DNA of 64,000 bases from Mariniphaga sp. (GTDB taxonomy: Bacteria > Bacteroidota > Bacteroidia > Bacteroidales > Prolixibacteraceae). The notes below the pieces were generated by a model. That model was not told the origin of the DNA. It was given only the letters and a program-made list of their open reading frames with translations, and ran no database searches. The position numbers were made by a program, and so were the translations under genes. The stretch covers positions 3,572 through 67,571 of the forward strand of contig NZ_JAWLCI010000018.1 in assembly GCF_041687215.1 (NCBI RefSeq). Direction: 5' to 3'. Numbering within the stretch: the first letter of the stretch is position 1; every line of letters starts with the position of its first letter. Positions 1-64,000 of the stretch are shown in pieces.

Positions 1-1
1 T

Positions 2-1375
2 CCGGGGAATATAATGGGTTGGATGACCGACCACGATGGCAAACTCAGATTAGCCATCACTTCAGATGGAGTAAACAACACGATTCTTTATCGCGACACA
101 GAAGAAGAGGATTTCAGGCCGGTGCTTACCACCAGCTTTAAAGAAACCGTTTCGCCGGTCATTTTTACGTTCGACAATCAAATGGTTTATGCATTCTCGA
201 ACCTGGGACGCGACAAAACTGCTCTGGTGAAATTTGATGTGGCAAATGGTAATGAAACCGAAGTGCTGTTTGAAACGAATGAGGCAGATATTGATGGTCT
301 TAATTACTCACGGAAAGACAAAAAGCTGCTTGCAGTTTCCTGGACAACTGATAAAGATACCATGCATTTTTTTGATGCCAATGCAGAATCTATGCAAAAG
401 GAATTGGATGCCAAACTTCCCGGATACGAAGTTTCAGTTGGAAGCCACAACAAAGCCGAAGACAAGTTTATGATTCGCACTTACAGCGACCGTACCAGGG
501 GCGCTTACTATTTTTATGATAAAAGCACCAAAGAGTTGACCAAACTGGCTGAATTAAGCCCCTGGCTCAACGAAGAACACCTGTGCGAAATGCAACCCAT
601 TTCCTATACTTCCCGCGATGGACTGACTATTCAGGGATATCTGACATTGCCGCTGGGATATGAACCCAAAAACCTGCCAGTGGTGGTGAATCCACATGGC
701 GGTCCGTGGGCCCGCGATTACTGGGGATTCAATCCTGAAGTTCAGTTCCTGGCCAATAACGGGTATGCCGTGCTGCAAATGAATTTCCGCGGTTCCACCG
801 GTTTTGGAAAAGAATTCTGGGAATCGTCATTCAAACAATGGGGACGTACCATGCAGGATGATATAACGGATGGAGTGAAATGGCTGATTGATCAAGGCAT
901 TGCCGATCCTGACCGAGTTGCCATTTACGGCGGCAGTTACGGTGGATATGCAACACTCGCCGGCCTCACCCTAACTCCGGATTTGTATGCCGCAGGAGTG
1001 GATTATGTAGGCGTTTCAAACCTCTTCACTTTTATGAACACCATACCACCCTACTGGAAACCCATGCTTGACATGCTTTACGAAATGGTTGGAAACCCGG
1101 AAGCCGACAGCCTGTTACTGGCTGAAGTATCTCCTGTATTCCATGTGGACAAGATACAGGCTCCGCTTTTTGTGGCCCAGGGCGCCAACGATCCGAGGGT
1201 CAACAAAGCAGAATCAGACCAAATCGTAGATGCCTTAAAAGCCCGCGGTATTGACGTGGAATATATGGTAAAAGATAACGAAGGTCATGGATTTGGCAAT
1301 GAGGAAAACCGGTTCGACTTTTACCGGGCCATGATAACTTTCCTCAACAAACATTTGAAGCCGGCTGAGGAATAA
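2..1375 (+). CDS. S9 family prolyl oligopeptidase / acylaminoacyl peptidase (5'-partial)
   Basis: GGSYGG nucleophile elbow, PHGGPW, NDPRV (Asp) and EGHGF (His); frame is open from the window edge. Confidence 0.9.
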   Translation, partial: PGNIMGWMTDHDGKLRLAITSDGVNNTILYRDTEEEDFRPVLTTSFKETVSPVIFTFDNQMVYAFSNLGRDKTALVKFDVANGNETEVLFETNEADIDGLNYSRKDKKLLAVSWTTDKDTMHFFDANAESMQKELDAKLPGYEVSVGSHNKAEDKFMIRTYSDRTRGAYYFYDKSTKELTKLAELSPWLNEEHLCEMQPISYTSRDGLTIQGYLTLPLGYEPKNLPVVVNPHGGPWARDYWGFNPEVQFLANNGYAVLQMNFRGSTGFGKEFWESSFKQWGRTMQDDITDGVKWLIDQGIADPDRVAIYGGSYGGYATLAGLTLTPDLYAAGVDYVGVSNLFTFMNTIPPYWKPMLDMLYEMVGNPEADSLLLAEVSPVFHVDKIQAPLFVAQGANDPRVNKAESDQIVDALKARGIDVEYMVKDNEGHGFGNEENRFDFYRAMITFLNKHLKPAEE

Positions 1376-1438
1376 ACGTTGATTTCAGAATGAAAATCAC
1401 CGGATAACTTTTAAAAAATACCGGTGTTAAGTCAACTC

Positions 1439-1580
1439 AAAGCTGTCATTTCGAATGCTCTCCCAATTTTATTGGGCATAATGAGAAAATGACAGAGATG
1501 ACGAAACAAGTTCGGCATGACGTTCTAAGTTAATTCGCATTTTTATTAAAGTACGTCACCCTGAACTTGTTTCAGGGTCT
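1439..1580. repeat. Cluster of REP-like palindromes (GTCA family)
   Basis: aaagctgtcatttcgaat at 1439 repeats at 1587; aaacaagttcggcatgacg (1504) is inverted relative to cgtcaccctgaacttgtttcagggtct (1554-1580). Confidence 0.65.
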
Positions 1581-1582
1581 GC

Positions 1583-1640
1583 TTTTAAAGCTGTCATTTC
1601 GAATCCGCCAGCCGGCGGATTCGAAATGACAGCTTTAAAA
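1583..1640. terminator. Perfect 27-bp-stem hairpin, likely bidirectional terminator / REP
   Basis: ttttaaagctgtcatttcgaatccgcc-agcc-ggcggattcgaaatgacagctttaaaa between convergent genes. Confidence 0.8.
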
Positions 1641-1662
1641 ATTTGACCATTGGATGATTATT

Positions 1663-3096
1663 TTATGGAATGACCAACCCATCCCGTTCCTCAATATGCT
1701 TTTTGAGTTTTTCCGAAAGTTCTTCTACCAGCTTTTTATTCTCCGGTTTTTCCGAAATATTTATGGTTTCTTCCGGGTCGTCTGCCAGATTATACATCAT
1801 CCGTGCTGTTACTTTTCCGGTTTGATCGCTGAACCATTCGGTGTAAGTATGTGTTTTTGTGACTACTGTTTCACCTCTAATCCAGCGGCAAAAGACTTCT
1901 TCTTTCCATGGTTGGTTCGGATTTTCGGCCAGCTGAACAAAACTTTTCCCCTGCAAATGGAAAGGTTTTTCCAGTCCTGCCAACTCTACCAGCGAAGGAT
2001 AAATATCCACAAATTCAACCAGGGCATCGGTTTTCAGGTTTTGTTTTTTGCCCGGCGCCCGCAAAATAAGTGGTGTGTGCAGCACTTTTTCAAAGTTGCA
2101 GTGTTTACACCACAGGTCATGCTCGCCCAAATGCCAGCCGTGGTCGCCCCACAAAATCACAATGGTGTTTTCGGCCAAACCCAACCGTTCCAGTTCATTC
2201 AGCACTTTACCGATTTGTGCATCGGTATAACTTACGCAGGCGTAATACCCGTGAATCAGTTTTCGCATAAATTCTTCATCAAGCGGTCCCTGGTCAGGTA
2301 CATCGGTGTAGTTTCGCAATTCGCCAAAATTGTGCATACTCTCATCAGGCGCACCGTCGGGTTTTTTCATATTATCAGGAAGTTGTATCTCATCAAAATC
2401 ATACAAATCCCAGTATTTTTTCGGAGCATTAAAAGGCAAGTGTGGTTTCAGGAATCCTACAGCAAGAAAAAAAGGTTCGCCTGAATTCCTGAACTGCCGC
2501 ATCCTGCGCACCGCTTCATCGGCAATCATTCCATCGGGGTAAATATGGTCAGGCGCATCGGCCCATTCAAACGACGAGCCGTTAATTCCGTTTCCGTTCG
2601 GGCGTGGCTCGATTTGCTTGTGCGACTCAGGCATAACATAGGCCTGCCAACCCTGCCAGTCGCCCTCCGGAAACCAGGGTGTTTCGCTCCAGCTTCCTTT
2701 GCCGTCGTTTTGATGATGGTAAATTTTTCCCAATGAAACAGTTGTGTACCCGTTGTTTTTAAAGTGCATGGGCAGACTGACCACCCCTGGAACGTCTTCA
2801 TCCTGCCGGCAACTGTAATCCAGAAACCGGGTTCGGTTTGGCCTGATTCCCGACAAAATACTTGCCCTTGAAGCCCCGCAAACGGGAATGTTGCAATAAG
2901 CCCGGTTGAAAACAAGGCCCGTTTCGGCCAGTTTGTCGATGTGGGGGGAGTGAATGTGCGATTGTCCGTAGCAACCCAACTCGGGCCGCAGGTCGTCAAC
3001 CGCAATGAACAAAACATTGGGTTGATTTTTGTTTTGTCCATGAGTAAGCCCTGCAAAAATCAGGGCAAATACAGCAACAGTAATCAGTTTTTTCAT
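1663..3096 (-). CDS. Sulfatase (iduronate-2-sulfatase-like, S1 family)
   Basis: Signal peptide; NVLFIAVDDLR; CGASR formylglycine motif; GFLKPHLPF; GDHGWHLGEH. Confidence 0.9.
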   Translation of the reverse strand: MKKLITVAVFALIFAGLTHGQNKNQPNVLFIAVDDLRPELGCYGQSHIHSPHIDKLAETGLVFNRAYCNIPVCGASRASILSGIRPNRTRFLDYSCRQDEDVPGVVSLPMHFKNNGYTTVSLGKIYHHQNDGKGSWSETPWFPEGDWQGWQAYVMPESHKQIEPRPNGNGINGSSFEWADAPDHIYPDGMIADEAVRRMRQFRNSGEPFFLAVGFLKPHLPFNAPKKYWDLYDFDEIQLPDNMKKPDGAPDESMHNFGELRNYTDVPDQGPLDEEFMRKLIHGYYACVSYTDAQIGKVLNELERLGLAENTIVILWGDHGWHLGEHDLWCKHCNFEKVLHTPLILRAPGKKQNLKTDALVEFVDIYPSLVELAGLEKPFHLQGKSFVQLAENPNQPWKEEVFCRWIRGETVVTKTHTYTEWFSDQTGKVTARMMYNLADDPEETINISEKPENKKLVEELSEKLKKHIEERDGLVIP

Positions 3097-3264
3097 TTTT
3101 GCCGGTTTTTAGATTTGAAAACAAAACTATCAGAAATTTTTTTGTTTCCGGCAAATTCAATCCATGGTTTTTTAAAAAAGGAATAGAACTTTAATATGAT
3201 CAGCAAATGAACATTATGCCCCTTTTAATTGCTCACATGTAAATAATTAAAAAAGAATTGTAAA

Positions 3265-3702
3265 ATGAATAATATGAAAACATTATTGTTGGCTGTAACT
3301 TTATTTACCGTTCTATTCGGCTCTGCTCAGGATTTGTCGAAACACAAATGGGAAAACAGGCTGATTTTAATACTAACTGACGACGAAAATAACTCTACTT
3401 TTCAGTCTCAATTAGAAGAATTCAGCAAGGATTTAAACGGTTTAAAAGAGCGAAAATTAATTATATACCAAATATTTCCCGGAGAATACAAAACCGGATT
3501 GAACGGCGATAACAAAAAAAAATCTTCGCGTTTATATAATGAGTATAAAAAAACCAACGCTGGGTTTGAAGTTGTTTTGCTGGGCCTTGATGGTGGAGTA
3601 AAACTGCGGCAAAATGAATTACTGCCATTGGAAAAATTATATGCCACTATTGATGTGATGCCCATGAGGCGCAACGAAATAGAAAGAAAAAAGCAACAAT
3701 AA
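3265..3702 (+). CDS. DUF4174-like secreted protein
   Basis: Signal peptide; WENRLILI, LLGLDGGVKLR and IDVMPMRRNE motifs. Confidence 0.75.
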   Translation: MNNMKTLLLAVTLFTVLFGSAQDLSKHKWENRLILILTDDENNSTFQSQLEEFSKDLNGLKERKLIIYQIFPGEYKTGLNGDNKKKSSRLYNEYKKTNAGFEVVLLGLDGGVKLRQNELLPLEKLYATIDVMPMRRNEIERKKQQ

Positions 3703-3740
3703 AAAGACCACTAATAACAAGGGTCTTGCTACATGGAAAA

Positions 3741-4754
3741 TTACAGTGAACTCCGCTTTATAAAAACAAACGGACTTTTAATCCGCCTGAAATTGCCGGT
3801 CAAAATCATTTCTGCTGCTATCCGTCCAATTTCATCGTGATTGGTTGAAATGGTAGTTATTCCGTTTTCCAGAATTTCCTTTACCGGGTTTTCATTGTAA
3901 GAAACCACGCCCACATCTTTTCCCAGATCCCATTTTTCCGTTCGGCATATTTTAATAAAACGGTACAAATCATCATCGGAAATGATTACATAAGCTTCCC
4001 CTTTTTTAACATCTTCGCAGGTAAGTTTGTCAATAACAGAAAATTCAAACCCGTTCACCTGGCAAAAAATCTGAAATCCCCTGATAATATATTTTGAATA
4101 GTATTGATCAACCGGAAAAACAAGGTTGATTTTCCGGTATTTTCGAATCAACCCGGTACCTTCAGCAAGCGCCGACTGGATATCTTTTTCATATTCCTGA
4201 AAAACAATCGGGTAATCATTCAGACTTTCCAGATTGCGATCGACAATTAACACCTTCTTTTTCGGAATTGTGCGAATGAAACTCGCCACATCGGCATGTT
4301 CATCTTTAAAATGCGGAAGAATAACAAAGTAATCGTATTTTGAAAGGTGGTTTTCTATAATGTTTTTAAACTGCTGCAAATCGTAGTTGTAAATAAAGAC
4401 ATCTGTTATCGCCTTACTGCCAAGGGTTTCAATAAAAGAGTAATACAAGCTTCGCTTATAGTTGCTGAGCTTGTTAAAAATGAGCGCTACTTTAATCTGC
4501 TTTTGAACATTTACCTGGCTTACATAATATCCTTTCCCCCTCACCGATGAAAGAATACCAGCTTTCCGCAGAAAAACATAGGCTTTTTCAACCGTATCGC
4601 GCGACAGCAGCAATTCTTCGCTGGTTTCGTTTATGGAAGGAATTCGCTGGCCTTGTTTGAAAATTCCCGACTCAATATCGGAAATTATCAATTCAACCAC
4701 TTGTTTGTATTTTGGAACCTCGGACTGATGGTTTATTTTTAAATAACTATTCAT
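3741..4754 (-). CDS. GntR family regulator with periplasmic-binding-protein-like effector domain
   Basis: PKYKQ...RIPSINE...SRDTVEKAY...RGKGYYV wHTH; C-terminal LacI-like domain. Confidence 0.85.
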   Translation of the reverse strand: MNSYLKINHQSEVPKYKQVVELIISDIESGIFKQGQRIPSINETSEELLLSRDTVEKAYVFLRKAGILSSVRGKGYYVSQVNVQKQIKVALIFNKLSNYKRSLYYSFIETLGSKAITDVFIYNYDLQQFKNIIENHLSKYDYFVILPHFKDEHADVASFIRTIPKKKVLIVDRNLESLNDYPIVFQEYEKDIQSALAEGTGLIRKYRKINLVFPVDQYYSKYIIRGFQIFCQVNGFEFSVIDKLTCEDVKKGEAYVIISDDDLYRFIKICRTEKWDLGKDVGVVSYNENPVKEILENGITTISTNHDEIGRIAAEMILTGNFRRIKSPFVFIKRSSL

Positions 4755-4883
4755 TTTTTATTGAATTGACAACAAAAATAAAAAGTGTTTGGTACAATGC
4801 CACTCAAAACAAACTTTTAAAAATTTAACTGAACTTTTCAAAAAGATATTCGTTCAATTGACTGAACAATAAAAACGAGATTT

Positions 4884-6155
4884 ATGAAACATTTGTTTGT
4901 TCTGTTTATAGTACTTGCAGCATTTTCATGCAGCCAGCAGAAAAAAACCGATACAGTAAAACTTACCGCTGATGCCGATAATGGTGGAATTACATTGCCT
5001 GAAGGATTTTCGGCCCTGGTTGTTGCAGATGAAATTGGCCGCGGAAGACACATTGCCTTAAATGATAACGGCGACATTTATGTTTCGCTCAGGGATCACG
5101 ATGAAAACAAAGGCATTGCCTGTTTGCGCGACACAACGGGAGATGGCCGTGCCGATGTAATTGAATATGCAGGGGAACACACCGGAACAGGAATTAAATT
5201 GCATAAAGGATACCTTTATTTTGGTTCCGATACGGCAGTAGTCCGTTATCCTTTGCAATCCGGTGAACTATTGCCCGGAAATAACTGGGAAATGATTGCC
5301 CGCGGTTTTCCACAGGAAAGGCAACATGAAGCCAAACCCATGGAATTTGACGGACAGGGAAATATGTATGTTACAGTGGGCGCTCCGGCCAATGCCTGCA
5401 TGGAACAAATGCGAACCAAAGGTTCTCCTGGCATGGACCCGTGCCCGATACTGGAATACGCTGGCGGAATCTGGAAATTTAAGGACGATGTTTTGAATCA
5501 GGATCAACTAACAGATGGTGAACGTTATGCTACTGGAATACGCCATGCAGTGGCCAATAGCTGGAACAAACAAGTGAACGAACTGTATGTAGTGCAGCAT
5601 GGTCGCGACCAGCTAAGCCAGTTTTTCCCCGAGATATTCGATGACAAACAAAATGCTGAACTTCCTGCAGAGGAATTTTTCCTGGTTACCGAAGGAGCCG
5701 ATTTTGGCTGGCCTTATTGCTATTACGACCAGTTCCGGGAAAAAAAGGTTTTGGCGCCGGAATATGGCGGTGATGGAGAAATGGTGGAACGTTGCGAGAA
5801 TAAAATGGACCCGATTATGGCTTTTCCAGGTCACATTGGACCAAACGATTTGCTGTTTTATTCTGGTGAAATGTTTCCTGAAAAATACCGCAACGGGGCG
5901 TTCATTGCTTTTCACGGATCGTGGAACCGGGCGCCCGAGCCGCAGTCGGGTTATTTTGTGGTATTTGTGCCGTTTGAAGGTGCATACCCCTCGGGTGACT
6001 GGGAAATTTTTGCCGATGGCTTTGCAGGCATTGAAACCATAAGCAGTACCCGCGATGCCGAATACCGTCCGTGCGGACTGGCGCAGGGACCCGATGGTTC
6101 ATTGTATGTTGTGGACAGCAACAAGGGAAAAATCTGGAGAATAATTCATTCATAA
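4884..6155 (+). CDS. Sorbosone / PQQ-dependent sugar dehydrogenase family lipoprotein
   Basis: Lipobox AFSC; ATGIRHAV, DFGWPYCY, AFHGSWNR, RPCGLAQGPDGSLYV beta-propeller motifs. Confidence 0.85.
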   Translation: MKHLFVLFIVLAAFSCSQQKKTDTVKLTADADNGGITLPEGFSALVVADEIGRGRHIALNDNGDIYVSLRDHDENKGIACLRDTTGDGRADVIEYAGEHTGTGIKLHKGYLYFGSDTAVVRYPLQSGELLPGNNWEMIARGFPQERQHEAKPMEFDGQGNMYVTVGAPANACMEQMRTKGSPGMDPCPILEYAGGIWKFKDDVLNQDQLTDGERYATGIRHAVANSWNKQVNELYVVQHGRDQLSQFFPEIFDDKQNAELPAEEFFLVTEGADFGWPYCYYDQFREKKVLAPEYGGDGEMVERCENKMDPIMAFPGHIGPNDLLFYSGEMFPEKYRNGAFIAFHGSWNRAPEPQSGYFVVFVPFEGAYPSGDWEIFADGFAGIETISSTRDAEYRPCGLAQGPDGSLYVVDSNKGKIWRIIHS

Positions 6156-6184
6156 TAAAAACCAAAAAATAACGCGAAAGAATC

Positions 6185-6637
6185 ATGAGAATTAACGGAA
6201 TCCTCTTTTTACTGCTGGCATTTTTACTCAGTGCCTGCGCCGGACGTAATCAAAACTCCCAACAGCAAACACAAACTCAAGCTCCGGCAGGCACAGAAAA
6301 ATCTGCTGAAATGGCCAATCATCCAGGCAAAAAGGTTTACGATTCGGTTTGCCTGGCCTGCCACATGGCCGACGGATCTGGAGTTCCGGGAATGCACCCG
6401 CCTCTTATTCAAACCGATTGGGTTAACGGTGACAAGGAAAGGTTGATTGAACTTACGCTCAATGGCATGAGTGGCAAAATTGAAGTGAACGGTGAAACTT
6501 ACAACAGCATTATGCCGCCACACTCCCACCTCAACGACAAACAAATTGCTGATGTACTGACTTATATCAGGCAGAGTTTTGGCAACAACGCCAGCGAAGT
6601 GACGGTGGAGGAAGTGCAAAAAGTCAGAAATAAATAG
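6185..6637 (+). CDS. Cytochrome c lipoprotein
   Basis: Lipobox LSAC; CLACH haem motif; distal IMPP methionine. Confidence 0.9.
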   Translation: MRINGILFLLLAFLLSACAGRNQNSQQQTQTQAPAGTEKSAEMANHPGKKVYDSVCLACHMADGSGVPGMHPPLIQTDWVNGDKERLIELTLNGMSGKIEVNGETYNSIMPPHSHLNDKQIADVLTYIRQSFGNNASEVTVEEVQKVRNK

Positions 6638-6641
6638 AAAA

Positions 6642-8624
6642 CTAATTGTTTAATATTTTAATGGTTGTACGCCGGTTCATCTGGCGGCCTTCGGGCGTGT
6701 CGTTTTCGGAAACCGGGCGGTTTTCGCCAAAGCCTGCCCAGGTGAGCCGGTTTTTATTAATTTGATTTGAAACCAGGTATTCAACCACCGACCGGGCACG
6801 TTTTTCGGAAAGCATCAGATTCTTGTCGGCCAGGCCGGTATCATCGGTGTGCCCCTGAACTTCAACCTTTAGCGTTGGATTTTCTTCTAAAAAAACCACC
6901 AGTTTTTGCAATTCCGGTTCCGATTCAGGTAAAATCCTGAAAGAATCAGTTTCAAAATAAATATTGTGCAAATTCATTTCGGCGCCTTCCTTAATCGGCG
7001 TCAGTGCAATTTCAAGTTCATAAGGATTGTAAAATTGGCGGGAATTTCTCAAATCGAAGGTATTGGAATAAAAAAGATAGCCTTCTTTTGCAACCGAAAA
7101 GGAGTAATTGTTTCCGGAAGGAAGGCAAAGCAGCAATTCGCCACTTGTATTTGTATTTTCAATTCGTGTTTCTGTTGTAATACCACCCAGGTTTACCAGT
7201 GCCACCTCAGCTTCCAAAGGTTTCCCGTTTTCAACATCAACAACAGTAGCTTTTACATACGTGGCAGGATGTGGCCTGACAGATTCATCCAATTCAAAAG
7301 AATAGATATCGAGCCCGGTGAGACTGTCGCGGGCCGAAGAGAAAAATGCGGTGAGGCCGTCGGCGCTGATATGCAGTCCCTGCTCATCGTTCACCGTATT
7401 TATCGGATAACCAAGATTCCGGGGAAAAGAAAAAACTGAGTCGCCCAGAATATCCGACACAAAAAGGTCGAACCCTCCCAATCCAACATGGTAATCGGAA
7501 GCAAAATAAAAGTTCTTATTTCCCGCATGAACAAACGGTGAAGTTTCGTTACCGGGAGTATTTATGCTGTCGCCAAGGTTTACCGGAGTTCCCCATTTTA
7601 TCCGGCCATTCGGTTCAATTTCCAGTAGTTCGGCCCGCCAAATATCTTTTTCCCCTTTTCCTCCCGGCCTGTTGCCCGAAAAATACAGAAACCTTCCGTC
7701 GGAAGAAATGGATGGTTGTGCCTCCCAACTTGAAGTATTTAAGGGTTTTCCTGCATTTTGCGCTTTACTCCAGCGTCCGTCTTTGCGGATAGAGTAATAA
7801 ATGTCGCAGCTTCCCATACCACCTGGCCGGTTGCAGGCAGTAAAGAGCAACAAATTCCCGTCAGCCGAAAGCGTTTGCGCTCCTTCATTTTCAGCCGTGT
7901 TAATTTCATCCATTGGAATTGCTTTTTGCCAGGTATTGCTGAAAAATTCGGAAGTATAAAAATCCTCTTGCGGTTGATACCCCGGCTTTTTAATTAACCG
8001 CGTAAATACAAGTTTTTGCTGATCGATACTCAGGCTGGGCCAGTATTCATCTGAAGGGCTGTTTATAGTAACAGGAAGTCTGTCCGGCTGAAAATCAACG
8101 GGATTTTTAATGGCTTCAACAGCATAAACACAACTTTTAATTTTTTGCTCCGCCTCCTTTCTGCGTTCTGCACTAATATTTTCATTTTTTATATAATTCT
8201 GAAAATACGACAAAGCCTCAGCATAATTTTCCAAAGACATTAATGCCAACCCGAGGCGCCAGGTAACAAGGGGTAAATTAGTTTTTTCAATGGCTTTTTT
8301 TAAATGAAAAACCTCATCGGTAGTATTTTTTGTTTCATGAAAAATATCTGCCAATAACAACCTGGCATCCAAAAATGTGGAATCACGTTCCAAAATTTGG
8401 TTGCAGCGATTAATTGCCTGGGAATATTCCTGCCGGGAAACCATCTGCCGGGCTTCGTCAAACCACTTTTGCACTCTTCGGTTTGGCTGAGCTGCAAGTT
8501 TACCAGCAAAAAGCAATAAAATAAGCAGGACCAATCCTCTCTTCAACAGGTATTTTGCTTTTAATCTGAACTTGAAAATCATGTTTTTTGTAAAAATATT
8601 CATCAGTTTTAAAAAACAATTCAA
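6642..8624 (-). CDS. TPR-PD40-OmpA family protein (PorE-like architecture)
   Basis: N-terminal TPR helices, PD40 repeats (PSISSDGRFLYF), C-terminal OmpA domain (GHTDD...LSEKRA...NRR); true start may be a downstream Met. Confidence 0.85.
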   Translation of the reverse strand: MNCFLKLMNIFTKNMIFKFRLKAKYLLKRGLVLLILLLFAGKLAAQPNRRVQKWFDEARQMVSRQEYSQAINRCNQILERDSTFLDARLLLADIFHETKNTTDEVFHLKKAIEKTNLPLVTWRLGLALMSLENYAEALSYFQNYIKNENISAERRKEAEQKIKSCVYAVEAIKNPVDFQPDRLPVTINSPSDEYWPSLSIDQQKLVFTRLIKKPGYQPQEDFYTSEFFSNTWQKAIPMDEINTAENEGAQTLSADGNLLLFTACNRPGGMGSCDIYYSIRKDGRWSKAQNAGKPLNTSSWEAQPSISSDGRFLYFSGNRPGGKGEKDIWRAELLEIEPNGRIKWGTPVNLGDSINTPGNETSPFVHAGNKNFYFASDYHVGLGGFDLFVSDILGDSVFSFPRNLGYPINTVNDEQGLHISADGLTAFFSSARDSLTGLDIYSFELDESVRPHPATYVKATVVDVENGKPLEAEVALVNLGGITTETRIENTNTSGELLLCLPSGNNYSFSVAKEGYLFYSNTFDLRNSRQFYNPYELEIALTPIKEGAEMNLHNIYFETDSFRILPESEPELQKLVVFLEENPTLKVEVQGHTDDTGLADKNLMLSEKRARSVVEYLVSNQINKNRLTWAGFGENRPVSENDTPEGRQMNRRTTIKILNN

Positions 8625-8731
8625 AAATGAATTTTATTTGTTTTTTTGTATTTGTATTTTTTCTTATTTTGGCTCTGTAATTTTAAAACTTTTTGAGATA
8701 AAATGATTTTTTTTTGAATGAACTTTAAAAA

Positions 8732-8920
8732 ATGAAACGGAAAGTAAACAAAAAAAATTTCGCCGAAGCTGACAACTTTGAGCGGAAACAAAAAAAACAC
8801 CTGGGCAAAAGAGACAAAAGCTCAAAACGAAGACTTACCATTTATGACGAATTTGAAGATGAAGACCTGGACGATTACTCTTCAAACTATGAAGACTTCG
8901 ACGAAGAAGATGACGTTTAA
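8732..8920 (+). CDS. Small protein with basic N-half and acidic C-half
   Basis: 62-aa ORF preceded by an A-rich translation start; fills the gap between genes. Confidence 0.55.
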   Translation: MKRKVNKKNFAEADNFERKQKKHLGKRDKSSKRRLTIYDEFEDEDLDDYSSNYEDFDEEDDV

Positions 8921-8993
8921 CCTTTACACTATAAGAAAAAATCCACTGTAAAATAATTTTCATCAATCCCCGCCGGTAATTTGGTTTCATTTT

Positions 8994-9479
8994 TTATTCG
9001 GAAAAAAAAGCCTCAGCGCCGGGGTAATTGTATTTTGCCCGGGCAATTTTTTCAGGAAAACAAAAATAGGTAACTTCCGCTTTGGCGCAAATTTCTCCAG
9101 ACCCATCCAACAATGTACATTCAATACGAGCCAGATGTTTTTCTGTTGAAATCAGTCTGGCACGGGTTGTTATTTCACCTTTTGAAATGTAAACCGGTTT
9201 GGTATAAACCATATTTAACGCAGTAGTTACACCCGAAGTATTTAATGTAACAAAAACCAGCCAGGCAGCCGCTTCATCCATTAAAGTTGCCTGAATTCCT
9301 CCATGCAGCACACCTACCCAGCCTTCATATTCTTTTTGGGGTTGCCATTTAGCCACCAATTCTTCCTCATCGAGCCAAAACCGGAGGTGCAAACCATGTT
9401 TGTTGGCCGGAGAACAGCCAAAACAATTGTAAGCATCGTTTTTCGCTGCACGGGCAAAAGGATTGGTAATTTTCTTCAT
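8994..9479 (-). CDS. PaaI/hotdog-fold thioesterase
   Basis: CFGC...N..GL; LHGGIQATLMDE. Confidence 0.85.
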   Translation of the reverse strand: MKKITNPFARAAKNDAYNCFGCSPANKHGLHLRFWLDEEELVAKWQPQKEYEGWVGVLHGGIQATLMDEAAAWLVFVTLNTSGVTTALNMVYTKPVYISKGEITTRARLISTEKHLARIECTLLDGSGEICAKAEVTYFCFPEKIARAKYNYPGAEAFFSE

Positions 9480-9547
9480 TTTGCAAAAAAATTAAAGAAA
9501 AAAGGCCGGCAATATTTACCAGCCTCAATTCACTATATTATGGAAAA

Positions 9548-10366
9548 TTAGTTCCCTCCTAAAATCAGCGGTAATCCTTCCTTTCCGCCACCAATAACCA
9601 CCACTTTAGAATTGGGCGATTCAGCCAGACTTATGGTGGCCTCAATACCACGCTGCTTCAAAATCTGATCGGTTAAACTGGCATTTATAATCCGGTTGAA
9701 ATTTGCAATCCCCTCTGCTTCAATACGCCGGCGTTCAGCCTCTGATTCTTCTCTTCTCAACCTGTATTCATAGGCAAGAGCCTCCTGCTCCTGTTTCAAT
9801 TTGCTTTCAATCGCACCTTTTATTTGGTCGGGAAGGTTGATGGAACGAATGAGCAAAGCCCTCATATCAATAAAATTTTCACCCAGCACCATCCGGGTCT
9901 CTTCTTTAATGGCCATTTCAACCTCCGATCTTTTGGTTGAATAAATTTCTTCGGCGGTGTAACGACCTGCAACCTGCCGGACCGTTGACCTCACCTCGGG
10001 AATTACCAAAACATTAATATAATTTATCCCGAATTGCTGATATAAATTTCCGATTCTATTGTAGATAGGATTGAACCGAACGGTTATATCTGTACTGATA
10101 GACAAACCATTCCTGTCAAGCACATCCATCATTTCATCGCGTTGCTGTTCCCTCACGTTAAAAACATACAAGTTGTTCCACGGTGCAATAATATGGAATC
10201 CTTCGCCATAAATATTTTCGGTGTCAAGACCAGATGTGTAAGGACGGAAAATCACCCCACGCTCACCGGCATCGATAATAAAAAACATTCGACCGCCAAA
10301 AAGTAAAAGTACCACCAAAACAGCTACTATGGCAATAATGTAAGAAGTCTTAAAATTGAATTTCAT
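9548..10366 (-). CDS. SPFH/prohibitin (band 7) protein
   Basis: N-terminal TM, GERGVIF, coiled-coil EAERRRIEAEG. Confidence 0.9.
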   Translation of the reverse strand: MKFNFKTSYIIAIVAVLVVLLLFGGRMFFIIDAGERGVIFRPYTSGLDTENIYGEGFHIIAPWNNLYVFNVREQQRDEMMDVLDRNGLSISTDITVRFNPIYNRIGNLYQQFGINYINVLVIPEVRSTVRQVAGRYTAEEIYSTKRSEVEMAIKEETRMVLGENFIDMRALLIRSINLPDQIKGAIESKLKQEQEALAYEYRLRREESEAERRRIEAEGIANFNRIINASLTDQILKQRGIEATISLAESPNSKVVVIGGGKEGLPLILGGN

Positions 10367-10505
10367 GGTATTAATATTTAATTTCTACAAATGTAATAAG
10401 TTTGCCGGGTCTGGTAAATATTACATGGCCTTTCTTTATTTCTCAACCATAATATTCATAGCCTGCATAAATGTTATATTTGAACCGAAAATTAAAACAT
10501 TAATT

Positions 10506-11612
10506 ATGAAGAAGCTTATTTTCATAAATATTCTGTTGCTTTTTTCAACAGTTCTTTTCGCACAGAATTTTTTCAGGGAAGATTTTGATACCCGCAAAAA
10601 ATATATTCTGCTGGCCAACCCAACAGTTACCAACATCAAAACAATCGAGTTTCTGGTAAATAAAAAGTTGTTTAAAATAAATCCAAGAAAAATAAATTTT
10701 GTGGGTGTTTACCACGAAAATCAGGATTACGATTTTACAGAAACCAGCAAGTTTATTGAAAAAAGCGAATTGCATTATTTTAAGTTACATGAAATAAGGG
10801 GCGATTTGAACGAAAACCAATTATTTAAACAAAATTCAATTTCGAGTGATCTGAAATTCATTTTTCAGAATTCTGTTGGAATTTTCTTTTTTGGAGGGGC
10901 AGACATTCCTCCATCAGTTTATGGAGAAAAAAATTCCCTTTCTGTTGTTACCGAAGCCGAACGTCATTATTTCGAAACCACTTTCCTGTTTCATTTGCTT
11001 GGAGGATTTCAAAACGAAAACTACGTTCCGTTTCTGGAGGAAAATCCGCAATATTTTATCACCGGCTTTTGTCTGGGCATGCAAACCATGAATGTGGCCA
11101 CCGGCGGAACACTTATTCAGGATATTCCTTCTGAGATTTACAACGCCACAAATGATGAAACAACTTTACAAACCGAAAAGGAAAACCTGCACCGCAATTA
11201 CTGGCAAAACCTTTCGGACGACCGGCAACTGATGGGCATCAATTTCCATACGATACATTTTACCCAACACCCGTTTTTTACCCGACAAGTGAAAACAGGC
11301 AAAAATTCTGCTCCGCTGGTTTGCAGCAGTCACCACCAGGCCGCCGAAAAGCTGGGTAAAGGATTGGAAGTAACCGCCGTATCGCCCGACGGAAAAATTG
11401 TGGAAGGACTTGCCCACATCCATTATCCGCATGTATTTGCTGTGCAGTTTCACCCCGAGGTGCCCGCCCTGCATGAAAACCAGGAGAAACGAAAGTTTCA
11501 CCCCGACGACGAACCGCTGACTTACCACGAAATAATCGGAAAAGTAGGTTCAAAATTTCATAAAAAATACTGGAAGTATATTTCGAAAACACTGAAAAAA
11601 GTGAGTAATTAA
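10506..11612 (+). CDS. Peptidase C26 / gamma-glutamyl hydrolase family, secreted
   Basis: GGADIPP, GFCLGMQ (Cys), SSHHQA, QFHPE (His-Glu); start moved to the MKKLIF signal peptide. Confidence 0.85.
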   Translation: MKKLIFINILLLFSTVLFAQNFFREDFDTRKKYILLANPTVTNIKTIEFLVNKKLFKINPRKINFVGVYHENQDYDFTETSKFIEKSELHYFKLHEIRGDLNENQLFKQNSISSDLKFIFQNSVGIFFFGGADIPPSVYGEKNSLSVVTEAERHYFETTFLFHLLGGFQNENYVPFLEENPQYFITGFCLGMQTMNVATGGTLIQDIPSEIYNATNDETTLQTEKENLHRNYWQNLSDDRQLMGINFHTIHFTQHPFFTRQVKTGKNSAPLVCSSHHQAAEKLGKGLEVTAVSPDGKIVEGLAHIHYPHVFAVQFHPEVPALHENQEKRKFHPDDEPLTYHEIIGKVGSKFHKKYWKYISKTLKKVSN

Positions 11613-11640
11613 CCGGGTGGATCGGTTTGCAGGACGAGCG

Positions 11641-11658
11641 CCCCGATAGCTATCGGGG
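11641..11658. repeat. Perfect 18-bp palindrome ccccgatagctatcgggg
   Basis: Self-complementary; 29 bp after a stop codon; related to other CCGAT-ATCGG palindromes in the window. Confidence 0.75.
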
Positions 11659-11746
11659 TTAACCACTCATTTATTGAATATCATTCCATTTTTACATCCC
11701 TGCCAACCGAAATATCATGAAGATTGGAAACCACAACCGGAAGTAA

Positions 11747-11802
11747 AACCTGAAACCTGTCACCTGTAACCAGAATCCTGCAACATGCAACCTGCAACTC
11801 CC
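11747..11802. repeat. Degenerate 7-bp tandem repeat (AACCTGN) x8
   Basis: cctg/ccag/catg cores at 11749, 11756, 11763, 11770, 11777, 11784, 11791. Confidence 0.7.
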
Positions 11803-11887
11803 TACTCTTCAACCTCTTCTTCCGGTTTTCCAGTATTTAACAATCAGGAATAAAACAGCCACGAGGATTAGTATATAAATGAGCAGT

Positions 11888-12688
11888 TCAATCTGTTTCA
11901 TCGGAATCGATTATTTTCTTCATTACACGCATTTTGTGGGTATAACGTTTCAAATCCACGTTAAAAATTCCAAACTGATCGACATTGTCGATACGCACTT
12001 TGCCCGAAGCATGAATAATTTTGTTGCGTTTCCAAATGATGCCCACGTGCACAATGTTTCCTTCTTCATCGTCGAAAAAAGCCAGGTCGCCGGGTTTGGC
12101 CTCATCCACAAAACTCAGGGCAGTTCCCATTTTCACCTGCTGGCTGGCATCGCGCGGAATAGGCAGGCCAATCATTTTGTAAATGACCTGGGTAAACCCG
12201 CTGCAGTCGATGCCAAACGGTGAACGCCCGCCCCACAAATAGGGTGCGTTAAAATATTTCAGCGCCTGAGTAATGAGAACATTCCGGGTATTTTTTCGGT
12301 TTCCGTAAAAAACTTCGCCCGGGGCTTTATATTTTTCGTTGGCAATGGAAAACTCCTTCAGGTAAGGACGCCACACGGGAAGTGTGCTTCCGGCCACCAA
12401 TGTAAGATTTTGCTCGTTGTTTACGGGAACAATGCTAATAATATCGCCGGTAACGGCAAAAGCTCTTTTTTCGAGCCGGTTAAATGTGCGTGCATTCAAC
12501 GGGGTAATCATTTTACTGTCAATCCAGCCTTCGTAACCATCCCAGGCCAATCTAACATGGCTCCAGCCAACCATCTCCTCAAAAATTTCGAAATGTTCAC
12601 CAAAAAGCACCTGGGTTACCATTTCACTTTTTTCAGAAGGCTCTTTTCTGACAGGAATAAGGCTTAAACCGGAAATACCGTAATCCAT
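11888..12688 (-). CDS. SH3b-NlpC/P60 (C40) peptidase
   Basis: PYLWGG...GIDCSG, HVGI, IIHASG; N-terminal SH3b. Confidence 0.9.
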   Translation of the reverse strand: MDYGISGLSLIPVRKEPSEKSEMVTQVLFGEHFEIFEEMVGWSHVRLAWDGYEGWIDSKMITPLNARTFNRLEKRAFAVTGDIISIVPVNNEQNLTLVAGSTLPVWRPYLKEFSIANEKYKAPGEVFYGNRKNTRNVLITQALKYFNAPYLWGGRSPFGIDCSGFTQVIYKMIGLPIPRDASQQVKMGTALSFVDEAKPGDLAFFDDEEGNIVHVGIIWKRNKIIHASGKVRIDNVDQFGIFNVDLKRYTHKMRVMKKIIDSDETD

Positions 12689-12861
12689 CCAAATATTTTC
12701 TTAATTTTATTACGTAAAAACGAAACTGCGCGTTGTTTGCGCCATTCAACACAAATCTATAAAAAAAACAGTGCGTGTTGAAGCGGATGAATTTTTATTT
12801 ATGATTTTTGTAAACGATAACCGGTGAATAAAAAATTCCGGAGAAATAAAAAAGAAAAACG

Positions 12862-14958
12862 ATGAGTAAATTTTTGACCAACCTGAAAAATTACACACAA
12901 GTCTTTTACTGGTTTTTTGCCTTTATGTTAACCGCTGTGTTGCTTTTTCTTATTATGCCCGGCGAGCAAAAATTTAAATATGAATACCAGAAAGGTTTTC
13001 CGTGGAGCCACGAAAACCTGGTGGCGCCTTTCGATTTTGCCATTTTAAAAACTGAAGGTGAAGTGGAACTGGAAAAAGAAGAATTGCTGGGTTCAGTTAT
13101 CCCCTATTTCACATTCGACACTACCCTTGCAGCCGCTAAAATAAACCAGTTAAAAACTGATTTGCAAATGCTTGCAGATTCATCTCAAAACATAAATCAA
13201 AAAATACTTTCTACCGTTGAAAATGAACTGCGTAACATTTATGCTGTTGGCATTCTTCCCCGAACCGCCGACACTTACAGCGAACTTTCGGGAAAAACTG
13301 AACTGAGAAAAAGAACCGGAAATGTGGTTACCAGAATTCAAACCGAAAAAATATACTCCGAAAAAACTGCTTATAACGATTTCAACAGTAAAATAAGGGA
13401 AATGGCCCGGAAACAGCCGGTGCAGGCTGGTTTTCTTTTAAACCTTCAACCGGAAAAATACATTGTTGCCAACCTGAATTACGATGAAAACACCACACAA
13501 AAAGAACGGGAAGAAATTACGCGGAGCATTTCAACCACCCGCGGAATGGTTGAAACCGGCGAACGGATAATATTGCAGGGCGAAATTGTAAACGATGAAA
13601 AATTTCAGATGCTGGAATCGCTGAAAGCCAGCTACGAATCGGAACGGGGCGAAGGAATTAACCGGTACATGATTTCCATTGGAAAAGGAACACTGATTGT
13701 AGTTTTTATGGTATTGCTTTTTACCTTTTTATACATTTACCGGTATGATATTTTAAGCCAGTTCAGAAAACTCTCCTTTTTGCTGCTGTTTTTAGTTAGC
13801 GTGGTTTTTCTCACCCTGTTTATTAACTCGTTTCCCAACCTGCATATTTACCTGGTTCCGTTTGCCATTTTTCCTATTGTGGTGCGCACTTTTTTCGATT
13901 CGCGCACGGCTATTTTCACCCTGTTAATTGCCACAATTCTTACTGGGTTTTATGCGCCGAATAACTATGAATTTGTATTGCTTCAGATAACAGCCGGTGT
14001 TGTTGCCGTTTTCAGCCTGAATAAAATGCACCGCCGCGGGCACCTGATTATGGCTGCCATTTGGGTTTTCCTGACCTACTCGCTGGTTTACATCTCACTG
14101 GAATTGATTTATGAAGGAACTTTCCTTTCCATCGATTATAAAACTATGCGCTGGTTTGCTTTGAGTAGTGTATTAATTCTGCTGGTTTATCCGCTGGTTT
14201 TTATTTTCGAAAAAATATTCGGATTTGTTTCAGATGTAACCCTTATTGAATTGTCGGACACCAACCAGCCCGTGTTGCGCACACTGGCCGAAAAAGCTCC
14301 CGGTACGTTTCAGCACTCGATGCAAATTGCCAACCTGGCCGAGGAAATTATTCTGAAAATAGGCGGGAACCCGTTTTTGGTACGTGCAGGTTCGCTTTAT
14401 CATGACATTGGCAAAATTGCCAGGCCCGAATTTTTTATCGAAAACCAGGCCATGGGAATTAATCCGCACGATACAATGAACCATTTAAAAAGCGCCGAAA
14501 TAATAATCGACCATGTAATAAACGGCGTTAAAATGGCCCGCAGGCACAAGCTGCCTGAAGCGTTGATTGAATTTATAGCCACACACCACGGAACAACCAA
14601 AGCACAATATTTTTACCTGAAACACCAGGAAGAAAATCCAAAAGAAAAAGTGGATGAAAATTCATTCATTTATCCCGGACCACTGCCACGCTCAAAGGAA
14701 GCCGCGGTTGTAATGATTATTGACGGAATAGAAGCAGCATCGCGCAGTCTGAAGGAAAAAACAATGGAAAATCTGAAAGAACTAATTAACAAAATGGTCG
14801 ATCAGAAAATCCGCGACCGGCAACTGGAACAATCAGAATTAACTTTCCGGGATATTACAATCATAAAAGAAACGTTATTAAATAAGTTGATTAATATTTA
14901 CCATGTTCGGATTGAATATCCGAAAGAAAAGGAAACTCAATCAACCGAAAAAGATTAA
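12862..14958 (+). CDS. 7TM-HD phosphohydrolase (PgpH-like)
   Basis: Extracellular domain, about 7 TM helices, PGTFQHS, YHDIGK, HHGT, DGIEAA. Confidence 0.85.
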   Translation: MSKFLTNLKNYTQVFYWFFAFMLTAVLLFLIMPGEQKFKYEYQKGFPWSHENLVAPFDFAILKTEGEVELEKEELLGSVIPYFTFDTTLAAAKINQLKTDLQMLADSSQNINQKILSTVENELRNIYAVGILPRTADTYSELSGKTELRKRTGNVVTRIQTEKIYSEKTAYNDFNSKIREMARKQPVQAGFLLNLQPEKYIVANLNYDENTTQKEREEITRSISTTRGMVETGERIILQGEIVNDEKFQMLESLKASYESERGEGINRYMISIGKGTLIVVFMVLLFTFLYIYRYDILSQFRKLSFLLLFLVSVVFLTLFINSFPNLHIYLVPFAIFPIVVRTFFDSRTAIFTLLIATILTGFYAPNNYEFVLLQITAGVVAVFSLNKMHRRGHLIMAAIWVFLTYSLVYISLELIYEGTFLSIDYKTMRWFALSSVLILLVYPLVFIFEKIFGFVSDVTLIELSDTNQPVLRTLAEKAPGTFQHSMQIANLAEEIILKIGGNPFLVRAGSLYHDIGKIARPEFFIENQAMGINPHDTMNHLKSAEIIIDHVINGVKMARRHKLPEALIEFIATHHGTTKAQYFYLKHQEENPKEKVDENSFIYPGPLPRSKEAAVVMIIDGIEAASRSLKEKTMENLKELINKMVDQKIRDRQLEQSELTFRDITIIKETLLNKLINIYHVRIEYPKEKETQSTEKD

Positions 14959-14981
14959 TTTTACATGCTTATTTAATATCG

Positions 14982-16430
14982 ATGAAAAGACTTGGTTTTA
15001 AAAATATTGCGGTTTTGTTTGCCCTTGCATTTTTAATGCTGCACAGTTGCAGCGAAGCTCCTTTGCCCACGCCCGAACCACCTGAAGAAAACAGGGAGCA
15101 GGCTCCGGTTTTGACCCAAAATATAAATGATTTCATCAACCTGGTGATGGAGGACATTTACCTTTGGTACAAAGAACTTCCGGACATTGATATCCGGTAT
15201 GAACTTGATCCCAAAGCGTATTTTGAAAAACTGCTTTATACAGAAGACAAATGGTCGTTTATAACCGACGATGTTGAAGCATTGGAAAGCAGTTTCGAAG
15301 GAGTGGAAACTACTTTTGGCTATTCGCTGGCATTCGGGCGTTTTTCAAACACCGGCGATATTTTTGCATTGGTGGAGTTTGTATATCCCAACACTCCGGC
15401 TGCCGAAGCAGGAATTAAACGCGGTGACATCATTGTTCTGATGAACGGAGATGACATTACCGATGACAATTACACCGACCTGCTATATGCCGGTTCGTTG
15501 AATATTTCACTTGGTATTCTTGGTGAGGGTGGAATTTCTGTAAGTCCGAATTCAATAAACATGACGGCCAGGAAACTCAGTCTGAATCCGGTGCTTATTA
15601 CCGATATTATTGAACACGAAGGCCATAAAATTGGCTATTTGTTTTACGCTCAATATATTTCCAACTTCAATTCGAGCCTCGATAGTGCTTTCCGGTATTT
15701 TCAGGAACAACAGATTTCAGATTTGGTGGTGGACCTGCGCTACAATCCAGGTGGCGGAACCGATGCCGCTCAACATCTTTGCAGTTCTGTTGCACCACTC
15801 AGTGTAGTTAACAACCGGTCAACGCTGGTCACCTTCCAGTGGAACGACAAGTACCAAAGTTACTGGGAATCGCGTAATGTAACCAGCCAGTTGAAAGTAA
15901 CTTTCAGCAATACCACCAGTGTTAAAATGGGCCTGGACAAAATGTATGTACTCACCGGCCCGGGGACTGCTTCTGCTTCGGAACTCACCATTACCGGATT
16001 AAAACCATATATGAATGTGACCACCATCGGAGAATCCACTTATGGAAAATACACAGCCTCCATCACTTTCAAGCCTGAAGATTTTCTGAAGGATGAACGT
16101 GGCAACGGATACTACGACAGCCCTGCCGATTACAAAAATTTCGAAAACTGGGGCGTTCAGCCTATAGTTTTACGCTACGCCAACTCGCAGGGAGTAACCG
16201 ATTTTAAAGACGGTTTTACACCCGATATTCCGGTTGAGGATGAACTTTTTGGGGCGTTACCGCTGGGCGACAAACAGGAGCCGCTGCTAAAAGCTGCCAT
16301 CGAAGAAATTACCGGAACAGAAATTTTAGCCCTGAAAAAAGCAGAAATTCAGGTTTCTTATTCCATATTCGACCGCGGTTTTTCCAAATTCGATAAGAAC
16401 AAACAGGAGCTGCTTCTGGAAAATTATTAA
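14982..16430 (+). CDS. S41 family peptidase lipoprotein with PDZ domain
   Basis: Lipobox LHSC; DLRYNPGG; TASASE; YGK. Confidence 0.9.
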   Translation: MKRLGFKNIAVLFALAFLMLHSCSEAPLPTPEPPEENREQAPVLTQNINDFINLVMEDIYLWYKELPDIDIRYELDPKAYFEKLLYTEDKWSFITDDVEALESSFEGVETTFGYSLAFGRFSNTGDIFALVEFVYPNTPAAEAGIKRGDIIVLMNGDDITDDNYTDLLYAGSLNISLGILGEGGISVSPNSINMTARKLSLNPVLITDIIEHEGHKIGYLFYAQYISNFNSSLDSAFRYFQEQQISDLVVDLRYNPGGGTDAAQHLCSSVAPLSVVNNRSTLVTFQWNDKYQSYWESRNVTSQLKVTFSNTTSVKMGLDKMYVLTGPGTASASELTITGLKPYMNVTTIGESTYGKYTASITFKPEDFLKDERGNGYYDSPADYKNFENWGVQPIVLRYANSQGVTDFKDGFTPDIPVEDELFGALPLGDKQEPLLKAAIEEITGTEILALKKAEIQVSYSIFDRGFSKFDKNKQELLLENY

Positions 16431-16431
16431 T

Positions 16432-17151
16432 TTATTCACGCTCAACTGAACCCAGGCCTTCAATACTCTGATTGACTTCCGGGTTTCCGCGGTATTTAAT
16501 TTTTCCGGCGCCTTTAATGGTGGCATCCAATGTTTTACCTGCATAAACAACGCCGGTACCAACACCTTCAATTCTGAAAGTTACATCGTCGGCTTTAAGT
16601 TCGCCGGCATTTACATGTCCTGCCCCGGCAAGACGGACGTTGAGCGTTTCCGAAACTCCGCTTAATTCACAAAGCACACCTCCACGGTTATCAATTCCAA
16701 CATACCCGGCTTTTAACTGAAGGTTAACTTTTGCGCCGCCTTCAAGCAACATTTCCAAATCATCCAAATCCAGAAATCCGCGGGTTTCGAGTCTTATGCC
16801 GCCTAATATGCGTAACCGTTCCAGGTTTTCAAAAGTAACCAGTAGTGTTACCTTGCTGAAATCGAAAGGTTTGCGATCAACATGCAAATGCAAAAGGTCT
16901 CTTTGGTTGGTTACATTCAGGTAGTCAAATGCCCTTTCATCTGCCGCCCTGACCTCCAGCGTGCTTTTGTTACCTTGTATTAATTCAACGCCAAATGCCC
17001 CTTCCAGAAAAAGTTCGGAGAACTCACCAATTTCATAAGTTTTGGTGAAATAATTATTGTTTTGGCTGTTACTTTTAAACGAAAATGACAAGCTGAAAAA
17101 AAGCAGCAATAAAAAAGACAAGTTGAAGACGTTTGAAGTTTTTTGATTCAT
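16432..17151 (-). CDS. DUF2807 / head GIN beta-helix protein
   Basis: Repeating G-x-G/A beta-helix units; ending IKGAGKIKYRGNP. Confidence 0.85.
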   Translation of the reverse strand: MNQKTSNVFNLSFLLLLFFSLSFSFKSNSQNNNYFTKTYEIGEFSELFLEGAFGVELIQGNKSTLEVRAADERAFDYLNVTNQRDLLHLHVDRKPFDFSKVTLLVTFENLERLRILGGIRLETRGFLDLDDLEMLLEGGAKVNLQLKAGYVGIDNRGGVLCELSGVSETLNVRLAGAGHVNAGELKADDVTFRIEGVGTGVVYAGKTLDATIKGAGKIKYRGNPEVNQSIEGLGSVERE

Positions 17152-17265
17152 TTTTTTCTGACTTTTAGCTGAATATTGTTTGGAAACAAATTTAAGGAGT
17201 TCTTGTCAAATCCGGTTTCAATTTTCGACAAAAGGCATAGATTTCAGGATAAATACACGGAAAAG

Positions 17266-17853
17266 CTACCTGTTTAATCTTTTAATGTAAATTAAACCGT
17301 AAGCAATCAGCAGGTAAAGCATAACTACAATAAACTTATCCATTACCGAATATCCGGGCGGAAAAAACAATTGTTTCAATGCATAAACAAGTGATAACAG
17401 GCCAAGACCCGCCAACGTGTTAAATGCAATGCGCGAAAACATGCGGAACAACCACACCGAAGCGCCAAGCCAGACAACAGTAAAAACCAGAAGCAAAATT
17501 CCTTCAGCCTGATTGCCCCTGGTTAAACGGATTACACCTAAAATGGCCGGCAGCGAGCCTGCAAGAAAAAGTCCCCGCGAAATGCTTCTTCTGATTTTAT
17601 TTCTGATTTTTTCATTCTCAATTTCGGGAAAAAGCTGCCTTCTTAATTTTTTTTCCCTGAATTCCGGCCCAAGTAAATCCTCTTCCGAATGAATGATGCC
17701 TCTTTCCATAGCTTCGTGAATGGCTTGCTTAGCTGCAGCCTCCTGGTATAATTTCCTTTTTTTGAGCACTTCAATTAATTGTTCGTTGTTTAATTCTGCC
17801 ATTGTTTCTCTAAAATCTGTCTTTTGTTCAGTTGAATTTGAATTTAAAGGCAT
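17266..17853 (-). CDS. Hypothetical membrane protein
   Basis: Helical N-terminus plus about 4 TM segments. Confidence 0.6.
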   Translation of the reverse strand: MPLNSNSTEQKTDFRETMAELNNEQLIEVLKKRKLYQEAAAKQAIHEAMERGIIHSEEDLLGPEFREKKLRRQLFPEIENEKIRNKIRRSISRGLFLAGSLPAILGVIRLTRGNQAEGILLLVFTVVWLGASVWLFRMFSRIAFNTLAGLGLLSLVYALKQLFFPPGYSVMDKFIVVMLYLLIAYGLIYIKRLNR

Positions 17854-17935
17854 TTTCCAATATTTTTACAATTTCAAACAAATAAAAAAGAAATTTGTCT
17901 TATTGGTAGAATTGAAACCATTAAAAAGTTATAAT

Positions 17936-19096
17936 ATGAATAATTTCGAATACAAAAACACGGTAAAAATTATTTTCGGGAAAGGTACCATTCCAAAGGT
18001 TGCCGGTGAAATACCAAAAGATGCCAAAGTTTTAATGATCTACGGAGGTGGAAGCATCAAACGAAACGGAGTTTACGACCAGGTAAAAAAAGCGCTGAAG
18101 AATTTTGAATTGTATGAATTTGGCGGAATTGAAGCCAACCCGCATTACGAAACCTGTATGAAAGCCATAGATGTGGTAAAAGAAAACAACATCGGTTTTT
18201 TGCTGGCTGTTGGCGGAGGTTCGGTTGTTGATGCGACAAAATTTATTGCCGCCGGTGCTTTGTACGAAGGAAAGGATCCGTGGAATTTTTTCACCAAACG
18301 GTTTATGGTAGAACCCAAAGCCGCCGTTCCGCTCGGGGCAGTGCTCACTTTACCTGCCACTGGCTCAGAAATGAACTGGACAACAGTAATTTCACGTGTT
18401 TCCACCCAGGAAAAATTGGCGTTTGGCCATCCGCTCGTTTCACCAAAATTTTCGGTGCTCGACCCCGAGTGTGTATTTTCGTTGCCCGACAGGCAGGTTG
18501 CCAATGGCGTTGTTGATGCGTATGCCCATGTGCTGGAACAATACCTCACTTATCCGGTAAACTCACCGCTGCAGGACCGGTTTGCTGAAGGCATTCTTCT
18601 CACATTAATAGAAGAAGGGCCGAAAGTGCTGGCCAACCGCACCGATTACGATGCTGCGGCCAATTTTATGTGGAGTGCAACCATGGCGCTAAACGGATTA
18701 ATTGCATTGGGTGTGCCAACCGACTGGGCAACCCACATGATTGGCCATGAGCTAACAGCTTTTCACGGCATTGACCATGCACGTACTCTGGCCATTGTTT
18801 TCCCCGGAATGATGCACGTTAAGCGCAAAAACAAAAAGGAAAAAATCCTGCAATACGGCGAAAGAATCTGGGGAATTACGGAAGGAACAGATGACGAACG
18901 CATTGACAAAGCCATTGCCAAAACAGTGGAATTTTTCGAATCGCTGGGTGTGCCGTGCACTTTGCCTGAGTATGATGTTCCGGCCGAAACCATTGGAAAA
19001 ATTAAGGAACGGTTTAAACAACGCAAAAGCAAATTGGGAGAAAAACAAGATATTGACTACAAAGAGGTTGAAGAAATTCTGGAAAACAGATTGTAG
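17936..19096 (+). CDS. Iron-containing alcohol dehydrogenase (YqhD/BdhA-like)
   Basis: YGGGSIK, GGGSVVD, TGSE, HMIGHELT, HARTL; start reset to MNNFEY. Confidence 0.9.
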   Translation: MNNFEYKNTVKIIFGKGTIPKVAGEIPKDAKVLMIYGGGSIKRNGVYDQVKKALKNFELYEFGGIEANPHYETCMKAIDVVKENNIGFLLAVGGGSVVDATKFIAAGALYEGKDPWNFFTKRFMVEPKAAVPLGAVLTLPATGSEMNWTTVISRVSTQEKLAFGHPLVSPKFSVLDPECVFSLPDRQVANGVVDAYAHVLEQYLTYPVNSPLQDRFAEGILLTLIEEGPKVLANRTDYDAAANFMWSATMALNGLIALGVPTDWATHMIGHELTAFHGIDHARTLAIVFPGMMHVKRKNKKEKILQYGERIWGITEGTDDERIDKAIAKTVEFFESLGVPCTLPEYDVPAETIGKIKERFKQRKSKLGEKQDIDYKEVEEILENRL

Positions 19097-19217
19097 TTGA
19101 AAATCTGAAATTTTAATTTTTCATGTTCGTTCTGTTTCAAAAGAAAGGCTGGTCAGAAAAATTGGAACCATAACTTCCGGACAGTTGGAAAAATTGAAAC
19201 AGGGATTGAACGATATT

Positions 19218-20021
19218 TTAAAGTACTGATTTAATGTAATCTGCAATAAGCTCGTCATATTTTTTCCGAAGTAGTTGAACCAAATAGTTTTGAGGATCGA
19301 ATTTCCCTTCACCGATTTGTGAAACAGGCAAAATTTTGGGCGAGGTTCCGGTGATAAACGCCGCCTGAAAACGGGGCAAGTCTTCCAGTAAAACATCTTT
19401 TTCGAAGAATGGAATCCCTGCTTCTTTTGCCAGCAAAATGGTTTTCTGACGGGTAATGCCAAGCAATACTTCGTTTCCGGGCGGGGTAAACAGAGCATTT
19501 TTTTCAACAAAAAATACATTGCTCCGGCTGCCCTCGGTAATGCGGTTTAAATGATCGACCAGCAGAACTTCGTACAAGTCCTTTTTTTCCATCAGTTTAT
19601 CGGCCTGCTGCCTCACCGGAGTTTGAAAAACTTTTGCATTGGGATTTTCACGCTCCGCTTTTAAAATACCACATCGTACACCGTTTTGGTACCATTTGGG
19701 ATCAGGATATTTGTGGAGAATAAAAAATGCTTTCAGATTTTCTTTGCACGAAAGGAGAATATTTCCGGTCAAAACCTTGTTTTCATGGATGAGCTCCAAA
19801 ATAAAACGGCTAATCTGATCAGAGTTGAACCGGATGGTTTTTCCTGCAAGCGATGCAGAATGGTAAAACCGTTCCAGGTGATCCTCCATAAATAGTGGTA
19901 CTCCATTTTCAACCCGAAGCACTTCATAAATTCCTCCTGAATTTTCAAATGCTTTGAATAAAGCGTTGGGCCTCAGTTCTCCGTTAAAAATAAAATACCT
20001 GTGCAGCGGAAAGTAAACCAT
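19218..20021 (-). CDS. Aminotransferase class IV (PabC/IlvE-like)
   Basis: EDHLERF, NAK, ITEGSRSNVF, LLGITR, FITGTS. Confidence 0.85.
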   Translation of the reverse strand: MVYFPLHRYFIFNGELRPNALFKAFENSGGIYEVLRVENGVPLFMEDHLERFYHSASLAGKTIRFNSDQISRFILELIHENKVLTGNILLSCKENLKAFFILHKYPDPKWYQNGVRCGILKAERENPNAKVFQTPVRQQADKLMEKKDLYEVLLVDHLNRITEGSRSNVFFVEKNALFTPPGNEVLLGITRQKTILLAKEAGIPFFEKDVLLEDLPRFQAAFITGTSPKILPVSQIGEGKFDPQNYLVQLLRKKYDELIADYIKSVL

Positions 20022-20093
20022 TATTTAAAATTTTCAGGCAAATGTATGGATAATTTTTTCGGTTTCGTTCCTGAATGATAAATCCCAAAATTG

Positions 20094-20101
20094 TAATTTT
20101 G
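20094..20101 (+). promoter_or_regulatory. Bacteroidota -7 promoter element
   Basis: TAATTTTG matches TAnnTTTG, 15 bp upstream of the 20116 ATG. Confidence 0.55.
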
Positions 20102-20115
20102 CAAAAAAGCAACCC

Positions 20116-20730
20116 ATGGCTTCTGAATTTAAATACCCCGATATTCAGCCACCCATTACTTTCAACCCCCACAAACATCATTTTGGCTTTTTAAAACAGC
20201 AGATTGAATACTGGAAAAACCTTCCCTGGCCTGAGGCAGAAAAAGAATTGTTATTTATTGGCACCAACCTCATTGACCTGTATTGCGGAAAACTTTCCAT
20301 AGATGAAATATGCCGCCAATGCCTGTATTTTGCTGAAAAAGAAGGATTATCAACTGGTGAAAGATTAAAAAACTGGCTTCTGCCAAAGGAGTTTCGAAAA
20401 ATAATACTTTCAGATAATTCTGAGTGGGTAATTAAACAAGGATTGGATCCTGACCGGTTTCTGCACATTCATCCGGCAAAATATTCGCCATTTACAATAA
20501 GAGTGCGCGGCTCTACTTTAAAAACGGTGGTTGCACTAAAAGTTTTAGCAGATGAAAAAAACCAAAATCAAATAAACCTTCAACAGGTTAATCAGGTTCG
20601 AAGCGCAAAACTTGGCCTTTCGCCCATAAAAGCGCTGGAAAAAGGAAAAGGGATAGCCCGAATATGGTCTTTTTTTAATTCGCCAAAACCGAGTTACCTG
20701 CATGTAAAGCCTGTGCCACCCTGTTTTTAA
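20116..20730 (+). CDS. Hypothetical protein
   Basis: 204-aa ORF with promoter; overlaps the 3' end of the convergent LytTR gene by 56 bp. Confidence 0.65.
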   Translation: MASEFKYPDIQPPITFNPHKHHFGFLKQQIEYWKNLPWPEAEKELLFIGTNLIDLYCGKLSIDEICRQCLYFAEKEGLSTGERLKNWLLPKEFRKIILSDNSEWVIKQGLDPDRFLHIHPAKYSPFTIRVRGSTLKTVVALKVLADEKNQNQINLQQVNQVRSAKLGLSPIKALEKGKGIARIWSFFNSPKPSYLHVKPVPPCF

Positions 20731-21409
20731 AACTTCGGCCAATGGGCAGGCCTTTCCCCTCAATTTCAATGCTTGTAGAAGTAAAAGCTTCAATTTTTCG
20801 TAACGAAACAATATACGATTTGTGAATGCGCATAAAATCGTTGTCCGGAAGTTTTTCTTCCATACTGGTCATGCTTGTTTTTGTAACAATTCGCTTTTCG
20901 GGCGTATGAATTTTTACATATTCGCTCAGGCCTTCAATGTATAAAATATCATTCAGATGCAGCTTCAGCACCTTTTTATTTTCTTTCACATAAATAAATG
21001 CTTCATCGTTTTTGTTTACCGGAGAATAATTTTCAACCGAACCAAAATTATCGGTTGAAACCTGAAAATATTTATTCACTGCTTTCAGGAACCGCTCAAA
21101 AGTGATGGGTTTCAAAAGATAGTCCACTACATCCAGTTCGAACCCTTCGAGGGCATATTCACGATAAGCAGTTGTGATAATTACCTGAGGCGGATGTTTC
21201 AATGTTTTCAGAAATTCAATTCCGGTAATCTGTGGCATCTGAATGTCCATAAACATGAGATCAACTTTGTGGTTGCGCAGTACTTCAAGGGCTTTCATGG
21301 CATCGCCGCACTCACCAACAATTTCAAAATTGTCCAGCTTTTGAATATGATTACGAATCAATTCGCGTGCAAGAGGCTCATCGTCAACAATAAGGCAATT
21401 TGTTTTCAT
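20675..21409 (-). CDS. LytTR family response regulator
   Basis: IVDDE, FMDIQMP, YLLKP receiver; FMRIHKSYIV LytTR domain. Confidence 0.92.
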   Translation of the reverse strand: MKTNCLIVDDEPLARELIRNHIQKLDNFEIVGECGDAMKALEVLRNHKVDLMFMDIQMPQITGIEFLKTLKHPPQVIITTAYREYALEGFELDVVDYLLKPITFERFLKAVNKYFQVSTDNFGSVENYSPVNKNDEAFIYVKENKKVLKLHLNDILYIEGLSEYVKIHTPEKRIVTKTSMTSMEEKLPDNDFMRIHKSYIVSLRKIEAFTSTSIEIEGKGLPIGRSFKNRVAQALHAGNSVLAN

Positions 21410-21582
21410 CTCATTTTAATTGTTTAATTTTTAAAGGTATTCGATGGAACTCGCCATTCCGACGGCCATCGGTTTAAAACTCCTTTATGTATCATGGCTC
21501 GTTTCATGGTAATAACTGATTTGTTTTCGTTGTTTTCTGCTTCAAAAAAATAAGTATCTGTTTTCAGTTTCCGTTACAATCT

Positions 21583-22620
21583 TCAGTAAAAAATCTCCAC
21601 TTGAAGCATCCGGAAATTTTCTTCGGTTTCTTCTGTAAACCTGAATTTACCCGGGAAGTAATGCTGTAACATCAAACGCAGCATTTCTGAATCGTGGCTT
21701 TCAGGAAATTCTAATTTGTTTTCACTCCATAATTCAACAGCAAAATATAATTTTCTGTTTTCAGCTGTAACAAAGACGGTGCATTCGAACAAATCGTTAC
21801 ACTTTTTTCCTGTTTTCATTGCAAATTCCAATACTGGCAGAAACAAAAAGGGAGGAATTACAAATGGTTTCAGGTTGCCTTTAAGTTTAATTTCGGCTTT
21901 CAAATGGTTGCTCATTGCAAGTTTATTTAAACTTAAAAAACTTTCCATCAAATCTGTTTCAGCTAAAAGAGGCCGCCAGTCTGCATGATTTTCGTTTAAA
22001 AATTGATTGAAAAAATTTGAAATCCGGATGATAAGTTCCGGAACTTTTTGAGGCGATTTTGAAATGGTATCCTGCAAAACATCCATTAAATGAAGCATTA
22101 AACGAGGCTGGTGCTGGTAATAATATATTTCCATTTCAGCCTCTTCATTCAGGCGCTGTTCAGCATTTTTCATGTTTTGGGTTTCGTGCCAGGCTTTCCC
22201 TACTTTTATGGCCAGAAAAACCAAAATAATGTAATGGTTGCCAAGTCCTGAAATCAGAATATTTTTCAGATTCAGATAATCCGTACCCAATGCGTAATTC
22301 TTCCCAAAGGGTTTAAAAACCAATTCGTTGGAAACAACAAGTTCGATTACCGAAAAAAGCACCAAAAACACGAAAATACCTGTCGTAAGCAACCCGTAAC
22401 GGTTTTTGTAAAAAGTAAGAGGAATTAGCCAGTACGCAATTAAATAGGTATGTACCACAAAAACCGGAAGCGTGATTATATAATACCTGAACCAAAGGCA
22501 AAACATTTCTTTGCCAAGCCCCAAACTTTGCAGCAAGGTAAACGAAATAATCCACGCCAGCCAAAAGCCTGTATGAAGCAGAATTCGTTGTTTACCGATA
22601 TGATTTGGAACCCATTTCAT
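21583..22620 (-). CDS. Degenerate LytS-type membrane kinase (pseudokinase)
   Basis: Same TM layout as its neighbours; H-box reads QHQPRLML instead of QLNPHFLF; N and G boxes lost. Confidence 0.7.
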   Translation of the reverse strand: MKWVPNHIGKQRILLHTGFWLAWIISFTLLQSLGLGKEMFCLWFRYYIITLPVFVVHTYLIAYWLIPLTFYKNRYGLLTTGIFVFLVLFSVIELVVSNELVFKPFGKNYALGTDYLNLKNILISGLGNHYIILVFLAIKVGKAWHETQNMKNAEQRLNEEAEMEIYYYQHQPRLMLHLMDVLQDTISKSPQKVPELIIRISNFFNQFLNENHADWRPLLAETDLMESFLSLNKLAMSNHLKAEIKLKGNLKPFVIPPFLFLPVLEFAMKTGKKCNDLFECTVFVTAENRKLYFAVELWSENKLEFPESHDSEMLRLMLQHYFPGKFRFTEETEENFRMLQVEIFY

Positions 22621-23686
22621 TTAATTCTTTTTTTAATTGTAGCAGAATGGAGAATTCTTTTTCCCTGTCATCAATCTGAATGGAATACCCTTTTGAAGGA
22701 TAAAGAATGGCCAGCCTGTTTTTCAGATTTTGCAAACCGTTTCCAATATTTCTTTCGCCTTTGAATATTCTACCATTATTTGGTTTGCTGTTGGCAGCCT
22801 TAATCCACAAATTTTCAGGGTGCGACTCAATGGAGATAAACAGCCAGGGTGCACCCATGTCGGGGCTGCTGCCATGTTTTATACAATTTTCAATAAGAAA
22901 AAATAAAACCATCGGGGGTATTTTCCAGGTTGAAAGCTCTCCCTTTTTTTTGAAATCAACTTTTAGTCTGTTGCCATAGCGAAGTTTTTCAAGAGAAAGA
23001 TAGTTTTCCGCCAGGTCAACTTCTTCGGTTAATTGCACAAAATTGTGCCGGCTTTGCTCAACAATGTAACGTAAAATCTGCTGCACCTTTTCGGTAATTT
23101 CAGTTGTTTTTTCAGGCTGAAGGAGGGATAATGCATATAAATTATTGATGGTATTGAACAAAAAATGAGGATTTAACTGGCTTTGAAGTAAACGTTGCCG
23201 GGCTTCGCGATTTTGCACCTCCAGCTTTTTTCGCTGACTTTCGGTAAAAACATAATCTTTGGTAAATTTCGCAACACAAAACAGTGCAACAATAAAAGTC
23301 ATGTCTTTTGTATTCACCAGCATAAAACGCAATCCTTTCATGCTTCCGGGCTGAAAATTTTCCGGAGCAATGGATGCATAAAATATTTCGTCAGATACGG
23401 CAAACTTAAGGGCCGAAAGTGCAGTGCCCACCAGTAATAAAAGCAACATAAACCAGCCAATTTTATTTTTTAAAAGAAATTCAGGAATAAGAAGAAACAA
23501 AACAATGTAGGCATATCCGAAAAAGAAAACTGAATTGATTAAAGTAACCATCAGAGATTCCGATAAACTTTTACTTTTATCCTGATAAAATAAAACAAAC
23601 GTAAACAGCAATACGGTTCCAATAAACAGAATTATATGCCGTATTATTCTGTATTTTAGTCTGATATCGAAAATATACCTATTCAT
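22592..23686 (-). CDS. LytS-type sensor histidine kinase
   Basis: QSQLNPHFLFN, ENCIKHG, GNGLQNL. Confidence 0.9.
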   Translation of the reverse strand: MNRYIFDIRLKYRIIRHIILFIGTVLLFTFVLFYQDKSKSLSESLMVTLINSVFFFGYAYIVLFLLIPEFLLKNKIGWFMLLLLLVGTALSALKFAVSDEIFYASIAPENFQPGSMKGLRFMLVNTKDMTFIVALFCVAKFTKDYVFTESQRKKLEVQNREARQRLLQSQLNPHFLFNTINNLYALSLLQPEKTTEITEKVQQILRYIVEQSRHNFVQLTEEVDLAENYLSLEKLRYGNRLKVDFKKKGELSTWKIPPMVLFFLIENCIKHGSSPDMGAPWLFISIESHPENLWIKAANSKPNNGRIFKGERNIGNGLQNLKNRLAILYPSKGYSIQIDDREKEFSILLQLKKELNEMGSKSYR

Positions 23687-24718
23687 TTATTTCTCCAGTT
23701 CCAAAGAAACTTTCCAGGTTTGAGTTTTTTCTTTAATAATAAGCTGGTACCTGTTTTTGTAAAGAATCTCGAGTCGTTTTTTTGCGTTTCGAACTCCTAC
23801 CCCGCCAGTATTCTTCTCGCGCACCTTCTTTTGTGCAGGCAAACTGTTTTCAATCTGAAAAAGAAGTTTTTCTGTAGAAGCAATGAGGATAATTTCAATG
23901 TCGAATTTCCCGTTTTTTCGACTGCCACCGTGTTTAAAACAGTTTTCAACAAAGGTAAAAAGTAACATGGGTGCAATTTTCCATTTTTCTACCGGCCCCG
24001 ATATTTTAAAACTCAAATTCAAATCTGAACCATAGCGTAGCCGTTCGAGTTCCACATAATTTTCAACGAGTTTAACCTCTTGTTCCACCGGAATTTCAGA
24101 TTCGTTACATTCGTATAAAACGGCCTGAAGCAATGATGCCATTTGCGCAATTCCTTCGGTAGTTTTTGCCGATTCTGAAACAGATAATGAATACAAATTA
24201 TTCATGGTATTAAACAAAAAATGCGGCTGTAATTGTGCTTTCAATAAATGCAACTCTTTTTTCAGGTTTTGTTTTTCCATTTCATGTTTTTCGGTTTGTT
24301 GTTCGAACCACTTTTTTACAATTTTTATGGCAAATGCAATGGCTACCATAAAATTGGTTTCCAAAAACAGGTAAAGAAATGTTACGCCTAAAACTGAATC
24401 GGATGTTACTGGCAAACCATTAATCAGCCTTAAAAAAACCCGTTCGCCAAGAGTGGCCAGCATCAATACTGCAACAACAAGTAAAACTGTTAAAACAAGT
24501 TTGCGGGTTTTCAGGTAAAACGGTAAAATAGCATAAACAGTGGTGTAAGTTGCTGCCATAACAAAAGGCAACATGCAAAGCGATTCAATAAAATACCACT
24601 GAAAGTTTTGCCCGTACTTACCATAAACCGAACCAAAGAACAGCACATAAAATGTCCAAAACAAAAAATGGGTAATAATTCGCCGGTACCTTTTTGAAAA
24701 TTTCCCCAGGATGTTCAT
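23687..24718 (-). CDS. LytS-type sensor histidine kinase
   Basis: KAQLQPHFLFN, ENCFKHG, GGVGVRN. Confidence 0.9.
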   Translation of the reverse strand: MNILGKFSKRYRRIITHFLFWTFYVLFFGSVYGKYGQNFQWYFIESLCMLPFVMAATYTTVYAILPFYLKTRKLVLTVLLVVAVLMLATLGERVFLRLINGLPVTSDSVLGVTFLYLFLETNFMVAIAFAIKIVKKWFEQQTEKHEMEKQNLKKELHLLKAQLQPHFLFNTMNNLYSLSVSESAKTTEGIAQMASLLQAVLYECNESEIPVEQEVKLVENYVELERLRYGSDLNLSFKISGPVEKWKIAPMLLFTFVENCFKHGGSRKNGKFDIEIILIASTEKLLFQIENSLPAQKKVREKNTGGVGVRNAKKRLEILYKNRYQLIIKEKTQTWKVSLELEK

Positions 24719-24870
24719 CGTTTAATTGTTTCTGACCGGAAAGATACGTGAACCAACCGAGATAAAAAACTGCAAACTACTGAATGTCAGAATCAATTCA
24801 TTCAAAACCCTACGGTTTACAGACTAAATACAGTTGTTGGCTGACAAAATGTTACCGTTTATTGAAAATA

Positions 24871-24902
24871 AAGCCCCTGCCCTCTGGCAGAGGCTCATTT
24901 TT
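24871..24902. terminator. Intrinsic terminator-like hairpin
   Basis: gcccctgcc-ctct-ggcagaggc flanked by A and T runs. Confidence 0.6.
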
Positions 24903-24970
24903 TCATCTCCATGAAAAAAATTGCGCTGTTTAATATCTTTTTCAGAATTCCAGATTCTGTTTATTCAAAA

Positions 24971-25462
24971 TCAGAATTGGGCGTGGTACTGTTCGTCAAC
25001 CAAATTGGGAAAATAACATGCAATCAGTCCCAGCAGTTCGTCTTCGGATTTTGGTTTTTGTGTAATTACGCGTTGGGAATAATAACTCACTTTATTGAAT
25101 TTGGAATCGCAGGTTGCTTCGGGCAATTCACGGTACTTTTTCTCCATTTTCTGTACACCGAAAATTCCTTTTTCGAATGCATACTGTACTTCAAACTGGT
25201 CGGAACGAACCACAAAAGTGGTACTCTTTTTCCCTTTAACTACGCCAATTCGAACCGGATTGGCCGTTTTTTCATACATTAATTCATAAGTGGTAACTGC
25301 CTGGTTGTTAATAACCATCGGAGATTCTGACATTTCAATGGTATATTTCCCGAAATTAGTTAATGAGTTTCCAGTAATAGCCTGACCTTCTTTAATTTTT
25401 GCAGAAACACCCATAACTAACGCCAGCAAAAACACTCCTAAAAAATACATTTTTGTTTTCAT
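24971..25462 (-). CDS. Hypothetical secreted protein
   Basis: SPI signal peptide (VMGVSA|K); 163 aa. Confidence 0.7.
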   Translation of the reverse strand: MKTKMYFLGVFLLALVMGVSAKIKEGQAITGNSLTNFGKYTIEMSESPMVINNQAVTTYELMYEKTANPVRIGVVKGKKSTTFVVRSDQFEVQYAFEKGIFGVQKMEKKYRELPEATCDSKFNKVSYYSQRVITQKPKSEDELLGLIACYFPNLVDEQYHAQF

Positions 25463-25739
25463 GATAATAATTGTTTATTGTTTCACTGACCCAAATGTAA
25501 GTAACCTTTTGAATGGCAACAATTTATTTCAATAACCGAACCTTTTTCAACAACAATCTGCGCATTCCAACCCATAAATGGAGATTTTAGTAGTTGGTAG
25601 TCTTTTATTGGCCGTTTGCATTTTTTTGAGAGAAAATTTGAAAAACAGACCAAAACCAGAACTGCTAAAACAGCGAATATTTATCCTGTTTTCTTATTTT
25701 TGGAACTTCATTTTAAAAACCTTTTAAAAAACCTGTGAT

Positions 25740-27986
25740 ATGAAGATTCTACGCATTCCGACTTTATTTCTTGCACTTATTTTTTTGGCAAGTTGTGCAC
25801 AAAAAGAAGATAAAAATTACCTTCAATATATTGACCTGCTGATTGGCACGGGCCCGGCAACAACACCCTCTGCTACAAAAGACAGGGGAACACAGGAACA
25901 TTATGGCCAAACTATTCCGGCTGTAACAGCTCCGTTTGGCATGACCCAGTGGACGCCTCAAACCCATAATACTGAAACAAAATGTATTGCCCCGTTTTAC
26001 TGGGGAACGCCCACCCTCCAAGGTTTTCGGGCCACCCACTGGACTAGCGGCTCCTGCGTGCAGGATTACGGAAGCTTCACTGTTTTCCCAACAGTTACCG
26101 GTGAGGAATTCAGGTTTTTGCCAACGCAGCGGAAAACATTGTATATATACGATGCAGATAAATCATCGCCTGCATATTACGCTGCCATGTTGCCCGAAAA
26201 AAATATTCTGACAGAAATAACAGCTACAAAGCGAACTGGTTTCTTCCGGTTTTCGTGGCTCGAACCTGAAAATGCAACCGTAATAATTGATGTGAACAGC
26301 GATGAAGGTGAAGGATACATAAAAATTGATGCTGAAAAGGGAGAAGTTTACGGATACAATCCGGTGCACCGCATTTACAACGGCAGTGGAAAACCAGCCG
26401 GTTTCAGCGGCTATTTTGTGGCCCGGTTTGATAAACCGTTTAGCAAAACCGGAACTTTTGGGAACAACGAACTTTTTCATGGAACCAATGAATTGCAAAA
26501 CAATAACTATTTAGGCGCCTATGTTACGTTCAATTTAGCTGAAGGCGAAGCCCTTAAAATGAAAATGGGCACTTCGTTTACCAGCATTGAAAATGCCCGC
26601 CAAAATATGGAAACCGAAATTCCGCACTGGGATTTTGACAAAACAAAATCTGAACTCGACAAAACATGGAATACTATTCTGGGAAGAATTGATGTGGAAG
26701 GAGGCTCAGATGATGATTTTACCAAATTTTATACTGCCATGTACCACAGCTTCATCCACCCCAGATTATTCAGCGATGTAAACGGCGAGTATCCGCAATT
26801 TGGCGGTGGCGAAACCGTTCAAAAAGCCAATGGGTTTGAATATTACTGCGATTTTACCAACTGGGATATTTTCAGGGCGCAAATGCCGCTGGTAAGCCTT
26901 GTGGCTCCCGAACAGTATGAACACATGGTAAAATCGCTTATTGTAAAAGCTGAACAGGGCGGATGGTTGCCCGTTTTCCCCATGTGGAACAGCTACACTT
27001 CGGCCATGATTGGCGACCACAGTACAGCCATTATTGCCGATGCGCTGGCGAAAGGTTTTGAGTTCGACACAGAAAAAGCATACCAATTTATGCGGAAAAA
27101 TGCTTTTGAAACCCCGAAAAATATGGATGATTATATCGATGGAAAAGGCCGCCGGGCATTGGATTCGTATTTGCAGTTCGGATACATTCCTATAGAAGAC
27201 GAAGTTCCACATGCTTTTCACCGGAACGAACAGGTTTCCCGCACACTGGAATATGCTTACAACGACTGGGCTGTGGCACAGGTTGCCCAAAAACTGGGAG
27301 AAACAGATGATTACAACGAGTTGATGGCACGGTCGCTCAATTATGCCAATGTGTTCGACCCGGACAAAGGCTGGGTTTGCGGACGGTATGGCGACGGAAC
27401 ATTTACCGACGAGTTTGATGCCAACGGAGATATGTTTTACATTACCGAAGGAACACCCAAACATTACACCTGGTATGTACCGCACGATGTGGAAGGTTTA
27501 ATGGATTTAATGGGCGGGAAAGAACCTTTTGCCCAAAAGCTGAATGCGCTCATCGACAACAAAGAATACTGGCACGGAAATGAACCCAGCCATCAGATTC
27601 CATATTTGTTCAACTACGTGGGGCAATGGCAAAAAACACAGGAAACCGTTAAACACATTTTACAAACCGAATACGGCACCGGACCCGGCGGAATTTCGGG
27701 CAATGACGATTCCGGGCAAATGTCGGCCTGGTATGTGTTTGGCGCAGCAGGTTTTTACCCGGTTTGTCCCGGAAGTAACGAATACCAGCTATCTTCGCCA
27801 ACATTTGAAAAAGTGACTTTTAATTTGAATAAAAAATATTATTCCGGTAAAAGTTTTGTTCTGGAAACCACACCCGGAAATCAATACGGCACATTTTCTT
27901 CTGTAAAACTGAACGGAAAAGAAATTGAGCCGGTAATAAATCATGATGAATTGAAGAAAGGTGGGAAGCTGGAGTTTGTGCAATAA
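25740..27986 (+). CDS. GH92 alpha-mannosidase family lipoprotein
   Basis: Lipobox LASC; PFGMTQWTP, EGTPKHY, HGNEPSH, GNDDSGQMSAWY. Confidence 0.92.
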   Translation: MKILRIPTLFLALIFLASCAQKEDKNYLQYIDLLIGTGPATTPSATKDRGTQEHYGQTIPAVTAPFGMTQWTPQTHNTETKCIAPFYWGTPTLQGFRATHWTSGSCVQDYGSFTVFPTVTGEEFRFLPTQRKTLYIYDADKSSPAYYAAMLPEKNILTEITATKRTGFFRFSWLEPENATVIIDVNSDEGEGYIKIDAEKGEVYGYNPVHRIYNGSGKPAGFSGYFVARFDKPFSKTGTFGNNELFHGTNELQNNNYLGAYVTFNLAEGEALKMKMGTSFTSIENARQNMETEIPHWDFDKTKSELDKTWNTILGRIDVEGGSDDDFTKFYTAMYHSFIHPRLFSDVNGEYPQFGGGETVQKANGFEYYCDFTNWDIFRAQMPLVSLVAPEQYEHMVKSLIVKAEQGGWLPVFPMWNSYTSAMIGDHSTAIIADALAKGFEFDTEKAYQFMRKNAFETPKNMDDYIDGKGRRALDSYLQFGYIPIEDEVPHAFHRNEQVSRTLEYAYNDWAVAQVAQKLGETDDYNELMARSLNYANVFDPDKGWVCGRYGDGTFTDEFDANGDMFYITEGTPKHYTWYVPHDVEGLMDLMGGKEPFAQKLNALIDNKEYWHGNEPSHQIPYLFNYVGQWQKTQETVKHILQTEYGTGPGGISGNDDSGQMSAWYVFGAAGFYPVCPGSNEYQLSSPTFEKVTFNLNKKYYSGKSFVLETTPGNQYGTFSSVKLNGKEIEPVINHDELKKGGKLEFVQ

Positions 27987-27990
27987 AGTA

Positions 27991-28585
27991 AAAGCCGGCT
28001 GGAAGCCGGCTGGTATTTGTTGCTTTTACTCAATAAAACACCAGGCTGAAGCCTGGCGCTGGTTTTAAATAAATACTGGGAAAAATTAGCGCCATGCTTT
28101 AGCATGGTGAATAATTAAAACCATCGTTCAAACAAAAAGCCGGCTTGAAGCCGGCTGGTATTTGTTGCTTTTACTCAATAAAACACCTGGCTGAAGCCTG
28201 GCGCTGGTTTTAAATAAATATTGGGAAAAATTAGCGCCAAGCTTTAGCATGGTGAAGAATTCAAACCACCGTTCAAACAAAAAGCCGGCTTCAAGCCGAC
28301 TTCGTTTATTTCGCTTTTTGCACATCACGCCAGGCTGAAGCCCGGCGCTGGTTTTAAATAATTCCTGGAAAAAATTAGCGCCATGCTTTAGCATGGTGAA
28401 TAATTCAAACCACCGTTCAAACAAAAAGCCGGCTTCAAGCCGGCTTCGGTTACATCGGCTTTAACACATTAAACCAGGCTGAAGCCTGGCACTGGTTTTA
28501 AATAAATCCTGGAAAAAATAAGCGCCATGCTTTAGCATGGTGAAGAAAGGTAAAACATAAAACCAACAGCCGGCTTCAGCCGGCT
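27991..28585. repeat. Tandem ~145-bp REP/BIME-like array (4 units plus a terminal palindrome)
   Basis: Units start at 27991, 28136, 28281, 28425; each carries agccggctNNaagccggct, ccaggctgaagcctgg and ccatgctttagcatgg. Confidence 0.9.
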
Positions 28586-28600
28586 TTCATGAATATCAGT

Positions 28601-29035
28601 TCAATCATTAAAAAAACCATAATTCTTTTTCCATTCCTGATATTCCTCTTCAAAGGTTTTTCTTTTGTGATGCTCATCCTGATTTCGAATATACTTTTTC
28701 ACTGCATCCAGTTGAGATGCACTTACCGAAAAAGCTCCGTACCCCCTTTGCCACGAAAATTTCCCCTGAATCAGATTTTGCTCGTTCATCCAATGTGATG
28801 ATGATCCTTTTATCATTTTTGTAAAATCAGATAAACAAACATTTGCAGGCAAATCAATTAAAAGATGAATATGTTCAGGCTGAACATTTATTGCCAGGAT
28901 CGGGCATTGAATTTCTTTGGATTTTTCGAGAATAAAATTCTTCAATTCAATTTTTGAACTACCTGTAAAAAGCCTAACTCTGTTTTTGGTTGACCAGGTA
29001 ATGTGGAGATAATTTCGAACGAACGAATGCAACAT
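28601..29035 (-). mobile_element. tnpA: IS200/IS605-superfamily Y1 HUH transposase (RAYT-like)
   Basis: HITWSTK, EHIHLL (HUH), WQRGYGAFSVS, YIRNQDEHH; flanked by REP arrays. Confidence 0.88.
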
Positions 29036-29050
29036 AGTTTTATTTGTTTG

Positions 29051-29420
29051 AAAGCCGGCTAGAAGCTGGCTGATTTATTATTCTTTTCTTTTAAAACACA
29101 CCAGGCTGAAGCCTGGAGCTAATTTTGATTCATCTGATTTTCAAACAACAATTTAATTTAAAAAATCCATTCAATCAAATGAGAAATTTTTTTAACACAA
29201 AAAGCCGGCTTCAAGCCGGCTGGTATTTGTTGCTTTTACTCAATAAAACACCAGGCTGAAGCCTGGCCCTGGTTTTAAATAAATCCTGGAAAAAATTAGC
29301 GCCATGCTTTAGCATGGTGAATAATTCAAGCAACCCTTCAAACAAAAAGCCGGCTTCAAGCCGGCTTCGGTTACATCGGCTTTAACACATTACACCAGGC
29401 TGAAGCCTGGCGCTGGTTTT
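29051..29420. repeat. Second REP/BIME-like array (partial, full and partial units)
   Basis: Units at 29051, 29201 and 29346 (145-bp spacing for the last pair) with the same palindromes. Confidence 0.88.
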
Positions 29421-29458
29421 AATTAAATACTGAAAAAAGATTTTTAATTGATTAAAAC

Positions 29459-29478
29459 CCGTCCGATAAATCGGACGG
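29459..29478. repeat. Palindrome ccgtccgat-aa-atcggacgg
   Basis: Perfect 9-bp stem. Confidence 0.7.
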
Positions 29479-29704
29479 CAAATAATACAAAATACTTTTT
29501 CACAAAATATGTTCAGTCTGGCGCTGCTGGTGCGAATATTTTTTTTACCTTTTTTACATCCTCGCTCCTCCGCCACAAAAAATGTTTTATAGCACAATGT
29601 AGGTTTTTTTAATTTATTTTTTTGTAATGTTCTGATATTCATATTAAATTGCCTACGCTTTTAAACATATTTACAAACCATTAACATTTTAAAAACTCCA
29701 AATT

Positions 29705-30187
29705 ATGGACAACAAAATCAATTTTACAATTCCTGACGAGGTTATTACAGAAGTAACCCAAAAGTTAAATGAAGTGGCATCAGTGCTGCAACCTTATTTA
29801 ATTGCACTCACTCCCGAGGAAAGAAGGACTATCCCAAAAATGAGCGACAAAACAGTCCCGTTTGTTGAAAAAACCCTTGAGTACTGCCAAACTGCACCCC
29901 AGTTTGCACCACCGTACATGGATCGCGAAGGCCTGGCCGGCGATATGAAAGTTACAGAACAGCTTACTCCGCTTTTGCGCACCGTTACAGCATTAAACGA
30001 CGGCCTCGACGATACGGTTATGGAAGCCGGGGGAGAAAGTTATGTAAATGCGCTGAGTTATTACAACTCGGTAAAACAGGCCACCAAAATGAATGTGCCG
30101 GGGGCCAAATCGATTTACGACGACCTGAAAAAACGGTTTGAAAAAACAAAATCGGGCAACGGAGATCCAAAGCCTTCCGCCGATTAA
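29705..30187 (+). CDS. Conserved-looking hypothetical helical protein (LTPEERR...PKMSDK family)
   Basis: 160-aa ORF with A-rich start context and a terminator; function unknown. Confidence 0.8.
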   Translation: MDNKINFTIPDEVITEVTQKLNEVASVLQPYLIALTPEERRTIPKMSDKTVPFVEKTLEYCQTAPQFAPPYMDREGLAGDMKVTEQLTPLLRTVTALNDGLDDTVMEAGGESYVNALSYYNSVKQATKMNVPGAKSIYDDLKKRFEKTKSGNGDPKPSAD

Positions 30188-30191
30188 AAGC

Positions 30192-30226
30192 AAAAAAGGG
30201 GCGTCCCACCAGGCGCCTTTTTTTTT
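30192..30226 (+). terminator. Intrinsic terminator
   Basis: GC hairpin (ggcg/cgcc) followed by a T9 run, directly after the stop codon. Confidence 0.7.
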
Positions 30227-30291
30227 GGCCTTTTTGCCCACCCCGAAACCGGACCAGTTCAACATGTGGGGTAACGTTTATTTTAAACACC

Positions 30292-30493
30292 AAAAACCTT
30301 ATTTCCGGGTGTTAACCTTAGTAGCTTCGTTCAACCGGCTACCTGAAACCTTATTCACCTTATTTCCAAACACATCCTGAAAATGTTTTAAAAACCGTAC
30401 CTGTTTTTATTTTCATTTGATTGGAAAAATAAGGTTTAAAGGTTTTGTAAACCGATTGTGCTACTAAGGTTTAATAAAAAGAATAAGGTTTTT
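30292..30493. repeat. ~200-bp imperfect inverted repeat
   Basis: aaaaaccttatt (30292) pairs with aataaggttttt (30482); aaccttagtagc (30314) pairs with gctactaaggtt (30460); accttatttccaa approximately pairs with ttggaaaaataaggt. Confidence 0.65.
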
Positions 30494-30628
30494 ATCACTC
30501 AGAAATAAACGCTGTTCATCCAATACCCTTTTTCTTTTTGTCTTTACTTGATTTACATATATTTACACATGATTTTTTAGTCAATCAGATGTTGCCCGCA
30601 AAAATGTGATGTGATCTCCGAAAAATCC

Positions 30629-30890
30629 CTCAGGGGGGTACTACCGAGGTGGGGAGTGGTACTTCCGAAGTGGGGGGGTGTACCTCAAAGACTCAAATTT
30701 GAGGTTCCAAGAATATAATTTGAGGCAAAATGGTTCAACCTCCGGCCTCAGAGGGTCAAACGTGAGGCTTAAAGGATCAAACTTTAACCTCAGATAATCA
30801 AATTTGAGGTAAAAAGGCTCAACGTTGAGGCCCGGAGGGTATAATTTGAAGCAAAAAAGCTCAACGCTGAGGTTCAGAATGGTCAAATTG
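30629..30890. repeat. Degenerate 21-bp tandem array (~12 units)
   Basis: Nine in-register units at 30692-30880 (e.g. ctcaaatttgagg, ctcaacgttgagg) plus three ggtac units at 21-bp spacing upstream. Confidence 0.8.
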
Positions 30891-31144
30891 GTTTTTTAGA
30901 ATTTTGAGGAACCAAAAAATATTAAACTTGTACTTTCCGTCACAGATACAGCAGCGAGGGCTTACAAAACATTATAAATCCGTTCGATGATATGCAAATA
31001 TTAAATAAGAAAGGATGATAAAATTTCCACTGAAAAAAAATATTGTAAAGCTTTGGATCACAGACAACATAGTTATACACCATGTTGAAAAAAAGCGCAA
31101 TTCAACTAAAATTTGAACTATTAAATTATCTTTGAAAATAAAAA

Positions 31145-32032
31145 ATGACACCACTAGGAGAAGATTTACAAACCGCAAAGAATAATATTGCAGATTTTCA
31201 GGATATTACAATAAGAGTTCTCGAATATCTTCCAAATGTTCTTAGTGGGTCAAAAGAAAAAAATAATTACATTATTTATGTAAGCACAAATTCAGGGACT
31301 ACTAAGTATCTAAGACCAATTAATAAGAAAATATTTATTAATAGTCCAACAAATTTCAAAGACAATTTTAAGGCATTTCAATTAGTTCTTGCTAAAGTTA
31401 AAACTGGCAAAAAAACTGATAAAATTGAGAAGGACATTATTGACTCGGTTCTTTATACAATCCAACAATCAATTGGTGTTGGTTTAGATTTGACTGTACA
31501 CCCAAATAGTGCAAGGAAGCATGTTGGCAATAGATTTGAAGAGCTGGTTAGATGTGTTTTCACAGAAATAGGTATTACTAATAAAAGACTGGTATTAAAA
31601 ATCCCATATACAAGTGATAAAAGCATAAAATATTATAAAAGTGAAAATGATGTAGTATTATCACCATACCCAAAAGTTAAATCTACTTCTAAAGACCTTA
31701 ATCCCAATGAGGTCGTAGTTTCTGTCAAAACCACATCAAAAGACCGAATGGGTAAAATGTTTTTAGATAAAATTTTATTGGAAAAATTTGTAAACCATCC
31801 CCAAAAAATAATAGGTATTTTTTTGAATGATGTACAACGAAAAGATACTGATAATATCAGTTACACTTTAGTTTCCGGTTCATTTTTAGTGTACACTCAA
31901 TTCATTGGGAAGCTTGAAGGAGTATATTATTTAGACCCTCCGCCAACAGCGACAAAAGCACCTTACACAAACTACATGAAACAATTCTCAGAATTAATAA
32001 CGACTGATATAAAAACCTTATTAACTCCTTAA
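31145..32032 (+). CDS. Putative type II restriction endonuclease (PD-(D/E)xK-like)
   Basis: GNRFEELV, ENDVVL, SVKTTSKDR; AT-rich; convergent with a methylase. Confidence 0.65.
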   Translation: MTPLGEDLQTAKNNIADFQDITIRVLEYLPNVLSGSKEKNNYIIYVSTNSGTTKYLRPINKKIFINSPTNFKDNFKAFQLVLAKVKTGKKTDKIEKDIIDSVLYTIQQSIGVGLDLTVHPNSARKHVGNRFEELVRCVFTEIGITNKRLVLKIPYTSDKSIKYYKSENDVVLSPYPKVKSTSKDLNPNEVVVSVKTTSKDRMGKMFLDKILLEKFVNHPQKIIGIFLNDVQRKDTDNISYTLVSGSFLVYTQFIGKLEGVYYLDPPPTATKAPYTNYMKQFSELITTDIKTLLTP

Positions 32033-33103
32033 TTTTTTTCTTCGTTCTTTGGATTCGTTTTCATCTTTTGCATTTGAAATTCTATAAATATGTTCTGAAT
32101 CCATTAAACGCTTTTGGATAATTTCGCAATATTCCAATTCCAACTCTGTTCCCAACCATCTTCTGTCATAAGCTTCTGCAACTGCATAAGTTGTACCAGA
32201 ACCACCAAATGGGTCTAAAATTAAACTATCAATATTCGACGAGGCTAAAATAATTTTCCTCAGTAATTCTACTGGTTTTTGAGTTACATGCGGATACTTC
32301 TCCCATGCGCCATTAGAAATGGTAGGAATTTCAAGTACATCTTTAGGCTTCGCTCCAAGTGGATTTGGTTCCCAACTGTAATCCTTTTTTTTACCATTCG
32401 AATACTGGGAAGATTCGGCTTGTGTTCTCTTGGGATATTTTAAAGTATGCGCATTATAAGGAATTCTAATTTTGTCAATATTAAAAATAATTTCCTTCGA
32501 TTTTCGAAAATGTAAAATACTTTCATGCGAACGTCCCCAGTCATTCCCTAAATTAGCCTTATTACGATAAAACCATACTAACCATTTACAACCTTTAAAA
32601 AGATGAGAAGCAGCCCATTTAATATCAGCCAAAATCTCAGAAAAGCCGCAAACATATAATGACCCCGTTTTTTTAAGTACTCGATGTGCCTCAGAAATCC
32701 ATTCCATACTCCAGTCAACATATTCTTTTTGACTTGAAAATGAATCCCACTCAGCTTTTTTGATGTTATAAGGAGGGTCAGCAAAAATTAAATCCACAGA
32801 ATTGGATTCAAGTTGTTTTAAATATTTTATTGCATCACATTTAAATAATTTCCCATTCGGAGTTTCAAAAAATGGTTGTAAAACTTCAAAGTTTTGCGAT
32901 TTTGAACGATATTGTAAATCCAATTGCAAATCTTGGACAAGATCCAAAACCTGTTTTTCGGAATAAACTCGATAATTATTAATTGGATGTCTGGAACTTT
33001 TAAATTTACCATTATTATCCCATCTTCTCAACGTTTCCGGGCTAATATCCAAAATTTCAGCAGCTTTACTTACAGACAAATATTTTTCCATATCCTTAAA
33101 CAA
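32021..33103 (-). CDS. Beta-class amino (N6A/N4C) DNA methyltransferase with N-terminal MerR-type HTH
   Basis: ADPPYN precedes DPFGGSGTT; N-terminal SVSKAAEILDISPETLRRWD...NYRVY; start may be 33091. Confidence 0.88.
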   Translation of the reverse strand: MFKDMEKYLSVSKAAEILDISPETLRRWDNNGKFKSSRHPINNYRVYSEKQVLDLVQDLQLDLQYRSKSQNFEVLQPFFETPNGKLFKCDAIKYLKQLESNSVDLIFADPPYNIKKAEWDSFSSQKEYVDWSMEWISEAHRVLKKTGSLYVCGFSEILADIKWAASHLFKGCKWLVWFYRNKANLGNDWGRSHESILHFRKSKEIIFNIDKIRIPYNAHTLKYPKRTQAESSQYSNGKKKDYSWEPNPLGAKPKDVLEIPTISNGAWEKYPHVTQKPVELLRKIILASSNIDSLILDPFGGSGTTYAVAEAYDRRWLGTELELEYCEIIQKRLMDSEHIYRISNAKDENESKERRKKLRS

Positions 33104-33185
33104 CCTTATACATGTTTACACAACAAATGTAAATAAAAATTTATTAGATTTGAAAGAATAAGTGAAGAATAAAACACGGTGTATA

Positions 33186-33265
33186 ATCGAGTAGATGGCC
33201 GGTGAGCTGTTAAGCCCACCGGAGCACCTCTCACACCATTCCGATTGCTCGGGACGGTTCGCCAA
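33186..33265 (-). mobile_element. Group II intron 3'-end remnant (degenerate D5, intact D6)
   Basis: Minus strand gaaccg...tggtgtgagagg-tgctccggtgggc-ttaac-agctcaccgg-ccatct-A-ctcgat: D6 stem, bulged A at -7, AT end; no RT ORF. Confidence 0.7.
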
Positions 33266-33457
33266 GTCGTCAGGAGTACCCCAGATACAATTTTCCGTCC
33301 CATTTAGCAGGTTTAATTTGATTGTAGAGTTCCAATCCTTCGCATCTATTCAATTTTCGAATGTAATATGAGCAAGATTTCCAAAATCCGTAAACAAATG
33401 AAGCAACTATTCGTTTAATGTTTAAACATTTATATGCAAAATTTAAACAAACAAATT

Positions 33458-33637
33458 ATGTTCGGATTATTCAAAAAGAAAACAGAAGCAGAGAAATTGA
33501 ACAAAAAATACGACAAACTGATGCAGGAAGGATATGAATTATCCACCATCAACCGAAAAGCCAGCGATGCAAAATATGCCGAGGCAGAGCAGGTTCTGAA
33601 GCAGATTGAGAAACTGACGCAAACGCAGTCATCCTAA
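33458..33637 (+). CDS. Lacal_2735-like small protein
   Basis: MFGLFKKKTEAEKL...ELSTINRKASDAKYAEA. Confidence 0.75.
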   Translation: MFGLFKKKTEAEKLNKKYDKLMQEGYELSTINRKASDAKYAEAEQVLKQIEKLTQTQSS

Positions 33638-33725
33638 AGATGAGTGTCATATTATTTTAATTCGCCTCGGAATCCTGTTTTCCTTTTTCAGTCATTTTAG
33701 ATAGAAACCACTGCTGGCATTCACA

Positions 33726-36314
33726 CTAATTCCCAAAAACCAGTCCCTCATTTTCCACATCAATTTCAATGGGTTTGCTTTTGTCCACCTGGCCTGACAG
33801 AATTCTGCGCGACAATTCGTTCAGCACATATTTCTGTAAAATCCGTTTTACCGGCCGTGCGCCAAAGTGCGGGTCGTAACTTACCGCAGCCAGCCAGTCG
33901 ATGGCCTTTTCGGTCAGGCTGATTTTCACATCGGTACCCGACAACCGTTTTACCACCTGGTTAAACTGCAGTTTTACAATCTGGTTGATGTCTGCACGCG
34001 AAAGTGGCGTAAACACAATGGTTTCGTCAATGCGGTTCAGAAACTCGGGCCGGATGGTTTTACGCAAAAGCTCCAGCAACTGGTTCCGCGTTTGCTCCAT
34101 CACTATGCCCATATTATCGGCATCCAGGTTTTCAAAACTTTCCTGAATGAGGTGCGACCCCAGGTTGGAAGTCATAATGATGATGGTGTTTTTGAAGTTG
34201 ACCGTCCGTCCTTTGTTGTCAGTCAGCCGGCCATCGTCGAGCACCTGAAGCAGGACGTTAAACACATCAGGGTGTGCTTTTTCAATTTCGTCGAATAAAA
34301 CCACCGAATAGGGTTTGTGGCGAACAGACTCGGTTAACTGGCCGCCTTCGTCGTAACCCACATATCCGGGAGGACTGCCGATAAGCCGGGTAACCGAAAA
34401 TTTTTCCTGGTACTCCGACATGTCGATGCGGGTAATCATGTTCTCGTCGTTGAACAGGTATTCGGCCAGTGCTTTGGCCAACTCGGTTTTTCCCACACCG
34501 GTTGAACCCAGAAAAATAAACGACCCAATGGGGCGCTTTTCGTCCTGCAAACCGGCCCTACTGCGGCGAACAGCGTCCGAAACGGCAGCAATGGCTTCAT
34601 CCTGCCCTACCACACGTTTATGCAACTCGTCTTCCATGAGCAACAACTTTTCGCGTTCGCTCTGCAACATTTTCGAAACCGGAATTCCGGTCCAGCGGGC
34701 AACTACTTCGGCAATGTCTTCGGCGTCAACTTCTTCTTTAATCAGGCTGTCGCCAGCTTTCATTTTTTGCAACTCTTTTTGAAGCTTTTCAATTTCATTC
34801 TCAGCCTCTTTTATTTTTCCGTAACGCAGTTCGGCCACACGGTCGTAACGGCCCTGACGTTCGGCATCTTCAGCTTCAAATTTGTAATCTTCAATTTCAG
34901 CTTTCTTTTTCTGAATGGAGTCAATAACCTGCTTTTCACTTTCCCATTTGGCGCGCAACCGGGATTGTTCTTCTTTTAAATTTGAAATTTCTCCACCCAG
35001 CGAATCCAGTTTTTTATGATCCTTTTCGCGCTTAATGGCTTCACGTTCAATTTCCAGTTGTTTGATGCGGCGTTCAATTTCATCCAGCTCTTCCGGCACC
35101 GAATCCATTTCCAGACGCAGTTTGGCCGCAGCCTCATCCATCAGGTCGATGGCTTTGTCGGGTAAAAACCGGTCAGAAATGTAACGTTGCGATAACTCCA
35201 CTGCCGCAATAATAGCATCGTCTTTTATCCGTACTTTGTGGTGACTTTCGTACCGTTCTTTTATTCCACGCAGAATAGAAATGGCGCTGAGTGTATCTGG
35301 TTCGTCCACTTTCACCACCTGGAAACGGCGTTCGAGCGCTTTATCTTTTTCAAAATATTTTTGATATTCGTTAAACGTAGTTGCACCAATGGCGCGCAAC
35401 TCACCACGGGCCAGTGCCGGTTTCAGAATATTGGCCGCATCCATGGCGCCTTCGCTTTTTCCGGCGCCCACCAGGGTGTGAATTTCGTCGATAAACAGAA
35501 TCACTTCTTCGTTGGAATGCACCACTTCGTTTACCACTGCTTTCAATCTTTCTTCGAATTCACCTTTGTATTTGGCGCCGGCAATCAATGCGCCCATATC
35601 GAGCGAAAAAACCTGTTTGGATTTCAGGTTTTCGGGCACATCGCCACGCACAATCCGGTGGGCCAAACCTTCGGCAATAGCGGTTTTTCCGGTTCCGGGC
35701 TCGCCTATCAGAATCGGGTTGTTTTTGGTACGACGGGTAAGAATCTGCAAAATCCGCCGGATTTCCTCATCACGGCCGATCACCGGATCAAGTTTCCCTG
35801 AACGCGCCCTTTCATTCAAATTCAGGGCAAACCGGTTGAGCGAATTGAAACGGTCTTCAGCAGTTTGACTGTCCACTTTGGAGCCTTTGCGCAGTTCCTG
35901 TATGGCTTTTTGCAAATCATTTTTGGAAATGCCGTTGTCTTTCATTAAGCGGCTTACAGAATCGCCCCCATCAAGCAGTGCCAGTAAAATGTGTTCTACC
36001 GAAACATACTGGTCGCCCATTTCCTGAGCCAGCGCCAAGGCTTTTTGCAGCACACGGTTGGCCGTTGTAGAGATATAGGGTTCACCGCCGGTTACCCGCG
36101 GGTACGATTCAATGATCTTGTCAGCCGCCTGTTGAAAAATGGAAATATTTACGCCCAACTTTTTCAACAAAAATTCCAGCACATTTTCGGCGGAATGGGT
36201 CAATCCTTTCAAAATATGGCCGGGTTCAATACTTTGCTGGTTATTTCCCTGTGCAATTTGAAATGCATGTTGGACGGCCTCCTGGGCCTTTATGGTAAAA
36301 TTATTCAGATTCAT
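33726..36314 (-). CDS. clpB: ATP-dependent chaperone ClpB
   Basis: Clp N-domain, two AAA+ modules (GEPGTGKT, GSTGVGKT), middle coiled coil, GARP. Confidence 0.97.
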   Translation of the reverse strand: MNLNNFTIKAQEAVQHAFQIAQGNNQQSIEPGHILKGLTHSAENVLEFLLKKLGVNISIFQQAADKIIESYPRVTGGEPYISTTANRVLQKALALAQEMGDQYVSVEHILLALLDGGDSVSRLMKDNGISKNDLQKAIQELRKGSKVDSQTAEDRFNSLNRFALNLNERARSGKLDPVIGRDEEIRRILQILTRRTKNNPILIGEPGTGKTAIAEGLAHRIVRGDVPENLKSKQVFSLDMGALIAGAKYKGEFEERLKAVVNEVVHSNEEVILFIDEIHTLVGAGKSEGAMDAANILKPALARGELRAIGATTFNEYQKYFEKDKALERRFQVVKVDEPDTLSAISILRGIKERYESHHKVRIKDDAIIAAVELSQRYISDRFLPDKAIDLMDEAAAKLRLEMDSVPEELDEIERRIKQLEIEREAIKREKDHKKLDSLGGEISNLKEEQSRLRAKWESEKQVIDSIQKKKAEIEDYKFEAEDAERQGRYDRVAELRYGKIKEAENEIEKLQKELQKMKAGDSLIKEEVDAEDIAEVVARWTGIPVSKMLQSEREKLLLMEDELHKRVVGQDEAIAAVSDAVRRSRAGLQDEKRPIGSFIFLGSTGVGKTELAKALAEYLFNDENMITRIDMSEYQEKFSVTRLIGSPPGYVGYDEGGQLTESVRHKPYSVVLFDEIEKAHPDVFNVLLQVLDDGRLTDNKGRTVNFKNTIIIMTSNLGSHLIQESFENLDADNMGIVMEQTRNQLLELLRKTIRPEFLNRIDETIVFTPLSRADINQIVKLQFNQVVKRLSGTDVKISLTEKAIDWLAAVSYDPHFGARPVKRILQKYVLNELSRRILSGQVDKSKPIEIDVENEGLVFGN

Positions 36315-36369
36315 ATCACTACTCTTTAAAATTCCGAAAATCAGCTACAAATTACAATCCATAAATTAC

Positions 36370-36386
36370 TGACAGTCAATTTGTCA
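36370..36386. promoter_or_regulatory. TGACA-N7-TGTCA inverted repeat upstream of clpB
   Basis: Perfect 5-bp arms 56 bp upstream of the clpB start. Confidence 0.35.
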
Positions 36387-36646
36387 CGTAAACAAAGAAA
36401 TATGATGAAATTATTTCTGAAAAAGAATTTTTGAAGTGATTTTTTGGCAGGGAAAAGAGAAATTAAGCTGTGTAAGGTATAAAATGTGCCAACTGAATTT
36501 AGTTGGTCCCGAGCATTTAGCGATTTTTTAAATGATATTCATTTTAGTGAATGTGTTATATAATTCACTTATTTATTGTTTGCCATTTTTACTAAGTCCC
36601 CCCGATTTTTGAAACGAACATCAAAAAGAATAACTTAAAGGCAACA

Positions 36647-36796
36647 GGTGCAGCGCACCCTGATATTTGTAGATTGAGATTTTAATTATATCATGAAGGT
36701 GCAGCGCACCGTAACATAAGAGATATTGCGGTGCGCTGCACCTTCATTTTAAATCAACATCAATTGTTCTACAAATATTATCGCGACGCTGTCGCT
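36647..36796. repeat. REP/MITE-like hairpin element (GGTGCAGCGCACC family)
   Basis: ggtgcagcgcacc at 36647 and 36698, inverted at 36730; 19-bp stem 36693-36711/36729-36747; outer atatttgtag/ctacaaatat. Confidence 0.75.
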
Positions 36797-36830
36797 TTCT
36801 GCTTTAGTTATATAGTAGGTTTGATGAAAT

Positions 36831-36927
36831 AAAATAAGGTTTATTCGAAACCAGAAAAACCTTATTTTCAATGCATTAACCTTGGTAGAATAGTTACACG
36901 TTTGATTTTTACCTTATTACCTTATTG
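36831..36927. repeat. Diverged copy of the 30272-30365 element
   Basis: taaggtttatt..aaaaaccttattt..ttaaccttggtag..accttattaccttatt is colinear with 30272-30365. Confidence 0.55.
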
Positions 36928-37154
36928 CTCTCCGAAAAAGATTATATTAAAAAATAAAATGTCACCGCCATTTTTAAGGCGAGTAATTTTATTGATAACA
37001 TACTCATTTATTTTCCTTTAACATTCAATAATATAAAACAGTCATACTCTACAAAAACGCTGAGCATTCGGGAGCAATTACTTTTTGTCAACTTACATAT
37101 ATGTATAAACATATCCCGTTTTTAGTATAAGACTCTCAGGAAACATATTTGTAT

Positions 37155-38066
37155 CTATTTAAAAAAGTTCAGGTTATAACTTACCATCACTTCGTGGGTG
37201 CCATTATTGAAAGTATTCAGTTTTGAAAAACTTAAATCGTAGGAATATCCAATCAGCATGTTTTCGGTGGCATTAAGTTGTGCCAGAAGCCCCCAGGAAT
37301 CGCCAAACCTCAACATGGTTCCAAACCAGAACCGATCTTTTAAACCCCCAAGTGCAGTTAAATCGAAGGAAACCGGGGCATTTTTCACAACCTTCAGCAT
37401 GGAGTGGCTTTTAATTTTAATGAATTCGTTCACCGTGAAAATGTGACCTCCCATCAGGTATAAATGAATCTTTTCCCTGCCAACATATTCTGAAGAATAG
37501 TCTTCGCGGCTGATACTGTTTTCAACGAGTTTAGGTACCGAAATGCCCACATACGTTTTTTCAGAAAAAAGAAATCCTCCCACACCAAAGTTTGGCAGGA
37601 AGTTTTTAAAGATATCCCGCTGGTAAATCGGGTCAGGATTAATGGTTTCCAGTGAGACAAGGTCGGCACGGTAAAATGAGAAGCCACCCTTCAGACCAAG
37701 ACTAAGCCTGAAATCCTGATTCAACCGCAACCAATACGAATAATCGAAATAGAGCCCGGTTTGCGTAAGCGGCCCTATTTTATCGGACAAAACAGAAAAG
37801 CCAACTCCCAAATTCAAATCCTTTATGGGGGTATGAAAAGAAAATGTCCGTGTACGCGGTGCACCGTCGAATGCCACCCACTGATTACGGGCCACCACCA
37901 TAAAATTACCAATTTCTTTGGTGCCTGCATAACCCGGATTCACTATCAGCAGATTATCCATGTACTGCGTGTACATCGGGTCTTGCTGGGCAATGGATAC
38001 ACCTGTACTTCCGCTTAAAATAAGCAGCAGAATTGCAAGTTGTGTTATTTTCTTTCTTACCATCAT
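37155..38066 (-). CDS. PorP/SprF family T9SS membrane protein
   Basis: QQDPMYTQYM..NPGYAG..RNQW..GAP; C-terminal GYSYD...GTHEVMVSY. Confidence 0.92.
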   Translation of the reverse strand: MMVRKKITQLAILLLILSGSTGVSIAQQDPMYTQYMDNLLIVNPGYAGTKEIGNFMVVARNQWVAFDGAPRTRTFSFHTPIKDLNLGVGFSVLSDKIGPLTQTGLYFDYSYWLRLNQDFRLSLGLKGGFSFYRADLVSLETINPDPIYQRDIFKNFLPNFGVGGFLFSEKTYVGISVPKLVENSISREDYSSEYVGREKIHLYLMGGHIFTVNEFIKIKSHSMLKVVKNAPVSFDLTALGGLKDRFWFGTMLRFGDSWGLLAQLNATENMLIGYSYDLSFSKLNTFNNGTHEVMVSYNLNFFK

Positions 38067-38070
38067 TTTG

Positions 38071-40977
38071 CTACCTGTCTAAATAAACCGAACCAACAAT
38101 ACGTTTTTCACCGTTGCCCAAATCGAGCACGTAGAAGTAAGTTCCGCCGGGCAATTCCTCGTTCCCCAATCTTACGCCGGTATTCGATTTTCCATCCCAA
38201 AATGTTGGTGACGTTTCAATTCCATAATTATTGGCCCGGTAAACCCGGTTGCCCCAGCGGTTAAATATTTCGATGCTATTCCCCTGGTAATGTTCAATAC
38301 CCTGAATTTCAAAATAGTCGTTTACCCCATCGTTGTTGGGTGAGAATGCGTTGGGAATAAAAAAGCGAAAATCGTTTATCAACACGTAAACCATGGCATT
38401 GCTGCAATTTCCGGCCAAATCGCAAATGCGGTATTCAAAATAGTCGTTCCCGTGGAAATTCCTGTCCGGATCATAAACAATTGCCGGACCTGTATAATCA
38501 ACCGAAGCCGAACCAAACATGGGTTGCACGGAAACTGCCAGTGAAGCCGAATCTAAATCGCCGTCCACATCATAATCGTTGGCCAGAACATCTATTTTAA
38601 CAGAAATGCGGTATTGAGTAGTGTCGTAATCGTCGAGCGCCACCGGTGCAGAAGCCAGCAAACCGACGGTAACCGAATCCACATCGGAACAGCCAAACTG
38701 GTTGGTAACCTGCAAAATATATGTTCCTGTTTTACTCACCACCGGGTTGGCTGTTGTTTCACCACTTTCAATAATGCCGTCGGAAGTCTTCCACAAGTAC
38801 TGCAAGCCGGTACCCAAACTGCTGTTTCCTTCCAGAACTGCCGACTCACCGCCGAACATAAATACATCTTCCCCCGCATCGGCTACAACTTTAGAAACAT
38901 TAACCCAAACAGAATCTTCAGCACTAAAACCATATTCATTCGAAACGGTGAGCGTAAATAGTGTGGTTTCGCCTGGCACAAAAACCGGAGTCCGGCTGTT
39001 GGGATCGTCAAGCAATTCGGCAGGTTCCCATCTGTAGTTAAATGATTCACTCAGATTGAGGGCAGCCAGTGTAAAAGGATTGCAATTGCCGATGGTGGTA
39101 TCTCTTCCGGCCAGTTCAACCCACTGGTTACCCGGAGCAACCAAAATAAATCCGGTTCCCTGCACACATTCCTGAGGATCATTGGTATTGCAAACCTGGT
39201 AAACGAACCAGTCAACTCCCACATATCCTTCTTCTGGAACATAAGTAAAAGTACCATCGGGATAAATCTGCACTGTTCCGTGAGACGTTGAAATCACCGC
39301 CTCAGAATTGTACACCAGATTTTCACCCAAAAGGTCATGATCATTTTCACGAAGGCTGTAAATTCCACCCGCCACATGCAAATACATATCATCCGATGCC
39401 GAAATGGGTTTCTGCACTCCATCTCCAAAATCGCTCACAAATACATACACCCAGGCTGAATCGCATTCAACAGGTGACCCCGAATCACAAATGCGATACA
39501 TAAACCGGTCAATACCTTTATAGCCCGGAAAAGGTGTGTAGGCAAAGCTGCCGTCGTTGTTTATAACCACAGTTCCGTTTTGCGGGCCTGATAAAGGAGT
39601 AGTATTCACATTCAATGGCACACCAAATCCGTCGGGGTCAATATCATTTGCCAGTAAAATACTGAAAACAGTTTGATCGGGCAGGGTTAGCGCTACATCG
39701 GTAACTGCAACGGGAGCTATATTATTCGTTGTTTCCAGTGGCAATATTCTGATTTCCACATCAGCGCCGGTACATTCGTTGCTTTGGTTTAAATAACAAA
39801 CCCGATAACTGAAATTCACTTTCCCGGTGAATCCGTCCGGTGGTGTATATTCATAAGTTCCGTTATCGAAAAATGTTAGTCCGTTAATTCCTTCACCCTC
39901 AAGTGTGTAAACCACGCCGGCATCCTGGTTAAGAAAATCGAAGTCATTGATGCTTACATCGCCAAACAGTTTGGTATTTTCATACCCCATATTGATGTCA
40001 GGCAATGCCACCAGTGAAGGAATAAATCCTTCCACTTCGGAAACTGCAAAGGATTTTGAAATGATTTCAGACAAACACCCGTTGGCATCGGTTGCCTGCA
40101 CAAAAAGTTCATAGTTGCCTTCGGAATCCCAGAAGCGTTCTTCAGTGGAATGTGAAGTGGAAATAAAATCATTACGGTTGTTAAATTCATCGGTAAACCA
40201 CCATTCATGCATAAAATCTGTACCAGATAAGACCCTGAATGTATGGCTGGAAAACAAAGCGATTGTTTCCGGCAACGGATTTTCAAATTCAATTTCTGGT
40301 ATAGCATGGATGGTGTGCTTATGAACAGCATTGGTAAGTTGCAACGGCACATCATTGTCATCTGTAATACTTATTAATTCAACGGTAACTGGTGTGCTAA
40401 TTCCGGGTCCGGTACTGAACCACTCATCACTTATCTGTAATTTTTGCAGACTGAACTCAAGCAGAACTGAATGAGTTGAGCCGTTTACATTGAATTCAAT
40501 TTTTAGCGGAAAATAATTTGAAGTGAGCGGCAGACCGTCATTATTCAGTATTATAAGAGGTAATTCAAAACTGTTTTCTGAACTATTAAAACAGGATTGA
40601 CTTGCTACAGACTCAAAACCTACTGACCGGTTATTCGGTATAACAGTTACGGACATTGCTTTGGAATTAGTGCACCCTGAAATATCCGTTTCAACCACCG
40701 CGATGTAATACAAACCTGGTTTATCCCACTGAATATTGATAATGTGACCGGTATTTCCATTGGGGAAAACCACCTCGGGATCAGTGGCTGAAATGGAAAA
40801 AGTTGGTTCGTTGAAAACAGTCCATTCATATTCACTTCCCGTGCGTTCTTCAACAAAATACGAGCGTGTTTCGCCAACAGAAACTACAAAGTGCTCCTGT
40901 GCCGCAGCAAAAGCCACAGCCCAAATCGTCAGTATTGCCGACAATACCAGGCGCCTGTATTTAAAAACTGTTCGCAT
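38071..40977 (-). CDS. T9SS type-B CTD (CHU_C / gliding-motility-associated) surface protein with PKD/Ig-like repeats
   Basis: Signal peptide; ANDxDxDG / GSFAYTP Ig-like repeats; C-terminal IPNAFSPNNDGVND..FNRWG..WDG..GTYFY. Confidence 0.9.
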   Translation of the reverse strand: MRTVFKYRRLVLSAILTIWAVAFAAAQEHFVVSVGETRSYFVEERTGSEYEWTVFNEPTFSISATDPEVVFPNGNTGHIINIQWDKPGLYYIAVVETDISGCTNSKAMSVTVIPNNRSVGFESVASQSCFNSSENSFELPLIILNNDGLPLTSNYFPLKIEFNVNGSTHSVLLEFSLQKLQISDEWFSTGPGISTPVTVELISITDDNDVPLQLTNAVHKHTIHAIPEIEFENPLPETIALFSSHTFRVLSGTDFMHEWWFTDEFNNRNDFISTSHSTEERFWDSEGNYELFVQATDANGCLSEIISKSFAVSEVEGFIPSLVALPDINMGYENTKLFGDVSINDFDFLNQDAGVVYTLEGEGINGLTFFDNGTYEYTPPDGFTGKVNFSYRVCYLNQSNECTGADVEIRILPLETTNNIAPVAVTDVALTLPDQTVFSILLANDIDPDGFGVPLNVNTTPLSGPQNGTVVINNDGSFAYTPFPGYKGIDRFMYRICDSGSPVECDSAWVYVFVSDFGDGVQKPISASDDMYLHVAGGIYSLRENDHDLLGENLVYNSEAVISTSHGTVQIYPDGTFTYVPEEGYVGVDWFVYQVCNTNDPQECVQGTGFILVAPGNQWVELAGRDTTIGNCNPFTLAALNLSESFNYRWEPAELLDDPNSRTPVFVPGETTLFTLTVSNEYGFSAEDSVWVNVSKVVADAGEDVFMFGGESAVLEGNSSLGTGLQYLWKTSDGIIESGETTANPVVSKTGTYILQVTNQFGCSDVDSVTVGLLASAPVALDDYDTTQYRISVKIDVLANDYDVDGDLDSASLAVSVQPMFGSASVDYTGPAIVYDPDRNFHGNDYFEYRICDLAGNCSNAMVYVLINDFRFFIPNAFSPNNDGVNDYFEIQGIEHYQGNSIEIFNRWGNRVYRANNYGIETSPTFWDGKSNTGVRLGNEELPGGTYFYVLDLGNGEKRIVGSVYLDR

Positions 40978-41172
40978 TTATGCGCGCATACTTTTATTTT
41001 TTAGCCACTAAATCACGAAGAATTCGCAAATCATATCATTAAAATCATTTACATATACTTAAAAGACTTTCTTTACATAATCTTTTTCCATTCAAATCAA
41101 TAGTGACCTTTACGTCCCTGTAAAGAAAAATCCGGTTCAGACCATTCCAATGCCTTACAACATCCAGCCCGG

Positions 41173-41199
41173 TTGGGCAGGGAATTTTTCCCTGCCCAA
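41173..41199 (-). terminator. Intercistronic hairpin (stabiliser or partial terminator)
   Basis: ttgggcaggga-atttt-tccctgcccaa, 11-bp perfect stem 40 nt after the 41239 stop; no U tail on the coding strand. Confidence 0.6.
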
Positions 41200-41238
41200 A
41201 AGCTGTATTTTGAAAAGCTATTATTCATTTTAAAACTA

Positions 41239-42186
41239 TTAGTCAGTCTGTATTCCAGTTGTTGACGGACGAGCTTGAATAGTTTGAGTCTGAACAGGAG
41301 TAGCAGTAATATCAGTCCCTGCATTATTGGTTATTTCAGTAACGGCATTTTCACCATCGTCTTCAACATCTGACAAGGTAAGTGTAATCGTTTTTTCTGA
41401 AAGATTTTCTTCGAATGCAGCATCATCAGATGTGCCGTTATTCACATTTACACGGAAATAAACAACTTCTGAACCAGCCCCATTGGCAGGAACTGTAAGA
41501 TTCGGTTCATCATCCCACTCAGCAAAGGTTCCTGCTTCTCCAATTTTATATTCCACTGTTACATCAGTATTGATAGTTTCGACAAAGGTTCCAACAAATG
41601 ACCAGCTTGAATAAAGATCAGATGCCGTCAGTTTAAACATGAAATTGTCGGTTCCGTAATTGTAAGTAATATCTGCTCCATCAGCAGAAAGTGCAATATC
41701 AACCGGACAACGAGTAGGATCATCTGTCAAAGTAGTACCGTCTGAAGCAAGAGCTTCAAATAATAATGTGAAATTGTTGGTTGGCAAAATTGGAATTGCT
41801 TTAATGTTAGTACATAAAGGGTCAACTCCAACTTCCTGTACTACCAAATAATAATAGTTTGTTGTTGATGCAGTTGGGTTCCATTTTAATTCAATACTAT
41901 TACCTCCAACAGTTCCAGTGTTATATTCAACTCCACCATTTGTTGTAATAACTTCAAAATCACTTGTTAATGCAGTAGGTGTTAAAAGGTTTCCTGGAGT
42001 TGTACTAATCCACCACGTGTAAGTACTGGTTTCACCAGCTTCAGTTGGAGTTTCAAATGTTCCATTTACCCAATACTTGTGTATTGATCCAATCGAAGGT
42101 TCAGTTCCGGTATTTGTTTGTGCAAAAACCTTTGCACTCATTGCGGTTAAGGCAACCGCGGCCAAAAGAATAAATAGCTTTTTCAT
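41239..42186 (-). CDS. Secreted beta-rich protein, candidate fimbrial subunit
   Basis: SPI signal (KVFA|Q); N-domain GSIHKYWV..YTW..LKW..EVG..C; C-tail QARPSTTGIQTD. Confidence 0.75.
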   Translation of the reverse strand: MKKLFILLAAVALTAMSAKVFAQTNTGTEPSIGSIHKYWVNGTFETPTEAGETSTYTWWISTTPGNLLTPTALTSDFEVITTNGGVEYNTGTVGGNSIELKWNPTASTTNYYYLVVQEVGVDPLCTNIKAIPILPTNNFTLLFEALASDGTTLTDDPTRCPVDIALSADGADITYNYGTDNFMFKLTASDLYSSWSFVGTFVETINTDVTVEYKIGEAGTFAEWDDEPNLTVPANGAGSEVVYFRVNVNNGTSDDAAFEENLSEKTITLTLSDVEDDGENAVTEITNNAGTDITATPVQTQTIQARPSTTGIQTD

Positions 42187-42253
42187 GTTTGTAAATTTTA
42201 ATTGTGAATAAAATAATTTGTTTAAAATGTTAATTTATAAAGTTTTATAATTC

Positions 42254-43027
42254 CTAATCAGTTGAAATATCTGATGTTTGCGGTATTGGGTTGATGCTTT
42301 GTGTGGCTGTCCAGTCATCACTGTCAACATCGGGTGTATTGTATGTCAGTTCTTTGGCAGATGTAAAAGTTAAAATCACATCTTCAGCACTGTAAAGTTC
42401 TCCGGTTGCATCCATTGTAATGGTAACTGAACCTGCGCCGGATGTACTCGTCAGATCAGTTAGTGTATATGTTCCACCACTTTCAGAAAGCGTTCCGGAA
42501 CCGGCTGATACATTGGCAACAGTTGCACCGCTGGAAGAAATTAAAGTAAAACTAAACTCCCAGTTTGGATTGAAAGCTGCATCGTCGGTTTTCATATCCA
42601 CTACAAAAGAAACTTCTGTGGTAACATCAGTTCCTGCATAATTTACCATGCCGTCGGCAGCATTACAGGTGGCAGCAGGCGCAACTGCAGTTACATCGAA
42701 GGTGTTTTCAGAAACTGTTATTTCAAGTTCTTTGATAGTTGCACAATTTGTTGTTCCGTCCAATTCAGTAAATTGCAATTTGTATGAACCTGCTGTTGTC
42801 CAGGTTATATTTGCAACAGAATTATCCCCATCAATGGTTTGGGAATTAATAATGTAACCCGTAGACTCTACAATACTCCAGGTGAGAGAATTAGATGTAC
42901 TTTCGGGTTCAACTGTATAGTTATGAGTTGAACCCACAAAAGGCGTTTCCCCATCCTGTGCCATTACCCCGGAACTTATCAGCAGCAGGGCGGTGGCAGT
43001 CATTAAAAATGTAAATACTTTTTTCAT
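42254..43027 (-). CDS. Secreted beta-rich protein, candidate fimbrial subunit
   Basis: SPI signal (GVMA|Q); GSTHNYTV..LTW..ITW..GSYKL..E..C; C-tail NPIPQTSDISTD; start reset to MKKVF. Confidence 0.75.
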   Translation of the reverse strand: MKKVFTFLMTATALLLISSGVMAQDGETPFVGSTHNYTVEPESTSNSLTWSIVESTGYIINSQTIDGDNSVANITWTTAGSYKLQFTELDGTTNCATIKELEITVSENTFDVTAVAPAATCNAADGMVNYAGTDVTTEVSFVVDMKTDDAAFNPNWEFSFTLISSSGATVANVSAGSGTLSESGGTYTLTDLTSTSGAGSVTITMDATGELYSAEDVILTFTSAKELTYNTPDVDSDDWTATQSINPIPQTSDISTD

Positions 43028-43071
43028 TGTTTTGATTTTTTGGTTATTATTTTTTGTACAATTTTTCATTT

Positions 43072-44034
43072 TTAGTCAGGGATTATTTCACCGGTTGCTG
43101 GGAACGGATAAATTGTTACTGTAAAATTTTCCTCGTCCACACATCCACCACCGGCATCGTCATAAATATATAAAGTGATTGAGATTGTTATTTCATCTCC
43201 GGGATTCAGTAAACTTCCAGTGCCCCCAGGTCCGGTAAAATATGCTGCATTTCCGCTAAGGTTTGATCCCGAAATAGCAGGTAAAGTAAGACTGCCGCAG
43301 GAATTGATGTCACCGGGATTGGTGATTTGAGGCGGGTTACATTCATAAATTAATTCCACAATATAAGGAGGAATGATTCCACCGTCCACATTTTCCTCAA
43401 GGGAGGTTTCGGTACCAGAATGGCAGTCGTCCGTATTGGTTTGGGTTAATCCATCGTAATTATCACAAGCAACCAAACCTGTATTTTCGTTAATTGTTCC
43501 GAAAATATAAATACTGGCATCGTTTATCACAATGTCTCCCTGTTGAGTTGCCCCATCTTTTGTCAGGTTACCCATCACAATAAAATAACTGGAAAGATTC
43601 AGGCTAACTTTATTTGTTAAATGAACATTGCCCTTTACCAAAACGAGCGAATTGACTCCCATCACAAATTCCGACTCATTGTTGCCCTGAAAATTCATTG
43701 TCATATCGTTGTTGACTATCAAAGTTCCATAAACAATCAATTTTCCAGTAGCATTAATTGTTAAATCATTAACTTCAGCAGTTGTTCCAGCCTGTATTGT
43801 TACAATATCATTTATGACAACATTATCTGTGGCTGTTGGAACAGAACCCGTTCCCCATGTGCCTGGGGAACTCCAATTACCATTGCTGGTTGAAGTAATT
43901 TGTGCCTGAAGGGGATTTGAAGAAAAAAACATTAAAAACAAAAGCAATAAAAACAGAGCAGGTGCTTTTCTGAAAAACATCCGCTCCTGGAAGCAATTTT
44001 TTAATTTCGAACTGGCATGTAAAGGTTCAGCCAT
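43072..44034 (-). CDS. Secreted protein with G8-like/beta-helix N-domain, candidate tip subunit
   Basis: SPI signal (LQA|Q); GNWSSPGTW..P..TDNVVI; C-tail YPFPATGEIIPD; start may be 43980. Confidence 0.7.
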   Translation of the reverse strand: MAEPLHASSKLKNCFQERMFFRKAPALFLLLLFLMFFSSNPLQAQITSTSNGNWSSPGTWGTGSVPTATDNVVINDIVTIQAGTTAEVNDLTINATGKLIVYGTLIVNNDMTMNFQGNNESEFVMGVNSLVLVKGNVHLTNKVSLNLSSYFIVMGNLTKDGATQQGDIVINDASIYIFGTINENTGLVACDNYDGLTQTNTDDCHSGTETSLEENVDGGIIPPYIVELIYECNPPQITNPGDINSCGSLTLPAISGSNLSGNAAYFTGPGGTGSLLNPGDEITISITLYIYDDAGGGCVDEENFTVTIYPFPATGEIIPD

Positions 44035-44218
44035 CCACTTTCTTTAAGGTTATAGTTTTCCAGCAGCAAAACAGCCGGTCTTCAAACGAAGAGGACGCCC
44101 AACTGTTTGCCCGTTTTTTATTTTTGGTTTTTAAAAATCAAAAAATTATTCTGCCAAAATCTTCTCTATTTTTTTTGTGTCTTCCGTCCAATATCGGTTT
44201 GCAGACTCAAAAACGGGA

Positions 44219-44328
44219 CAAATATAATTTTTTTCGCCCAATTCGAGATTAACTAAAAAAATTTTTAATAGAATGGGAAACCACATCCCAATAAGGGACA
44301 GGCAAAAATTAAAAGAGATGCAAAGGTA
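44219..44328 (-). promoter_or_regulatory. Two Bacteroidota -7 elements upstream of the 5-gene operon
   Basis: TATATTTG (44219-44226) and TACCTTTG (44321-44328) on the minus strand. Confidence 0.5.
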
Positions 44329-44529
44329 CTAATTGCTGAATAGGGCTGCATGTAGCCGAAAGTGCATAGAATGAAAGCAAATTCTCTTCTATATTGGTGT
44401 TAAAAAAACCGGAATAGCATCAAAATAATGCTCGTATTTTGTTTAAGAAGGAGTTCAGAAATTAACTTTTCCAGGTGCTTTGTTTATCAATAAAATAACA
44501 TTTTGATTTACCAACGAGCGAAAGCCAAA

Positions 44530-46974
44530 CTACTTCTTAACCATTTTTTGGGTAAACAATTCATTTTTCCCGCAGGATACTTTTAACAAATAAATTCCAC
44601 TTTTTGCGTCGGACAATTCGATTGATTCCTGGTTGCCCAATGGAAATACTCCATCTTTTTTATAAATCGTTTTTCCAAAAATATCGATTACCGAAACTTC
44701 AACCTGATCGCTGTTTTCAAAGGCCGAAAAATCAAGAAAAAATTTATTGTCAAACGGGTTGGGAAATGCAAGAATTGATTTTTGGACAATCAAATCGCTG
44801 TCGGTAGCCAGGTTTGTTTGAATTTCAAGATTATCAATTGCCCATCCCCAGCCATTCAACGATTGGTCTGAGGCAAGCCTGAACCGAAAAAGTACCGTGT
44901 CACCTGCGGAGAAATCTGTATTATCGGTAAGGTGAATTATATTTTTCAAAAACATATTCTGGTTGCCCACGGCCTGTGATTTGTTGTTTACCGTTGAAGT
45001 TAAAAATGCCGATTCCCATTTTTCATTTGCACCGGAATCGTACCCGGGTGAAAAAGGAGACCAGGTAAAACCATCATCTTTACTTCCTTCCACAATTACA
45101 AAATCCCAGAATAAATCTTTTGTAAAGTCAGTGCCTTTTTCGCCGGGTTCTACCAAAACCACTTCATCAAAACGCAATTCGCCACCCTCCTGCAAAATAA
45201 CCGGGTATTTTAATTGCGCAATCAGGTTGAATTTTTCGTCTTTCACTGCCGACAAGGGGTAAGGATTGATAGTATGCAATATATTATCTGAAAAACCAAC
45301 CATTCTTGAAATATTGAAATCGGCAACTGCAAAATCGGATAAGCCGGTCTCAAAATCAGAAGAATATTCGTTTACCGGTTCAAGTGATTGGAAAAAACTG
45401 ACCGAATAAAATCCGGCTGATGGTGAATATTTTTTATTTCCATTGGCCGATTTATCTTCTGCAACAATCCGGTATTCCAAATTTCCATTTTTAAACTGTT
45501 CGTTATTTAGCTGGAGTATTCCTGAATAATTTTCTTTTCCTGATAATTTAAGCTCAACAGGAGATTGCAATTCTCCGTTAAATTTATACTCCACTTTAAC
45601 CGTATTTACCCCGAGATTATCTTTTGCCAAAGCATGAACTAAAAAATCGACCGAATTTCCGGGAATAATTTTTTGCGGATTATGGGCAATTACTGGTGGA
45701 ATATAATCGGGGCCAATTTTAAACGTAAGTTTTTTAACTGGCGCAGAGAATGGGAATGTATAAGTTTTCCCATTTGTTGTTTTGGCTTCAAAATAATAAT
45801 CAATTTTTCCGGTGGAATATTCAAGAGCAATTATTCCCTTAAATTTCCCGGCAGAATCAGCGCGGGTAAGTTCTGCAGAAGTTGAAGTTTCAAAATTATT
45901 GGCAGAAGAAATGATTTGAACCGAAAAATCTTTGGTTTCATCTCCAGTATAAATTTCAATTTCAACAGGTAGTTCAGCACATGGTTCTTCAAAATCTTTT
46001 AAAGGTTCAAATTCGAAAACAGGGGCATTCCAACCCATTTCATTTAAAATAGACAAAACTTCATTTCCCGGATGATGAATAGCTAACCCTTTGTCTGCAA
46101 ATGGCATCATTAAACCCCCATCATCTGTTAAATGATAAATACTGGCTCCTTCATTCCAGTAGGGAGGTGAATAAACTTCTGAAATCCGGGCATTTTTTTC
46201 ATTTTCGTTTGAAGCTAAAAATCTAAGATTGCCCGAAACCAGTGCATTATGCAGTTGAACTGACGGACTTGGAAATAGAACAGAATTGGCCAACTGCTGG
46301 TTATCTGTGTTAAAAACATACAAATCGTAAATGCTGGGCACATGGTTTCCGTTATTCAAAAAACCATTGGTACCATCATCTTTAAAAAATCCTGAAAAAC
46401 CCAGTCCGTGGGCAATTTCATGCAGAATTGCAGTAACAAAATCGTAATGTGTTTCAGGAGTATTTCCATCAGTCCCAAAATACCACGGCAAATTCTGATT
46501 AAAACTGCAAATAATATCATAATTTCCAGGATTCATATCTTCACCAGAAAGCTTTTCAGCCAGCGCAACCGGGTAATAAACATTTTTTTGCAGTACTTCC
46601 TCAAAATTCATATAAAACGAAGTTGGTCTGCTTTTGGCCAGAATGTTGGCATCCATCGATTCCATTTTAACCAGAACATTTACGGGAACCGGGCTATAAA
46701 AAAGACCCTCCCAAATTTGAAATGCATAGTTTAGGGCAGAATGTGCATCCTCAGTTAAATTTTCTGAATTTATCTTGAAAACCGCTTTAACAGAACCTGC
46801 AGATTTCAACTTTGATTTTTCAGGCGGTCCGGTAAATTTTTTGTTAATATTGCCTGATGCATAGTTAACAAAGTCATTCGTTAATGTTTTCTTCACTACC
46901 TCATTTTTTTGAGCTACGGCGTTGAAAACTCCCGAAATTAACCATAGTATTATGAACAGCCTATTCATTTTCAT
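44530..46974 (-). CDS. T9SS type-A CTD protein with zinc metallopeptidase motif
   Basis: ILHEIAHGLGF; C-terminal FPNPF..DIFGK..SGIYLLKV. Confidence 0.85.
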   Translation of the reverse strand: MKMNRLFIILWLISGVFNAVAQKNEVVKKTLTNDFVNYASGNINKKFTGPPEKSKLKSAGSVKAVFKINSENLTEDAHSALNYAFQIWEGLFYSPVPVNVLVKMESMDANILAKSRPTSFYMNFEEVLQKNVYYPVALAEKLSGEDMNPGNYDIICSFNQNLPWYFGTDGNTPETHYDFVTAILHEIAHGLGFSGFFKDDGTNGFLNNGNHVPSIYDLYVFNTDNQQLANSVLFPSPSVQLHNALVSGNLRFLASNENEKNARISEVYSPPYWNEGASIYHLTDDGGLMMPFADKGLAIHHPGNEVLSILNEMGWNAPVFEFEPLKDFEEPCAELPVEIEIYTGDETKDFSVQIISSANNFETSTSAELTRADSAGKFKGIIALEYSTGKIDYYFEAKTTNGKTYTFPFSAPVKKLTFKIGPDYIPPVIAHNPQKIIPGNSVDFLVHALAKDNLGVNTVKVEYKFNGELQSPVELKLSGKENYSGILQLNNEQFKNGNLEYRIVAEDKSANGNKKYSPSAGFYSVSFFQSLEPVNEYSSDFETGLSDFAVADFNISRMVGFSDNILHTINPYPLSAVKDEKFNLIAQLKYPVILQEGGELRFDEVVLVEPGEKGTDFTKDLFWDFVIVEGSKDDGFTWSPFSPGYDSGANEKWESAFLTSTVNNKSQAVGNQNMFLKNIIHLTDNTDFSAGDTVLFRFRLASDQSLNGWGWAIDNLEIQTNLATDSDLIVQKSILAFPNPFDNKFFLDFSAFENSDQVEVSVIDIFGKTIYKKDGVFPLGNQESIELSDAKSGIYLLKVSCGKNELFTQKMVKK

Positions 46975-47327
46975 TAACTTTATTAAAGCATGATATTATG
47001 CAACTAAGTTAATGGGATCCAAACTGGTAAATCGATTTTAAAACCTTATTCATGGGTTGAATAAAGCCGTAAAACAGGACTGGAAAAGGACATATTTAAA
47101 CGTGCAAAAAGGATGACACAAAAAGTAAAAAATGCTGATTAAAAGGGTAAAAATTACTGATGTCAGAAAATTCAAACCTTCAAATTGGCTTACCCCAAGG
47201 GCTATCGACTATTTAACAAAACATTTTTGAATGAACAGGAATTATTGTACCCGAATACCATTACAGGGGAATTTTAAGAAAATAATGAAAAAAAATTTGA
47301 AGGATGCAAATGTCAATTTTAAAAAAT

Positions 47328-47358
47328 AAAGGCCATCAATTTTTAACTGATGACCTTT
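47328..47358 (-). terminator. Intrinsic terminator downstream of the tRNA fragment
   Basis: aaaggtcatca/tgatggccttt stem followed by a U-rich run on the minus strand. Confidence 0.6.
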
Positions 47359-47360
47359 TG

Positions 47361-47390
47361 TGGGAACTACTGGATTCGAACCAGTGACCC
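47361..47390 (-). pseudogene. tRNA 3' fragment (T-arm plus acceptor strand; Val-like by recall, unverified)
   Basis: gggtcactggTTCGAATccagtagttccca: T-arm actgg/ccagt; no D-arm or matching 5' acceptor strand upstream. Confidence 0.7.
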
Positions 47391-47598
47391 TCCCGATTGC
47401 ATCATGGACTGAAAGGTCTGGTGTCCATAACCTGGCAGCGTTTAAATGATTTAATACTTAAAAAGCTAAAATAATTAAAGTTGAAATAATTGAAATGAAT
47501 AATTTCATAGCAGTAAATTTTAATTTTATCATTTTTTATGTCTGCATTTCTATGATCAATTTATACTTTCAGCCCGGCAATGGTTCATCATGCATAAA

Positions 47599-48252
47599 TT
47601 AATATCCATTACCTATGCCATCTCCACAGATACGGCCATGGACATCAGCATGGAGAATTAAAGTACTAAAATCTATCGTCCCATTGTTTATAAATTTGCC
47701 TGTTGCGTTTTCAAAAATACCGTTTCCTGCCAGCACTTCCAGTTTGTTGTTGATTCTGGCAATATTGTTTTTCACGGGCGATTGTACGGCATGATCCCAG
47801 GTAACAAATGCCCCGTCATCGCTTTTAAAAAAATGAAACAGATGATAGAAGACCGCAGAATTTTCTTTTTCATTTGTAGCAGAACGATGTGTGATAAAAG
47901 ATCCCAACTCTCAGGTGACACCGGCAATTGTTGTTTCGTTTGGCATAGCCCCCATGAAACCGGTAACCTTAAATTCATCTTCCAGCCATGCCATCGGGTC
48001 ACCATACTTAGGATGCACATTAAAGGCGCCGGCATCTTTTAAGACATCTAACAGATCTGTCACTTCAGAAAAATCGAAATAAAAGAAACCTGATAATTGA
48101 AAATCATCCTGAAAGCGAACATTCTCACAATTCTCAACAGATAAACTCTTGCTTTTAAGCAAAAACATGTCATCTGATACAGCTTCTTCGATTGCAGTGT
48201 CACATGCCATAAGAGTGATGGATGCAAATACAAAAAACATTGATTTTTTCAT
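47599..48252 (-). pseudogene. Lipoprotein gene interrupted by an in-frame TGA
   Basis: ORFs 47911-48252 and 47599-47907 are in frame; TGA at 47911-47913 (AGVT*ELGSF); lipobox LMAC. Confidence 0.75.
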
Positions 48253-48378
48253 AACATTTCCTCCTTTTAATTATCGTAGTACATTTTAATTTTATTGTAA
48301 ATTCTTCTTTTTGCATCAGACTGTTTGAGCCGATGACGACAAAACAAATTTATGCTCAAACACCGTTTTTCTGTTTTT

Positions 48379-48413
48379 CTTAAAAGTTCAAAAAGTTTAC
48401 TTATTGGTTCATT
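48379..48413 (-). promoter_or_regulatory. Candidate AraC-type operator (copy 1)
   Basis: cttaaaagttcaa plus gttcat 21 bp later; -7 element TAAATTTG at 48345-48352. Confidence 0.5.
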
Positions 48414-48499
48414 CTTATTCTGTTACTGAATTCTTTTTCGCATTTCGTCTTCACAGGATTTTAATGTTTAAAGTCCATGCGACAAAATTCACTTCCTGT

Positions 48500-50746
48500 T
48501 TACCTGCCAATATGAAATGTATGAACGTATTTTAGCGTAATAGTCCTGAAATCGGAAAACGGGAGTAGCGGATCGCTTTTTCCTTTATTGTTCAACATTT
48601 CATTGTAAACCAGGTATAAATCATTTCCGTCTTTGGGATTATAACGCAGACGGAAATTGAACAAACTGATTTGTGACAGTGAATTGTACTGCACAAATGC
48701 ATTCATGCTTAGTTTTACGTTCATTGAAGATGAAATCTTCAGGCGTCCCACATGTGAAATATAATCGGGCGAATATTCAAAGTTGATTCGGTTAAATTCA
48801 TAAAACCCATTCAGCGTAATGTATTTTGAAATGGTGTAGGTAGGAGTAACCGATGCCGAAAACCGCTTTCCTCCATAAAAATTTCCGGAGTTGAATGTAA
48901 AAGATGAATTGAGGAGTTTCACTCTTGAAGTCTGATAGAGAAAGGTTAAATCATTATTTACATATTTTCCCGGATGAATTACAATTTCGCGGCTAAGATT
49001 AAAGGCAACCGGCGGATTGTCAAGGAAGCGGGAATAAGTGAATTGCACGATGCTTCGGTTTTTCCACTCCAGTTGGATAAAAGGCGAAACCAAAAAAGTT
49101 TCCAATTGGATTGACGTATTTGAAAAGTATGCCTGTGAATTGACCGTAAATTGCAGGTAATCCAAAGCGGATTTTTCACCAGGAATCCAGCCCCAGGAAA
49201 TGCGGTCGCCAAATGCCTTGAAATTTTTTCTCATTTCAAAACCCAGGCCGGGGTCGTAGTTCAAATCGACCTGTGAGTAACTCAGCGAGTAATTAAATCC
49301 AACATTAGACCGGTCCTCCCACTGCAAATAAATCCGGTTTCGATCTTTCGGAAAATTTGAGTCTGAATCAGTTTGCTGTGATTGCCGGCTCTGTGCCAGG
49401 TTCACCTTCAAATAGTCATCCCTGAAAAGGTTGATTATTCCATCCAAACCGTAGGTTAGGTTGGTATTTCCCATAAAATCGGTACGCGATGTGAATATAC
49501 CGCCGACATAAGAGTTGTTTTCCGAAATTCTTTTTCGTAACCGGAGTACTCCGAAATTTTCAGAAGGAAAATCAAACTTTTCCTGCGACTGCATAGTCAT
49601 GACACCCACATCGAAACTTTGAATACGACCAACCAGGCGCACTCCGCCCCATAAAGGAATAAGTTTACCTTCATTGATTCCGATTCTTCTGCTGTAAAAC
49701 AACCGGTTATCATTTTCAAAACTAAATTCCATAATGCTTGAACGTTCCAGGAAAAATCTTCTTTTTTCAGGAAAAAAGAGAGAAAACCGGCTCAGGTTAA
49801 CCACCTGATCATCGGCCTCAACCTGCGCAAAGTCTGTGTTTACGGTAATATCCAGGTTCAGATTGTTCGAAACAGCATGTTGAATATCCAATCCGACATC
49901 CAGTTTATTGCCGGATATTTTTTCAAATCCAGGTGATTCCGACAACCGGTTATGATAGTATCCCAAACGCGACAATACATAAGGAGAAGTAAACCAGGGC
50001 CTTTTATTCTGAATTCCTGAAAAAATGACATCCTGTGCCTGAGATGGTTTGATGAAACTCCAGAATCCCCAGTCTCTGGGAATAGCAGGATAAACATCCA
50101 ATTGCTTACTAAATGGACGATAGCGGTAGGCTATTAGTCCCATTGTTGTCAAATCATTTTCACTTTGAAAACGCAGGCTGCTGAAAGGAATACGTGCTTC
50201 TGCCATCCAGCCTTCATCATTTAAAGAAACTTTTGCTTCCCAGTAGGCATTCCACGATAAATCATTGGGATTATTTCCCTGCGCATCATTTCTGACACTT
50301 ATATCAATGCGTGAACCGGTAGGAGACAAACAAAAGTACAGTGCATTTTCATTGTCGTTGTAAGTATCCAAAATCAATGAAATTTGGTCCATTGTCATGT
50401 CCAGTTTATCGTGCTCGAAATAGGGCTGCTGGATTAGGGCGGGATCATCATAGCAAATAGCAGAGAAATAAAGGAATTTTTCATCGTACGCCACACGAAA
50501 TTCAGTTCGGGTGCCGGGCTCAGCAGAAAACGCCGGCCAATGGCTAACAAGAGGCAAAGCAGCTATAGAACCCCATTCCAGTGAATCCACAACTCCATCA
50601 AAAAGAATTGCAGTCTCCATTTTGGGTACCAGAGCCAATTGCCCAAATGCACCAGTTGCCGGTGCACCGGGCTCCTTTTCGTTCATAGGTTGGCACCAAA
50701 CTACTTTTGTGAGTAACAGAAATGATAATCCAATTATAAACTTCAT
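48500..50746 (-). CDS. CBM9-like + DUF5916 outer-membrane protein
   Basis: DGVVD..EW, WMAEARIPFSSLRF, NTDFAQVEAD, LFFPEKRRFF, FYSRRIG. Confidence 0.85.
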   Translation of the reverse strand: MKFIIGLSFLLLTKVVWCQPMNEKEPGAPATGAFGQLALVPKMETAILFDGVVDSLEWGSIAALPLVSHWPAFSAEPGTRTEFRVAYDEKFLYFSAICYDDPALIQQPYFEHDKLDMTMDQISLILDTYNDNENALYFCLSPTGSRIDISVRNDAQGNNPNDLSWNAYWEAKVSLNDEGWMAEARIPFSSLRFQSENDLTTMGLIAYRYRPFSKQLDVYPAIPRDWGFWSFIKPSQAQDVIFSGIQNKRPWFTSPYVLSRLGYYHNRLSESPGFEKISGNKLDVGLDIQHAVSNNLNLDITVNTDFAQVEADDQVVNLSRFSLFFPEKRRFFLERSSIMEFSFENDNRLFYSRRIGINEGKLIPLWGGVRLVGRIQSFDVGVMTMQSQEKFDFPSENFGVLRLRKRISENNSYVGGIFTSRTDFMGNTNLTYGLDGIINLFRDDYLKVNLAQSRQSQQTDSDSNFPKDRNRIYLQWEDRSNVGFNYSLSYSQVDLNYDPGLGFEMRKNFKAFGDRISWGWIPGEKSALDYLQFTVNSQAYFSNTSIQLETFLVSPFIQLEWKNRSIVQFTYSRFLDNPPVAFNLSREIVIHPGKYVNNDLTFLYQTSRVKLLNSSFTFNSGNFYGGKRFSASVTPTYTISKYITLNGFYEFNRINFEYSPDYISHVGRLKISSSMNVKLSMNAFVQYNSLSQISLFNFRLRYNPKDGNDLYLVYNEMLNNKGKSDPLLPFSDFRTITLKYVHTFHIGR

Positions 50747-50779
50747 TTTTTCATTGATTCTAACAAGAAAAATCAGAGC

Positions 50780-51340
50780 TTATCTTTCCGCCTTTTCAGA
50801 AGGAATCGTATTGAAATAATCCCAGAAAACCGCGACCTGGACAATTTTCCACTCTCCATTCACTTTTTCCAGCGTGCGGACTTCATTGCTTAAGTTGAAT
50901 GCACTTAAATCGAGGGTGCTGTTGTACTGCTCCCAAACCACATGGACGGCATCGGGCCCTAAAAAATGATAGCGGATGTTTTTCCGGTTTACCTCCGGGT
51001 GACTGCTGCCACCGCCTTCCACAGGATGCGTTTTTATGTAATTTCCGATTTTTTCATCCACCGCCTGCCAGCCGATACTGGCGCCGCATGACCCGTCAGA
51101 AAAATTCCAGGAATGAAAAGTATAATCAGCCTGAACCCATTGGTTTTTCCAACTGTCATAATCTCTAAAGAAAAATGCATTGGTTTCGGCTTCAATCACT
51201 TTCAAAACGGCATCAAACTCTTTTGCTTCATCAAAAGCAGGATTTATTTCTGATTGTGGCAAATCATTAGGACTTGAAAGCCCTGTGGTGAACAAAACTG
51301 CTCCGGCAAGCAGAACCATTGGTAATGTCATTTTTTTCAT
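50780..51340 (-). CDS. Secreted NTF2/SnoaL-like protein
   Basis: Signal peptide; ETNAFFFRDY..W; RTLEKVNGEWKIV; start reset to MKKMTL. Confidence 0.6.
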   Translation of the reverse strand: MKKMTLPMVLLAGAVLFTTGLSSPNDLPQSEINPAFDEAKEFDAVLKVIEAETNAFFFRDYDSWKNQWVQADYTFHSWNFSDGSCGASIGWQAVDEKIGNYIKTHPVEGGGSSHPEVNRKNIRYHFLGPDAVHVVWEQYNSTLDLSAFNLSNEVRTLEKVNGEWKIVQVAVFWDYFNTIPSEKAER

Positions 51341-51434
51341 ATTAAAAAATAAAATAATTGAACTTTTTTCATTTAAATAGACATTCATCTGAGTGTCTCT
51401 TCAAAATTAAGCCGGAAAGCAAAAACCAGTTTTG

Positions 51435-51469
51435 CTTAAAAGTTCAATTATTTTTCTTTGCAGCTCATT
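51435..51469 (-). promoter_or_regulatory. Candidate AraC-type operator (copy 2)
   Basis: cttaaaagttcaa plus gctcat 21 bp later; -7 element TAATTTTG at 51402-51409. Confidence 0.5.
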
Positions 51470-51484
51470 ATTGAGCCAGGTGAT

Positions 51485-52363
51485 TCAGGCCAATGCCATT
51501 TGTTGTTTCTTACGGAACTGCAAAGGTGTTTCGCCATAGTTTTCCTTAAAAATGCGGCTGAAATGGGATACGTTTTCAAAACCGCTGTCGTAAACAATTT
51601 CACCAATGCTTTTTTGACTTGCTGATATCAGCATTTTTGCATGTTCGAGCCGTTTGGCGGTAAGCCATTTTCCCGGTGAAGTTTTATAATATTTCTGAAA
51701 TTCTCTTTTAAAGGATGCAACGCTGCGTCCGGCAAGGCGCGCATATTCGGCAATGGTAAGATTAAACATATAATTGGCTTCCATCACTTCCCAAATTGGT
51801 GTGCTTTGCTGATCCACAATACGTAAAACATAAGCCAGCAAACCGGAATTGGAGGGCTCCAAAAAAACATTAAAGAGCAACTCGTTAAACTTCAGTTCAA
51901 GCAGGTTCTCCGACGGTGGTTTTTTTTGCTGAAAATAGGGGACAATGCTGTAACAAAATCCGCGGATGATTTCGGTCATGTTTATTTCCACAAACATATC
52001 GGTAGGCGGGGAAGGCAGATTTTTAACCGGCAGTTGTTCCCGGTATTCGCTGAAGAACCGTCGCAGCATTTCATCCTGAAAAAAGAAAGCCAGTACCTCC
52101 CACCCCACCATTTCGTGCTTTTCGGTGGTGTAGGCTGTTTTGCGTATAAACAGCGATTTATCCTGAGTCAGTGGCCACGATTTTCCGTTGTGATGAAACG
52201 TTTTTTTACCTTTCAGGGTAAATACAAATTCATTGTAATGGTTGAAAAGTTGCAGGTGCTTGTCCACCTGTGGACAAATCCAGTACAAAAAGAGCATATC
52301 TTTTACCGAAAAAACTTTAAACGTGTCAGGATCGGAGAGCGTAAAATCGTATTTATTAATCAT
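51485..52363 (-). CDS. AraC family transcriptional regulator
   Basis: GRSVASFKREF..SPGKWL..GFENVSHFSRIFK. Confidence 0.92.
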   Translation of the reverse strand: MINKYDFTLSDPDTFKVFSVKDMLFLYWICPQVDKHLQLFNHYNEFVFTLKGKKTFHHNGKSWPLTQDKSLFIRKTAYTTEKHEMVGWEVLAFFFQDEMLRRFFSEYREQLPVKNLPSPPTDMFVEINMTEIIRGFCYSIVPYFQQKKPPSENLLELKFNELLFNVFLEPSNSGLLAYVLRIVDQQSTPIWEVMEANYMFNLTIAEYARLAGRSVASFKREFQKYYKTSPGKWLTAKRLEHAKMLISASQKSIGEIVYDSGFENVSHFSRIFKENYGETPLQFRKKQQMALA

Positions 52364-52507
52364 AACTACAAGCTTTAGCGTTGATCATGTGTAAGTTACG
52401 ACTTTTTATTTAAAGACAAAAGAGTGAAATATATTTTTATAATTCTTTTCAGGTTTCGATAGGAAAATGAATCTTCTCTTTTCTTTGAATAAGTAGTCCT
52501 TCTGATT

Positions 52508-54580
52508 TTACTTCTCAAACTTCACCCAGTCAATTCCCGCCATGTTGCCGGGTTTGGCATTTGCATCAGTTCCCAAAATTTTTACGGACAAAATATGTTC
52601 TCCTTTATTTACTATCCGGTTGCCCAGGTTTACATTTTGTGTAATTACTTCGCCGGACTGAAAACCGTTAAAAGGCTCCCCCATGGGCTGACCATCCAAA
52701 TAAAGTTGAATAATGCCATAATCGGGCGCTTTGGTGAGTTGTGCCGAAATGTTGTACCTGCCGTCTTCTTCCAGAATAAACCGGGTAAGCAATTCTCTAC
52801 CTGTTTCACCAAAACGCCACCACAACTGGCTGTTGCCGCCCCAGCCGAAATTACCCGACTGCGGCCCTGCCGTCCCTGAAGGCACTTGCATAACATCCAG
52901 GTTTTCACCTTCTATTATTCCATTTTCATCCACAACCGGCGGATAAATTTCCGAGCGCTTCAAAATAACCGGATTTTGAACCGCATCCACATCGGGCTTC
53001 ACGTTTGTTTCCACTCCGGGCAGCGCATACCAGAACGACGACATGGCAAAGTTTACAGTGGTTTTTACCCAGTGCCACATTTCAATATTGGAACTTATTT
53101 CCTGCTGAAAAGGAATGGCATCCAATGTGCGATAGCGCATATTTACCGTCATTCCCGGGTGAAAATTGCCTGCACCGGTGGGTTGTGCAATAAACGGATG
53201 GGTAAACTTCTCGGGCCGGCACCAGGCATAACCATAATAATCTTCGGTTCCGGTTCCGATAAACGATGGAAATTTCTCGCCATCCACAAATATTTTCTCG
53301 TCGCCTTCGCCCCACCAGGCATCGGCGGTGTTGAAAATGGTGAGCGCATCGCCCACATAAACACCCTTCCCTTTCAAGTCCACATAATTTACATCGAAAT
53401 GCCACTCATGGTTTTCCAGTTTTGGGTCGGAGGCCGAGTGAATACGATAATGTTCGTGCCAGGCAGCGCCAAAGTACATGCTCGTATTGGTCCATTTGTA
53501 GTTGTCCAAACCGGCAGCAGCGTCAACGGTCACTGTTTCTTCACCGTAATTCGTAAATTTGATTTCCACATTTTTTTTGAACGGCATCAGCCAGAACGAT
53601 TCCATTTTTCCATCATCAGAAACTTTGGTGTACCAGGTTTTCGAGGGGAAAATCTGGTAACCTGTTCCAAAAAATTCACCTGCCGGAATCCAGACGGTTT
53701 CTTCGCCATCGAACGAAATGGAAAGCACGGTGGAACGAAGCGCCTGAGGAAGGTTTTCACTTTCAAGCTTAGCTGTCAAATAAGAAACGGCCATTCCTGA
53801 ACCTTCGAAACTAAGCGTTAACGATTCACCTGGAGCAAGGGTTTGCTTCCCTTTCATTTCGCTTTCTTTTAGTTCTGAAGAATCGGCCAGCAAAAGTTTC
53901 CCGGTAGCCGAAATCAACTCGTGGTTCCGGTCAATCACATCCATGCTAAAACTTTCTACCCGGACATCTTCTGAATAAGTTCGGTAACATATATTGTAAT
54001 AAATACTGGGGCGCCAACGGTTGTTTTCAAAACGCACCGCATCGCATTCATACGTGATTTTGCAATTTTTTGCATAAGGAATCGGAAGGTACAAATTGTG
54101 TCCGCGCCTTTCGTATTCGGTTTCGGGCGAAACGGAGGCAGCCAGCGGTTCCGCAGCCAACATTTCACCGCTCAGCAATTCCAGAATTTCACCCTCAATT
54201 AAAGGTTCCGGTTGGTTATCAATATAAATTCTTACTGTTCCGTTGGCAGCACCTTCTCCGGCAAAAGTCATCCACCAGCGCACCACAGCGCCCGGACCTT
54301 CGGCATCGAAAAGGACAAATTCGCGTCTGCCGTTATTTTCTTCTTCGCGGATAAACTGCGTGTAATCGTCGTTGGCAAACCAGCCCGGTTCATCAGGCGC
54401 CGTGCTTTTGCGGTCGTAACTGCTGAATTGTTTTAATGTGTAAGAATGTTCCGGAACCCGGGTTAATATTTCCCGATTCGTCATTTCATTCAGCAACGAT
54501 TCCATGGTCACTTTTTTGCTTCCGCATGATGAGATAACGATGGAAGCTAAAATTCCGGTAATAATTATAAGGTAGCGCAT
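52508..54580 (-). CDS. DUF2961 (GH172-like) glycoside hydrolase lipoprotein
   Basis: Lipobox ISSC; FSSYDR, GPGAVVRWW, WWGEGDEK, GTGTEDYYG; extra C-terminal beta domain. Confidence 0.85.
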   Translation of the reverse strand: MRYLIIITGILASIVISSCGSKKVTMESLLNEMTNREILTRVPEHSYTLKQFSSYDRKSTAPDEPGWFANDDYTQFIREEENNGRREFVLFDAEGPGAVVRWWMTFAGEGAANGTVRIYIDNQPEPLIEGEILELLSGEMLAAEPLAASVSPETEYERRGHNLYLPIPYAKNCKITYECDAVRFENNRWRPSIYYNICYRTYSEDVRVESFSMDVIDRNHELISATGKLLLADSSELKESEMKGKQTLAPGESLTLSFEGSGMAVSYLTAKLESENLPQALRSTVLSISFDGEETVWIPAGEFFGTGYQIFPSKTWYTKVSDDGKMESFWLMPFKKNVEIKFTNYGEETVTVDAAAGLDNYKWTNTSMYFGAAWHEHYRIHSASDPKLENHEWHFDVNYVDLKGKGVYVGDALTIFNTADAWWGEGDEKIFVDGEKFPSFIGTGTEDYYGYAWCRPEKFTHPFIAQPTGAGNFHPGMTVNMRYRTLDAIPFQQEISSNIEMWHWVKTTVNFAMSSFWYALPGVETNVKPDVDAVQNPVILKRSEIYPPVVDENGIIEGENLDVMQVPSGTAGPQSGNFGWGGNSQLWWRFGETGRELLTRFILEEDGRYNISAQLTKAPDYGIIQLYLDGQPMGEPFNGFQSGEVITQNVNLGNRIVNKGEHILSVKILGTDANAKPGNMAGIDWVKFEK

Positions 54581-54701
54581 AGGATTAATATTAAAATTAG
54601 CAGGCTGCAAGTTACAAAGTACCATTCAGAATAATAAAAAAATTCTCCATTTTTTATGTACTTTGCGGCGTTTACAAAACTTACTCTAAATTGACTAAAA
54701 T

Positions 54702-57700
54702 ATGGGTCGTTTTAAAATGCGTTTTTCCGATTTTAATGTTAAATCCAAGCTGGCAGTTCTGATTTATATGTTTATAGCCAGCATAATAATTATGGGCATG
54801 GTCGCCAATTTTTTATTCAAAACAAGCCAAACATTAATTATTTTGGTTAGTGAACAACGGGTTTTTGTAGAAAATTTTAATTACGGTATCGAGCATTTTT
54901 ATCAGCACGAATTGTCAGAAGACGAAAACCATTTTAACGCATCAGTCGGTCATTTTAAGAAGGCTAATAGTATAGCTTCTACCTTTTCAAAAATAGACAG
55001 TTTCTTGCAGGTGATGCCCAAAGAAGAATGGGTTCCGTTATTTTTTGAAATTTATAAAGAGGGCGCCGATAACGATATAAAAAAGGTGGAACAACTTGGA
55101 ATTCAGGTTTTCCGATTATACAAAATCAATCCATCCAGGGTTAAGGCAGTTCAAAAAACAGCATCCGATGCTTCCGCTCTTACAGAAAAAGTAATTCTTA
55201 AAATAGAAAACTACAAAAACGATAAAACCAACGATACCTGGAAAGAACTCCAGGTTGATTTCGAAAATATACGTGAAATTTCGCAGGAATTTTCTTCTGA
55301 AATTTACACATTGAACGGCTATATAAACCGTTTACTGGCCATTGCAATAATTATAATTGTATTGTTTTTAATTTCTGCCGGTACATTTATTGCCATTTTA
55401 ATTTCCCGTTCCATTTCCAATCCCATTAACCGTTTGGCTGATAATTTCAAAAAAATTGCAAAGGGCGATCTAAACTCCTCGGTAAATATTGATACGAACA
55501 ATGAGATTGGCGAACTTTCGAAGGCATTTTCAGAAATTCAGGTGGGACTTCAACAAATAATTGCTTATTCAAGAAAAGTTGCGAAAGGAGATTACAGTTC
55601 GAAACTGCTACCCAAATCGGAAGAAGATGAACTGACCATTTCACTCAACAAAATGGCTGCCCGGCTTGAAGAGATTAAAGTAAAAAACGACAAGGAAATC
55701 TGGCTTCAAAATGGAATAAACGATTTGGACGACCAAATGCGCGGAAATTATCCGGTCAGGGAATTATCGAATAAAATTATTGTATGGCTCAGCCGGTTCC
55801 TTGGAGCTGAAATGGCTGCAGTTTATGTATTTGATGAAATTCTCGGACACTTTGAACTAACTGCTTCTGTTGGATTAAATACCTCTGAAATTAAAGAATT
55901 TATTCAGCCGGGAGAAAGTCTGATTGGACAGGTAGCATTACAAAAAGAGCTTCAGGTTTTAAATACAAAAGATAAATTTCTTAAAGTGTACAGTGCCACA
56001 GGTGAAATTTCACCCGAAAAAATTTATCTTCTCCCAATGCAATACGAAGACCGGATGCAGGCTGTAATTGAATTGGCGCCGGTTAATGAATTCTCGGAAC
56101 TTAAAACTGAATTTCTAAAACTGGTAGCCGAAAAAATTTCAGTTAATCTTGGCGCTGCAGTGGCCCGGTTCAGAAACAAAGAGCTTCTGGATAAAACTCT
56201 GGAACAGGCGGAAGAATTAAAAGCCCGCGACGAAGAACTCCAAAAGGAATTGAATGAAAACATACTGATAAAAGAAAATTTAATCAGGGAAAAAGCTCTG
56301 CTCGATTCGATGTTGAAAACAATACCTGACTACGTTTATTTTAAAGATACAGAAAGCAGGTTCTTGCAGGTTAGCGAGTCAATGGCTCCTCTTTTTGGAG
56401 CAAAATCTTCTGCCCATATTTTAGGCAAATCCGATTTCGATTTCCATCCGCCAAAAGAAGCTAAAAGGTATTTCGATGAAGAACAGGAAATTATAAAAAA
56501 AGGCGAAGGATTTATTGACGAAATAAGGCAGGGAACTGACGAAGATGGCGAAGAACTCTGGACGTCGGTAACCAAACTTCCAATGTACGATGAAACCGGA
56601 AAATGTATTGGAACATTTGGTATTTCAAAAGACATTACCGAAATAAAAAAGCTGGAAATAGAGGTTCGTTTGAGAAATGAAAAATTAAAATCACAACAGG
56701 AAGAATTGCAGGTTGTAAACGACCAGTTGAAACAACAACAGGAGGAATTAAGGTCGAGGCACGAAGAGCTGAAAGCGCAGGAGGAAGAATTACGGGTGGC
56801 AAATGAAGAGATGAAATCGCAGGAAGAGGAGTTGAGGGTAGCCAATGAAGAGTTGGCCGAGCAAACCAAAATTCTGTCTGAAAGCGAAAAAAACCTGAAT
56901 ACCCAGCAGGAAAAATTGCGGGAAATGAACCGGGAATTGAAAATGGCCAGCCAGTACAAATCGGAATTTCTGGCCAACATGTCGCACGAACTGCGCACCC
57001 CGCTCAACAGTTTGCTCATACTTTCAAAATTGTTGAGTGAAAACAAAAAAGGAAATTTGAGCGAGGAACAACTGAAATCAGTCAGAATCATTCACAAAAG
57101 CGGCAAAGACCTGCTTGAACTGATAAACGAAATACTTGATTTATCGAAAATTGAAGCTGGGAAAATGACTTACAATTTCGATGAAGTGAGCACCGAAGAA
57201 ATAAAATTGGAAATAGTGCACAACTTTAAACCAGTAGCCGAAAACAAAAGATTAACTTTTGAATTGAACCAGTCTGAGGGGTTTCCGGCAGTTGTTTTTT
57301 CCGACAAACAGCGACTGATGCAGATTATAAAAAACCTGCTGTCCAATGCATTTAAATTTACAACCACCGGCAGTGTGAAAGTAAACATGGGATTGACACC
57401 GGCAAATGTGGAGTTGGTTAATCCCGATTTAAAGCCTGAAAATACATTCTTTATAGCTGTTGAAGACTCAGGCGTAGGCATCCCACAATCAAAAGTTGAT
57501 GATATTTTTGAAGCCTTCCAGCAAGCCGATGGAAGCATTTCGCGCAAGTATGGCGGAACCGGGCTCGGCCTTTCCATAAGCAAACAATTAACCCGTGTTT
57601 TAGGTGGTGAAATTCATGTGGAAAGTACCGAGGGAAAAGGTTCGGTTTTTACCGTTTACCTGCCCCTCGACAGCAATCTGGTTGGAATTGGCTACAAAAA

Positions 57701-58976
57701 CCTGGCTGACGAAAAAGCAGCTTCGGAACACACCAGAAAATATAAAATGCAAAATGAACCTGTAATAGCTGAACAGGAACCTAAAAGTGAAAATCTGCCT
57801 GTTTTTATCGAAGACGATAGAAATTCTGTAATTCAGCGGTTGAGGGTTTTAATTATTCACAATGAAAAAGAAAAAGCACAAAAACTTCTCGACCTGTGCC
57901 ATAACAGAAATTTTAACGTACTGGTGGCTTCGGGAATAAACGACGGGATTAAACTGGCAGAAAAATTTTCTTCAGAGGCCATAATCGTCTCAGACAGCCT
58001 CAGCGATTCTGTGGATTTGAAAAAGCTTGGCGAAAACAAATTCACTAGCCGGTTACCCCTTCACCTTGTTTCCCGGATTGAAGACTCCATACTTGACGAA
58101 ATTGAAGAACTCACCACGCCGGAATCAGAAAAATTCAGGAATATTTCGAAAAACATTGAAAACAATGTATTTACAGATTATAAGCAAATTCTGGTGGTAG
58201 AAGACGATCCAATAACGCGTGAAGCCATTCATTTGCTGTTCAAAAACAAGGACCTTGTTTTACACGAAGCCAAAACAGGGCAGCAAGCCTACGAAATGAT
58301 TACTGCCAGGCCATTCGATTGTATTATTCTGGATTTGGGACTTCCCGATTTCTCTGGTAACGAACTCCTCCGCAAACTTAAAGCGGATAATGTGCCCATA
58401 CCCAATGTAATCATTCATACTGCAAGGGAACTTTCGGGTGAAGAGTTGCGTGAACTGCAAAAATTTTCCGATTCCATTGTGATAAAAGGATTAAAATCTG
58501 ATGAACGACTGATGGATGAAGTGACACTTTTCCTGCATCAGGTGGCCAACAAGGCGCCAAAACTGCAACAGGTTGCACAGGAAATAAATGAGGGCGATAC
58601 TTTTAAGAACAAAAAAGTTTTGGTGGTTGACGATGACATCCGGAATGTGTTTGCCATAGCACAAATTCTGGAAGAACGGGAAGTTGAAGTACTGGAAGCT
58701 GAAAACGGAGCTGTGGCCATTGATATGCTAAAAAACAATTCAGATATCGATCTCGTTTTAATGGACATTATGATGCCGGTGATGGACGGATACGAGGCAA
58801 TGAAAATAATTAGAAATACGCCTGAAACAAAAAATATCTCAATCATTACCCTGTCGGCAAAGGCAATGAAAGAAGATTACCAGAAAGCCATCGATTCCGG
58901 GGCCAACGATTACATATCGAAACCGGTTGATGTGCAAAAATTATTATCATTATTAAAAATATGGCTCTATAAATAA
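54702..58976 (+). CDS. Hybrid sensor kinase (2TM-HAMP-GAF-PAS-HisKA-HATPase-3xREC)
   Basis: [29 protein letters not shown]; two intact receivers and one degenerate one. Confidence 0.92.
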
Positions 58977-58980
58977 TTGT

Positions 58981-60564
58981 ATGGGGAAACCAAAAATACT
59001 CATTGTAGATGACCGGGTTGAGAACCTGGTAAGCCTTGAAATGCTGCTCGGCGATTTTGATGTTACTTTTGTGCGGGCAACCTCTGGTATGGAGGCGCTT
59101 AGGGAAACGCAAAAAGAAGATTTTGCCATGGCCATCCTCGATGTGCAGATGCCCGGCATGGATGGTTACGAAACCTTGACGCTTATGCGCAAAAGAAAAA
59201 AATCAATGTTTCTCCCTGTCATTTTTGTTTCAGCCATTCATCAGAGCGAACTGCATATTATTAAAGGAATTGAAACCGGTGCGGTTGACTTTATTCCCAA
59301 ACCAATTATTCCTGAAATTCTCATTGGAAAAGTGAGAATTTTCCTCGAATTGTATTCCCGCCAGGAAGAACTGAAAGATTTGCTCCAAAAACTGGAAGAA
59401 AACAACCGGGAACTCGAAATTCAAAAAACAAAAGCCGAAAAAGCCACACAGGCCAAATCCATTTTTCTGGCCAATATGTCGCACGAAATACGGACACCAC
59501 TTAATGGCGTTATCGGAATTTCAAAAATACTGGAAGAAACAGAACTGAAACCCGAACAGAAAAATCTTGTTGAAATTATTTCCTCATCGGGCGAAAACCT
59601 ATTGAATATTATTAATGACATTCTTGATTTTTCAAAAATTGAAGCTGGCCAGATTCAAATTGAAAACATCGAATTCAGGCTTTCCAAAGTAATAAACACC
59701 ATTGTAAAGTTATTACAATTCAGGGCGCAAACAAAAGGAATTAACCTTTCTGCCAAAATTGACAAAAATATTCCCGACATGTTGTTTGGCGACCCGCACA
59801 GGTTAAATCAAATTTTGATAAACCTGGTAAACAACGCCATCAAATTTACCAAAGAGGGAAGTGTAAAAATTGAAATCGCACCTCTAAATAAAAACATCAA
59901 CAAAACCGAACTTTTGTTTAAAGTTATTGACACTGGCATTGGCATTTCTGAAGAAAACAAGAAAAAACTGTTTAAAGTGTTTTCGCAAACCGATGAATCA
60001 ACAGAACGAAAATACGGAGGAACCGGCCTTGGTCTTGCCATCTGCAAAAACCTTGTTCATCTGATGGGAGGTGAAATTGGTATTGAAAGTGAGCCCGGCA
60101 AAGGTTCGGAATTTTGGTTCAAACTTAATTTCGGATACAACCCCGAAAGTCAGGATGGTGAGGAAGAACCCGAAATAATAATTCCTGAAAACACCAAAAT
60201 TTTATATGCTGAAGATAACCCGGTCAATCAGCGCATTACCCAGGCTATTTTGCAAAAAATGGGAATTTCGTGCGATGTTGCCGCCGACGGAAAGAAAGCA
60301 TTCGAAATGTTTAAAACGAATCGCTACGACCTGATTCTGATGGATATGCAAATGCCGGAATGGGACGGAATAAGTTCCACAATAAAAATAAGAGAATACG
60401 AAGCAAACCATGCCGTTGAAAAGCCCGTATTTATTGTTGCAGTTACAGCGAATACCTATTCTGATGACAAACAAAAATGTTTCGATGCCGGCATGAATGA
60501 TTTTATTAGCAAGCCGTTTAAAATGGCTCAAATCAGGAAAATAATCCAAAATGCTTTCAGATAA
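58981..60564 (+). CDS. REC-HisKA-HATPase-REC hybrid kinase
   Basis: IVDD..LDVQMP; MSHEIRTP; AED..LMDMQMP. Confidence 0.92.
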
Positions 60565-61423
60565 AACAAACAACACTAAAGAAAATCAGGAGGCAATTGA
60601 CACCTCCGACATTGAGCTGAACCTGCTCCTTCAGGCCATTTTTATGAAATATGGATATGATTTCAGGAATTACAGTAAGGCTCACCTGAAACGAAGAATT
60701 AATCAGCGTTTGCAATTAAACGATTACAATACCATTTCTGAATTGCAAAACAAGGTGCTTTGGGATAAAACTTTTTTCCGCACCATTTTGCAAGACCTTT
60801 CCATTAATGTTACTGAAATGTTTCGCGATCCGGATTTTTACCTGGCGTTTCGAAAAAAAGTGGTTTCCGATTTAAAAACCTATGCCCGCTTAAAAGTTTG
60901 GCACGCAGGATGTTCCACTGGCGAAGAAGTTTATTCACTGGCTATTTTGCTGCAGGAAGAGGGTTTGCTTCAGCGAACACAAATTTATGCTACTGACTTT
61001 AACAAAAACGTGCTCGAAACAGCCAAACAGGGAATTTATCCTAAAAAAGAAATAGAACTATACGCAAAAAATTATCTTGAAGCCGGAGGAAAAACCAAAC
61101 TTTCAGATTACTACACGTCTAAATATGGTTCTGTGCTGTTCGATAAATCGCTTTCGAAAAACATTGTTTTTGCCGACCACAACCTGGTAACCGACGGTGT
61201 TTTTGCAGAGGTAAACCTCATTTTCTGCCGCAATGTGCTTATTTATTTCGACAAATTTCTGCAAAATAAAGTACTCAAACTTTTTAACGAAAGTCTTACC
61301 AAGCGGGGAATTCTTTGTCTGGGAACCAAGGAAAGTCTCCGGTTTACCGATTTTGAGAACAACTACTCGATGCTTGATAAAAAAATGAGAATTTATAAAA
61401 AACTTCAAATTACTGAAAAATGA
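60551..61423 (+). CDS. cheR: Protein-glutamate O-methyltransferase CheR
   Basis: [26 protein letters not shown]. Confidence 0.92.
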
Positions 61424-61971
61424 AAGCAGTTGTTGTTGGTGCATCATACGGAGGAATGGAAGCCATCAGGAAATTACTGATGAATTTACCGGAAAGTTTT
61501 GAAGCGCCGGTAATTATCGTTCTTCATATTGGAGCCAACACAATCAACACTTACCTTTCGCAATTGAACCAAAAGACAAACAGAAAGGTAAAAGAAGCAG
61601 GAGAAAAAGAAGCCATACGCAGGAAAACCGTCTATTTTGCGCCGCCAAATTATCATCTGCAAATCGAATCCGATTTCACATTCAGCCTTTCAACCGACCC
61701 AAAAATAAATTTCTCGAGGCCTTCAATTGATGTGCTTTTTGAAACTGCCGCCTGGACATTCAAAGACAAACTCACAGGCATTTTGCTCACCGGCTCGAAC
61801 AACGACGGCGCCACCGGGCTGCAAACCATTAAAAAATATGGAGGAACTACTGTTGTAGAAAATCCTGAAACCGCTTTTGCCAAAGCCATGCCTTTATCGG
61901 CCATTGAACTTTTTGAGCCTGATTTTGTGCTGGATTTAGAAGAAATGGCTAAAAAGTTGACAGAACTTTGA
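61420..61971 (+). CDS. cheB: CheB methylesterase (catalytic domain only)
   Basis: GASYGG, VLH, APPNYHL, RPSIDVLF, LTGSNNDG; no receiver domain. Confidence 0.9.
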   Translation: MKAVVVGASYGGMEAIRKLLMNLPESFEAPVIIVLHIGANTINTYLSQLNQKTNRKVKEAGEKEAIRRKTVYFAPPNYHLQIESDFTFSLSTDPKINFSRPSIDVLFETAAWTFKDKLTGILLTGSNNDGATGLQTIKKYGGTTVVENPETAFAKAMPLSAIELFEPDFVLDLEEMAKKLTEL

Positions 61972-62003
61972 AAAAATGAATTCCTGATAAAAAGCTTTTG
62001 CCC

Positions 62004-63437
62004 TCAATTTCTTTTTATAACCGCCACCCATTCCAGTTCGCCAGGCGTTTCCAGAGTTACTATTTTTCCGCCTTCAACATTTTCTTCTGAAAACCACTCC
62101 CCTTTTCTCACATTCATCCATTTCAGGGTAAAATTTGAACTGAATTCCGATAAATCGAGGCCAACATCTCCTTTATCAGGAAAGAACACCACAAACACTT
62201 CGCCTGGTTTCAATGCAAGGTAAGCTTCGTTTTCTTCACCATCGGAAAGCAATTCATTATTGGGAGATAGTTCCCAAAATGGGCATATTTTTTCAACTTC
62301 ACGCGCAGCTTTCACCGAGTTCATGGACAATTCGGACAAACCTAAACCCGAAGTCGGGCGATGAAACCGCGCCGATGCTGTTCCACCAATGACATGCCGC
62401 CACCAGCCGTCGATGCCGTTATTGGTATTGCCGTGGGTGCCGCCGTCGGCCCCGTAAGTTTTTACAGTGTTTATGGGTCGCGGCTGGCCGGAAATGTAAT
62501 TTTTTACCCACTGGAAATTGTCCCAGTGCGCCTGATCGCGCTGGTGGTTATTTTGTGAAATATCGCAGAAATCATAAAGTTCAGGATGGTCGAACGTACG
62601 TTTGTGCTGTTCCGATTTCAAGTCCCAGGCATCCCACATTTCTGTGAGAAAAACTTTTTTGCCTGCCTCTTCAGATTTGGTACGGATATAACGGGCCCAG
62701 TAAGCGCCCCACTCTTCTTCGCCCGATGTTTCATTGTCCATGCAATAAAGAATGTGATTGTGCTTCAGTGAGTATGATAACATTTTGTCCACAAATTGCT
62801 GCTGGAATTTCAGCAAAATTTCGTTATTCCGTTGATTGGGCGTAGTAAAGAAAAAAGGCTGTTTATTCTGGCCGGGATGGTCGGGATATTCCAAATCCAG
62901 GCCCGATTCTTCTTCGGAATAATTGATGTTGTTCTTCGGATTGTAAGGATGCGGCGGCCAGTTGTTCTGGGTGTAATCGAACCGGTCCCACACCTCAATT
63001 TGCACAATGATGTCGCGTTTTGCCGTTTCGTTCAGAAAAAATTCAAACCGCTGCCAATAATCATCGTTCCACTGATTCAAATCGTATTTTCCGTTTTCAA
63101 GTTTTTTAAACGGATACAGCTCAAAATCACGATCATTTCGATCGCTCATGGTATTGCGTACGTAATTGGCTCCCACCGATTTCATGGAATCGAGATGCGG
63201 CACCAGCATTTCCGCCGGCCACTGAAACAGGTTATCGTCGCTGCTTGCGCCCAACAGCATCACCGGCCCGCCTTTGTATTGCCAGTAACATGGATTTTCG
63301 CTCCAGGGTTGAATAGCATTGTTCGGTTCAGGTCTGTTATTGCATCCGCAAAAAAGAAATAATCCCAGCAAAATCAGGATGAACGGGCACCCCATTTTAC
63401 CGTATTTGACACTTGACGAAACTTTTATTCTTTCCAT
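62004..63437 (-). CDS. TIM-barrel glycoside-hydrolase-like lipoprotein with C-terminal collagen-binding-like domain (DUF4038/DUF6298-like)
   Basis: Lipobox FCGC; [14 protein letters not shown]-terminal LKWMN..G.W. Confidence 0.6.
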
Positions 63438-63462
63438 AATTGTTCTGATTTTTTATTCTCCA

Positions 63463-64000
63463 TTAATCATTATCTTTTTTTAGTAGCAAAAGCATGTCGT
63501 TTTCAAAATCGTGTTCAAACGCTATTCTGTTATTTTTCATACCAAAGTCGGCCAGTGAATATGTATTGGTTACCGGGTTAAACCATTCTGCTGTATATTT
63601 GAAACTCCCGGGATTGAACAATTCAACTTTTGCTTTTTCAGGAATATAGACAACAATGGTTTCGTCGCCGGGGGATTTCAACGCTGAAATCCAATGATTG
63701 TAAGTTTCGTTACCGGGCTGGTTCACCAAAATTTCGTTTGCCGGATAAAGGTTCCACCAGTCAAGTTTCTGAAAAAATCCGGCCAGGTAGCCCATTTGAA
63801 TGCTCCCGGGAAATTCGATGCTTTTCCGCCATCCGGTAACTCCTCCCTGGTCGCGGTGATTCAGTATCCGTTCGCCGGGCTGCAGCCAGGGCCAGATTCC
63901 ATTTGCACCGTAAGTAACTCCGGCAACGGGTGTGGCAAATAGACTCCAGTAACTGGCATTTCTGACATCTTTGGCAAAAATCCGAAATCCGATTTCCTCG
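63463..64000 (-). CDS. DUF4038 + collagen-binding-domain protein (5'-partial)
   Basis: Frame stays open upstream of 63795 and reads AGVTYGANGIW; C-terminal AEWFNP. Confidence 0.7.
   Translation of the reverse strand, partial: EEIGFRIFAKDVRNASYWSLFATPVAGVTYGANGIWPWLQPGERILNHRDQGGVTGWRKSIEFPGSIQMGYLAGFFQKLDWWNLYPANEILVNQPGNETYNHWISALKSPGDETIVVYIPEKAKVELFNPGSFKYTAEWFNPVTNTYSLADFGMKNNRIAFEHDFENDMLLLLKKDND

Follow-up and report, generated by a model that had tools for sequence, protein, structure and literature searches.

Residues 27–231 of a 968-residue adhesin, the anchor, are a fused paralogue (the A-module) of the two-domain unit that makes up two small proteins, P0002 and P0003, encoded just upstream of it in the window, the whole 64,000-nucleotide stretch of Mariniphaga DNA that was analysed. 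The unit consists of a PKD-like Ig domain (D1) and a β-sandwich (D2), the last strand and tail of which have the form TIxAxP. The anchor translation contains GETRSYFV..YEW..IQWDKPGLYYIAVVETDISGC and HTIHAIPEIEF; the open reading frame at 42254 (P0003) contains GSTHNYTV..LTW..ITWTTAGSYKLQFTE..NC and the C-terminal SINPIPQTSDISTD, and that at 41239 (P0002) contains GSIHKYWV..YTW..LKW..YYLVVQE..LC and the C-terminal TIQARPSTTGIQTD. All the N-terminal and tail motifs quoted in a preliminary description, which read the anchor N-terminus as a built-in copy of a subunit-type module, are present in these translations.

Table 1. Features of the adhesin locus, with positions in the window.
Feature	Position	Strand	Evidence or remark
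PorP/SprF-family outer-membrane carrier, 303 aa	37155..38066	-	PF11751 E 5e-74, TIGR03519 E 1.6e-74, both over cut-offs
Anchor, 968-aa T9SS type-B-CTD adhesin	38071..40977	-	Big_9 E 1e-46, Cadherin_5, CHU_C, TIGR04131
Anchor Sec signal peptide, residues 1-26, ...AFAAA/QE	40900..40977	-	Read from sequence
D1 of built-in module, residues 27-114, PKD-like Ig	40636..40899	-	hhalign, HMM boundaries, AF2
D2 of built-in module, residues 115-231	40285..40635	-	A_d2 HMM covers 115-231; AF2 strands
d3, second D1-type Ig domain of anchor, residues 236-316	40030..40272	-	Profile match and clade
Type-B T9SS C-terminal sorting domain, residues 874-968	38074..38358	-	PF13585 874-966, TIGR04131 874-967
P0002, 315 aa: Sec signal peptide, D1, D2, C-terminal tail ARPSTTGIQTD	41239..42186	-	Without CTD, without Pfam family
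P0003, 257 aa: Sec signal peptide, D1, D2, C-terminal tail IPQTSDISTD	42254..43027	-	Without CTD
P0004, tip-position protein, 320 aa, C-terminal tail PFPATGEIIPD	43072..44034	-	Without CTD, without D1

The anchor runs from its signal peptide through the fused A-module, d3, Big_9/cadherin-like repeats, a PKD pair and Big_9 to the CHU_C CTD (Table 1), and its mature start, QEHFVV, is kept in homologues. A gap of 4 nt separates the anchor gene from the PorP/SprF gene downstream. The length of P0003 is counted from the MKKVF start, the reading frame being open to 43069. P0004, with a probable start (MFFRK) at 43980, has a β-helix-like N-terminal part followed by a C-terminal Ig-like domain, and gave a weak G8 match in the profile search. 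A T9SS metallopeptidase encoded upstream (44530-46974) is unlikely to be the maturation protease, because the neighbours differ in loci L023, L001 and L002. The sequence was found in DNA metagenome runs only and in none of RNA.

In BLASTP the full-length anchor matches the two small proteins at E 4e-5 and 7e-7, and profile–profile comparison of the whole module, with signal peptides removed, gives 96.3% and E 1.7e-9. The likeness of the D1 domains is far above chance: hhalign, again without signal peptides, pairs anchor D1 with the D1 of P0002 and P0003 at 98.6% (E 8e-16 and 1.2e-15). As controls, D1 matches the third domain of the anchor (d3) at 93% and E 2.5e-7, and finds no match in its downstream K319L-type PKD domain (E 0.1). 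Chance or generic PKD similarity is set aside by this difference, E ~1e-15 between D1 domains against E 0.1; a BLAST match driven by signal peptides is set aside as well, since every profile comparison was redone on mature sequences and the likeness remains. The reading of the anchor N-terminus as a built-in module is thereby borne out for D1 (E ~1e-15). Homology of the anchor D2 to the subunits is only moderate. With shallow profiles it is not significant (E 0.008-0.06), while deeper profiles bring the final 45-50 columns into alignment with the P0003 family at E 2.4e-5 (75%) and the P0002 family at E 4.4e-4 (34%). The deeper profiles thus rescue the D2 homology in part only. The deep alignment sets HTxTIxAxPEIEF on TQTINxIPxTSxITTD, so that HTIHAIPEI does coincide, as had been proposed, with the tails of the subunits. 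In iterated HMM searches, the D2 set of the A-module never merged with the D2 sets of P0002 or P0003. The D2 homology agrees with a D1–D2 junction motif common to module and subunits (PNNRSxGF / NTFDV / NNFTL), with a shared cysteine pair (one at the D1 end, one at the D2 start), with the strand order and with the AlphaFold models.

PKD-like profiles match below threshold only (PKD_2 at E 0.028 in P0003, ChitinaseA_N at E 1.6e-4 in anchor D1), and the D1 motif W..G.Y.L.V.E...C together with an Ig-type AF2 model fits a PKD-like fold. A D1 search of representatives matches repeats in giant adhesins. The small proteins match no known pilin, adhesin or CTD family in Pfam or NCBIfam, and a P0003 search of 300 genomes across the order gave no match outside the host's family. 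The AF2 monomer of P0003 (pLDDT 95.7, tail ~92) forms two β-sandwiches, and that of the anchor module reaches pLDDT 92.3, with D1 above 90. Both models have the same domain order and a second sandwich of 8-9 strands in which a long strand precedes the final strand; in the anchor the eight-stranded D2 ends in HTIHAIPEIEF, the internalised tail. Both monomers are confident and look complete, and nothing in them suggests that a strand is absent or a groove open. Foldseek against the PDB returned generic tandem Ig matches only (TM 0.3-0.5) for both models; the top 50 PDB matches listed per model contain no type V pilin, and the sole pilins among them are CfaB and CfaE, both weak matches (TMq ~0.35).

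In the host genus, A-module and anchor form one reading frame. Anchors come in a long form (968 aa) and a short one (745-757 aa), with the module as the exact difference, and the mature N-terminus of the short anchors is d3, starting DTIPLNTFHAF. In relatives, the A-module is a gene of its own (242-286 aa) directly upstream of a shorter anchor; such a free-standing module adjoins a short anchor in L001 and L007, occurs in 8 of the 23 loci overall, and is also found in G012, G025, G027, G032 and G029. Anchor-borne and free-standing A-type D1 domains are intermixed in one clade of the D1 tree, in which the d3-type D1 clade has a support of 98/95. The anchor module is a third paralogous lineage and a copy of neither upstream gene. 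Two congeneric species present a clean, recent fusion, since in the G363 anchor a part that is 92% identical to residues 1-116 of the G406 module is followed by the G406 anchor stalk; here the tail and its presumed acceptor D1 were lost together. In some free-standing A-modules, PEIEF is followed by ~35 conserved residues, and it is therefore not always the true C-terminus.

The locus belongs to a cassette of tip adhesin, P0003-type protein, P0002-type protein, 0-3 extra modules, type-B-CTD anchor and PorP/SprF, present at one copy per genome in 22 of 201 genomes of the host's family and in 10 of 36 genera. Gene order is identical in 23/23 loci, and PorP adjoins in 21 of them. Among the cassette proteins, the anchor alone has a T9SS signal; all members but the anchor end in a short conserved C-terminal tail, and all but the tip start with a D1-type domain, which occupies the extreme N-terminus of 23/23 anchors at lengths of 303-968 aa. 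The tails are strictly conserved and exactly C-terminal in each CTD-less member (>140 homologues), reading QTQTVkARPaTtGIssN in the P0002 family (45 homologues), TQTINaIPnTSxITTD in the P0003 family (97 homologues) and P.TG.II.D in the tip-position orthologues (377-1266 aa). Three tails (tip, P0003, P0002) and three D1 domains (P0003, P0002, anchor) make up the tally of donors and acceptors. The D1 domains cluster by cassette position into orthologous clades and the tail type is likewise specific to the position; because gene order is invariant, the correlation of each tail with the next D1 is inseparable from synteny and shared ancestry. Tails of the P.IEF form precede d3-type D1 domains, both in 244-aa extra proteins and in short anchors. 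The tip proteins carry PA14/GLEYA, GEVED, Laminin_G_3, HYR, MBG_2 or Ig_7 domains without a CTD; these domains are extracellular, so the tips need a route to the surface. Elsewhere in the same genome lies a second pair, a 232-aa protein and a 2810-aa type-B adhesin, and the library gave 1333 matches.

The anchor has a bona fide type-B CTD and is by its sequence a putative T9SS substrate, with matches to PF13585 (E 2.6e-27, 95 bits, cut-off 27) and TIGR04131 (E 6.6e-14, 51.8 bits, cut-off 35), and the translocon protein SprA (TIGR04189) is encoded in the same genome (2716 bits). For type-B CTD proteins, a cognate PorP-like partner provides both export and anchoring (PMC9143113, PMC12618676). 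The homology of the module, its occurrence as a free-standing gene, the D1 domains at the anchor starts and the confinement of the T9SS signal to the anchor make a docking role plausible. The explanation proposed here, for which the chances are about even, is a surface adhesin made of several proteins, joined head to tail in a fixed order and seated on the anchor. The PorP/SprF carrier would export the anchor and hold it by the type-B CTD, the role established for such pairs (PMC9143113, PMC12618676). The N-terminal D1 of the anchor would be the docking site for the P0002 tail, the D1 of P0002 would take the P0003 tail, and the D1 of P0003 would take the tip tail, resulting in a non-covalent ordered chain that carries a variable adhesin head outward on the anchor. 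Members without a CTD would be carried to the surface as passengers of the anchor, and the fused module would represent a chain link turned covalent. That this is a T9SS-dependent, PorP-anchored heteromeric fibre, chained tail to D1, crossing the outer membrane only on its anchor and of a kind without earlier description, is put forward tentatively. The literature searched gives no description of the cassette and no precedent for piggyback T9SS export.

The known type-B/PorP pairs, such as PG1035–PorP of P. gingivalis and the substrate/shuttle pairs of F. johnsoniae (PMC9143113, PMC12618676), share with this locus the type-B CTD, the adjoining PorP/SprF and SprA. However, the adhesin here is split over at least four polypeptides with the CTD on the basal one only, and its partners possess an N-terminal D1 and a conserved C-terminal tail; in the literature searched, no D1- or tail-bearing partners were found described for the known pairs. 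In the sprC-sprD-sprB-sprF operon of Flavobacterium johnsoniae (Rhodes et al. 2011, cited in PMC12635249), genes for CTD-less proteins likewise precede those for a type-B adhesin and its SprF carrier, and their products work with the adhesin. SprF disulfide-bonds GldK on the gliding track through a Cys-X-Cys motif in its periplasmic C-tail (PMC12635249), whereas the PorP homologue here contains no cysteine and ends ...SYNLNFFK, and its orthologues end ...SPRYF or ...SYFF, with no CxC. The missing CxC tail makes a static adhesin more likely than a gliding-track system. The likeness to the SprB system is drawn from gene arrangement, the anchors having 303-968 aa against ~6500 aa in SprB. Among the Foldseek matches listed for the anchor N-terminus, the grappling-hook filament protein GhpA of Aureispira (PDB 9flp, 9fly) is one of those that superpose better, at ranks 2 and 15 by E-value, with TMq of 0.50 and 0.48 and 13-14% identity, a generic tandem Ig match. 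In both systems, surface filament proteins of Bacteroidota consist of Ig-like domains in a row, and GhpA is a T9SS substrate. GhpA is, however, one giant polypeptide forming homo-oligomeric filaments, in contrast to a short anchor with small tail-bearing partners.

Shared ancestry without docking is an unlikely alternative, in which tandem duplication and shuffling of Ig-like modules left the anchor module as an extra stalk domain, and the small proteins act alone, e.g., as a periplasmic accessory or chaperone for the anchor, or are released separately. Giant Bacteroidota proteins contain 10-35 repeats of the D1 type, paralogous D1 ends recombine readily, and the generic Foldseek matches and self-sufficient-looking AF2 monomers are compatible with such an origin. 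It is opposed by the D1-type domain at every anchor start whatever the stalk length, by the position-specific D1 clades, by the exact and conserved tails of the CTD-less members, and by tips with lectin-type extracellular domains that lack a secretion signal of their own.

A true pilus is improbable. On this reading, P0002 and/or P0003 would form a homopolymer shaft by donor-strand-type exchange, and the anchor, as the preliminary description had suggested, would accept the last subunit and terminate the polymer. The alternating pattern of the tails is compatible with a β-strand. The operon logic of tip or accessory, shaft-like and anchor proteins plus an outer-membrane partner recalls the type V pili of Bacteroidia with their Fim and Mfa operons (FimA-E, Mfa1-5; PMC8512630, PMC5954841), as do the proposed head-to-tail strand-mediated assembly and a basal protein resembling the subunits. 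The 261-nt gap 3' of P0002 contains a perfect hairpin of ~10 bp, which could raise the subunit:anchor expression ratio, but the hairpin has no T-run and is uncalled by the terminator scan, and the spacing from P0002-type gene to anchor is unconserved (9 to 398 nt). Each position has its own D1 clade and tail type, so a subunit's tail is not obviously matched to its own D1; such position-specific clades make the homopolymer and terminator idea less likely, and together with the tails they favour an ordered hetero-oligomer over a homopolymeric shaft. Unlike in type V pili, neither a FimA/Mfa fold nor a Pfam family of that kind was found, the Foldseek matches listed include no such pilin, the subunits look position-specific rather than polymerising, and a T9SS CTD with PorP, not lipid, would hold the anchor. 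No lipobox cysteine is present in P0002, P0003, P0004 or the >140 homologues, the signals being of SPI type (...VFAQ, ...VMAQ), and no chaperone or usher features were seen with Pfam/NCBIfam or Foldseek.

It is very improbable that the tails, alone or together with D2, act as a short secretion or sorting signal of a new type, by which each small protein would use the T9SS or PorP carrier independently, and that the anchor module is an evolutionary leftover, for although the tails lie at the exact C-terminus of all CTD-less members and some read LPQTG or RPxTSG, loosely like sorting motifs, no CTD family matches at E<=0.1, the T9SS signals known so far are domains that fold and are 70-100 aa long (PMC12618676), the tail is still conserved where it is internal in the fused anchor, and RPSTTGIQTD, IPQTSDISTD and LPQTGTMDQDN end 4-6 residues past the motif with no hydrophobic or charged segment, and hence are no sortase-type LPXTG signal.

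It is the C-terminal domain that defines a T9SS substrate, and a surface route for Bacteroidota proteins without a CTD lies outside the current T9SS model. Here, lectin-type tips without a signal of their own are always co-encoded with a small type-B anchor and a PorP carrier, and the anchor N-terminus is the module of its partners, toggling between separate gene and fused domain; together these lead to a concrete and testable hypothesis of hitch-hiking export and modular adhesin assembly. If the ordered adhesin is real, the CTD-less members of the fibre would be a variable lectin tip and position-specific connectors, and the fused module would be a natural 'Rosetta stone' for one joint of the fibre. 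Tip swapping among close relatives would then exchange the head and leave the secretion parts untouched. The second pair in the same genome and the 1333 library matches suggest that the principle may be widespread.

The anchor (P0001) consists of Big_9/cadherin-like repeats followed by a C-terminal type-B T9SS sorting domain (PF13585, E 2.6e-27; TIGR04131, E 6.6e-14), and the SprA translocon is encoded in the same genome. Its first 330 residues and the entire small upstream proteins P0002 and P0003 and tip-position protein P0004 had no above-threshold family in Pfam or NCBIfam. The latter three carry cysteine-free signal peptides of the SPI type, and no sorting domain (CTD) was detected in them with the same databases.

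Genes of the cassette, in window coordinates
Gene	Position	Strand	Length (aa)	Family match
P0004	43072-44034	minus	320	
P0003	42254-43027/43069	minus	257/271	
P0002	41239-42186	minus	315	
P0001 (anchor)	38071-40977	minus	968	
PorP/SprF	37155-38066	minus	303	PF11751, E 5e-74; TIGR03519, E 1.6e-74

A perfect hairpin of approximately 10 bp (GGGCAGGGAA-AAA-TTCCCTGCCC; 41174-41197, minus strand) is situated about 40 nt past the P0002 stop, within the 261-nt gap before the anchor; it lacks a T-run, and the terminator scan did not pick it up. In related loci, anything from 9 to 398 nt separates the P0002-type gene from the anchor. Upstream of the operon lies a T9SS type-A-CTD zinc metallopeptidase (44530-46974), which is probably a mere neighbor since it is not conserved beside the cassette: PspC and DUF4252 occupy this side in locus L023, and other genes in L001 and L002. 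On the other side, the gene after PorP is clpB, in the window (33726-36314) and likewise in the metagenome contig L001 (11627-17168), where a DNA methylase and then an HNH gene lie beyond it; the shared PorP-clpB order marks L001 as a close relative with a short anchor and a free module.

The N-terminus of the anchor is a built-in subunit-type fold, as the preliminary description had claimed, and profile-profile comparison confirmed this with an E value of about 1e-15 for the first domain; every motif quoted there was found in the translations. In BLASTP of the full proteins, the anchor matched P0003 (E 4e-5) and P0002 (E 7e-7). These alignments contain signal peptides; hence, family alignments were rebuilt from mature sequences (42 P0002-type, 95 P0003-type, and 8-18 anchor modules). 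The anchor module then matched each small-protein family at 96.3% (E 1.7e-9), and the P0002 and P0003 families matched each other at 97% over the full length. With the domains split, the PKD-like Ig domain (D1) matched its counterparts at 98.6% (E 8e-16 and 1.2e-15); in the controls, D1 gave E 2.5e-7 against the third domain of the anchor and no match (E 0.1) against a downstream K319L-type PKD domain. For the following beta-sandwich (D2), shallow profiles yielded no significance, while iterated deeper profiles aligned the last 45-50 columns with the P0003 type (E 2.4e-5, 75%) and the P0002 type (E 4.4e-4, 34%), pairing V.I..atD...htrTI.a.P.i.f of the anchor with V.l.ITsakel...atqTInaiPnTS.Ittd. 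On this alignment, the proposed equivalence of HTIHAIPEI in the anchor with TIQARP and SINPIP in the subunits holds. D2 homology between the module and the small proteins is only moderate. Both share the D1-D2 junction motif (PNNRSxGF, NTFDV, NNFTL) and two conserved Cys residues, one at the D1 end and the other where D2 begins. The fused module is a third paralogue, a copy of neither P0002 nor P0003.

AlphaFold2 models were built on the family alignments. Mature P0003 (pLDDT 95.7, pTM 0.81) is predicted to form two beta-sandwiches and anchor residues 27-320 (pLDDT 92.3) three; in both models, domain two comprises 8-9 strands and closes with a long strand that is separated by a gap from the final TIxAxP strand, and both monomers look complete. 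The Foldseek matches listed from the PDB were all of a generic tandem Ig kind, for example filamin, titin, integrin legs, and AgI/II C-domains. Among the better-superposing matches of the anchor were Ig strings of GhpA, the grappling-hook protein of Aureispira (TMq 0.50 and 0.48); type V pilin was absent among the PDB matches listed, and chaperone-usher pilins gave only weak CfaB/CfaE matches.

The genes form a conserved cassette. A P0003-type protein is encoded once per genome in 22 of the 201 family genomes (10 of 36 genera); a sample of 300 other genomes from across the order contained none. All 23 inspected loci have the order tip, P0003-type, P0002-type, zero to three extra modules, and type-B-CTD anchor, with PorP/SprF adjoining in 21. 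Anchor length ranges between 303 and 968 aa, and every anchor in these loci starts with a D1-type domain; the shortest, in Draconibacterium orientale (a culturable species; locus L023), comprises a signal peptide, D1, a single Big_9, and CTD. The tip-position proteins (377-1266 aa) contain PA14/GLEYA, GEVED, Laminin_G_3, HYR, MBG_2, Ig_7, or SprB-repeat domains, lack a CTD, and end in P.TG.II.D. The tip varies greatly among close relatives (320-1266 aa; L023, L025, L027, L028, L031, L034, L036, and L038), also including beta-helix-like and Gly_rich_2 domains, with the last Ig domain and the tail conserved; in L034, L001, and L033, it is joined directly to a P0003-type D2 and tail. Each non-anchor member carries a short position-specific tail at its exact C-terminus, namely the tip motif, IP.TS.I.TD (P0003 type), [AS]RP.T.GI..N (P0002 type), or P.IEF, KP..S.I.., or LPQTG.M... 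(modules and extras). D1 domains likewise group by position in the tree, into P3 (99/97 support), P2, A-type, and d3-type (98/95 support) clades; the short anchors and the 244-aa extras belong to the d3-type clade. Outside the window, contig C60 of the same genome (1752-11208) encodes a second pair built to the same plan: a secreted protein of 232 aa, which has a D1-type domain and ends in the tail HPTPVNTRIYLKDE, then a 2810-aa type-B-CTD-like giant adhesin with a D1-type N-terminus (E 3e-9). This pair has no PorP gene beside it.

The module has undergone fusion and fission. Anchor homologues are either long (951-968 aa) or short (745-757 aa); mature short anchors begin with DTIPLNTFHAF, at a point equivalent to residue 236 of P0001. 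Where the anchor is short, the part it lacks is encoded by a gene of its own immediately upstream (259-266 aa; L001 6544-7344, L007 1411-2190), and after that gene comes an additional 244-aa paralogue ending in PKPVIEF. Genome searches found the module fused in G000, G006, G017, and G020, and free-standing (246-286-aa frames) in G012, G025, G027, G032, and G029; fused and free D1 domains intermix in one clade. One subgroup of free modules (those of L001 and L007, P0161, P0175, P0179, P0185, P0188, P0194, and P0195) bears a conserved extension of approximately 35 aa past PEIEF (TEELRxxYxLNExITAY...), which in L001 and L007 overlaps the beginning of the gene that follows and is lacking in fused modules. 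In the D1 tree, the module of genome G406 and the anchor of G363, a genome of the same genus, branch as sisters (100/98 support). BLASTP resolves the G363 anchor into residues 1-116 of the G406 module (92% identity) and the stalk of the G406 anchor (74% identity), with the junction at the end-of-D1 motif; a single deletion removed the module D2 and tail, the anchor signal peptide, and the D1-type domain native to the anchor. Compared at locus level (L035:5740-8058 against L039:5857-8920), two congeneric species show that paralogous D1 ends recombined cleanly and in frame: the upstream module D1 took the place of the anchor's original D1-type domain, and the module D2 and tail were lost along with the anchor signal peptide.

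CTD-bearing proteins are exported and anchored by a PorP-like partner (PMC9143113, PMC12618676), and the anchor would likewise be exported and held at the surface through its own. SprF is held to the gliding track through a CxC tail (PMC12635249); unlike this carrier, the PorP here lacks such a tail, so a static structure is expected. The tips have lectin-type extracellular domains without a T9SS signal, donors (tails) equal acceptors (D1) in number, tail type tracks which D1 type the following gene encodes, a correlation confounded by synteny, and fusions delete a tail and the following D1 together. An ordered head-to-tail chain on the anchor is therefore the most economical inferred mechanism. 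It would run from the tip through P0003 and P0002 to the anchor D1, assembled on the anchor and exported along with it; the fused module in the window would be a chain link turned covalent, and its fusion provides a Rosetta-stone argument for physical contact.

The preliminary description had the anchor accepting the last subunit and terminating a polymer; this role is unproven and less likely than an ordered hetero-oligomer. A single self-polymerizing shaft subunit is disfavored because clades and tails are position-specific. A classical pilus is disfavored given the absent pilin hallmarks, the unconserved P0002-anchor spacer, and the hairpin without a T-run.

No description of the cassette was found in the literature searched. 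That the cassette builds an altogether novel type of appendage from several proteins is a fair possibility, though less likely than not; the system is rather classed as a previously undescribed variant of surface anchoring by type-B CTD and PorP.
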